A DNA stretch of 64,000 bases. It comes from Lytechinus pictus (lineage: Eukaryota). Both the position numbers and the translations under genes were made by a program. Of the stretch, positions 1 through 64,000 are shown piece after piece (positions within the stretch are counted from its first letter, which is position 1; each line of letters opens with the position of its first letter). Where the stretch lies: assembly GCF_037042905.1 (NCBI RefSeq), contig NC_087245.1, positions 8,124,001 to 8,188,000 on the forward strand. The letters are read 5' to 3'. The notes beneath the pieces were generated by a model. That model was not told the DNA's origin. It saw only the letters and a program-made list of their open reading frames with translations, and did no database searches.

Positions 1-94
1 TCTTCACAGTTACTGTTTCATATTCTCCTACCATCGCAAATTATCTTTGATAATAACTTTAGATCCGTTATTACATCACAATTCGATTATAATA

Positions 95-410
95 ATTGCA
101 TTTATATAGCGCTTTATCAATCTACGACTGCTCAAAGCGCTTCACAATAGAGCCATCTGCACCAGCCCGAGTTTTCAATAATAACTTCAGATCCGTTATT
201 ACATCACATTTTGATTATAATAATTGCATAAAAAGCGCGTTATCAATCTACCCGGTCACTGGATTCATAGCATTTCAAGCAGCCTGTTAGGTGCACATTT
301 GCTTTCGAGAAGGGCTAAGTGTGGACTGACTCCTTGTACGCTGGAATTCGAACACACGACCCTCTGTTTACAATGCGAGAGTCAGAACCGCTACACCACA
401 GCGCTTCCAC
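95..410 (-). mobile_element. tRNA-derived SINE, degenerate
   Basis: The minus strand from ~410 reads GTGGAAGCGCTGTGGTGTAGCGG...GTTCGAATTCC (A and B boxes). The tail is AAAGCGCTATATAAAT-like. About 70 bp is duplicated (50-122 and 178-250). Confidence 0.6.
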
Positions 411-569
411 AAATTATTTGTCCGCATTGTGTTCTTAACTAATAATATTCACAATCACGATTATACAATGTTTCTAAAACAGTTCTTTACATGTTTCTAT
501 GAATACAGATGCTGTTACATCACTACTTATTCTTTTGTATTTTATATCCTGAAATTATAAATACTCAAA

Positions 570-940
570 TTTTCTCTAAGAATGAAAACAAAATTGGATT
601 AACTATTGACATGACTGAGTAAATGTGTAAGATAATCAATGCTGCAACTCATTTTGTTACAATAGAGACATTTTATACACATGTACATGTATGAAGATAT
701 GAAATATTTATGTTATCATGCTTGAAATAAGAAAAAGAAAAGTAGGACATGACATCATCAACCCACCTAATGAATATTCATAACGGCGTGCAAATTAATG
801 TTTTCACAAATATTGTTAAACATTAAAATTCAATTAACTTTTTTATCTGTTATCAGGTTTTGATGAACTTTTCAGAGTTTTGCTCAATGAATTTTACTAT
901 ATTCATTTAGATATAATTATTTTCAGCCCTGAGTGTCCCT
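570..940. mobile_element. Kolobok-type MITE, right-hand part
   Basis: Ends GAGTGTCCCT|TTAA (941-944). Internal motifs (TTTTGATGAACTTTTCAG, ATGAATATTCAT) are shared with the 7324 and 15075 copies. Left boundary uncertain. Confidence 0.55.
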
Positions 941-1693
941 TTAAAAAGGGTGTATTACAAATCCCATCTATTATTTTTTATCATTTTAATGATCGAGATT
1001 CCGATAACAAAATATAACGGATCTTGAAATGATTTTCAAGCACGATAATAAGTTAATTTCAGCACTTATGAATGCGACAGCCTGTGTATGCCCTATTATG
1101 TTAGGTAATATTTTCATATAATATATTACTTTTAGCACTTAATTCGAAATCCAACTTTGGTATTAAAGTGATGTGTATAACAGGAGAAGAATAGGAAAAC
1201 AGAATTAAGAAAAAAACACAACTCTCTCATTAGTTTTTTTTAAATCTTATTTCATTTAAATCAACAATCTGCATTTATTTTTATTAATCTCTCTCCACCC
1301 CCCCCCCCCCCCCCCTCTCTCTCTCTGAAAGCAACTTTCAATTATAGTTAAATCTCCCTGTCATATCGTGTCAGCCATTTGCTTTCCGTAACTTGAAATC
1401 AACATTATGAGTTCATATTGCCAAAATCTGATTGCTTTATATAACAGTAAACAATCATGACTTTGATGTTGCACTGGGACATTTAAGAAAATACATTCTA
1501 CGTTACTGGAAAAACGATACTCTAAATAATTAAAAATAATTTAAATGAATTAATTTCTTGACAACACTTCCATGAAATCGACTAATATGAACTTTATAAC
1601 AGGTATTTGTTAAATAAAAATAATCAATGATCAATGAAGATAATTTCAGCTCCATCTATGACAATCCAATATTAATATATGTTTTGAATTAAA

Positions 1694-3886
1694 TCACAAA
1701 TCTGGTACGAACCAAGGTTTCGGATAGCCAAAGAATTGAAAATCATACTTGTATATTTCCCATAACTTGACCAGATCTTCATGAGAGAGTTGTGAGTAGT
1801 ATTTCTCATAGACACTCCTTTCTGAACTATTCGTTGGTCTACTCGTCTCAGAACCAAGGTATTGTACCTTTCTACCCACTCCCAGTTTATCTAGAAAGTA
1901 TTTCGACTCTTCAGCAACATTCTCAAGGAGGCCGATGAAATCATACTCTACAGTACAGGGCGAACAAATCTTGTACATCTCTGTCCAATGATCACTGAAA
2001 TAGACATCTGACATTTCAAACTTTCTTCGTCTTTGTGTATGGGTAAGGTACTGTAAGAACTCTGACCATGTTGCATTCTCGCCGGTCAACAGCTCGGCCT
2101 GACTGGCGCTTGATCGCCAACGTTTGATCATTTCTCTCCCAAATCGATGGAAATGTCGATTTTTCCGATAATTTTTTAGATTCTCCAGCTTATTTTTAAA
2201 TACAGAGAGGATTCTCTCAAAAGGATGTCTCACAAAGAAGAATTTATTATAGTCTTTGAGGATCCGTGTCCTCTCTTCTTGTCCATACGTTGACAGAAAT
2301 TTAAATTTCCCGTTTATATGAACTTCATCAGATGTTAATCCTTGGACGGAATCTGTTTGATTATCAAGTACCATTAGAATCCTTTTCCAATTGCTGCATC
2401 CAACTTTCGGGATGAAACAATAAACCAGTTCATAATCTTCCACCACAAGCATATGCTTTATGGTGTATTCCGATACCGTGTTTGAGTCCATCTCGGCTAA
2501 TTCGCACTCTTTTTTCAGGTTTGATCGTCGTTCAGATTGCTCACGTTCGATGATCACTTTCGGATCTTCTTTTTCGCTCAAGGAAACATGTCTTCGATTT
2601 GTGTGATACTTGGGAAGTGAACCTGACGAAGAAAGACATTGAGAAACAGTGCGTACAAAAAATTACACTTTGAAATATTCCTATAAAACGATATATTAGT
2701 AATATCCTGAAGTTTCTTCCATATTCATAATATTGTTAAAGGTCTATTTCAGCGAAGACTATCAACACATCTTTCCACATGAGTGAGTACTACTTACTTT
2801 TAAAAAGTTCGTGAGAAATGATTTTCCAAAGCTTGGAAAAATTCATATGGGTAAAAGTAAATATAAATCATGAAGAGCGCATGGACTTTAGCTAAGGAGG
2901 TTGATTGATTGATTGATTCTTTGGCCAAAAAACTCCCTCGAGTGACTCCCCCTCCCTCACTCATCCACATGATATCTCTATATCTGGTTTACGTGTAGCA
3001 GTGATTGAGTTTTCATCTGTTATTCCTTGTCATGCCAAGGAAAAATGTGGAGAAACAAGTATGAAATGAATTATGAAATATAAATCCCCCTTTTGGGCTT
3101 TAGATAACGAGACTTAATAAATAAAACATGCTGGAGATTGCTGATATGAAGTTTTGTTTTCATCGGTTTGTTTAATTTGTATGTCCTCAGATCCAACTGG
3201 CACAAACAGCTTAAAAGTTATGTGTACCTATATAGGCTTAAGTGTTCATTTGGGTAGAATTCTTTAAAAAAATGCAATGTATGTGTTTTATTTACAATTA
3301 TCCTTAATTCCCCTCAAAAGAGATAAATGCACGACACGGTAAGTTTTTTTGGCCGTGACCGTGAAAATTAACATTTTCGCGCAAACCGATTTCTGCGAGC
3401 TTTATAAAAGTGGACATTAAAAACAAAGAATCATCAAAATTATATCAAGAGGCATCCAGCCTCCTGCCACTGGTACGCTAGTGCATAGAGCTTAAAGCAT
3501 TTTGCATTTTCAATTCATTAATGAATGACAGATGAAAAGCTGAAAAACAAACATCATATCGTAAACTTTGGAAATAGAAATAAACGAAATAAAAATGAAA
3601 ACGGGCCCTCGTCTTCCTTTTATATAAGAATAATTTCTCCATGCAATTTTTTTCCCCAAACCATACCCAATGTTCAGTGATGTTTTACCAAAGAGAGGGC
3701 CCCCATGAGTACACGCCCCCGTATTTAAGTGACTACAATATACCCCAGTGCTCAAACGGATGAGGAATGATCCGACTTACCTCTCCCTTCTGTAATTGAA
3801 GCGACGTAGAAACCCATCTCCCATGCCACGATCATCACCATGGCGACCATACACAAAGCACACCATCTCAGCATGTATCTCTTCAT
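1694..3886 (-). CDS. Golgi carbohydrate sulfotransferase (Sulfotransfer_2 / CHST11-C4ST-like), 2 coding exons, ~344 aa
   Basis: Exon 3886-3781 encodes MKRYMLRWCALCMVAMVMIVAWEMGFYVASITEGR (type II membrane anchor) and ends at a GTAAGT donor, phase 1. Exon 2622-1694 follows a ttcttcgtcAG acceptor and joins in frame. PAPS-binding motifs YCFIPKVGCSNWKR (5'-PSB) and FVRHPFERILSVFKNK (3'-PB) are present, with C-terminal YKYDFQFFGY. Exact CHST orthology cannot be resolved by eye. Confidence 0.92.
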
Positions 3887-6800
3887 TGACAAAGAGTCAA
3901 AATCATCCAGACTAGTTCTGTTACAATGAAGGAGATCAGACAGACATGGAGAAAGGGCGGAAAATATGAGATGGGGAGATCAGACAGAGACACAAGAGAT
4001 GCAAAAAAGGAGATGGAAGAGGAGGAGAGAAATGGAGAGAGAAAAATAAAGGCATGACATAGAAAATCAAAATGAAATAGTCGAATGTAGTCCGATTTAA
4101 TCCAAAACTGAAACCGTTTAGGCTTATACATCGTGTTGATATGGCGTACGTACCGTGGGTCACGGTATGGGGAGCAGGAACAAAAACATTGAGTTACTTA
4201 TTGAGCGCGCGAAGCGCGCTCACTAGCCAGGTACACTGACCTACAAAGAGACATTTTCAGGATCGATCGAGAATATGGTTCTTATCAAATAATGCAAGCG
4301 CGAGGGGCGAGCCGAAAACTTTTGATATTCAGACCTGAATACAGTACAATCTAATAATTAGCTTTTGTAATCATGCCACTTATCTCACTAAATAAGCAAT
4401 GTTACACACTGCCTTGTCAAGTATTCAGGTCTGAAATAAGTGTTCTGTTTAAATTAATAACAGTCTTTAATTTAATCGCTATATAAACGTTATTATTGTT
4501 TTTTCTGTCCTTGTTGTTGCTGCTGCTGCTCCTTATGTTTTGGTTGTTGTCGAACATAAAGATTAAAGGGCTCCCCAACCATGCCAACCATTACCCTAAA
4601 ATAGTGAAATAAATTACTAGTAGATAGTGTTAATGACAGGGTGACGTTTTATCAGAACAAAGCGACCTGGCGCAATTTCATTAAGCTATTGTAAGTATAG
4701 AGAGACTTTAAGAATAATTGGTTGTCATTTCTTGTGGTAAATGATGTATTCACCATTAATGTTCATTGGTGATTTAACACGCCGGTAAGAATGGTGCAGT
4801 CGTTCTTAACTTAGGAACAGCATTATGAGACCCCCCCCCCCATTTGGTGTATAAAAAAAAAAATCAAATTTCGTCAGCCTGAATTACCCCCCCCCCCCTC
4901 CCCCCCTCTTCCCCTCTTCTCTCTGTCACATTCTCTTCATATTGAATGTATCACTACTCATTAGGACTCAGCTTAAAACTCATCTTTTCCCTACATATAC
5001 TCACATCTTGTGGATTCTTCAAATGGGTAAAAGACAACCGAGTCATAATTTTCGGCATGATCAGATGATATCACATGATGATGATGTTCTACGGCATCAT
5101 GTTCGGGTATGTCCATTATCAATCGCAATTAAAGTAGACAACTGAGTATGAACAGCAACTTTACGGTCATTTATAGCTCTCTTAAGATGCAATCCAAGCA
5201 CGGTTTTTCAATTTTGGGTCATCACGGTGAGGAGAAAACTAGGAACAAAACTGTACATAGGTTTTGCATACCATCTGCTCAAAGGCATCGTTCACAAGCT
5301 TCACATAGGTAAGCCTTTTTGACGAACGATTATGCTGGCATGACTCTTCGCAGTGAATGTATAGTAATGGTGGACGAAATATTGATTATTTTCAGGAGAC
5401 GAGAGTTTTTTTTTATTGTCCTGAACGATTAATATGTCTCACAAAGGTTCTTGGGCCCACGAAAAATAATCATTCAATGCATACGGACTATTATTATTAA
5501 GAAGGTTTTTTTAATGTGCATGCTTAAGTTATTCATTTATTTTTTGACATCATAAGAGCTATAAGTTAAAAGGGGGACACCATAGTATACGGAGTTCTAA
5601 ATGGACCTCCACTCATCATCATTCGATCAGGACTCAGGGTACCATTAACAAGTATTTTGTCATGTTTCCCCTTCCCTTAACAATGCCTTCAATTATTACT
5701 TTCATTTCAATAGTATAGGGTTGAATATTGACTGAGCATGTTGTCTACCTTTAATTGCATTGACATTAAATACCTTGCCCCCCCCCCCCCCTTTCCCGAT
5801 TATATCCCTTCGATGACAAGGGCTTTCCACCCTTCTCCTAATGTCTGCTATTTTCCCCGATATTCTCGTATTATAACGTATTTATTTTCCTAATACTCAG
5901 CTCGTGGATGAAAATTGTAACTACACAGAATGTTATTGAACAACACTCCAAAACATACACCATAGAATAGTTTAAAAAAGGTATATTTGATATATAACAG
6001 GATTTATGATAAATGGTAAATATTTCGAAAATAATGCACCTGATCCAAACTTAACCCCTCGCTATTTTTGCCTCATCATGATGTGTGTATTGGTACACAT
6101 GAAGGTCTGATTGTGAACTTTGACTGAATGGCTTCATTTCTTTCCGACTATTTCGACTAGAGGTGTTATTTTTAAAACAATTACAGAAACACGATAACAA
6201 TTTCTTCGGTTGTATAATATTTGTCATAATATTATATTCATAATTCTTCGTGTTCTATAAAAATGTCTGAGATAAAATAGTTAAATTGGAGTAACATGAC
6301 CCCTATAAAATATTCACATTTTAATGCCCTTAAAAATGGTGACATGGGAAAGTAAAAATCCGATGCCGTTCCCATTGCCACTCATTCTAAACACACACCT
6401 AAAACGGGTTTTAAAAAATCATACTTACTTGGAATTCATCGCGGGCTCTTCTCTGATCCTTTGCCCCTCTCCGTCATTCATTCATTTTGAAAAAAAAATA
6501 TTTGTAACACGCTTTCTATATCAAGTAAGAAGCCAGCGTTACTTTACACAATTCAATCATCTGACATGACGTTATATTTTCTGTTTCAACAGATGGACCT
6601 ATATAGAGCCTGCATAAAGTGCCTGTAGATGCTTCTCTTATGCCAAATCTTTTATGAGTACATCCTAATTCATACTGTTTTAAGTGTTGACATTTTAAAG
6701 TCAGACCGTTTAAACAGATCAGTGTTTGCGTTGCTCACGACATATTCGGGAATCAAATAGCATGTTTGACTTTGCCTTCGATGGGGCTATATATATTTAG

Positions 6801-8484
6801 TATTGAGATAATGAGTCCCTTTGGAATTCGATCATTGGTGATTTTGCTTTCCTACTGAAAGCGATGATATGTGTGTTTATCTATCTTGTTAACAGTCTCG
6901 GTTTTATCAAATTATGGCCGTGTGTGCATCATTTTGGAAACGTAAATATGGAAAATCTGAAAAAATATATTTTTTTGGTACATAATCTAGCAGCAGCTTA
7001 GACAAGAGGGGGATGGGGAAGAAATGTTCAGTTCAGTTCAGTTTATTTTTCATATCTCATAAAATATCAAATACAATGTAACGTCAATCGAAAGACAGTA
7101 AATCATTAATAATAAAATAATACAATACATCAAAATTATTCATAATAAATAAGACAAATGTTATACAATTGAACGTTCAGATTGGAGACAGATATATCAG
7201 TAAGATGAGGATATGAAAGGCAAACTATTAAAAAGCAGAGCTTGTAATTCATAGTTTCCCTATTAAAATTATAAGTAATTGTCAACTGTTGCAAGAAAGG
7301 CATATATTAGAAATCTATTTTAAAGGGGTACTCGAGCGTGTCGGAGCTGAATATAATTATATCTTAAATCCAGCAAAACGCTGAAAATTTCATCAAAATC
7401 TGATAACAAATAACGAGGTTAATTATTGAATTTTAAACTTAAGTAGTATTTTGTGAAAACAGTTACATGCACGCCGTCATGAATATTCATTATGTCATTT
7501 CCCCACTTTTCGTTTTCCTGCGTTTTTACATTAATTCACAACTCTTTCATTTTTCATAAATGCATAGGCGGATCCAGGAGGCCCGCCCCCCCCCCCCCTA
7601 TTGGCGGAGCAAAAAAGCGAAAAGGGGGGAATGAAAAGGAGGGAAAAGAGGGGAGGAAAAAAGGAGGAAAAAAGTGAGGAAGAAAAGAGGAGGAAAACGA
7701 GTGAATAAAATAAGGTGAGGGAAAGACTTTCATATCAATATATGAAATTTTCACTCGCGCTTCGTGCTCGCATTGCATGTTCGATGAAATACATATCTTG
7801 CTCAGTAGGCTGATATGGAGCTTAAAATATCAAGTTTTGAAGCCATTATTATACAAAACATATTTCAGCTCAGACATCGAACTGTATTATTTTGCATGAT
7901 TTACAAATTGATTTTGAAAAAGTGCTCTTTAAAAATGTTCGTTTTATTGTCTGAGAATCAAAATTTTCAGCTCGCACTGCGCACTCGCATTATTTGATTC
8001 GACGAGTACCTATTATATTATTTTCTTCGTGTATTGCATAAAGTTTTCAAAATATCCCTTTTCATGTTTGATTTTCAAAACCATGGTCCAAACCTATCAG
8101 CTAGCCCTGCGCGCACGCATCTTGCTTGGTGAGTAATGTATACCTCGAGATTTATAGTAATTCTTTAACAAACTTCTTAAAAATCCCCTTTTCATGACAA
8201 TTATCAAAAACTTCGGCTAGCGATTTGCCCTCGCATTAATTGTTGAAAATATATTAACCCACGAATCCTATTCATAATTGCAAGTGTCTATATATAGTTT
8301 TCAGGCATTAATGTCAACAAATTTTGTGCGCTCATTGACTTATTAGATTAATAAATAAGATAATATTAAATTTTCATGAATTCCTAATTATCAAATTGTC
8401 CCATTTTTCAGAAAGGATTATCGATAAGTTTTATCTCGCACCTATAGGAAGATAGTCATCATTCTCATATGATGACAAATTGCC

Positions 8485-10042
8485 CAGCGGCGTAACAGGG
8501 GTCGGTGGCCAGGGGGGGCAAGAGCCAAACAACTCCCTGTCATATCATAATATGAACAGGCGTAATGGTATAATAAGGCGACGATTTTGAGAGGGTCAGA
8601 TATTGCGTATCAGGCAGATTTTATCTTTAAAAAAAAAGTTGCGAGCGAGCGAAGCGAGCGAGCAAAATATTTGACATTTTTAATACGAAAATCCAATTTT
8701 GTGTTAGATTTTGACGTGATATCCAGAGAATAATATATCACTCTTCGCTCTTTCCATTCATTTTTTGTGGTCTGTACGCCACTGTGAACAGGAATATTTG
8801 CGGCAATAGTGCATGAGAAAGAGTAAAAAAAAAAAACGAGGGGCGCAGTATAGCGCATGTGCTAAAAAGCTGCTTAATATAAGTTCCGAGCGAGCGAAGC
8901 GAGCGAGAAAAAAAATCCCCATTTCATGAGAATCTAACTTTGAGATAATTTTTTAGTTTATGTTCAGTAAATAAAATCATATCCTACACTTTACCTTTGC
9001 TTTTTTTTTCTTGGTTGTAGAAGTTTTGGGGACCATGACCCAACCCTATACGGCAGTGTTATGCGGTTGGGGTTCGGGGCGGAGCCCCCGGAACTTTTTG
9101 ATATCACAGCCATTCAAACCTCGCAGATTGCCGCTATTTTAAATCAAATCGCAGGTATATACAGAATATAGCTTTTACACAACACTCTTCTTCAACCCAG
9201 TTGAACCAAATATTTTGAGGGGGCAAAACAGAGCAATGTGGAAAAATTGTAAAAAGTCGCCAGCGAGCAAAGCGAGCTGGAAAAGAAATGCCTGATGAAA
9301 TTGAATTCTGTGATAGATTTTTCCATTATATTCAGTGAATAACACATTTCATTGTTTCCATTTATTTCAGTATACGTTGTCTCCTATAATTTCTTTTATT
9401 TCCTCTTGGGTGTGGAACCAAGACCCCTCCCCCCGCGCCTGTACGCCAGTGATTAAACGTAAAGCTTAATGTATGAAGGGTCCCTACAGGGGGCGTTATA
9501 GAGCCATTTGAAAATTATAGATGAAGAACCCCTACAGCGTGGGGTCTGGGGCAAAGCCTTATTTGCATAAAATTTAGCAAGCTTATAGCACAAATTTGTA
9601 TGCAGTCCATCTTTCTTCCCGCTCTTTATTTTCAATCCTCGGCAGCCCGGTCGTGTTATTTTTTTTTCTTGTCCCTTTTCTTTGTTTTCCAATTTAGTTT
9701 TTGACAAATTCCATTCTACCTTTATTTCCCGCTATTGTTTGCCTTTTTGTCATCTTTTAATTTATTTCCCATCATGCAATTGCATTACATAGGCCTATTT
9801 CGGAATGATTTGTTCTTTCTCAAATGTTCTTTTTCGTTCCTTTTCCCGCTTTCCTTCCTTTTTCATTATTTTTTTTGCTTCGTTTTCTTTTCTTTTTCCC
9901 CTTTTCCTTTCCTCCTTTCCCCTTTCCTTTCCCTTTCTTTCTCCCTCCTTGTTCTTTTTTCCCGTTTTTTTTTTATTTTCCCGGTGAAATCCGCCAGGGG
10001 GGGCAGTTTGCCCCCCCTGCCCCCCCGCCTGTTACGCCACTG
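8485..10042. mobile_element. hAT-type non-autonomous element
   Basis: TIR CAGYGGCGTAACAGG; 8-bp TSD AAATTGCC (8477-8484 / 10043-10050). Confidence 0.85.
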
Positions 10043-10267
10043 AAATTGCCTTGGAATGTCAGAATAGTGTCCATTTTTTTAGGTCTAAATCTCAATTTTT
10101 TCCGCTCTCGCTTCGCGCTCGCATTGTTTAGTTAAATATAATTATCCTAGTCATGATTGCAATAAAATGCTTAGAATGTCATTTTTAGGTCAGATGTGTC
10201 AAAAAAATTCAGCTTGCGCTTCGCGCTCGCATTATTTGATTATTGAAATATGTATCGTCGTATTATA

Positions 10268-11693
10268 CAGCGCGCATCAATAAAAACGGGACAGTTTTGA
10301 AGTCTATCAAAATCTTGTTTGAAATTATAATGTCTATTTTATTATGTTTATAGATGCTCTTAAGTCTTTATCTTTAAAATGCCATTAGAAAAACAAGTTT
10401 TGTTCATGCTTGAGCGAACACGAAACGTTATTGTCAGGGGTTCCAAAAACAGGCTTGCGCCAAATGGCAGAAAATAAGAATATATTGATGATCAGTCTTT
10501 TAGCTAATCAGCAGCCTCCTCTTAACATTTTTGTTATCTTTGCCATGATTTTTTAATTATGCTGTCAAAATTAATTTACAAATCTACATGCATTGATTTA
10601 CTTGAGCTAGGGAAGGAATACATTTTTTTTTTCATAGGGGCTATTTTTACCATATTGGGGCGATGGCTGAATTTTGGGGGTATTTCTTTAATTTCAAGGC
10701 CTGGGTATTTTTTTCCCAATGAGTAATTATGCTCTGAAAGCATATCTCATTATTCTGATGTATGTAGAATATTTATTTTCTTAATTTTCTTGAATATTGA
10801 TGGGGCAGATATTGCGGCAACTTTAGAAAAGATGGTCGCCCGAAAGCATTCAATTTTTTGATATTTTATGGCGATTTCGGCTGTCATGAGGAAGAAAACA
10901 CCCGTCGCTCTCATGTTTTCCCTACACTGACCAGAATTGTTTTGTGTTTTCATTTCAATAGATTATCTTTTAGCATTGAATATTCCTTCATTAGTAAGAA
11001 AAAAACTTTATTGTCATCCCAAGCTAGGAGATTTGAATTGTTAATGGGGAGAGCTCGCGGATTACAAAAAATTCATTTTATTATGTGCAACAAAGATTAT
11101 GATGCCTTTGAAAGACATGAATGCTTTTGTCAAGGGGACATTGATTCCTTGAACAAGTTAGATTGTGAGCTTGAAAGGACAATATTAATCAACAAGAAAG
11201 GATCCATGTTTTTCAAAGGCACTATAACCTTTGTAGCACAAAAATTAAATGATTTTAGTAAATTACAGCTCTCCCATTAACAAAGCAAATCCCCTTATCT
11301 GGGTTAACAATTTTATAAAGGAATGTTCAATATTAAAAGATATCATATTTAAAAAATAATAATTCAAGTAAATCAAGTTTTGTAAATGAATTTTGACAGA
11401 ATAATTAAAAAATTATGACAAATATAATGAAAAGGTTAAGAGGCGTCTGCTGATTATCAAGAAGTCTGATGATTGATATTTTCTCATTTTCTGCCATTTT
11501 GGCGCAAGACTTTTTTGAACCCCTGACAAAAACGTTTCGTGTTCGCTCAAGCATGAACGAAACTTATTTTTCTAATGGAATTTGAAAGATAAGACTTAAG
11601 AGCATCTATTAACATCAAAATAGAGACATTATGATTTCAAACAAAATTTTGACAGACTTTTCAAAACTGTCTCGTTTTTATTGATACGCACTT
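10268..11693. mobile_element. Tc1/mariner-type MITE with long (~340 bp) TIRs
   Basis: TA|CAGCGCGCATCAATAAAAACGGGACAG ... CTGTCTCGTTTTTATTGATACGCACTT|TA. The arms stay complementary from 10268 to ~10610 and from ~11360 to 11693. Confidence 0.8.
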
Positions 11694-14300
11694 TATAGTT
11701 ACATACGAATCTTGTTCAGGATCACAAACATTGCCCAGAATGTTCCATTTTCAGGACAAAATACACGAAATTTCCAAAAAAATTAGCTCGCGCTTCGCGT
11801 TCGCACTATTTATGATAGGGCTTATTGGATTATTATATATGTATGATGTTTTATAAGAATATGGCCAAGAAGTGACTTTTATAGAACTAACCCTTCAAAA
11901 CAAACAAAATCAACTTTGAGCAGCCGATCGGGGAAAACATGGGTGAAAATGCCCCCCCCCCCCTATTGGCGAAAGCTGGATCCGCCCCTGTAAATGTGTG
12001 TATCATGCTTTCCTTGTAACAAGAAGTTGCAGCAATGAATTTCTTATGCATTAAAGAATCCATTTTTTTTTCATTCTAGGAAAAACTTGAATAAGTATAG
12101 TTTTATATTATAAAATACAAAATAATAAGTGAGATATGATAATTTTAGCTTTCCCCATCGCATATTCACGAAGACACGTAAAGAACTGTTTCACCGAAAT
12201 AATGCAAAGCTTTAAAATGTTATGACTTTGTTATTCCTTGTCCGATTATGCTGAAATTTTCAGTTTTTTGTTTGTCTGATTTTACTTTATCTGTTCAAAT
12301 CATATTATTTTCAAAATTGGGTACCCTTTTAGGTAAATTGACAAATAATGCATGCATCAATTTAATAAAAAAAATATATACTTGCCAACACTGACTATTG
12401 AAAGGGCGGTAGACTCGAGGGGGCGGTGCGACGGTATGGCAGGGAAATGGTAAATGCCGGGCTAGGCCGTCCGATTTATTTTCCTACAGTTTTTCCCCCT
12501 GACAAGTGTATGTGCGCATGGCCACTATCCATCTCCTGGATATGTATTTACCAACCAATGAACTTTTGTGCACTCCAGCAAATGCATGAGCTGGCGGAGG
12601 AGGCGCAGAACCTGGGGTAGGCTCCAGGCTTCTTTTTTTTTCTTTTTGAATTTATAATCACCTTGAAATTCAATTTCGTTTAAGTGATTTCGACTTATTT
12701 TGAGCGCAAGCCAAATACATAGAAAGTGACATATATTAAAATCATGAGGCGATCGAAGGACTTAATATCCAATAAGTGATATATGACAAATAAGCCAAAT
12801 AAGGCAAAAACAGCCAAAGAAAAATCATAGGCCTAATGATGGTTCCCAGCTATTGTGGGCTCATCCGCCAAAGGAAATAATACATTCTAGGAAGGAAAAT
12901 ATCACAATGATTTGTAGGCTTTATATATATTCCATTTTGTATGAGATATCTTTATGTAGCATTGATAGATACATGTCTGTCACGATTCAAGAAAACCTAC
13001 TTGTGTTTTGTTCAGTCTCGCCACTATTTTTATCGAACAGTGATACATTTTTCATAATAAGTTCTTTCCTAAATTGGGATTCAAACTCATAACCTTGCCA
13101 TTGTAAGCGCATGGATTATCCCATTGTATTGCATTAATTATATTATACAATTCCGATTAAACAATGAGTTCAATTTTGACTAAATTATTAAAAGAAATAT
13201 TTTCTTTGTAACAATTTATAGAAAAGATGAAACATTTCTCTGTATTCAGACATGATATATAAGACAATCCATCCCAAAACCAACAATAAAGTAAGTCACC
13301 AGAGAAGGTTCTCTGGAGATAACCAAAATAGTAATTTGGTGTTAAAAAAGGCAAAAATAAGAAAATTAGCTTGTCTGAAACAGTAATTCGTCATCTTTAT
13401 ACTGTCAACAATTTTAAAACTAAATAATTTTCTTTTTAATCATTTTGTGTGGCTTTTGTTGGTTTTGGAGGGGCTGGTCACATATATTCTTTCATTCAGG
13501 TCTGAATTTCAAACAACCCTTTAAAAGTCCACAAAAATGTGAACAAAGTAGTCCTGTATTTTGTGATTAACTCAAAATCAAATAATTATTTTCTCCAGAA
13601 GAGAACTGTGGAGGCAGTTTGAGGCAGTATGCCTCCTTGTAATGCATTATCTGATATCTTTACACTGATTTGTAAAAACATGATAATATATCAAGAAAAG
13701 GAAAGTGATATATCAAGCTGTACTTCACACAGAATTACCTAAAATGGATTGAGCTCCTTTTGGAATGACACTGCTTATAAGGTGGATATTTGATTTTAAA
13801 AAGAAAGAAATTATTTCATACAGTCGATAGAAGGCACTCCAGCACAATCAAGCAACAAATCATACAATCAAAATAATGAAGCAATAGAAAAAAGATTTAC
13901 GGTTTATTATTTAGAGATCAGTATATTTTTCATTAATTTTTCTGTTATTTTTACAACAAACTTTTCTTCATAATGAACTTCCCCTTAAAGTCTCAGGCAT
14001 CTTTTGAGATCATAATTGAGAAGCCTGGGTGCTTGTTAGGTAATTATGCAACATTTTGTAAGTGCACGTCATACCCAAAATTGATCCAAAATGTAATTGT
14101 GTACAAAAATATACATGTAGCATCATCAACAACTTGCTCTCGAGTGATTGACTGATAAAATATCAAGATTTGTTTTAGAGATCTGATTTCAACTAAAATA
14201 TCTTTTTCCCTTAACTGTCATCAATGTATTTTAAAACATGATTGAAAAAAATTAAAAAGAATAAAACAATATTGATGTAATATATATATAGTACAACTAA

Positions 14301-14993
14301 AAAATGGAGCGCCTCTGGCAGTCTTGCCTGCATTACGCGATTCAACATAGCAGCAGTGCTGACTTTCAAAACGACTGTAGAATATTATTATTCATAAAAA
14401 CACCATTTATATGATAATAAAATACTATTTTCATTTACCCTAAATGACATTTGACCTTGATCATGTGACCGAAGACTTGTGCAAGACGATCAGTGATACT
14501 TGATTACCCTTACCCTTAACTAGATCCATAAACTTTCAAAGTTATGATTATGAGTTACAAATACCCCCAACATGGCCAAAGTTCATTGAGCTTGGTCATG
14601 TGACCTGGAACTCAAGCAGGATGTTTAGTGAAACTTGATTACCCTTATGTCCAAGTTTTATTAACTAGGTCCATATACTTTCTAAGTTATGATGACATTT
14701 GAAAAACTTAACCTTTGGTTAAGATTTTGATGTTGATTTTCCCAACATGGTCTAAGTTCATTGAAACTAAATTACCTTTGTCCTTGGGTCATGTGACCTG
14801 AAACTTGGGCAGGATTTTAAGTAATACTTGATAACTCTTATGTTTAAGTGTCATGAACTAGGCACATATACTTTCTAAGTTATGATGACATTTCAAAAAC
14901 TTATCCTTAGGTTAAGATTTGATGTTGACGCCACCGCCGTCAGAAAAGCGGCGCCTATAGTCTTTGCTCTGCTATGCAGGCGAGACAATAAAA
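14301..14993 (-). mobile_element. Helentron-type non-autonomous element (HINE-like) with internal tandem repeats
   Basis: SubTIRs GTCTTGCCTGCAT / ATGCAGGCGAGAC, terminal hairpin, A-rich flanks and ~160-bp TGACC-rich repeats. Same family as the 20211 and 21211 copies. Confidence 0.7.
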
Positions 14994-15074
14994 ATTACAC
15001 AAAATATGAATGTGAAATGCAGTGTGCAAGATGAATTTAGTAACTGAACTGAGTCCATGGGGGAATGTCATTAA

Positions 15075-15611
15075 AGGTTAAGTCCATCCCAGAAAAATGT
15101 TGATTTGAATAAATAGAGAAAAATCAAACTAGCATAATGCTGAAAACTTCATCAAAATCGGATGTAAAAAAAGAAAGTTATGACATTTTTAGAATTTTGC
15201 TTATTTTTCACAAAACAGTGATATGCACAATTCAGCGACATGTTTTTTATTGTTTGAATTATACAATATTTAATTTTTAACATTTTTGACAATATGGACC
15301 AACTTGACTGAACCATATAGTATTAAATAATGTTAATTCCACATGTTCAGGGAGGTATTAATCGTTGTTTCACTTGACAATGGGGAGAAAATTGGAACAA
15401 TACATATTTCATATAAAAAAAAAAATAGTGAGTGGATAACGTCATCAGTCTCCTCATTTGCAGACCCACCACGATGTGCATATAACTGTTTTGTGAAATT
15501 AAGCAAAACTTTAAAATGTGATAACTTTCTTATTTTTACATCCGATTTTGAAGAAATTTTCAGTGTTATTCTTTTTATTCAAATCAACTTTTTGTTGGGG
15601 TGGACTTGTCC
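15075..15611. mobile_element. Kolobok-type MITE
   Basis: TTAA|AGGTTAAGTCCATCCC ... GGGGTGGACTTGTCC, with long imperfect TIRs (CATCAAAATCGGATG / CATCCGATTTTGAAG). The right TSD is lost where the next element abuts. Confidence 0.75.
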
Positions 15612-16715
15612 AAACACAAGTGAAACACCTCTAGCAGTGTCACCTGCATTACACAATCCAGTATAGAAGCAGTGATGTCTTTCAAAACAATTGTTTTCTT
15701 CTTGAAAGAAAAAAACACATCTGATGAAAAATCTTAGGTTCCTTAACAAAGAAACTCATTTGTGATATCCAATTACATTCTCATAAAGTTTCATTTAATG
15801 TGCTTAAATACTAAAAAATAATGAATGAAATATCCATTATTCTTATCCAAGTTAATTGATCTGAAATGACCTTTGCTCTTGAAGTTATACTCATCTAATT
15901 TCTGATACCTGTTGACAATTACATCCATCATCTATGCTATGCAAAATACTCAAGTATAATTTCAAATTGTTGACCCCAAATGAATCTTGACCTTTGCCTA
16001 GTAACCATTCATCCACTTGCTGATACTTTATAACCAATATATGAAAGACCAATGGAATAGGGTCTTATACTTTCAAAATCATCTTAAAATTCAAAACCTT
16101 TACCATTTTCTTTTTATAGCACAACATGGTTGAAGTTTATTGACCCTAATGATCTTTGACCTTGGCAATGTGACCTGCAACTCTTGCCAGATAATCAGTG
16201 ATAGTTGATTACCCTTACATCAAAATTTCATGAAATACATCATTAGTCTTTCAAAGTTATGACATTTCAAAAACGCCTTGGCTCCGATTTCACTGTTGTT
16301 ACCCACATATGTGACATTATCAAAGTTCTTTGACCTTCATCATGTGACCTGAAACTCATGCAAGATGATCAGTGATAGCTAATTACCCTTAATATGCCCC
16401 CAAGTTTCATGAAACAGGCCCATACACTTTCTATGTTATGAAGACATTTCAAAAACTTAAACTTGGTTAAGATTTCTGTGTTGATACCCACAAATAGGTG
16501 TACCTAGACGATCTTTGACCTCGATTATGTAACCAGAAATGCATGCAAGATGATGAGTGATACTTGATTATCCGTATGTCATAGTTTTAATGAATTAGGT
16601 CCATATACTTCTCGAGTTATGACAGTTAAAAAACCTAACCTTGGCTAAGATGTCAATATTGACGAAGTCGCCACGCAATCGGAAAAGAGGTACATCTAGT
16701 CTCGCGAGACAGAAA
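15612..16715 (-). mobile_element. Older HINE-like copy
   Basis: ACAAGTGAAACACCTCTAGCAGTGTCACCTGCAT ... degenerate ~160-bp repeats ... GTCTCGCGAGAC. Confidence 0.6.
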
Positions 16716-17463
16716 TTCTTGTATCTGATTGGCTCAGAATTTATCAGATCAAATCACCGATGAGATAATGTACTTCCTGAAATATTCTCCATCGTGTTCT
16801 TAGAGACACTATATTTTTCATTGCTCTTTAAAAAAAAATTATTTAATTCCCACATGCACAATGCCTAGTATGTTTTGTATTTGTCTGGGCATCTCAATAA
16901 AAAAGCAAGAAAACATAATGGAACGTATTCTCAACAGAGGTTTTCAACTGTACTATGCTACAAAACCATGGTTTATGCAGATTTCTTGTATTATTGTGCT
17001 TCATTCAAGCATGAATTTACCACCCTTTGCCAAAAGCACACATTTTTAATTGGACTTTTCGTAGTTAAACGCGATGAAATAAGCATAATTATATTCTCAA
17101 AATCTGCATAGTCCATGGTTTTGTAACAAGACCTCTATTGAGAATACAAGCCACTATTTGTATCATGGGATATCAAACCACTTCGAAATATTTCTCGAGG
17201 ACTATGACTATTTATAACAAAAAGATAATATATGAGACTGGTTGAGTGACGTATCATTCATCAATGGTCATTATGCACTGGATAACACAATAACACAATG
17301 TATTTTGTTTTCACATATTACAAAGCTACCTGCAATCTTCCTAAAGGAGCAACTTATGAATAAACTAGGAAAGCTGTCAAGGTTCCTCTCTATGATTCCA
17401 GCAGTTATATCTTTGCTGAAAAATGCAACTTCCAGTCATTTTTTCAGGCCAAGTTGTATGACC

Positions 17464-41430
<23,967 letters not shown>

Positions 41431-42069
41431 AATAATATATTACTAATACTATTGTGATGTCAATATCAATTAACACAATTCACGTGTACCGTACCGGTAT
41501 AAAATATACCGGTACTGTTGCTGTCGACATGTCGCGCTCGGCAGCAGTTGCAGCATGCATGCATGCAGTCAAAGACCTTATAATATATTACGGCATGCAG
41601 TAGTATAGTCAGCATAGCATAGCAGCGGTCACGTCAGCAGCTAGCCGAGCTCTCTCTGGCTAGCGCCTGGCGACTAATAAGCACGCGCAAGCAATGAAGC
41701 TAGCAGATTAAAAAATAAAATAAAATAAACAAATTTCTTTCTTTTTTGTGGGTATTATAAATGTTGATTTTTTCTAGGCAAATTAAGTCAGTACATTCTG
41801 CCTACATGTTTTGTTTTGTTGCCTTGCTAAATTTTGTTGTTTTTCTTTACACTTAAAATTAAAGTTGTTGATCCCCCGGTTGATAAGGGAAAGTAAAGGC
41901 GGGCCGCCAGGGGCCCGTTTCTCAACACCGTCATATAAGTCTAACTTCTTGACTAAATCAGAGATAGTGAGCTACTTGTCCGCTAACCGTTTCACGAAGC
42001 CCTCTTTACCAAGATCGGGTACAACAACCTCACTAAATATTTTTGACACCTCCGAACCTGTCATTTAAG

Positions 42070-42285
42070 GGAGGCGCGATAGCTCAGACGGTCGGTAGAG
42101 CGGGGGTTTCGGATTCTGGTGACCCGGGTTCGATTCCCAAGTGGTGCGCTAGTGCCCTTTGGTAAGGCACTTATCCCCGCACTTATCCTCATTACCAGGT
42201 CCCTCGGAGAGGACCTTAAGCCGTTGGTCCCCTGGTTGCTTGCTCACAGGCATTCGTGCTTTCTTAGCAGTCAGGTAAAACAACC
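42070..42285 (+). mobile_element. tRNA-derived SINE
   Basis: GGAGGCGCGATAGCTCAG..GGTAGAGCG (A box), GGTTCGATTCCC (B box), then core-like GTGCCCTTTGGTAAGGCACTT and GGACCTTAAGCCGTTGGTCCC. Confidence 0.75.
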
Positions 42286-42499
42286 TCTATAACATAACTT
42301 CTTTCTTAATGACGTAGTGGCCGGCATCACGTGGGTAGACTATGACATGCAAAAGTGCCTAGAAATTTGAAAATTACAATCTTACGTAAAATGCAATCAT
42401 AGAGGTTGAAATTACATCACAAAACAAGTGGGATAATGCATTCAATGATCCTTGTAATACAAAGAAAACTATAAATGTATATGTTTTTTTAATTATATT

Positions 42500-42719
42500 A
42501 TGATGGTGATGCTGTTTTGTGCGCGGTTCCATGACTACCACAATCATGAATGTTATTATTTTAGTTCTTTTCGCTGTGAGCTTTATTGGATCCCTGAAGA
42601 AGACGTATGTTTAACGTCGAAAATTTGGAATTCAAAATAAACTGTTGGAACTAAGTACAATACATTACCACTTTGCCTCATTAATATCATCTATGTCCAA
42701 CACGCGGAATGTAATATCG

Positions 42720-42792
<73 letters not shown>

Positions 42793-42806
42793 GGAGATTA
42801 TGAAGT

Positions 42807-42862
<56 letters not shown>

Positions 42863-43660
42863 CATAGATTTTGAAAGGAGCGTATAGCTCTCAGAAATCT
42901 GTCCCAAAAGGTACAGACAAAAAAAAGAAAAGGTTATCACCCAAAATGTAAAGTCATTATAACCCCAAAAAAAAATTTGACAAGCAAAAAAAAGGTTTTC
43001 ACCAAGAAATGTAAGGTCATTTAGTCCAAAATACATGCATTATTTTTATTGTAAATGATGAATTTTTCTCACTCATAAAATATCATAAATAGTAGGGGGC
43101 ATTTTATATTGTGTCCCTCTACTATTTTTGTCGACGCCCCTCCCCCCGTCCCCCTGCACCCCCCCCCCTGGGATTTCCGCCCATGCATGCATGAGTGCCC
43201 ATGATGTGACAAAAAGAGAATTTAAAATCCGTTTCTGAAACAAATCGTGAAAAACACATCTGTTCATGGGCATACGGACTGTGAAACTATACGTGACCTT
43301 TCAAAGAAATCAATGCGCTGAAGATGGAGGAAGCGCACTGTAAAAGACGCATCTAAACACACGTTGCCATGACTGCAAGATGACAAAGGCGTTTCTCTGC
43401 CTCCAAAACAGGAAAATGAAAAGGCCTCGCCGCCAACAGTCGAGGTTTAACAGTAAAAAGTACCTGAGTAAAATAGAAATAGACTGCTTCGGCACATGGA
43501 ATAAGATAATTGTAATGGTTTAGTAAATGCCGTATATATATATATATATGACGATATTACGTTCCGCGTGTTGGACATAGAAGATATTAATGAGGCAAAG
43601 TGGTAATGCATTGTACTTGTATATATATATACAGTATATATATATATATATATATATAGT
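42500..43660. mobile_element. Penelope-like retroelement remnant (inverted pseudo-LTR fragments in (TA)n)
   Basis: 42653-42720 and 43550-43618 are inverted copies, each abutting (TA)n. A CTGAAGA..GAAA hammerhead-like core lies at 42594-42622. Confidence 0.5.
42720..42858. repeat. (TA)n microsatellites
   Basis: Two TA tracts separated by ~20 bp; further tracts at ~43533, ~43620 and ~43945. Confidence 0.95.
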
Positions 43661-43718
43661 GTCGAAAATCTGTCTATCTGACGGTCAATCGGATCGGGGT
43701 CGCCCTAGCCACTAACCC

Positions 43719-43789
43719 GTCTCTGTGGTCTAGTGGTTAAGGCACCGGCGTCAAAGCTGGGGGCCCGGGTTTGATTCCCGGCAGAGACC
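43719..43789 (+). pseudogene. tRNA-like cloverleaf (Glu-like, non-canonical anticodon loop)
   Basis: Acceptor stem GTCTCTG/CAGAGAC, D-arm TGGTCTAGTGGTTAAGGC, anticodon stem CCGGC/GCTGG with a 6-nt loop, T-arm CCGGG-TTTGATT-CCCGG, followed by TTTTT. Confidence 0.6.
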
Positions 43790-43935
43790 TTTTTAAGGCA
43801 TTGCCAATTTTTCCAAAGGGTAGATAGCTCTGGGGAACCTTGATTTAAGCTACGCCTACCATTGTTCTCTTCATCCATTTCTTTCACAAAATATTTAAAT
43901 AAAAAAGCTGTTGTACATGTATAATTTCACACATT

Positions 43936-43990
<55 letters not shown>

Positions 43991-44050
43991 TATATTGTAG
44001 CCGAACCGACTTTCTTTCCTGACGAGCTGGTTCGTTTAGGCTGCAATATG

Positions 44051-44339
44051 CAGTGCGTCCCCCAAAAAACTATACACTTTTGAAATGGCTGCCAAATAAA
44101 AAATGTATCACCTCGGGGGAAAGCCAATATACAAAACAAACTGGAAGAAATTGGAAGGCTAATTCAGGCCTATCTAGCCTAATTTCCATACCCTTTGTTT
44201 CAGTGGGCACTGCTCGCTCAAGCATGAAAGTTGGCTTTATTGGCTTTCCATATATATAAGTCTCCCCCCCCCCCCCAAGTGATACATTTTTTATTTGGCA
44301 GCCATTTCAAAAGTGTATATTTTTTTGGGGGACGCACTG
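44051..44339. mobile_element. Tc1/mariner-type MITE
   Basis: ~60-bp TIR CAGTGCGTCCCCCAAAAAA..TACACTTTTGAAATGGCTGCCAAATAAAAAATGTATCAC. Right flank TA; left flank mutated to TG. Confidence 0.8.
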
Positions 44340-46438
44340 TACAACCAGTTGGTGTAAAGGGCCGTCGGCCTTGCACTTCTGACTCTTTTTAATTGTTCCT
44401 TCTCACTCAGTAACTTAGATTATTTTAGCTCATGGATTTCAACATTTCCGTCATTCCGTATCTCCATTATCTCAATCATTCTAGTATTCAGTATCTCCGT
44501 AATTTAATCATTTCGGTATCTCAGTAATTTCAGTACTCTCAGTATCCTCACTCATCTCAGTATTTTCCGTATCTCAGTAAAGCCAGTATTCTCACTCCTT
44601 CTAGTCAGTACTTCCAACACTTTCATACTTCTGCTTTTCCGACCATTGTTGCTAGCTCCATACAACAAAATAACGACAAGTAAGAAGCAAGCATTCATCT
44701 CTAGCTCTTATAACTTTACTGAAGAAATCAAACTCATCCTGTCCCAGCAGGTTCCATTGAAAATTGGGCAGAGTTTCGCGCAGAAACCTCTTTGTCAAGC
44801 ATATGGCATGGCTCGTAACCGAAGATGTGTGTGTGTATTTGAGTTTTGTCAAACGTGTATCAATCAGATATGATTTTTTACGTTAGGAACGACCTTTAAC
44901 GCCACCATCCGAAAGACGTGACCAGGTCCCGAACCTCGAACCTCCGCATCAATTTGTAACTTCCCCACATAGCTTAGATTGCAGGCCCACGCTCGATTAT
45001 GGTCAACTTTTGGTTACCGCCTCTCATCAAATTGTCAGCTATAGGCTGTTAAGCTAGAGCCTGATTAAAAAAAAAAAACAGTTAAATTCATAAAATAAAT
45101 CTTTCCAGCAACGGCAATGGTGTTTGTCGCTTTTTTTATACCCAAACAGTAAGGAGCAATTAAAAGTAAATAATATGAGCATATAATTGTAAACATCGTT
45201 TTTTCTCAGCAAAATAATTAGTAAATTTTATACATTTTAAAGAAAATACCTACATAATCGATTACAAACAATCGATTACTGAATATGCAACTATATATAT
45301 TACAGGGATTAAAAATATATTCTACGCTCTTCACTGTCACGAACCATACTGAATTAAATAAACCTTTCATTTCGTAACAATATATATAATATATATTGTT
45401 TAGGGAGATATGAGTGGCATTAATGCTTCCAAATAATTGAAAATAAATTTTATAAGAAGTCCTTTTCACGATACAAAACTGCCGTTTTCAGGTCAGCATA
45501 TCAATAAATTTTGCTTGCATTGACAACTTTAGGCTTATCTGGATTCAAATGTCGCTTGAATTAAAATCTGTCCTTCTTCAGATCATATAGCTCGTGCTTC
45601 GCACCGCATCATTATATGCCTCTTGTTCATGAATTAAAATGGTGCTGCAGCCTTATGATTTTCAATTCAGATCAAAGAGAAACAAAAAATTTCAGCTCTG
45701 GCTTCACGCTCGCATTATTGGTTAAATAATAATTCAAATGACTGCCCCCTTCGGATCAGTAGAAAAAAAAAATCAGCTCGTACTTCGCGTTATAGCATTA
45801 TTGGTTCAATACAAAGAGATGTATAGTATACATCTCTATGGTTCAATATGATAATCTTGTTCATGCTTCAAATTAATGGTGGTTATGAAGTAGACCCTAA
45901 GGCTAAAATGCAGATAGTACGCAGAAAAAATGCAATAAGTGATATTCTCCATCGCAATATCAACCCCAAAATTTCACACAAATTTTTCTGTAATCCACCC
46001 CCCCCCCCCCCCCTCCCTTGGAATTGTTGGATCCGCGCCCCATCATTACTTTCTGCACCTTCGAGAAAATTAAAAAATAAATAATTAAATCTTTTTTCGG
46101 TCGCTACCGTTACCCTCCTACTATTGGTCGCCGGTAATCGCCAGTTTTTGCCGCAACGCAATAACGCAACGTAAGTTTGCATGTATGATTCAAGTGAGCG
46201 TGCGTGTGGGCGATTTTTGACAAAGGAGATTTTTTATTTTACTTTGAAGAGGAAACAGGGAGCAGAAGTAAAAGTTGGATGGTGAGTTGGAAGAAAATAG
46301 ACTGTAGTGAAGTTTACTTAAAAAGAGTGAAAATTGGCACCGTACTCCAGCCTTAGAATCTAGTCTCTAGAAATTACTTTTGTTGAAGCTCCACATTTCT
46401 TGTTGAGAATCTGTACGGTACCGGTACCGGTACGGTAT

Positions 46439-46629
46439 ACAAATAGCGAATAGGCACGAGTGCGATGGTGCGAGATTTCGCATGAGGTGAAAGAAAGATG
46501 CTCTAAGTCTAAAATAAAGTCTAAGCCTCTATTCAACGAGGCGTGAGCCGAGTTGAATAGAGCGTTTCTTTCTTTCACCGAACGCGAAATCTCGCACCAT
46601 TGCACGAACAAGAATTATTCGCTATTTGT
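46439..46629. repeat. Long imperfect palindrome (Crypton-like non-autonomous element end)
   Basis: ACAAATAGCGAATA..TGGTGCGAGATTTCGC..GGTGAAAGAAAGA..GCTCTA pairs with its reverse complement at 46557-46629. Inner hairpin CTATTCAAC-GAGGCGTGAGCC-GAGTTGAATAG. Confidence 0.7.
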
Positions 46630-47088
46630 GTTGTACAACGCCTCGGAATTTAGCGAAAATATGAAAAAACAAAGCCGAGTTTATCCCTAGGCTAGGCGGC
46701 TAGGCCTATACTTACTAGTATAGTAATCTATGAAAAGGGAGCAAAAATACCGAAAGCAGAAAGCAAAATCCGTGTAGGCGCACATGACATTGGGCAGCCT
46801 TGCGTATTTAGCCAGCGCAATGAATTAAATCGTAATGTGACGTCACCTCCTAAAGCCGTGCAACGGTACATTTTGGATGGTACGTCTTTTGTGCAACGGT
46901 ACGAATGTTTGACATTCAGCCTCCCATTTGCTCGCGTACAACAAGCTAAGACTAAGTTAGGCTAAGTAGTAGACCAAAAGCTTCAGTCTCTGTATTTTGG
47001 TTGTTCCGCTGAACTACGTTGGCTCCACTCACCATACATAGACTGAAGGGGATGGGGCCCCGTACCTACACTGTAAGCCAACGTATAG

Positions 47089-48093
47089 CAAGGCTCGACA
47101 TTAGCGGTGGCCCGGGGCCACCAGAAATTCACCTCGGGCAACCATTAATGAAAAAATATTAAGTTTTGGTGGCCCGAACCGGGCAACCAATAATTTTCAG
47201 ATTAGTGCAATTTTTCTCCCCCTTTTGCACGCATTTATCAACTTTCTACAATTCAAATTGCAAGCCAGTTCGTCATGCGCCCTTTTTGTTGATCTACACA
47301 CAAACACACACACAAAGTTGGCCTACCGCTATAGCATTAAGTAGCTTTTATCCAGCCGGCTGCGCCGGCCGGCTGGCGTGAGCTTTGCATGCTTGAAGCA
47401 GCTGTGCGTTAGCAGCCTACTCAGACTCAGGGAGCTGCGATACGAAATGTTGCTGCTAAGAAATCTTCCACAGAACTATGAAAATCCAAGTCAAAGTCAC
47501 ATTTTACACCAATGAAATGCCCTTCTACAGACCTTTTTGCTAAAATCTGGTGTATCCTGATTATTTGCAAGCATTAAAAAGAGGAATCATGACCTCTCTT
47601 TTGACTCAAAAAGACCGATTTCCAAATGAAAATTATATACATAAAAACACATAGGTGAGTACATCACAGTCCCACATGTGCATTTGTATGTATGTTTTTA
47701 CTTGGTTTCTTTCGAAGCTGCGTCTTTTCCGGTCTTTTCTAGCCAAAAATAAACAGACAGTTACTTTCTTTCTTGTTTATAAATGATTTCTTAAACAACT
47801 CTTGAGAAAGAAAATACTTTGGGAAGGCATTTCATTATTATGAAATGTGAATTTTTCCAACATTTTGGCAAATTTAGGGAAGGAATTTTCTCACACTTTT
47901 TTTTGCTGTTTTATTATTTTCTTTCATTTTTTTTACAGTGGTTAAACCATTTATACCCATTTATTAATTTTTAATGTTTTTCTTTATATTTTTCGGGCCA
48001 CCAAACTTTAATATCGGGCCACCAAAAAAAATTATTCAAAGATTTTGGTGGCCCGAACGGGCCACCACCAAAAAAAGTTAATGTGGAGCCTTG
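47089..48093. mobile_element. Non-autonomous TIR element with 7-bp TSD (P-like or hATw-like)
   Basis: TIR CAAGGCTCSACATTA, TSD CGTATAG (47082-47088 / 48094-48100), subterminal GGTGGCCC/GGGCCACC repeats. Confidence 0.82.
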
Positions 48094-48499
48094 CGTATAG
48101 TGAACTAGCGTTTTATAGATCGCGATTTAAAACTGTTTTTTAAGCAAAATTGAAAGTTTCATGGTTTCCATTATCAGGGAAATATAAATAACTTAAAGGG
48201 GAATCCAACCCTGGTATTTCTGTATCATTTTCAAATGAAGAGTTTGATTCTGATTAATTTGATACCAAATTTATCCGAATCGGTTAAGCGAAACTGGAGT
48301 TATTGAAAGATTACGAACCCCAAAGTAGGTCTTTCAATTATCGTCTGCTGCTCATGCAAGTCGCCATTTCTAGTAGACCCCCAGCGAAGGTATGACGTAT
48401 GGCACGGACATCTTCGATCGCGAGCGCTGGCCTGGAGAGATCCGTCGCGCGCTAGCAGACGCTATTTCTATAGGTTCAGTGTGCAATTTACCGAGCAAG

Positions 48500-51400
48500 A
48501 TGGTGTTTTGCCAGGCCTACGGCTGCAACAACAGAACTGGAAAAAAGTGTGGAGGGAAATCTTTCCACCGATTTCCCAATCCCAAAACTAGACCGGACGT
48601 TTTCAAGAAATGGGCAGCAGCAGTGAAAGTAGAGAAATTTCTGCTAAAAAGCTACAAATGGACTCCAAATGACCAGATATGTAGCGATCATTTTGTGGAG
48701 TCCGACTACGAAGTCGATCTTCGTGCAAAATTGATGGGGACCAAACCGCGGGTTCTTCTAAAAGAAGACGCTGTTCCGTCGGTATTTTCATTTTCATCTT
48801 CATCGGGACCTTCGACATCATCAAGAGATGAGCGATCAGCTCAAGCAAGTTGTAAAGAGGTATGTTTTTCCCGTCTTTATTCCAAAAAGTACATGTTTTG
48901 TAGCTTGTTTGTGAAAAGTGAGTGCCATGGCCACGTGAGTTTTGCTTTGATTGCGTGTGTACAAATACGTCTTGTGGCGTAGTCTCTGCACATGCAGACC
49001 GCTGTTTGTTTGTTGATGTGAATGTCTCGCGATAAAACATCTATTTGTGATTTGATTTCACTTGTAAATTATGATAGTAAAAAAGGGTTACTGATGACGA
49101 TGAAAAGATCATGTAGCTGCCCCGACTTCTTTATTCAAATTGGTATGTTTCTTTAGATCTAGACCGCGCTTTGCTTGCACTTTTTGCAGCCATCGATCTA
49201 TTCTGACGACCGTGGTGGTGTTCCCTTGGACTTGCCATTCCCCATGACTAGCAGCCGCAGCCTTAGCTGCTGCATGCCTCGAATGTTCAGTGCGCTGTGC
49301 TCTCCCCCGACAGTATATGGCCATGATTCAGGGGCGGATCTAGGATTTGTCAAAGGGGGGGGGGGTGGGAAAAACGACAAGGGAAAAAAGAGGATTGGAA
49401 AATTTGGGGGGATTCTGTTTTATACTGTTATTTTTAATAGCGTTTTTACATTACAAATTTTAATTGTGCCTCTCAAAGGGCGGGGGGGGGGGGGCACGGG
49501 AAAGCTGTGCCCCCCTGGATCTGCCAGTGCCATGATGTGTGTGAAAGTCACAGTCCTACTTTTTTATTGTTTTGAAATTCGAAGGCTGCTAATTTTGCTA
49601 ACACTAACGCTACTACGGTACATGATTTGTATGACCTTCTTTCTTGGTATCATGTTTCCATTGGATTGGGCAGGCTAGAGGCAGTGTTGGAGACAGACAG
49701 TGCGTGTGCAAGGTCCTGTTTATCATAATATAGGAAAACAAAAAGTTTGAAAATAGAGTCTATCAGTTTTGACTTTGTTCTTGACTGATCAATTTTCCAT
49801 TGTGAGTGCTGTAGCCCCTGAATTAATCCACTTTGTTTGCTAATGCAGTTTATTTACAGATTAGCTTATCCTGGACCTGGTAGTGGTAGCTAAAGATTTT
49901 TGGTCTTTTTCTTTGCTCTTTTATTTTTATTCAATCATAAAAAACTTAGACTTAATTCATTATCATCTAGTCTTTAACCAAACGGCAAACGCCTGTTATT
50001 TTATTTATTTATTATTTACTTTGGAAGGTGGTTGGACTTTTTACACTAATATTTCATGCTTCCCATTGATGAATGCTGCCTAGTGGCAATGTCTTGTAAA
50101 GTGTGTGAATTGTAAAAAGCATTTGGACTAAGTTTATTTGGACCTGTATGTGAAGTGTTTTCAGGAAAACAAAGAAGTTTAATATTGATTTATCTCATTT
50201 GAATAAAACTCCTTTATATCGGAGGCACTCATAAGACATTTGGTACATTCATACTAATTTAAAAACCAAGCAATGAAAACAGCATAAAAACATCAATCCT
50301 TTTATAGACAGGGGTGTTTTAAAAAGAATGCTGTTCAAACAAAAAAAAGGCCTACTAGTTTTGGCATTGTTCTTGACTGGCGAACTGTCCATTGTGAGGG
50401 CTGAGGCTCCTGAATTAATCCACTTTGCTGCTTATACACATGAGCTTACCTTGGTAATCTAGATTATGGGTCTTTTGCTTTGCTTTGCTTTTTCTTAGAT
50501 TTATTAACATCTTAAAATTTTAGTCTAAAAAAATCATTGTATGAGGGTGGAGATGGCAAGGTCATCAGAGTATTTTCCCTCATTTATTTTTCTGTCAATT
50601 TTTGATACATGGAACTAACCAACTATGGCATTCTTTAATACCTGTACCTGATTGAATCATTTACTGATATATTTATTTGCAGTATCTTCGAACTGTTCTT
50701 GGAGAACGTCCTAGTGATCAAGGCGGTAAAGGCACACCTAAGACTGATAATGAATCCAATCATCCATGTACATCAACTTCTGATGATGTAAGCAAGCTTT
50801 CAATTTTCTTCCAACACTAGTGACAGATACTCAGAGAAACTACTTTCTAAAATTGCAATTCTTTTTTTGCCCATCATGTATAAGCACTACACAAAGTTGT
50901 CCTACAAATCAAGTAAAGTTTGTCCTATAGATCTTTGTAAACTGATTGTTTGATTGTCATTTTACCGATAAAGAATCAGAATGTGAGCACTTGTCAATTA
51001 GAAAATATTATGAAGTTATGCATTTATGTTAATTAATTCTGGTATTGGGGTAATTGGAACAATTCTGCTTGTGCTTAATGGTTGCAAATCATTTAGACAT
51101 TGTGTTGAGTGTATATATGGACTGCATTGTTTGCCATGACTTTAAATCAAAGCACTGTATGTACTTTCAAAATTATAAAGTTCAAGTCCTTGTATAGAAA
51201 CAAAAAGTTTATATTAAATGGTTGGAACTTGGAAGCAAACCTTGTGTGCTACCATACAGCGCTGGTTAATGATAATAAAATATTTCAGGCTTGCTTGAAA
51301 TTATAGTCAATACAGTAGCACGTATGTGCTTTTCTAGGTATAGCTAACAGAGGAAACAACATTTAGGACCAAACTATAAATAGACCGGCATTTTGCAATC

Positions 51401-54400
51401 TTCAATTGCTTATTACTCTTTAATTTCCTGAAAAATTGTTTGATATATATATTTGAAATTCTTTATAATTTTTTTTCAATTCTGTGAAATTTTACTTTCT
51501 TTTATGAGGTCTATACATGTTTGTCATGTAAAAATATCTTGGTAGATCTTTATTTTTCATTTCATTAACCACCAGCGTATATCAAGGACATCAAGTGAAA
51601 TGATTTCATGTGTTATATTGTACTACAGCTTGTTTTAAAATAGGGCTCTAGTATACAAAGTCATATTAGAATGCAGTTTACAAGACAGAAGAGTAGTTTT
51701 GGGGAGAAATATGAAATTAGAAGGAAAAAAACAAATGAATTCATTTGTGGTTTCTCCGCACATTTTTTTAAAAAACAAACTTAACATTTTGACTTACTAG
51801 ATATTCATTCACGTGTTAGGTTGTGATGAAGTAAAATAATACTCTGTCCATTTTTTGTTTTGTTTTTCTATACCTTATTTCTTAAAACTATTTCGTCCTC
51901 ACTTGCATTTCATTGTCACAAAACAATCTCTTTTCAGAAGTGTCAATTTGATTATCATGTTGTATCATTGCAAATTCACTATTACAGTCGGTGTTACCAA
52001 TGGAAGGAATTGAATCTGGTGGAGATGCTCCAAATGAAGAGACAACACAAAGCAGTAGTCAGGTATGTTTTCATTTTCGTCTCACCTGAACGAAGTTTGC
52101 CAGAGGCCCAGTGATCACTTTTTCTGTTGGTCTGTTACAAAAATGTTAAAGTTTTTGTTCAACTTGCTCTTGTTTCTTTATTTTTGCATCAATTATATTC
52201 ATAGTTTGCTTAAATGATCATTCAGTAATTGTGTGCTCATGAGAATAATGGGTCAGGGTCAAAGGCCATCTAGGGGGTCAAAAGGTTAACTTTTGTTCAA
52301 CTGATCCTTTGGTATTACCATGGAGCTATTAAACACAGATATAATAACAGATATAATAGCTCTATGGTATTACCACATATGTGTTCAGGAGGAAGAGGAG
52401 GTCAAAGGTCATCTATGGTTTTAAAAATCTAGTTGCAAATTTTTTCATTGATCGTGAAATCAGGGGAGAGTCTTGGTTCACAAACCTATTTAATAATGCA
52501 TAATTGCTGTGCAAGTAGTATGTCTTTTTTAGATGCATATATCAGAAAACGATCCATATATGCCCAAGAAGGGCTGTGAAGAGGCCTCATCAAGCAGTTC
52601 TTGGCTACTCGAAATAATTGAAACGGGCTTGACCTAGGTCACTAGTCATATCAGTTCTTTTGTCGAAAGCCACTACCTACTGGTTATTTCCATGTAGAAT
52701 AACTGACTAGTAAAAAAGAAATAATTAAAAATGAGGTCACTTTCAAAAAATTCCTGTTGCCCCTTGTAGAATTTTTAGCTCAGTAATGTTCTCATCCGTG
52801 TGTCTTGACTTTTAATACCATAATAGTGATTGATAAATATTTTTTTGTTTTGTTTCTAAAACAGTCGTTTCTACCAATTGAGGAGACAGTTTCAGATGGA
52901 GATGTACAGCCGAAACCAGAGACTCCACAGAGTTACTATCAAGTAAGAAGATCTGTTAATTCAACTCTTGTTTAACTTAAATAGTTCTAACATAAAAGAT
53001 CCATGGGAATCTTAGGTAAAGTATAAAAAAAAGGCATGCAGAATAATTGCATTCTCCATCAATGCTTCAATAGGAATGGATGATGTTAAAGTTCACTCAT
53101 GGATTTCATTATCTGACATTGTAAACACTTTTTTCAGTGACTCATATCTGTACTGCAAAACTTATTAGAGTACCAGTAAAAACAAGTTTAAATAGTTGAG
53201 TGCCAAAATATGAAAACATATTGAAAAAATATCACCCGAGACATTTCTTTGTTTATCACTTCACAGGGATCAGCTACTGGATTGACTACAGGTACTGAGC
53301 CAACACCTAAAAGGAGGAAAGGAAGTCGCAAAAGGAAAAGGAGTTCATCTAAGAAGGTATATTTCCATAGTAAACCTTTTTCATCAGTTATACTCTGTAA
53401 AGGGGAATCCATTTTTTTGGCCATAAGATTTTCTGTGAGAAGAGAGAGAGAAAAAAGAATGAGGAAAGTTTATGGGAAAAAAAAAACAGACAAGCAATAG
53501 CGAGATCATGGCTGATTTTAATGTTAGTTTCAAACTTAATAAGAGTATTACTACTAGAAGTGGTGGGGACAACTTTCATATAGACCATGTGCTCAATTAT
53601 CAGGGATTTGTGTTTTTTTCCTAAGTATGGCTGAGTATAGAGGTAGCATATTGTCCAATGTCATGGAAAGATATAATTTTAAGCAAAAATTATTGGAGAA
53701 AATGTTTTAACCATTATATTTATTAGACTAATTAAAAGACTTTTTTGTTTCCCTACATCACTGTAACCTCATCAATGTGGCAAATTAAAAAAATCATAAC
53801 TATCATTGTTTGTCAATTATTTCAAAAACTTATTTAATTATCTAATGTTTCCATTTCTCCTAAAAACAACTTTCTTTATTTAGGCTGAAATTCCCTTTAT
53901 ATGTAATGTTTTGTTGATCTTAATATGAGCTTGGGATCCTCTATTCATTAAAGTCTTTGATAATCTATTTTAGAATCAACCATTATTATATAGGTGAGGT
54001 AGAATTGGACTTGACAGCTGGGCTAAAGCTGGGTTAATGATTAAGCACAAAGAACATTGCATCATAATGCAATATATACATCATACAAAAATGTATTATT
54101 TCATTCTTTTTTGCAAATTATTCAAATACCATACCAAGGTCTGTAGGTTGGAGGTTACCGGTAATTGAATTGAAACAAAAATTGTTTTTTTTTCTCTTAT
54201 GTGAGACTCCCTTGCTATACTTATTAAATTTGTTATCATTTGTTGGGACTTTTATTCTTGTAAAACCTAATTTCTTAATACCCCTCATGTTTTTATCCAG
54301 AGGCAGAAATGCGTTGCAACATCTAACGCAACTACACAGACACTGTCATCTGGTCCACAACCAATGGAGGAGAAGATGTGTCAATGTCCGGATGATTTTT

Positions 54401-56262
54401 CCCATGTACGAAAGGACCATACTTATGCAGAAAGCTACCCTCGCATTCTAAAACCGGCCTTTGTGATGGTAGAGGTAGCGGAAGAGTCCCAAGCTTCAGA
54501 TTATGGAGGTGACTCTAGTCAGTCAGATAGTACTTCCCCTCAGCCTATACCTGATCTTACTGGACAAGATGAGTTCATGGTAGATACTTCTTCAACTGTG
54601 CCTACACCTGGTGTAACCATGCCAGATGACCCATGTCCTTCACCTGTATCATCTCAACATTCAGATTCATCCTCATCTTCGACTACAAGCTCTGTACCAA
54701 CATCTCCTTCACGTGGTGGACAGTCGTCTGACTCGTATAAACCATCTGATGAGTCGGATTCATCATCTTCAGAGGAAGAAAGAGAGCCTGATGAAATGAG
54801 ATACTGCATGGGGAAGAAATATGTGGTCTTTGATGAACAACTTAATGATCTGTTTTATAGACTTAAGTGTAAATCTTGTTCTGATGGCCACATTGCAGAA
54901 CTGAAAAAGTATACTGTAGGTACCATGCTGGTTGTTAATGTACTATGTGTGTGTGGTTCTCTTGTATACAGGTGGCAATCTCAACCAACCATTGGCAGGC
55001 AACCAGTTGGGAATCTATTGCTTTCTGCCTCCATCATGTTCACAGGCAAGACATATGAAGACTTCAAAGTACTGGCGGATCTTTTTAACCTACAGTTCAT
55101 GTCAGACACCACCTTCTATGACATCCACAACAAGATCCTCCTTCCTGTCATCCACACATTCTATACACAAGACGCCCATGAAGAACATAAGAATCGACCA
55201 CTCTCTATCTGTGGTGATGGGAGATGCGATTCACCAGGATACAATGCAAAATATTGCACTTACACGTGTATTGACCTTCAGTCAAATAAAATAATGGGCA
55301 TGTCGCTAGTTCATGTTAGCGAAGCAACAAGTTCCGTTGCCATGGAGAAAGTAGGTTGTAGGCGGGTATTAGACTTTCTTCTAGCATCATTGGATGTCAG
55401 TGTGTTTGCTACTGATCGGCATGCAAGCATTGCCAAAATGATGCGTGAGGTATTCCCCCAAGTGTGCCATCAATATGACATTTGGCATGTCACAAAATCA
55501 ATAAAGAAGAAACTCATCGAAAAGGCAAAACAAAAGGACAACGAAGTCCTGTGGCCTTGGACAAGGTCTATCACAAATCACCTGTGGTGGTCTACAGAAA
55601 ACTGTGATGAAGACGAAGTCATGCTGCGGGAGATGATCCAGTCAGTAACACACCACATCACTGACATCCATTCCTGGAATTCAGCTGAAAAGTTCCATGA
55701 ATGCGAACACGAGGAATTGACTCCAGAGGAAACAGAAGAAACAAAGTGGCTGGAACCAGGGTCAAAACCTCATGAAGCTGTCCAGAGTATCGTCTTCAAT
55801 CAACGATTAATGAAGGACACAAAGCAGATGACGAAGGCCTGCCATACTGGTGCGATAGAGTCCTATCATTCATTGTATCTCAAGTACTGCCCGAAACGCA
55901 AACACTTCTTCTACCCTGCCATGTTGGCCAGAGCAGAACTGGCAGTTCTTGACCATAACGCTAATACTGGCAGAGAGCAGGCAACCGTGAAGAGAGAAAG
56001 AACTGGAACTGCAAAGAAAGGGGCACTACGCTTTCGGTATGTGTGGTCAAAGTCCACCAAAGAGTGGGTTCTGAAGCGCATCCCAGAGGACAAGAACTAT
56101 GCATACCTTTGGGATATGCTTGTTGCAGTTCTACAAGTCAAGGCTGGTAACTTTGACCTTAAACAGCCGCAGTATCCAATCCTTCCTCAGAACATTGCAC
56201 CAATTCCACGTCCACCTCCTGAAGAACTCATAGAGCGGGCTACATCACGATTCAGCCATTGA
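48500..56262 (+). CDS. THAP-domain DDE transposase (Kolobok type), 6 exons, ~889 aa
   Basis: Exons 48500-48859, 50683-50787, 51988-52062, 52865-52942, 53267-53356, 54301-56262; all GT-AG, all phase 0, no stops. Exon 1 is a THAP domain (MVFCQAYGC..SFHRFP..W..ICSDHF..LKEDAVPSVF). The last exon has CKSC/CVCG Zn-ribbon pairs and catalytic-type motifs ICGDGRCDSPG, FATDRHASI, HQYDIWH, HTGAIESYHS..KYCPKR. The small internal exons are less certain than exons 1 and 6. Confidence 0.88.
49329..49529. mobile_element. hAT-like MITE in transposase intron 1
   Basis: CAGGGGCGGATCTAGG ... CCTGGATCTGCCAGTG with TSD CCATGATT/CCATGATG. Confidence 0.7.
52319..52366. mobile_element. 48-bp minimal P-like MITE in transposase intron 3
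   Basis: CATGGAGCTATTA ... TAATAGCTCTATG with 7-bp TSD GTATTAC. Confidence 0.65.
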
Positions 56263-59200
56263 TATCATGGACTTCAGGATGATACAATAATGAAGTGTTT
56301 CCAGCTTTCTATCAACCTACTTTATTAGATGACAAATGACAGTCTTTCATTCTTTTGACTTCGTGAGGCGAGTGATCGTTTACACATTTGCATGCTATTT
56401 GCACGTATGTCAGTTGCACACGTATCGGTGGAATTATGTAATATAGACATTTGATGAATCATACCAAATGAAAATGATATTCATCAACGAAACTGTTACT
56501 ATAGCAATATTGTGTTTTCCTACATTGCAGGAAACAGAAAGTAATCAACAGCTCATTAAGAACTTGAATATGACAAGACATTTCTAGTCTCGCCTTCATC
56601 TCTAGTGTTAAAAAAATGAATATACTTTTTAATTATACTTGTATTGATGTAAACAAAGCTTGTTTTGTTTGCCTAAGAAAGTGTATGCATTTTTTTGATA
56701 AAATAGAACTTCACTTTATATTACTATGATGTATTGCAATATTGAGGTGAAAAGTTAAATATAGTGTCCTGCTGGGTCTCAAAAATTAAACCTTAAGCCA
56801 AATGTCAGAAGAGAGAGAGAAAGAAAAAAAACATACAGTAGGCTTTCATCTTGATCGTGTATATCATACATTCATCTGTTCTATGTGAAAATAAATGCGA
56901 GATGGTTGAATCTAGATTTTCCACATGTATGCATTTCTTGACATTTTTTGAAATTACAATATTCAGCAGAATATGGTGACATTTGAGGACCACTTCCTGA
57001 TCACATCTTTATGTGGTGGTAAGGAATAGGTGGAAAAAAATTAGATTTATTTTCTAGCAAATCTAAAGGTCAAGTACTTGTATTTGTGAATCTGTAAAAT
57101 ACCAACAATGTACCAACAAACACTGTTTGTAAATTGATGTAACAAGGCAATGGGTCATCCCAGATGTTTCATGCATATTTTTTTCTCACCAGCACTGCAT
57201 GACTTTTGGTAGCTTCTTTCCGTCTTTATGATAATTTTTTTAATCAGATGATAAACCACATTTTGTTTTCGGAGATTACATATACTCAAACACACGATTT
57301 CTTGCACAATTATTGCTTTGGCATTAATTTATGATTAAAAACAATTATCCTGGACTTTTCTATGCTGAAGAAAATTGAACAGCTAATTTCTTTGCAAAAC
57401 AAATTGAAATACATCAGAAATAAAATTGATTTCAAAGACTTGTTTTCTTCATGGAATTTAAAGCATCATTTAGGGAATTAAAGCAAAATTTGAATTATTC
57501 ATAAAGTAAGAATAATATATTGTTGGCTGATTACATCATCTGTGTGAACTGTCTTTTGACGACCAAGGTCTCATGGGGGAGGGGGTGTTGAATGTGCCTT
57601 AAGGGAAACCTCAAAGGCACATCATGACTGTTTTTACCCTTCTATCTTTTGGAATGGTAGAATGGGATCAGGTTTAAATCCTATAAAGTACTCATGATTT
57701 CTTTAGGGGCTAGAGAGGAAGAAGGTTATACATTTTTTTGTATATACATGATCACATATTGTAGATACGTTGAGGAACGATACTGATTTAGAGTCACAAG
57801 TTAAGATTGGTCTCCAAATGAAATTGTTTCTCATTGGAAGCAGTCGCTGGATTAAAGCACTTTCACATTTGTTAAATATTTTTTAGACTTGATTCTGAGA
57901 ATACACATGTTTAGTGTATAATTAAACAGTTTGTTTTGACTTATACCTTTGAGATATAAGTGCAAGCAGAGTGAAGATGTTAGTCATTCAATGTGTGTTG
58001 CTTATCAAATTTATTATTTGTTTGTATATAAAATATTTACATGTTTTATTGATAGGGAGGAGATATTTTAATGACATCTATTAGCATAACTGGTCATTAA
58101 TTTGATACCTGGTATTCGTTTTTTGATAAAAATCAGACTCACATTGTCTGAGCATTTGCTTTGTATGTATTCCCTGAAGATATAAATGTACATGTAAATG
58201 GTGGTTTTATAGGGGATGGGCTGTGAGGGTCACATGACTCATTATCTGACCTTAATTTTATCCGTCTTGGAATTATGTTTCAACATTTTTCTTTCTGTAG
58301 TTTCCAGATGACAGGCATTGATGCACTTCAAAATAGTGCATTCTATCTGAGGTTCAGAGTTCCATTGCAGCATATGAAATGATATGTAAACAACTTTGTG
58401 GATAAAAGCATTAAATTATATCTGTTAATTAATTAACTGAATTGACATTATACATTTGTGATCTGTCATGGCAATCTTCATACGAGGGGGGAGGGGGTAG
58501 TCTATAATCTAGGCGGCGTCTTCAGTATTTTTCTTTGCCTCTTATGTACCCCAGTCTGGTACTTTTTCTCAAAATGTCAGTAAGATGCAGAAGACTATGC
58601 AAAGCAGCTGCAATGTAGCCACCTTTGAAGCCACTGTGCACAGTCTTCCATGTCACAAATATTGCTCATGTTGGTGTAGTTGTAAATATATACCTGCAGC
58701 CGTCCGCCACCTACATTATAGGATATGTGGTGGGGGAGTGTTATTTCAGAGGGGAAAAGAGGTAGCAGCATACATACAAATACACACATGCAGAGAGAGG
58801 GGGGAAGGGCCATATAAATGGATAGAGAGCAGAGAGAAGTTTGTGAGATTGAGAGGAGAAAGCAGTGACGAAAGTGAGATGAAAAGTGTGGTTTGATAGG
58901 GGAAAAATATTAATTTTTGAATAGTCTTTGTATACATCAACCTTTGATAAGTAGACAAAAACAAGCTTTTTCATCATCAGCTCTCCATAACATCTTGTAA
59001 TAAGGAAGCTTGTATGGAAAAGAAAAAATAACTGAATGTTTGAGATTAATTAGGCAAGTAGTCATGAACACATGAATATTGAAATCACCTATGATTTGGA
59101 GACACCCTCCCCCTTCCCCCTATTGGCAAGCAACCAAGAATTGTGATGTCACAGAAGCCTATTTGTACAGTGAAATATACACCAAGGCATCTGTTTCTGT

Positions 59201-59461
59201 TCATTCTAATGATACAACAAACTTTTGGTTGTATGTTATATGAAAATTCCATAACATCTTTTCATGGAAAAAGAAGAAGTCATGTTCTATGGATAGTCTT
59301 TTTAAGAATTAGAATTTAGAAAATGTGAGTAGAAAAGAAATTGGGAGTGACAAGTAGATAATGTACATGTTGGTCGAAATGTAAATGGGAGGATGTCCAC
59401 ATAAGTTATCTCAATATTCAAGTGCCTATAACTTTCATCGTATTTGTTTAATTTTGTTTAA

Positions 59462-59950
59462 AGGGCAAGTCCACCCCAACAAAAACTTGATTTGAATAAA
59501 AAGAAAAATTCAACAAGCATAACACTGAAAAATTCATCAAAATCGGATGTAAAATAAGACAGTTGTGACATTTAAACTTTCACTTCATTTCACAAAACAG
59601 TTATATGCACATCTCGGGTCAGTATGCAAATGAGGGAACTGATGACATCACTCACTCACTATTTTGTATTTTATTACATGAAATATGAAATATTTTGATT
59701 TTCTCGTCATTGTCATGTGAAATGAAGTTTCATTCCTCCCTGAACACGTGTAATTCCATATTTTAACATTTTGTGGTTTAATTCAAAAATTTAAATATTG
59801 TATAATTCAAACAATAAAAAACAAAAGAAATGGTGAGTGAGTGACATCGTCGACTCTCATTTGGATGTAACTGGCTTGTTCATATAACTATTTTGATAAA
59901 AATAAGCGAAACTTTGAAATGTCATAACTTTCTTATTTTACATCCTATCT
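59462..59950. mobile_element. Kolobok-type MITE (right-truncated) inside the autonomous Kolobok
   Basis: TTAA|AGGGCAAGTCCACCCCAACAAAAACTTGATTTGAATAAA..CATCAAAATCGGATG; same family as 15075-15611. Confidence 0.75.
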
Positions 59951-60119
59951 TTAATTGATTTGCTTCTTTTTTTGTGTGTTTTTAAAGATTCCATTCTCCT
60001 TAATGTCAAATTTGAAATTTTAGTCCAAAGTTGGGATTTGACTTTGGCAGATTCGCTTGTACTCCTTTCTCTCATGTTCTTACATGTATCACTCTTATTC
60101 CATACCATCAATTCTCCTT

Positions 60120-60340
60120 TCATGTCCATCCCTCATTGTGCTACCCTTTTCTACACTTTCCTCCCAGCCCCCCCCCCCTAGTCTTTACTTCACATCCATC
60201 CCTCATTGTTCTTCCCCTTTCCACACTCTTTCATACATCTTTCCTCCCCCTCTCTTTACTTCATATTCATCCCTCATTGTTCTAGCCCTTTCTACACTCT
60301 GTAATATCTCTTTCCTCCCCCTCTCTTTACTTCTGTCTCC
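60120..60340. repeat. Pyrimidine-rich tandem repeat, ~70-bp unit x3
   Basis: CATCCCTCATTGT..CCCTTT.TACACT recurs at ~60128, ~60197 and ~60268. Confidence 0.7.
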
Positions 60341-61847
60341 CTCCAGCTACATGTATCTCATTAATGTTCATCTCCTACTCCCTCTCATTCGTAAAAGATA
60401 TCCACGACATAGGATAAGGGAAAAGAGAACATGGAATGAGGTATATAAAGGCAAGGCAGTCAATTTGTGCTCAGTAGACTCTCATTCCATAATCTTCATG
60501 TCTATATCATTAACACTACATACATGTATAGTTTGTATACATGACACTTCACACCATTGATATCATGTTTGGATTGAGAATCAGATTTAATATTCACTAT
60601 TTTCTTATAACTGAAAACCAATACAATACATGTAGGTACATGTACAAGTGAAATCATATAAAATGAGATATAAGAATTTCTCATCAGGGAGCTACATGTA
60701 ATATACAGTAATCATCAATTGCAGTTATTTAAGATAGGACCAGACATGAGAATTGTGCAATAAAAAAATAAAAAAATCAGAATCAGGAAAATTTCTGTGA
60801 CTCAATCTTTACTGCAAAACCCATGATTAAACTAAAGAAACAAACCAAAATGAAAATACAGCAACTGTAAATTAAATATAACAGTGGTTATTTAAATGTA
60901 CACCTCAAGCTTGAGAAAGTCCAGCATTATCAAAGGAAAAATGCCTTGTTGGTACTGTTTAGAAAAGTTGCCTCATAGTTTCACTTTTTACAAATAATTT
61001 CATACCTTAAAATGTAAAGCCATACTTAATATATCATACTTTTTTTAAAGCATGTTGTTCTTTGAATCTAATAAATTAACCGATTGACAGATAAGTGAAG
61101 GATGAACAGTGTTATTACTTCTGTACAAGTCTCATAGATAGATTTATCTCCACACTCGTATTATCTTCAACACTAATTCATGAGTCTGTTCATGTATAAG
61201 ATCATTTATTTTCCAATTAAAATCACTAATGTTTATATTTCATTACAATCACAGGTATGATTTGAAACTTGAAAGTACGCTTCTATATATAAAAAAAAAA
61301 TCTCTTCACGGGTTATACATGTAAGCAATCTTCTGTAATCTGAAAAACAGACAGGCAACATGTGAATGCGACATACATAAATCATAAAATAACATTACTT
61401 CAAAGTTCAATGTCGATGCTTATACATGTACTTAGTAAATATTAACAGTGTAAACAAATTACAGACACATGTGATGGAACCCAGTGTCTCATTTTGTTCT
61501 ACAAAATTTGTACCACGTAGTAGCAGATAGCATTCTTTCAAGTAAAAAGTGAAACAAAACACTAGAAAGTAATAAATATCTACAAATATCCATATTGAAA
61601 GAAAGTGCATGTTTGAACACAGACAGAAATTCTTCACATAAAATATCATTTCTAATGCATTGTATACATGCAGGTACCACCTGAGAAGGGGTGTTTCACA
61701 AAAATGTAAGTCTCAACTTAGGGTTGTACCAAAGTGCACAGTCGCATGTGTAAATAAAGAAATCATTGCATCGATAAAGGAAAAAAAAAATCATGCTACG
61801 GTAAGAGAATATCATGCTACTGTACGTATACGAGTCCATCCACTTTT

Positions 61848-63339
61848 TCAAATCAGAAATTCTTCAGGGACAGGAATATCATCTCCATCATCTCCCTCCT
61901 TGAATCCGATGTAATTTCCATCTGGTTCAGGGAAAGCCTCGCGGATCCGTGTGACAGCACAGGCAGGAATCACCCGACGGACGCCCTTTCCCAGGTAGCC
62001 ATGGACCCAGTAGGTAAATAGCCTGTAGGCTGCGTATCTGTAGGAACTGGAAAAAAGGGGAAGAAAATCATTACTGACATTGATAATGAATTTTAACATC
62101 ACATAACGCAAATGTTAGAAAACACGGTATTGACTTTGCAGTTGTGGGTAGATTACCGTAATCCTCCTAATTATTACATGCATCAATAGCAAGGTAGTAT
62201 TAATTTCTGATGACATATTACATGTACATGTCCCCGGGGGGGGGGGGGGGGTAGGGCCACTTCCATTGACGAGTGGATACCATGCGGGGCCTTGGGTATT
62301 TCCATTAAAATGTCTGAAAATGCACCCCTTGCACCTGTTGGAAACAAAACGATACTCTTTCCAGTCTTGGCAAGTTCCCTGAATTGACCCCCTTAACAAG
62401 TACAGCAATATTTCTATTGTTATTTCACGGCTGTCGGCCTTCGGTTTTACCTTCTCCAACATCATTGGGCTTAATACAGCCCCAACTCTCACATCTCGCT
62501 CAAATCGTATTCTAAACACATACTGTAGTGTTGACTCTCGGTGCAAAAGTACATGATTACATCCTTACATTATTTTTACTAAAAAACTAAGTCTTAAGTT
62601 TTTACACCCTTCCAAATTTGACCCTAACACGAAGCTTTTATAGCAAAAAATAGATACCCTTTTTATAATTTTATGTTTTCGACACCCTTACCAAGCTACG
62701 TACATAACGTGCCCTATCTTGAAAAAGACTTCCTTTTCACATATTTTTGGGGTCGTATCTACTAATCAATGTAGGCCTACATGTAACAAGTGCCCCCCCC
62801 CCCCCCTCGGGTTACATGTATAAAAAATTTTTTTTTTAATGGGTGGGTTCACGTCTGAATGTGTCCCACGTCTTGGCTAGTAGAACATGTATTTTATTGG
62901 AAAGTGGCAAGGTCGCAAAGTCAAAGATATTGTCATTTCATTTCACTTACATGTTATCAAGCACTTCAGGCAAGTTCCTTCGATGCCCTCTTGAATCAAG
63001 TCTGGCGACAAGGGCTGTCCGCAAAACCACCCTCTCCATGCATACTTTCTGAAAGTCCTCGTGTCTCACAATGCAAGTTATCCTTGCATCTAGAAACCGA
63101 TCACAGTTGTCCACTTCATGGCAACAGCGACACTGAATCACTGACGGCATGGGCACACAGCTCCCACACTCACACCAGTCGTTGTTGCCCATTCTATTCG
63201 GAGCTGGTACGGGGTCAGGTCCGGGTGGCGGCTGCACCGGTGGAGCAGCTGCTGCGGCGGCCGCTCGGGCTCGTCGACGAACCATCAGTTCTTCCTCGGT
63301 GTACTTTGGCTGGAAATCGTAGCCACGAGGCCCTTCCAT
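61848..63339 (-). CDS. Stand-alone P2X7 cytoplasmic-ballast-like Cys-rich protein (KolX-type accessory protein), 2 exons, 195 aa
   Basis: Exon 63339-62951 (MEGPRGYDFQP...WCECGSCVPM..CRCCHE..ITCI..HEDFQKVC; GTAAGT donor, phase 2) plus exon 62046-61848 (ttccAG acceptor; SYRYAAYRLFTYWVHGYLGKGVRRVIPACAVTRIREAFPEPDGNYIGFKE). Matches the P2X7 C-terminal pattern WCxCGxC..CC..C..RHCAYR..W..LPSCC..IR.EFP..G.Y.GFK. No transmembrane or ectodomain exons found. Confidence 0.88.
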
Positions 63340-64000
63340 GAGCTTCAATTTCAAGATCACGAAATTAAAACAAGAGTCGAAAACCCGCGATGACGAAAGA
63401 TTTACTCGTAAATGATCAAATAAGTAAATATTTTTTAAAAAAATGAAAGTTCCGAGTGCAATCGAGTACGGTATAGCGTTGAAGACTACGAGCGACAAAG
63501 TGATAAAGCCGTTTCGCGTTTTTCTGAGTGGCCAATCTGAGAATAATCATTCTTATTTTTTTGTTTTTTCATTTTTCTCTTTGATATTGTATTAAAAAAA
63601 ATTTAAAAAATATTAAATGTGTTTAATAAATATTTAAATGCACCTGGCAATTTTTTTTTTTTTTTTGGACAAAAAATACATGTATCAATCATCATGATGG
63701 TGTTCATTTATTGTCCAATGAGAAGACGTCTTTACGTAGTCCGGGCCATACGTCACGAATATCGCTGAGAAGTCAAACAATGGCGGCTTCCATGGGTGAG
63801 AAAAATTGATTCAATTAAATGCAATTTTCTCTGCAATTTGGAATCGGGGAGACATGAACGACATGTCATTAGAAAGGTCAAAGATAGGCCTTTCTTATGA
63901 CGTCGTTTTTTCCCTGCCCTGGATTCCCCTTTAAGTAATTGCATACCTTGGGCCGGAGTTATTGAAAAAAATCCTCTGGATGATTGAGAAATCTGTCATC

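Follow-up and report, generated by a model that had tools for sequence, protein, structure and literature searches.

An apparently complete Kol0-lineage Kolobok transposon in Lytechinus pictus, with a THAP-DDE transposase and a convergent P2X7-ballast-like gene

Introduction

The window analyzed here is a stretch of 64,000 nucleotides from Lytechinus pictus (NC_087245.1, positions 8,124,001 to 8,188,000), and its positions 48197-63930 very probably represent a full-length autonomous Kolobok copy of the Kol0 lineage, inserted at a TTAA inside a young high-copy repeat. This is mobile DNA rather than two host genes. Between its terminal inverted repeats (TIRs) two genes face each other, one for a transposase and the other for KolX, a small protein resembling the ballast domain of P2X7. 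To judge from its open frames, perfect termini and target duplication, the copy may still be able to move. Neither the two-gene architecture nor the relationship of KolX to the P2X7 ballast is new, both having been described by Kojima and Bao (2022, PMC9587614). According to that paper, Kol0 elements encode a transposase and KolX, the latter with a ballast fold, and have TTAA duplications and 5′-RR..YY-3′ termini.

Extent, Termini and Insertion Site

The element and its terminal features are as follows.

48197-63930: Kolobok copy, whole element, 15,734 bp
48193..48196, no strand: left copy of the TTAA target-site duplication; a single TTAA at paralogous empty sites
48197..48207, + strand: left TIR AGGGGAATCCA, with the 5′-AG terminus; start point of 7/7 left-end genome matches
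48362-48368 and 48393-48403, + strand: left subterminal motifs CGCCATT and TGACGTATGGC, both mirrored near the right end
59460..59951, no strand: nested high-copy repeat with 38-nt inverted arms at 59539-59576 and 59914-59951 (inverted pair I1)
63745-63755 and 63779-63785, - strand: right subterminal motifs, reverse complements of TGACGTATGGC and of CGCCATT, respectively
63920..63930, - strand: right TIR, TGGATTCCCCT on the + strand, with the ...CT-3′ terminus
63931..63934, no strand: right copy of the TTAA target-site duplication

A preliminary description of this DNA had pointed to an 11-bp TIR and a TTAA duplication, and both ends proved to be exact: the left boundary reads ...AATAAC TTAA AGGGGAATCCA... 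and the right one ...TGGATTCCCCT TTAA GTAATT..., and the 11-bp pair was recovered by a repeat search (inverted pair I16). The ends, 5′-AG...CT-3′, conform to the 5′-RR...YY-3′ pattern (PMC9587614). All seven own-genome matches of the 304-bp left end begin at query base 1, and five of the six matches of the 331-bp right end reach its last base. The exact 11-mer occurs at 11 distinct termini, flanked by TTAA (nine), TTTA (one) or GAAG (one), beyond which the sequences are unrelated between loci. Since the same end bases recur at the genome matches and at these 11 termini, the TIR is more than a product of chance. The subterminal motifs may be promoter elements or transposase-binding sites; the TGACGTA core keeps its distance from the end in three diverged copies (L003, L005, L010).

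Long terminal direct repeats were absent from 47000-64000, where the longest direct repeat (86 nt) is internal, and no nuclease ORF was found among the scanned ORFs of at least 50 aa. The KolobokP lineage is thus ruled out, as had been supposed from the lack of terminal direct repeats. The nested repeat at 59460..59951, with a summed word depth of ~55,000 in the bin 59214-59747 and ~32,000 in the bin 59748-60281, is common to both full-length copies in the genome, which are collinear there.

The Transposase Gene

The transposase ORF, 48500-56262 (+), is open as the preliminary description had claimed, with six exons totaling 2670 nt and 889 codons and with one terminal stop; in the splice model all of its introns are GT..AG.

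48500..48859, + strand: exon 1, with the start codon and the zinc finger of the THAP domain (Pfam THAP, E 7.2e-15)
50683..50787, + strand: exon 2; acceptor ...tttgcag/TAT; joint 50787>51988 in transcript contigs
51988..52062, + strand: exon 3; GT..AG joints in X1 and X2 contigs; frame checked
52865..52942, + strand: exon 4; transcript joints; frame checked
53267..53356, + strand: exon 5, basic stretch PKRRKGSRKRKR; joint 53354>54299 (cut +2), GT..AG ends
54301..56262, + strand: exon 6, acidic/serine-rich linker, DDE core and stop
56263..58389, + strand: transcribed stretch 3′ of the transposase stop (X1 and X2 contigs)

The expected combination of a THAP domain and a DDE core was confirmed by Pfam and by an alignment of 48 homologues. 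The THAP domain has C4, C9, C61 and H64 together with P26, W38 and F65, followed by AVPSVF at 91-96. Homologues of the THAP exon align across 48500-48772, the donor GAG/gtatgt lies at 48859, and the junction of exons 1 and 2 is a prediction from homology. The basic stretch PKRRKGSRKRKR is likely to be a nuclear localization signal. In exon 6, the catalytic residues are D542 (55216-55218), D608 (55414-55416) and E756 (55858-55860), accompanied by a DxxH motif at 55477-55488 (D629/H632) and an H2CH finger (H688, H693, C704, H706). In the 48-homologue alignment, which uses core numbering, D141, D207, E355 and D228-x-x-H231 are invariant, as are H287, H292 and C303 of the H2CH finger, and H305 is at least 90% conserved.

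A protein search yielded 180 transposase homologues at E<=1e-3, with homologues in X. tropicalis, amphioxus, hemichordate and coral genomes. The core was modeled with a pLDDT of 93.4 and has a predicted RNase-H-like fold, the best solved match being the ISCth4 (IS256) transposase, followed by the P element and Hermes transposases. Pfam MULE scored 20.3 bits on the core, below the cut-off of 27.6; sister proteins match Pfam ‘Mutator-like transposase’.

The copy at 48197-63930 lacks 9 bp (IQD) after 55167 that are present in the sister copy and in transcript contigs. This deletion is in frame and precedes the first catalytic strand, and homologues are gapped there too. As the transcript contigs carry the 9-bp insert, their source is another copy or allele, not the copy at 48197-63930.

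RNA evidence was obtained for four of the five predicted transposase junctions, all from transcript contigs; the junction of exons 1 and 2 does not appear among the listed joints, and X1 and X2 have zero depth across 48534-49067. Only X2 has a listed joint 52941>53267, its two sides being separated by one letter. Downstream, near-contiguous X1 and X2 contigs cover 54299-58389, apart from a gap at 56722-57117 in the listed X1 pieces, and AATAAA occurs at 56890 and 57419; 56263..58389 is probably a long 3′ UTR. In the public model for the locus (P0274, 770 aa) the part coding for THAP is skipped, M being followed by exon 2, and exons 2-6 are identical.

The KolX Gene and Its Product

The convergent second gene, 63339-61848 (-), is also open, with two exons encoding 195 aa.

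62951..63339, - strand: exon 1, start codon and cysteine cluster WCECGSC...CRCC...C (Pfam P2RX7_C; P0121 99-100% identical)
62047..62950, - strand: intron (gt...ag), with a nested poly-G repeat at ~62225-62360 (repeats D4, D8, I9)
61848..62046, - strand: exon 2, stop and C-terminal ballast half with R133, Y137, R153, C159 and R165 (Pfam P2RX7_C, E 2.8e-11)

The spliced product is identical to a public protein (P0121). Its description as a P2X7-ballast-like protein was borne out by Pfam (P2RX7_C, E 1.2e-17), by alignment with P2X7 residues 467-593 (E 3.9e-12) and by a fold search with the KolX model (pLDDT 90.4), in which the significant matches were P2X7 chains only (13 at E<=0.001). Across 80 relatives, conservation reaches at least 90% for seven cysteines (C56, C58, C61, C72, C73, C89 and C159), and two of the five GDP-holding residues of rat P2X7 are kept. 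The intron has a high read depth and loose ends in public reads. The KolX junction was not among the listed joints and depth is close to nil over exon 1; exon 2 is overlapped by a transcript contig of 160 nt (61827-61986).

It had also been foreseen that annotation would miss the nature of the two genes. The KolX-identical protein is indeed named ‘P2X purinoceptor 7-like’ and the transposase models are each an ‘uncharacterized protein’, the public name of the gene product being ‘uncharacterized protein LOC135153137’.

Does KolX act together with the transposase? Prediction of a complex of KolX with the transposase core gave a score of 0.57, compared with 0.00 for the best of three controls, in a range (<=0.60) that holds only 5 of 78 solved complexes and all 4 passing mismatches (of 180). 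Among solved complexes 51 of 78 reached the mark for such predictions, and among mismatched pairs 2 of 108 did so; contact agreement between runs was at least 35% and the partner pLDDT at least 68. This model hints that KolX might be a cofactor sitting on the transposase core.

Other Copies and Empty Sites

A genome search with both termini, which the preliminary description had proposed, detected a second full-length copy with its TTAA as well as older end fragments that stop at the TIR. The second copy, on another contig (C16:1286492-1302890), is collinear throughout, 93 of the 15,527 aligned columns being mismatches (0.6% substitutions); the match between the two begins and ends precisely at the TIRs, outside which the second copy has a TTAA of its own and flanks that are unrelated. 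It carries a +1 frameshift, which the copy at 48197-63930 does not have. Only two full-length copies were found in the genome. The family moved very recently, as follows from the open frames, perfect termini and perfect target duplication of the copy at 48197-63930 and from the 0.6% substitutions of its only full-length sister. The remaining matches are aligned end stretches of 162-1153 bp with 68-96% identity, and no short non-autonomous element with the exact TIR was found among the end matches in the genome, which were read to 1.5 kb on either side.

The empty site that had been predicted, ..TAAC-TTAA-GTAATT.., was found with one TTAA in all four uninterrupted paralogous copies of the host repeat that were fetched. 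A joint 48192>63931, skipping 15,738 bp, is present in X1 and X2 contigs and in raw RNA reads (27 in X19 and 15 in X20); since paralogous copies of the host repeat, numbering in the hundreds (522 candidates for the right flank), may supply it, this joint proves neither an allelic empty site nor excision.

The two genes also keep company elsewhere in the genome. At each of the nine genome matches spanning the whole transposase core, which belong to about five diverged families, a KolX match lies on the opposite strand 6.7-10 kb downstream. In all of the four other families fetched, the THAP domain, the core and KolX follow one another in this order, facing inward, and TTAA-flanked AGG... TIRs were found in three of the four. 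The co-occurrence of the two genes in the same convergent order, a further expectation, thus extends to other families of this genome.

Classification and Alternative Explanations

Judged by published descriptions, the element has the hallmarks of Kolobok, namely TTAA, RR/YY termini, DDE with DxxH, THAP and H2CH, and that of Kol0, a KolX second gene having the ballast fold and seven conserved cysteines. Could the locus be explained otherwise? It is very improbable that the two ORFs are adjoining host or domesticated genes, the TIRs and TTAA being coincidental or the second copy a segmental duplication. They are publicly annotated as ordinary genes, and in Xenopus the domestication of Kolobok transposases has occurred on many occasions (PMC6004289), but this reading is already contradicted by the second copy, which matches exactly as far as the TIRs and has a separate TTAA in unrelated surroundings, by the older fragments ending at the same base, by the one TTAA in 4/4 element-free host-repeat copies and by the recurrence of the two-gene unit between TTAA-flanked TIRs in three of four other families. 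Hardly any weight can be given to another superfamily that targets TTAA or bears a THAP domain, piggyBac or the P element. P elements have a target duplication of 8 bp against 4 bp here, although their transposase bears a THAP domain and came up at ranks 14 and 16 of the fold search; the best fold match is of the IS256/Mutator type, as is the Pfam match of the sister proteins to ‘Mutator-like transposase’. Some piggyBac families carry a KolX-like gene, but these relatives lack most of the conserved cysteines (PMC9587614), all seven of which are present in KolX. Against the piggyBac superfamily stand the AG...CT termini, piggyBac ends being contrasted with the RR/YY ends of Kolobok in the same source, and the Pfam scans, in which no piggyBac family was matched.

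A more serious possibility, to which we assign somewhat less than an even chance, is that this is a genuine Kol0 copy that is already immobile owing to the 9-bp deletion, to THAP-skipping splicing or to host silencing, KolX being irrelevant or an inhibitor. Compared with the sister copy and with the transcripts, its core has lost 9 bp in frame, the transcript contigs come from another copy or allele, and the public model for the locus has no THAP domain. Moreover, only two full-length copies exist, one of them frameshifted, and the empty sites found are paralogous, none being established as allelic. Against this, every catalytic and zinc-binding residue is intact, the TIRs and target duplication are perfect, the copies diverge by only 0.6% substitutions and the deletion falls where the length of homologues varies.

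Possible Mechanism

If the copy is a competent Kol0 element, the process of its transposition might be outlined as follows: a promoter inside each terminus would drive one inward-facing gene; the basic stretch of the 889-aa transposase would direct the protein to the nucleus, and its N-terminal THAP zinc finger would recognize the subterminal DNA. Then the DDE core (D542, D608, E756, DxxH, H2CH) would cut the AG...CT termini and join them to TTAA, which is thereby duplicated, while KolX, a 195-aa zinc-cluster ballast protein, would sit on the core as a cofactor. This outline of recognition, import, cutting and joining follows what is established for DDE cut-and-paste transposases. Possibly, though on balance we doubt it, KolX is an obligatory core-binding partner like the Myb-like protein of Harbinger or RAG2 with RAG1, which may make transposition dependent on guanine-nucleotide or zinc status, with the mirrored terminal motifs as promoters that would co-express the pair. 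Were this so, the P2X7 ‘ballast’ would descend from a transposase cofactor, and with this intact, recently moved copy a Kolobok element, and the function of the ballast fold, could be put to experiment for the first time.

Comparison with Known Systems

The type family of Kol0 is Kolobok-1_XT (Kapitonov and Jurka, as described in PMC9587614). The present element shares with this lineage TTAA, RR...YY, short TIRs, DDD/E with DxxH and THAP, and KolX with seven cysteines, and does not differ from it in kind; it is a separate family and its host is an echinoderm. The hosts named in the excerpted part of PMC9587614 are vertebrates, annelids, cnidarians and sponges, a list without an echinoderm. Its own particulars are its length of 15.7 kb, five transposase introns, one KolX intron and nested repeats. 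XKol of Xenopus tropicalis (Hikosaka et al., 2018, PMC6004289), for which the excerpted text describes 12-kb elements with DDE, THAP and H2CH motifs and AG termini, is similar in its AG termini, TTAA flanks and length (>12 kb) and in its DDE, THAP (C2CH, P/W/F, AVPTIF-like box) and H2CH motifs, and P0113, a homologue from X. tropicalis, can be aligned with 97% of the large exon at 30% identity (E 2.9e-94). In contrast, the TIR sequences are different, and KolX is nowhere mentioned in PMC6004289 (0 occurrences).

KolX has the same fold as the P2X7 ballast (6u9v, 9e3m and others), with an rmsd of ~3 Å over ~135 columns, and has its zinc-binding cysteine set in common with the ballast and nanor-like ZCD proteins (Rump et al., 2020, PMC7016195). 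R133 and R165 correspond to the GDP-site residues R546 and R578 of rat P2X7, whereas Y134, V161 and E170 stand in place of H547, R574 and K583, and invertebrate ZCD proteins have the same pattern at the GDP site (Rump et al., 2020, PMC7016195). KolX stands alone as a transposon protein of 195 aa, whereas the P2X7 ballast is the tail of an ion channel.

PIF/Harbinger encodes a transposase and a Myb-like protein, and ProtoRAG encodes RAG1-like and RAG2-like proteins from convergent genes; in both, the non-catalytic partner binds to the transposase. The present element resembles them, in its way of working only, in that a single pair of TIRs encloses the genes for both a DDE transposase and a second protein. 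It is unlike them in that the proteins are unrelated and that binding of KolX to its transposase is a tentative prediction from modeling.

Borders of the element and its insertion site

The features of the Kolobok copy in the window (15,734 bp, Kol0 lineage) are as follows.

48197-63930, the whole element
48500-48859, + strand, transposase exon 1
50683-50787, + strand, transposase exon 2
51988-52062, + strand, transposase exon 3
52865-52942, + strand, transposase exon 4
53267-53356, + strand, transposase exon 5
54301-56262, + strand, transposase exon 6
62046-61848, - strand, KolX exon 2
63339-62951, - strand, KolX exon 1

The left end reads ...AATAAC-TTAA-AGGGGAATCCA... (48187-48207) and the right end ...TGGATTCCCCT-TTAA-GTAATT... 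(63920-63940). The terminal pair forms an 11-bp inverted repeat (I16 in the repeat search) with TTAA at each side, and thus the terminal inverted repeat (TIR) and the TTAA duplication claimed in the preliminary description are both real. When the animal's own genome (812 Mb in 368 contigs, the window being C1:8124001-8188000) was searched, the first 304 bp of the element gave seven matches, every one starting at query base 1, and the last 331 bp gave six, five of which reach the last base. At the fetched loci, similarity stops with the exact 11-mer at 11 distinct termini, whose flanks are unrelated (TTAA at nine, TTTA at one and GAAG at one). Chance is thereby excluded. An Rfam search of 47000-64000 gave no match, and Pfam found nothing in the further long open reading frames (ORFs) within the element (49163-49678, 58513-58896, 60042-60560 and 62115-62564).

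The 400 bp to the right of the element recur, 100% identical, at 40 or more places among 522 candidates. They belong to a very young, high-copy host repeat (63931-64000 and 48094-48196 in the window; 1832-2231 in the fetched locus L008), and the insertion point lies about 100 bp inside it. No ORF of at least 150 aa lies in the next 8 kb beyond the window (L032), and the repeat is transcribed in public RNA runs. The stretch from 47797 to about 48100 is a different high-copy repeat (1446 candidates; the listed copies are 95-98% alike over about 300 bp), which adjoins the host repeat and apparently interrupts or cuts it short at about 48094.

In all four of the uninterrupted right-hand repeat copies that were fetched, the sequence runs ...aaatataaataacTTAAgtaattgc... 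with a single TTAA, exactly the empty site that had been predicted. A joint from 48192 to 63931, skipping 15,738 bp with four shared letters, is also present in contigs of the public sequencing runs X1 and X2 and in raw RNA reads (27 in X19 and 15 in X20). This joint could be taken for an allele lacking the element. An allelic empty site was rejected as unproven, because both flanks are high-copy repeats; as the host repeat has hundreds of copies, the simplest reading is a paralogous origin of the joint. The borders and the duplication are proved by it, a polymorphism of the insertion is not.

A second full-length copy and the state of both copies

A second copy lies at C16:1286492-1302890 (16,399 bp). 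It is collinear with the window element over the full length, end to end, and is flanked by its own TTAA on each side. The two align in five blocks of 96.6-99.6% identity (93 mismatches in 15,527 aligned columns) with a few indels: the window copy is longer by about 220 bp at one point and by about 100 bp at another, the C16 copy by about 960 bp. The two copies share every intron, the intergenic region and the nested repeats, and therefore the whole 15.7 kb moved as one unit. The remaining matches, read at loci that extend 1.5 kb to each side of the match, are short, older end stretches of 162-1153 aligned bp with 68-96% identity.

In the C16 copy all splice sites are kept, and an additional A at the equivalent of 54524 breaks the frame between the THAP domain and the core (the C-terminal DDE part of the transposase, 488 aa), which explains why the public model P0001 has only 550 aa. 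Its KolX differs solely by F96L, at a residue kept in at least 90% of relatives. The window copy is free of frameshifts; missing from it after 55167 are 9 bp (IQD) that are present in the C16 copy and in the transcript contigs, at a point where homologues differ in length. The extra A is found in X2 contigs, and X1 contigs break at its position. Since the transcript contigs hold the 9 bp missing from the window copy, the spliced transcripts come from another copy or allele. The window copy has its two genes, its two termini and the target duplication intact, and the transposon family has been mobile very recently.

The transposase gene and its catalytic core

Pfam detects a THAP domain at 48500-48772 (E 7.2e-15), and the 663-codon open frame 54271-56262 finds 180 homologues in the database at E<=1e-3. 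The contigs of X1 and X2 are spliced, which shows that these runs contain RNA. They provide the GT..AG joints 50787>51988, 52062>52865, 52942>53267 and 53356>54301 (after the stated shifts); the third, with one intervening letter, is among the listed joints of X2 alone. The first junction, 48859>50683, would use the donor GAG|gtatgt and the acceptor tttgcag|TAT. It restores ...CKE|YLRTVLGE..., parallel to ...AKRYLQSVLEE... of the sister protein P0002, in which THAP and core lie on one chain. Joined, the six exons give 2670 nt, or 889 codons with a sole, terminal stop. Among the joints listed for X1, X2, X19 and X20, the exon 1-exon 2 junction and the KolX junction are absent; depth on either gene is almost nil in the raw RNA runs X19 and X20.

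The public model of the locus, P0274 (770 aa, 'uncharacterized protein LOC135153137'), consists of M followed by exactly exons 2-6, with THAP omitted. Upstream of exon 2 the only ATG|gt within the element is the start codon at 48500 (ATG|gtgttt), and therefore the model implies a splice that skips THAP (48500-48502 to 50683).

In an alignment of 48 homologues, the invariant residues (core numbering) are D141 and D145 (GDGRCDSPG), E184, D207 and H209 (ATDRH), D228 and H231 (DxxH), H262, H287, H292, C303 and E355, and H305 is kept in at least 90%. In full-length numbering, the DDE triad is D542, D608 and E756, DxxH is at 629-632, and the H2CH finger is H688, H693, C704 and H706. The DDE, DxxH and H2CH motifs are described, in the passages of two papers that treat them, as the defining set of Kolobok transposases (PMC9587614, PMC6004289). 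The AlphaFold model of the core is confident (pLDDT 93.4, pTM 0.89), and its closest solved fold is the ISCth4 (IS256 family) transposase (E 2.8e-6; TM 0.45-0.47 on the target), followed by retroviral integrases, the P element transposase (ranks 14 and 16) and Hermes (rank 27). The core is an RNase-H-like DDE enzyme in the Mutator/P/hAT neighbourhood. Sister proteins match Pfam 'Mutator-like transposase', and the window core itself gives only sub-threshold MULE and ISL3 matches in Pfam. Tandem-looking arrays of short core fragments, in which the same 80-120 residues recur every 0.5-1 kb, were also seen elsewhere in the genome (G000:C5:46617166-46623636, C9:12068375-12072953 and C1:38667530-38684214).

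The KolX protein

The two KolX exons, separated by a gt..ag intron, encode a 195-aa protein identical to the database protein P0121, 'P2X purinoceptor 7-like'. It matches Pfam P2RX7_C (E 1.2e-17) and, in PDB, residues 467-593 of P2X7 (E 3.9e-12). With its model (pLDDT 90.4), a fold search found 13 chains at E<=0.001, all of them P2X7, and beyond P2X7 nothing better than E 2.5. The family is large, with 2692 representative clusters at E<=1e-3 and 735 at E<=1e-10. Among 80 relatives Y137 is invariant, and at least 90% keep C56, C58, C61, C72, C73, C89 and C159 as well as W55, F96, R133, R153, R165, P157, P169 and Y175. In the PDB alignment R133 and R165 correspond to the GDP ligands R546 and R578 of rat P2X7, and the other three rat GDP ligands, H547, R574 and K583 (GDP-site residues according to passages of Rump et al., 2020; PMC7016195), are replaced by Y134, V161 and E170. 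The same paper, where it treats invertebrate ballast-like proteins, gives an equal pattern of GDP residues. A complex prediction for core and KolX scored 0.57 against 0.00 for the best control, which hints that KolX may bind the transposase core.

Co-occurrence of the two genes

The genome was also searched with the transposase core and with KolX exon 1. Each of the nine matches that extend over core residues 1 to 486 or beyond is accompanied by a KolX match on the opposite strand, 6.7-10.0 kb downstream: C1 (the window copy itself), C16:1.29M, C15:21.0M, C19:7.7M, C29:1.0M, C6:19.1M, C13:23.1M, C22:0.84M and C16:10.8M. A tenth core match (residues 2-411) has three stops and no KolX partner, and 6 of the 15 best KolX matches (E<=1e-20) have no full-length core nearby. 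The two proteins diverge in parallel, core identities of 59, 57, 54 and 50% going with KolX identities of 56, 51, 46 and 47%. In each of four other families fetched, THAP and core are followed by KolX exon 2 and exon 1 facing inward. TTAA-flanked TIRs beginning with AGG were found in three of them (element lengths 15.5, 20.9 and 17.5 kb); an exact-prefix search found none for the C22 family, whose copy has two in-frame TGA codons.

Subterminal motifs

Two inverted 11-mers are common to both terminal regions, the TIR and TGACGTATGGC; the latter lies 197 bp (left) and 176 bp (right) from the respective end. By our own arithmetic, chance would give about 0.04 further 11-mer matches. CGCCATT is likewise mirrored, at 166 bp (left) and 146 bp (right). 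The distance of the TGACGTA core from the end is unchanged in diverged fragments, and the C6 family has a GTGACGTCA pair at 197 and 186 bp. The mirrored motifs may be promoter or transposase-binding elements common to both ends.

Other repeats and genes

The KolX exon 1 search also revealed a non-autonomous, high-copy Kolobok element of about 1.05 kb (L033:4578-5630, L034:4570-5629, L035:4571-5630 and about 45 further places), with TTAA flanks, the TIR AGGGGTGGTCCAGGCCAG and copies about 97% alike. It holds a remnant of the first KolX exon (MSGPAGYAFQPRW...WCRCGNC), and its TIR is similar to the window element's right end (AGGGGAATCCAGGGCAG). Nested within the window element, the repeat 59460-59951 has 38-nt inverted arms. 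Transcript contigs give it a very high summed depth (bin 59214-59747, about 55,000; bin 59748-60281, about 32,000). The repeat is probably a MITE-like element of high abundance that the Kolobok element took along in its move. Another nested repeat, ending in a long G run, has two copies, 49348-49492 in transposase intron 1 and 62225-62360 in the KolX intron; a joint in RNA reads runs back from 62256 to 49478. Host genes in the window include a single-exon sulfotransferase ORF at 1694-2662 on the - strand (Sulfotransfer_2, E 3.4e-54) and an exon of a bystin homologue at 18705-19178 on the - strand (E 2e-32).

Significance and relation to known Kolobok elements

In the genome annotation, the genes of this Kolobok transposon are labelled as host genes; the label 'P2X purinoceptor 7-like' inflates the apparent P2X7-like gene families of invertebrates. 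As the kind of element is already known, the value of the finding is practical, and what makes it interesting is that the window copy is intact and that there is a weak hint of KolX binding. Among the papers listed in our literature search, judged by title and start of abstract, none describes a transposition assay of a Kolobok element, and an intact gene pair would for this reason be a sensible starting point for studying the role of KolX and, through it, the ancestral job of the P2X7 ballast domain.

All testable defining features of Kolobok and of the Kol0 lineage are present. The preliminary description of a two-gene Kolobok transposon was correct and unusually complete, and concerns an already known kind. 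In the passages of Kojima and Bao (2022; PMC9587614) on this lineage, Kol0 elements carry KolX, KolX has a ballast fold, and the tail of P2X7 is probably derived from KolX.

Follow-up and report, generated by a model that had tools for sequence, protein, structure and literature searches.

The 64,000-nucleotide stretch of Lytechinus pictus contig NC_087245.1 that we analyzed (the window) carries a Kolobok element that runs from 48197 to 63930, is flanked by two TTAA target-site duplications (48193 to 48196 and 63931 to 63934), and ends in a perfect 11-nt outer terminal inverted repeat (TIR), AGGGGAATCCA, at 48197 to 48207 on the plus strand and 63920 to 63930 on the minus strand. A joint from 48192 to 63931, carrying one TTAA, was found in four of four runs (31 reads in X21, 15 in X22, and contigs in X1 and X15); thus, the element ends are exact and an empty site exists. 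RNA runs of the window's organism contain the empty site, as do DNA contigs from another organism; the latter also has a related element over nearly the full length, at a depth of ~48. The insertion is polymorphic or recent.

Two genes face each other within the element. The transposase has a first exon encoding a THAP domain (48500 to 48859, plus strand; PF05485, E = 4e-15; GT donor at 48860) and a catalytic open reading frame (ORF) (54271 to 56262, plus strand) with GDG, TDRH, DIWH, and ES motifs. KolX lies on the minus strand, with its first coding exon at 62951 to 63339 (PF20478, E = 5.9e-05; GT donor at 62950) and its last at 61848 to 62069 (PF20478, E = 2.6e-11); it is described as having the P2X7 C-terminal (cytoplasmic ballast) fold (PMC9587614). 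Motif positions in the transposase are GDG 133, TDRH 198, DIWH 220, HECEH 293, and E348, and residues D134, D200, D221, C296, H298, and E348 are invariant among 31 transposase sequences (the window's and 30 of at least 120 matches); their catalytic roles were assigned from the accounts in PMC9587614 and PMC6004289, not by alignment to Repbase entries. The 4-bp TTAA duplication, AG..CT termini (5'-RR/YY-3'), short TIR, THAP domain, and DDE core with C/DxxH and a zinc finger between the second D and E are Kolobok features, bearing out the identity proposed by the sequence-only reading, and a second gene, KolX, with PF20478 on two minus-strand exons, is a feature of Kol0. The element is thus a Kol0-type Kolobok, resembling Kolobok-1_XT as described in PMC9587614 and PMC6004289 (Kol0; TTAA, AG..CT termini, THAP and DDE with DxxH, KolX). 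Membership in KolobokP was rejected because the ends are inverted rather than direct repeats and the accessory gene is KolX rather than a His-Me nuclease.

The closest protein match to the transposase is 99% identical and named Lytechinus pictus. Two substitutions and an insertion of three residues separate the database protein P0001 from the window ORF (54817 to 56259); it represents another copy or allele. At 15.7 kb, the element is longer than complete relatives (3.3 to 5.6 kb) because further high-copy repeats have inserted in its introns, at about 49300 to 49490, 52050 to 52400, 53600, and 62225 to 62820.

Inside each terminus lies a set of short boxes. As the sequence-only reading had reported, the left end has AAGTCGCCATT (48358 to 48368), 24 nt, and TGACGTATGGCACGGAC (48393 to 48409), and the right end, on the minus strand, has AAGCCGCCATT (63789 to 63779), 23 nt, and TGACGTATGGCCCGGAC (63755 to 63739); our recount gave the same left-right identities, 10/11 and 16/17. 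Box 1 likeness widens to 14/16 (CATG-AAG-CGCCATT) through a common 5' extension, so that box 1 occupies 48353 to 48368 (plus strand) and 63779 to 63794 (minus strand). Its YY1-like sites, CGCCATTTC on the left and CGCCATTGT on the right, each match 8/9 of the YY1 consensus CGCCATNTT (PMC7481187), one base off in both cases. The spacer between the boxes has CAGCGA at both ends (48382 to 48387, plus strand; 63762 to 63767, minus strand), a middle box that is GGTCAGCGG-like in relatives. Box 2 (48393 to 48409, plus strand; 63739 to 63755, minus strand) combines a TGACGT core with a family-specific 3' extension and starts 197 nt from the left terminus and 176 nt from the right; inward of it, left-right similarity ends. 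The cAMP response element (CRE) consensus is TGACGTCA, to which TGACGTA at the ends of this element matches 6/8.

The two-ended box motif is real and not due to chance. Across the 64 kb, the 17-mer of box 2 has two matches only at ≤4 mismatches, meaning that there is no copy of it in the outer tip, and the 11-mer of box 1 has two only at ≤1 mismatch. The 17-mer is the top inner ungapped left-right match, with none of 200 shuffles as good; a gapped test in which gaps were lightly penalized discriminated less well (7 of 1,000 shuffles attained the score), and a rough analytic estimate puts the chance of both boxes at ~1e-6. When the ends were aligned by zone, the 80-nt box zone scored z = 7.0 (0/300 shuffles) and the outer 25 nt z = 4.9, and similarity was gone in the stretch from tip to box (z = −0.5; left spacer, 48208 to 48335, plus strand) and in the 80 nt inside the boxes (z = 0.2). 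The earlier description needs one correction, in that the match extends beyond the two boxes.

We looked for the motif in relatives, using the best 80 of 450 confirmed metagenome loci plus 8 loci from genome contigs labelled bacterial, all retrieved with the alignment of the 31 transposases. Ends were called blind to the motif (TTAA-AG-R, then a THAP or KolX start), yielding 23 end clusters; five were removed as internal or flanking TTAA (L001 527, L014 5, L017 1375, L020 4300, and L085 12909), and four ends were added by inspection (L018 left, L082 both, L068 left), for a final set of 22 ends, the window's two among them. TGACGT occurs 157 to 205 nt inside the terminus in 15 of the 22 ends (SD 16, n = 15), and a YY1-like CCAT box followed by TGACGT, in that order, in 12, counts to be read with the caveat that the patterns were set after the ends had been viewed and that the ends are not independent of one another. 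Neither TGACGT nor the pair was found in any of 14 usable outer flanks or in any of the 22 reverse strands; internal stretches gave TGACGT in 1/22 and the pair in 0/22, and shuffling gave means of 0.9 ends with TGACGT and 0.016 with the ordered pair. The motif is conserved in relatives. The invariant TGACGT in alignment A2 reflects row selection and is not evidence.

The reverse search agreed: among 12 distinct box pairs in L001 to L088 and the window, 9 have TTAAAG(G/A) 120 to 175 nt upstream (background, 0.8%), and the remaining three comprise L076, whose pair precedes a THAP gene with no terminus found, and two unrelated repeats. On the transposase tree, a quick version with an open backbone that makes separate groups visible but not the order of gain and loss, carriers with mapped ends sort into four separate groups, and L076 is a further carrier; their transposases share 41 to 46% identity (37% for L076) with that of the window's family. 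The YY1-like and CRE-like cores highlighted in the sequence-only reading are precisely the parts retained across lineages, and only such transcription factor-like cores are common between them: CGCCATNTT is exact in families A, C, and F and at both ends of B, the 9-mer GCCATCTTG lies within box 1 of families A and C and of the left end of B, and the full TGACGTCA occurs in 6 of the 15 ends with the TGACGT core. The 13 nt after TGACGT match at 3.8/13 between clades, versus 9 to 13/13 for left against right within a family. Box 1 lies 134 to 167 nt from the terminus, and the distance from TGACGT to ATG ranges from 54 to 1,130 nt (leaving out an L063 value of 11, a pattern artifact; L082 right gave no call).

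Seven of the 22 ends lack a sense-strand TGACGT (L005, L016, L058, L036, and L068, as well as L022 and L073, which have variants), and these fall into tree groups other than those of the carriers. Families G and H, for which both ends are known, have the outer tip and no inner block; family D lacks box 1. The module is thus not required across the superfamily. A post hoc search of the same zone found another promoter-like motif in six of the seven module-less ends, which we take to be ETS-, FOX-, GC-box-, E-box-, and reverse CRE-like. An ETS-like CGGAAGT lies in the box zone of L073 left, L083 right of KolX, and L016 left, where the YY1/CRE pair is absent.

Loci L081 to L088 (G001 and G002) come from assemblies labelled Dehalococcoidia and Poribacteria and carry complete Kolobok elements of animal type, THAP and KolX genes included; they are probably host-animal DNA in bacterial bins. 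Viral contigs yielded no relative of the transposase. They contained at least 120 loci with CCGCCATCTTG-N22-45-TGACGT, of which 0/120 had TTAAAG(G/A) within 220 nt upstream; we take these pairs as chance occurrences.

Comparison of families suggests how the two-ended block arose. In the youngest-looking families, the ends form a near-perfect ~185-nt inverted repeat: those of L081 are 95 to 100% alike over the first ~160 nt and those of L082 85 to 100%, the spacer itself being 80 to 100% alike in these two relatives, and the likeness stops just past the boxes. Spacer z scores by family fall from 17 and 17 (L081 and L082) through 9.1, 3.7, 2.5, and 1.9 to −0.5 in this element, and the box zone keeps z = 7.0 to 19.9 in seven of nine two-ended families, with similarity ending just inside box 2 (families D, G, and H each pair left and right ends from different contigs). 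This graded series, from a ~185-nt inverted repeat to the window's copy, shows the boxes to be what selection has preserved of the inner end of a longer repeat. The simplest reading is that they mark the inner boundary of an ancestral TIR of ~185 to 215 nt whose middle has decayed and whose tip and inner block have been retained. The sequence-only reading missed that a third, CAGCG, box lies between them and that together they appear to be the inner edge of a formerly long TIR. We conclude from these comparisons that the cis-module is real, has been kept by selection, and is present at the two ends of elements in a considerable portion of the Kol0 lineage.

Gene-less derivatives also bear on the module. 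A nested non-autonomous Kolobok-type element of another family, its right end lost, lies at 59462 to 59950 and has TGACATCA 182 nt and an octamer-like ATGCAAAT 163 nt from its terminus; a second miniature copy, at 15075 to 15611, has TGACGT at 168 nt. This miniature element, of which these are the two window copies, has long inverted arms, and its summed X15 contig depth is in the millions. A search for short TTAA-flanked elements in the loci and the window returned three rows representing two elements: L102, a 1,489-nt derivative that keeps both blocks, and a 627-nt pair without blocks, which may be chance.

Expression from the ends of this element was not seen in two RNA runs of one study, of each of which ~6% was covered: there was no start-site pile-up at the element ends, depth was near zero over the catalytic ORF, and it was <2 over KolX exon 1. 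RNA reads over the THAP exon come from diverged copies, on one strand only, and are probably antisense. In X15, a contig joint from 48373 to 48483, at a depth of 109 (versus ~48 along the element), deletes box 2; one or more copies without box 2 therefore exist. In this deletion form, the stretch is replaced by four letters.

We propose that the boxes serve a dual role, as a host-factor promoter and in end recognition, a reading to which we give roughly even chances. Judging from the consensus sequences, host YY1 would bind box 1 and a CREB/ATF-type bZIP protein would bind TGACGT; the boxes of each end would form an inward-firing promoter, one for the transposase and one for KolX. At ~135 to 205 nt from the cut site, the boxes would also, by analogy with ProtoRAG, help the transposase recognize or pair the ends. 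The cores stay constant while THAP domains diverge between lineages, which points to binding by host proteins of fixed specificity, and the tight distance to the cut site, together with a symmetric, family-specific extension, suggests an end-recognition role. The pairing of YY1 and CRE sites is not confined to Kolobok: unrelated repeats have it too, as would be the case for host motifs. One repeat in the window (25733 to 25755 and 26260 to 26320) has TGACGTCA beside CGCCATTTT-type boxes on both sides, inverted, with no Kolobok termini nearby, and a similar TGACGTCA/CGCCATTTT-type repeat lies in the L036 flank. More tentatively, as a generalization that is possible rather than probable, many Kol0 elements may need YY1 and CREB/ATF about one nucleosome length (134 to 167 nt) inside their ends, both for transcription and for the cutting complex.

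The precedent is the lancelet transposon ProtoRAG. Its TR5 element, GCCATCTTG, is present in both TIRs and bound by YY1, which affects transcription, excision, and end recognition there, and both TIRs have promoter activity (PMC7481187). Like the Kolobok element, ProtoRAG as described there has its two genes tail to tail, and each of its ends drives one of them; several Kolobok families have this 9-mer as box 1. However, ProtoRAG belongs to another superfamily with a 5-bp duplication, and its TR5 lies in the first 43 to 47 bp, whereas the Kolobok box lies 134 to 167 nt in and is paired with CRE-like and CAGCG boxes.

Other explanations of the boxes differ in what they make of the same evidence. 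A chance match of two unrelated ends is vanishingly improbable: the loosest gapped test, in which 7 of 1,000 shuffles attained the score, leaves it some room, but the 0/200 ungapped and 0/300 zone shuffles, together with recurrence in relatives, refute it. The block could instead be a neutral remnant, left from a long TIR or recently copied from end to end, with no present function. That no expression was seen in the RNA runs is consistent with this, and in young families, which are alike over the whole ~185 nt, the symmetry needs no function; yet this zone has persisted in five families that differ in how far the spacer has decayed, and its cores turn up again in lineages with spacers that show no alignment to the window's. 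We consider neutrality very unlikely and already largely refuted. A more serious contender is that the YY1 and CRE elements act as promoters only, driving one gene per end with no part in cutting or pairing, the spacing simply reflecting compact ends. Several observations favor a promoter: the two genes point inward, each requiring a promoter no more than 300 to 600 nt from its end; most of the module-less ends (6/7) hold other promoter-like motifs in the same zone (by post hoc search); families G and H exist without the inner block; and box 2 is deleted in X15. However, the 13-nt stretch that follows TGACGT differs from family to family but is similar at the two ends, which is beyond the needs of a transcription factor core; spacing to the terminus is tight, in contrast to the twenty-fold variation in the distance to ATG; and gene-less elements, represented by two copies of one family, retain a CRE-like box at the same distance. 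A purely promoter role thus seems to us rather doubtful.

We regard as unlikely, and slightly more so, that box 2 and its extension are a site for the THAP-domain transposase in an outer/inner arrangement, with the YY1 and CRE likeness incidental. The THAP-like core (TxxGGCA) named in the sequence-only reading was not upheld: the THAP1 consensus, TxxxGGCA (PMC2879526), is matched at neither end, the left reading GTATGGCA and the right GGCC. GGCA varies even within the window's family, left-end relatives reading GCCA at 48402 (C in 11/11 RNA reads of X21, 5/5 of X22, and all of the X15 depth), which is contrary to an inner THAP site. THAP domains vary in specificity (PMC2879526), so the failed THAP1 match does not exclude binding, and both the family-specific extension common to the two ends and the unequal spacing of box 2 (197 versus 176 nt) favor an inner transposase site. 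Precedents are at hand. P element and Galileo also have THAP transposases and internal, unequally spaced sites at both ends, those of Galileo being family-specific and at +63 to +80 (PMC7776569, PMC3688188), and P element has 11-bp subterminal inverted repeats as well (PMC7776569). Sleeping Beauty TIRs (IR/DR) are ~200 to 230 bp, with important inner and outer sites whose spacing matters (PMC8151067), and the Kolobok ends likewise show a long TIR in which both the outer and the inner part are conserved. Nevertheless, the Sleeping Beauty sites as described are repeats of one transposase site, whereas the Kolobok inner block has host-type cores and is no repeat of the outer tip, which holds no copy of any box. 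In addition, known THAP end sites lie 40 to 80 bp in, as opposed to 160 to 200 for box 2, and Galileo's are not common to families, whereas the Kolobok cores cross lineages; what stays invariant across lineages with very different THAP sequences is the set of host-type cores, and these would not persist in a transposase site that drifts. Our preferred reading remains the dual role for YY1 and CREB/ATF sites.

Published Kolobok ends are short (KolobokP TIRs of 11 to 18 bp and Xenopus termini of 16 nt), and no inner conserved block is described in the portions of PMC9587614 and PMC6004289 that were available. Nor did the literature searched contain a link between Kolobok and YY1 or an account of the cis-requirements of Kolobok ends. 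Relative to that literature, the inner box module is new for Kolobok. It makes ~200 bp, with three named boxes, rather than the tabulated 11 to 16 bp, the candidate for the functional Kolobok end. Should the boxes be promoters only, this would be a tidy but modest addition. If YY1 and CREB/ATF act there, however, the ProtoRAG arrangement would have a second, unrelated instance in Kolobok, and a need of many Kol0 elements for YY1 and CREB/ATF would, if true, represent, together with ProtoRAG, convergent design of two-gene, tail-to-tail transposons. The abundant Kolobok-type miniature elements would then also be a ready source of YY1/CRE-type regulatory sites in animal genomes.

Follow-up and report, generated by a model that had tools for sequence, protein, structure and literature searches.

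The Drosophila P-element transposase is a THAP-bearing, cut-and-paste enzyme that depends on guanine nucleotides through an internal GTP-binding domain, and the transposases of the Kol0 lineage of Kolobok transposons were originally described as having an N-terminal THAP DNA-binding domain. According to Kojima & Bao (2022; PMC9587614), Kolobok elements make TTAA target-site duplications (TSDs) and have 5'-RR/YY-3' termini. In the portions of that paper drawn on here, the Kol0 elements encode a transposase together with a second protein, KolX, which has a ballast fold with 7 Cys and shows clear similarity to human P2X7 over residues 476-595, i.e. to the ballast with its two zinc ions and seven Cys. 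The same portions derive the P2X7 gene from a P2X4-like gene that was fused to a KolX gene, present zebrafish nanor as another domesticated KolX, and mention KolX-like proteins in a few piggyBac families, from which most of the seven Cys are absent (Data S6). Kol0 is given there for vertebrates, annelids, cnidarians and sponges, and echinoderms are named only for the KolobokP lineage (Table S1 has KolobokP-1_LyPi of Lytechinus pictus). The term THAP does not occur in the main text.

Free-standing ZCD/ballast-like proteins have also been described across Metazoa, including sea urchin, by Rump et al. (2020, Front Immunol 11:113; PMC7016195). In the parts of that paper that deal with them, the invertebrate proteins keep all the Zn Cys and, of the GDP contacts, only R546 and R578 widely; from sponges through to sea urchin they were reported to have the same two markers as recurrent neighbours, which was read as ancestral synteny, and the string 'transpos' does not occur in the paper. 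Given these two publications, both the observation of KolX and the proposed derivation of the P2X7 tail from a domesticated transposon gene were already known. The element described below belongs, as an ordinary case, to a transposon lineage that has been described before and whose link to P2X7 has been published. What seems to be the unpublished part of the original prediction for this DNA is the notion of a Zn/GDP-GTP cofactor acting in trans, for which we found no published statement in a search of literature outside subscription journals.

The window, i.e. the whole stretch analysed here, comprises 64,000 nucleotides of the sea urchin Lytechinus pictus (contig NC_087245.1, positions 8,124,001 to 8,188,000). 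It contains a transposon with the following features, in window coordinates:

48193..48196, no strand: left TTAA target-site duplication, directly before the element end here and in the C16 copy
48197..63930, no strand: complete Kolobok (Kol0-type) DNA transposon, 15,734 bp, delimited by copy comparison, termini and TTAA
48197..48207, plus: left terminal inverted repeat, 11 nt, perfect
48500..48787, plus: first coding exon of the transposase, with the THAP zinc finger (Pfam THAP E 1.3e-14); ATG at 48500, putative 3' end
54271..56262, plus: large last exon of the transposase, with the DDE core; 663-codon open frame, putative 5' end
61848..62046, minus: KolX exon 2, stop codon within; aa 130-195, with R133, Y137, C159 and R165
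62047..62950, minus: KolX intron, 904 nt, GT..AG, phase 2; RNA joint of 62046 to 62951
62951..63339, minus: KolX exon 1; aa 1-129 and two bases of codon 130, with C56, C58, C61, C72, C73 and C89
63340..63919, minus: KolX 5' region (leader and presumed promoter), from the ATG to the right terminus; seen in the spliced X1 contig
63920..63930, minus: right terminal inverted repeat, from base-level comparison of copies
63931..63934, no strand: right TTAA target-site duplication, from base-level comparison of copies

The borders were set with the help of a second copy on another contig, at C16:1286476-1302894, which is 97-99% identical to the window from 48181 to 63934 and shows no identity beyond. 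Both copies start with AGGGGAATCCA and end with TGGATTCCCCT (5'-AG...CT-3'), identity stopping exactly there, and AGGGGAATCCA...TGGATTCCCCT has the 5'-RR...YY-3' form with short inverted repeats that is typical of Kol0. TTAA is present on both flanks of both full copies, the outer flanking DNA of which is unrelated. Short derivatives of the element also exist, and the four that were examined all had TTAA on both flanks. A search of the element ends for subterminal repeat arrays returned only AT-rich chance pairs. The TTAA duplication and the presence of a second gene, KolX, are also features of Kol0, and the element is very probably an intact cut-and-paste transposon of this lineage, in which KolX is the second, accessory gene. 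It has probably been active recently.

On the plus strand, the frame of the THAP exon is open over 48377-48979. In the core exon, none of the 33 columns invariant in 60 relatives is altered, D316 (GDGRCDSPG), D382 (ATDRH) and E530 being among them, and the exon shares the motifs GDGRCDSPG..AKYC.YT and TDRH with Kolobok_1_BF1p in the alignment given as Data S5 of PMC9587614. It is open throughout in the window; in the C16 copy the frame is broken near codon 85 of this exon, in its N-terminal part. Gene models from sister lineages, P0155 (872 aa) and P0162 (1005 aa), combine a THAP exon, small linker exons and the core exon in a single protein and align to the window from 48500. On the strength of these models, the transposase is predicted to bear its THAP domain on the same protein as the core. 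Against Pfam the transposase matched only MULE, below the cut-off (E 7.8e-4), and in two of its relatives the Mutator-like PF20700 came just above it. Since Pfam has no Kolobok model, membership of the superfamily rests on the TSD, the termini, the motifs and the gene content.

The original prediction was drawn from the letters of the window alone, and most of what it said about the locus agrees with our analysis. The interval from 61848 to 63339, where it had placed a 195-aa protein, runs exactly from the stop codon to the start codon of KolX, and the cysteine motifs and the RYAAYR that it quoted could all be located in two minus-strand frames. The frame at 63339..62950 encodes WCECGSC (aa 55-61), CRCC (70-73) and ITCI (87-90), and the one ending at 61848 encodes RYAAYR (aa 133-138), IPAC (156-159) and RIREAFPEPDGNYIGFK (163-179). 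The splice sites read from the DNA, a GTAAGT donor at 62950 and an AG acceptor at 62048-62047, define exon 1 as 63339..62951 and exon 2 as 62046..61848, for a coding length of 588 nt (195 codons and the stop). It was also right in describing the protein as free-standing and soluble (the gene has its own ATG, and the RNA joints are those of the internal intron only, with none to P2X exons), as borne by a transposon (it lies within the TIR and TSD borders, and a second copy exists), and in taking the transposase for a THAP-bearing Kolobok type, as the Pfam THAP match, the sister gene models and the motifs of the published alignment suggest.

The position of the KolX intron, which splits the protein at aa 130/131, is the same in divergent lineages of this genome, and the intron houses an unrelated high-copy repeat. 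Exon 2 by itself already matches the Pfam family P2RX7_C (E 6.3e-11). An identical 195-aa sequence is present in the protein database as a gene model (P0001) labelled "P2X purinoceptor 7-like", a name that is misleading because KolX has its own ATG and an internal intron as its sole joint. RNA-seq reads joining 62046 to 62951 (904 nt skipped, CT..AC, i.e. GT..AG on the minus strand) were found in three of the four runs examined: four reads with four starts in X23, 14 reads with 10 starts in X24, and one assembled contig in X1. The fourth run, X2, had zero depth over the exons. The spliced X1 contig (record 7) is colinear with the window from 63934 into exon 1, save for one stretch of low complexity (63611-63678) that it skips. 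No joint from KolX to any other exon was seen in the reads, only that of its one intron.

The reads differ from the window copy at 15 listed positions, and the C16 copy carries just one of these 15 differences, which indicates that the transcripts come from another copy or allele of the element family. Transcription and correct splicing hold, therefore, for the KolX family and not demonstrably for the window copy. Among the read variants in exon 1 (n=14, in which copies may be mixed), six change an amino acid and eight are silent, and none falls on a Cys. Between lineages, where the proteins are about 50% identical, synonymous sites are saturated.

The complete KolX protein matches P2RX7_C (PF20478) with an E value of 1.2e-17 and 64.9 bits against a cut-off of 23.5, over positions 71-192 of the 192 in the profile. 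With HMMER, residues 47-180 of KolX aligned to residues 468-593 of the human P2X7 chain 9e3m (E 3.9e-12). A HMMER scan of 1.84 billion representative proteins gave 2692 relatives at E ≤ 0.001, of which 83 were picked for near-full coverage and a length of at most about 250 aa to form the family alignment; a word-index protein search with exon 1 had given three proteins, and the alignment was built from the HMMER scan instead. Using these 83 sequences, AlphaFold2 produced a model with a pLDDT of 91.8 and a pTM of 0.81. All 14 Foldseek matches of this model to the PDB with E ≤ 0.001 were P2X7 chains (human, mouse and rat), the best with an rmsd of 2.8 A over 134 columns at 30% identity, and the closest match other than P2X7 had an E value of 2.7. 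In its predicted structure, KolX has the cytoplasmic ballast fold of P2X7, as had been foreseen. No DNA-binding family was detected in KolX with Pfam, and no fusion of its ballast to a P2X channel, as in the P2X7 receptor, was found. Ballast domains were also seen in other protein contexts: the same genome has five Ig-TM-ballast receptor genes on C8, and gene models show KRAB-ballast in three frog proteins and THAP-ballast in one pipefish protein.

The seven Zn-ligand Cys of P2X7 and KolX, as described in the portions of PMC9587614 drawn on, correspond to C56, C58, C61, C72, C73, C89 and C159 here. Each of them is present in 81-83 of the 83 aligned relatives, the remaining Cys being less conserved (C70 in 42, C100 in 60 and C79 in 9 of the 83). 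The pairwise HMMER alignment had placed C79/D80 on C498/C499 of P2X7, a placing that we rejected given the rarity of C79 in the family; because C79 is not conserved in the family alignment, C72/C73 are taken as the presumable equivalents of C498/C499. The seven Cys, R133, Y137 and V161 are kept in all eight genomic KolX loci, the matched parts of which are free of stops. KolX keeps the seven Cys of the dinuclear zinc site of P2X7, here a predicted site, and the claim that all of them are conserved stands.

The guanine-nucleotide pocket gives a more divided picture. The GDP contacts of rat P2X7 are R546, H547, R574, R578 and K583 (quoted by Rump et al. 2020, PMC7016195, in the part on nucleotide contacts), and the HMMER pairwise alignment to P2X7 maps them to KolX as follows:

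rat R546, KolX R133: R in 83/83 relatives
rat H547, KolX Y134: variable, with Y in 28, F in 13, K in 12, L in 11 and H in 11 of 83
rat R574, KolX V161: V in 75/83, never R among the residues seen
rat R578, KolX R165: R in 79/83 relatives
rat K583, KolX E170: E, D or S in relatives

In addition, Y137 (rat Y550) is invariant (83/83). Two of the five contacts that make up the rat guanosine-nucleotide site are thus kept, R133 and R165, and this lowers the claim that KolX binds GDP as rat P2X7 does. The pocket had been described as partly conserved, and this was borne out for R133 and R165, whereas H547 is replaced by Y, R574 by V and K583 by E. The conservation of R133, Y137 and R165 suggests that a pocket for an anion or a nucleotide has been kept. 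Neither KolX nor the transposase was found to contain a GTP-binding domain or anything like one.

Genomic linkage provides another view of the relationship between the two genes. The order THAP (plus), transposase (plus), KolX exon 2 (minus) and exon 1 (minus) was found at all eight loci examined, which belong to seven lineages, with protein identities of 26-100% for THAP, 30-100% for the transposase and 29-100% for KolX. In the divergent lineages, identity to the window falls to 30-56% for the transposase and to 29-68% for KolX. Comparison of the lineages by tblastx gave one further collinear block, a short subterminal stretch near the right end in lineage B, and no further conserved genes in the 5-kb spacers. 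Matches at 59.5-60.0 kb were set aside as an unrelated interspersed repeat, their places being non-collinear. Over the whole genome, a KolX exon 2 lies no more than 15 kb away from 17 of the 33 transposase hit clusters (about 0.05 expected by chance), and all 17 are convergent at distances of 5.6-8.8 kb. The 16 clusters with no KolX nearby are mostly short pieces, tandem arrays of pieces and frames with stops. Across seven or more divergent lineages of this genome, KolX and the transposase have been inherited together. From the other side, 27 of 44 KolX-exon-2 clusters have no transposase nearby, and therefore ballast genes also live outside the elements.

A co-fold of residues 170-663 of the transposase with KolX scored 0.56 (runs of 0.55, 0.56 and 0.57), the best of three controls scoring 0.00, and was graded by the tool as "weak support". 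Contacts were shared between the runs to 91% or more, the partner had a pLDDT of 68 or above, and the supplied alignments were left unused. In the calibration, 51 of 78 solved complexes attained the mark, as did 2 of 108 mismatched pairs; passing scores of at most 0.60 were those of 5 of the 78 solved complexes and of all 4 passing mismatches (of 180), and according to the tool a pass of this kind is wrong in the majority of cases, except where the partnership was already likely on other grounds. The complex of KolX and transposase that had been proposed passes in terms of score against controls, and its grade is a weak one. Because co-inheritance in a single element is a reasonable prior, the likelihood of a physical complex rises with this result, to a level that we still call tentative.

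The likeliest role for KolX, to be held tentatively, is that of a zinc-cluster subunit or regulator that would dock on the core of the transposase. The element has 11-nt inverted termini, duplicates TTAA on insertion and carries two convergent genes: the plus strand encodes the transposase, with THAP and DDE parts in what is predicted to be a multi-exon gene, and the minus strand encodes KolX in two exons. KolX would serve the transposon and not the host. The opposite idea, that KolX is a passenger, a host ballast gene taken up by chance, or that its two exons form the 3' end of a receptor gene of the host, for example one for a P2X channel, could appeal to the five Ig-TM-ballast genes on C8, which show ballast exons as receptor tails, and to the 27 of 44 exon 2 clusters that stand away from any transposase. 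It is nevertheless highly improbable, and the RNA joints and the conserved gene order already contradict it: order and orientation are the same in 8/8 loci of seven lineages in which the non-coding DNA is no longer alignable, KolX has its own ATG and its own intron as the only joint, the spliced contig is colinear from exon 1 to the end of the element, the second copy sits in different flanking DNA, and a two-gene structure of Kol0 is reported across animal phyla in the portions of PMC9587614 drawn on. Co-inheritance, however, shows a benefit to the element and not its mode of action, and KolX may aid the element in ways other than as a cofactor of the transposase, by dampening transposition (copy number), by binding subterminal DNA or by acting on host silencing or repair. 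This is possible, if on the unlikely side. The fusions of ballast to KRAB in three frog proteins and to THAP in a pipefish protein would fit a chromatin- or DNA-linked interaction module, although they are known from gene models alone, and other Kolobok lineages have different accessory genes, e.g. nucleases and helicases (PMC9587614, in the same portions). On the other hand, the transposase is the partner for which the interaction test gave a weak pass, Pfam showed no DNA-binding family in KolX, and subterminal repeat arrays were not seen in the element ends.

The original prediction went further than docking, and held that KolX binds zinc and GDP/GTP and gives the THAP transposase guanine-nucleotide sensing in trans, like the P-element. 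We regard this as unlikely. Agreeing with it are the ballast fold, the presence of R133 and Y137 in 83/83 and of R165 in 79/83 relatives, the inheritance of KolX together with the transposase, and the weak pass of the co-fold (0.56 versus 0.00 for the best control); the same cautious view is found for invertebrate ballast proteins in the relevant part of Rump et al. (2020, PMC7016195). Yet only two of the five GDP contacts of rat P2X7 are kept, with differences at the positions of H547, R574 and K583, and neither GTP nor GDP is mentioned in the main text of Kojima & Bao (PMC9587614). Nor do the P-element and KolX systems have a GTP-binding domain in common, and for this reason the P-element analogy has no evidential weight. 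The narrower proposal that the invariant pocket of R133, Y137 and R165 binds an anionic ligand, maybe a guanine nucleotide, is doubtful too, if slightly less so. A broader one would make KolX a portable ligand-gated module that binds to the DDE core, links transposition to zinc as well as to a guanine nucleotide or other anionic metabolite, and has been captured repeatedly by host genes (P2X7, the tandem Ig-TM receptors of sea urchin, the KRAB and THAP fusions of frog and fish); this we consider distinctly unlikely. Were it true, what the ballast does in P2X7 could readily be studied by experiment in this intact, transcribed element family. The two-gene element is intact, has a recent sister copy and belongs to a family in which KolX is transcribed, and it offers an experimental handle on the function of KolX and of the P2X7 ballast.

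Compared with known systems, KolX is closest to what has already been described for Kol0. Like the KolX of the portions of PMC9587614 drawn on, that of the sea urchin is the second gene of an element with TTAA TSDs and RR..YY termini and has the seven Cys; there is no difference of kind, the sea urchin family being 15.7 kb long with long introns and spacers. The piggyBac KolX-like proteins are different in that the sea urchin KolX keeps all seven Cys. With nanor and the invertebrate proteins treated by Rump et al. in the parts drawn on here, KolX has in common that it is a short, Zn-coordinating domain protein with equivalents of R546 and R578, but the neighbours of KolX, in contrast to the recurrent markers reported there, are the THAP and DDE parts of a transposase, all within one mobile element. 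The likeness to the P-element is a functional analogy only, given that the GTP domain of the latter sits inside the transposase and KolX is a separate protein.

The comparison with the vertebrate P2X7 ballast (PF20478; structures 6u9v/6u9w and 9e3m) shows the same fold in the model, with an rmsd of 2.6-2.8 A over 134 columns at 26-31% identity. Both have the seven Zn-ligand Cys, and the P2X7 residues R546, Y550 and R578, F581-P582 and the Y588-x-G-F motif are also found in KolX, whereas H547, R574 and K583 of the GDP site are absent from it. Unlike the P2X7 ballast, KolX has 46 N-terminal residues of its own, with a confidently predicted helix at 15-31. In P2X7 the ballast is the tail of an ion channel; in the sea urchin it is a free-standing, soluble protein borne by a mobile element.

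Short non-autonomous Kolobok derivatives of ~1.07 kb occur in the Lytechinus pictus genome, with example copies at the following loci.

L031:4696-5764, ~1.07-kb derivative
L032:4179-5232, ~1.07-kb derivative
L033:4463-5520, ~1.07-kb derivative
L034:4755-5814, ~1.07-kb derivative

The copies are 96–97% alike and have 18-nt termini (AGGGGTGGTCCAGGCCAG) and TTAA duplications. They consist of a THAP-exon fragment abutting, on the opposite strand, an N-terminal fragment (aa 1–67) of KolX, the free-standing ballast gene of the Kolobok element: a two-gene element after internal deletion. KolX exon 1 has 77 matches in the genome, of which 39 are of the type that covers aa 1–67/68 only, and the structure described here was present in all four of these that were examined. 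Directly past the TTAA of the L033 copy, the right flank (L033:5521-5545) resembles the end of a Kolobok belonging to the window's family (AGGAGAATCCAACCC), which suggests insertion of one Kolobok at the TTAA that borders another.

Partial transposase pieces also form tandem arrays on three contigs.

C1:38667530-38684214, tandem array of partial transposase pieces
C5:46617166-46623636, tandem array of partial transposase pieces
C9:12068375-12073136, tandem array of partial transposase pieces

Each array has 7–9 pieces that repeatedly match the same 80–130 residues; a fragment of the transposase has thus been amplified here in the manner of a satellite.

Inside the KolX intron, window 62232-62383 had an RNA depth of 100–160 in the raw runs, versus 0–7 on the exons; the summed contig depth was far above this raw-run depth, and many of the reads continued into unlike sequence. 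This segment does not belong to KolX; it is an interspersed repeat of high copy number whose expression comes from other places. A second interspersed repeat has copies in the element spacer (window 59496-59970) and just beyond the element (L013, window-equivalent 65585-66229), and is present in other Kolobok copies too, at non-collinear places.

Two other features were assessed in the rest of the window.

Window 1694-2662, minus strand, open frame of 322 codons encoding a carbohydrate sulfotransferase domain (Pfam Sulfotransfer_2, E 3.4e-54)
Window 36524-37019, long TA-rich microsatellite, two frames of which translate as YIYIYI

The former is an ordinary host gene exon. The latter is not a gene.

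Beyond the element, a C-terminal ballast is joined to a KRAB box in three frog gene models (P0116, P0137 and P0094) and to a THAP domain in a pipefish model (P0104); these predicted fusions hint that the module may also work with nuclear regulators. Another set of ballast genes lies outside the window.

C8:5340909-5607234, plus strand, five tandem Ig-TM-ballast genes

In each of the five the exon order is Ig V-set, C2-set, transmembrane, ballast exon 1 and ballast exon 2, and the ballast is split at the position of the KolX intron. The 491-aa gene model P0054 has a signal-like start, a V-set and a C2-set domain, and a hydrophobic segment at about residues 269–298; its ballast is cytoplasmic and contains the seven Cys. 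A literature search on receptors of this type gave no match, and Rump et al. (2020, PMC7016195) describe the ballast proteins of invertebrates as having no transmembrane regions. The C8 family looks like a capture of the KolX-type ballast by membrane receptors, independently of P2X7.
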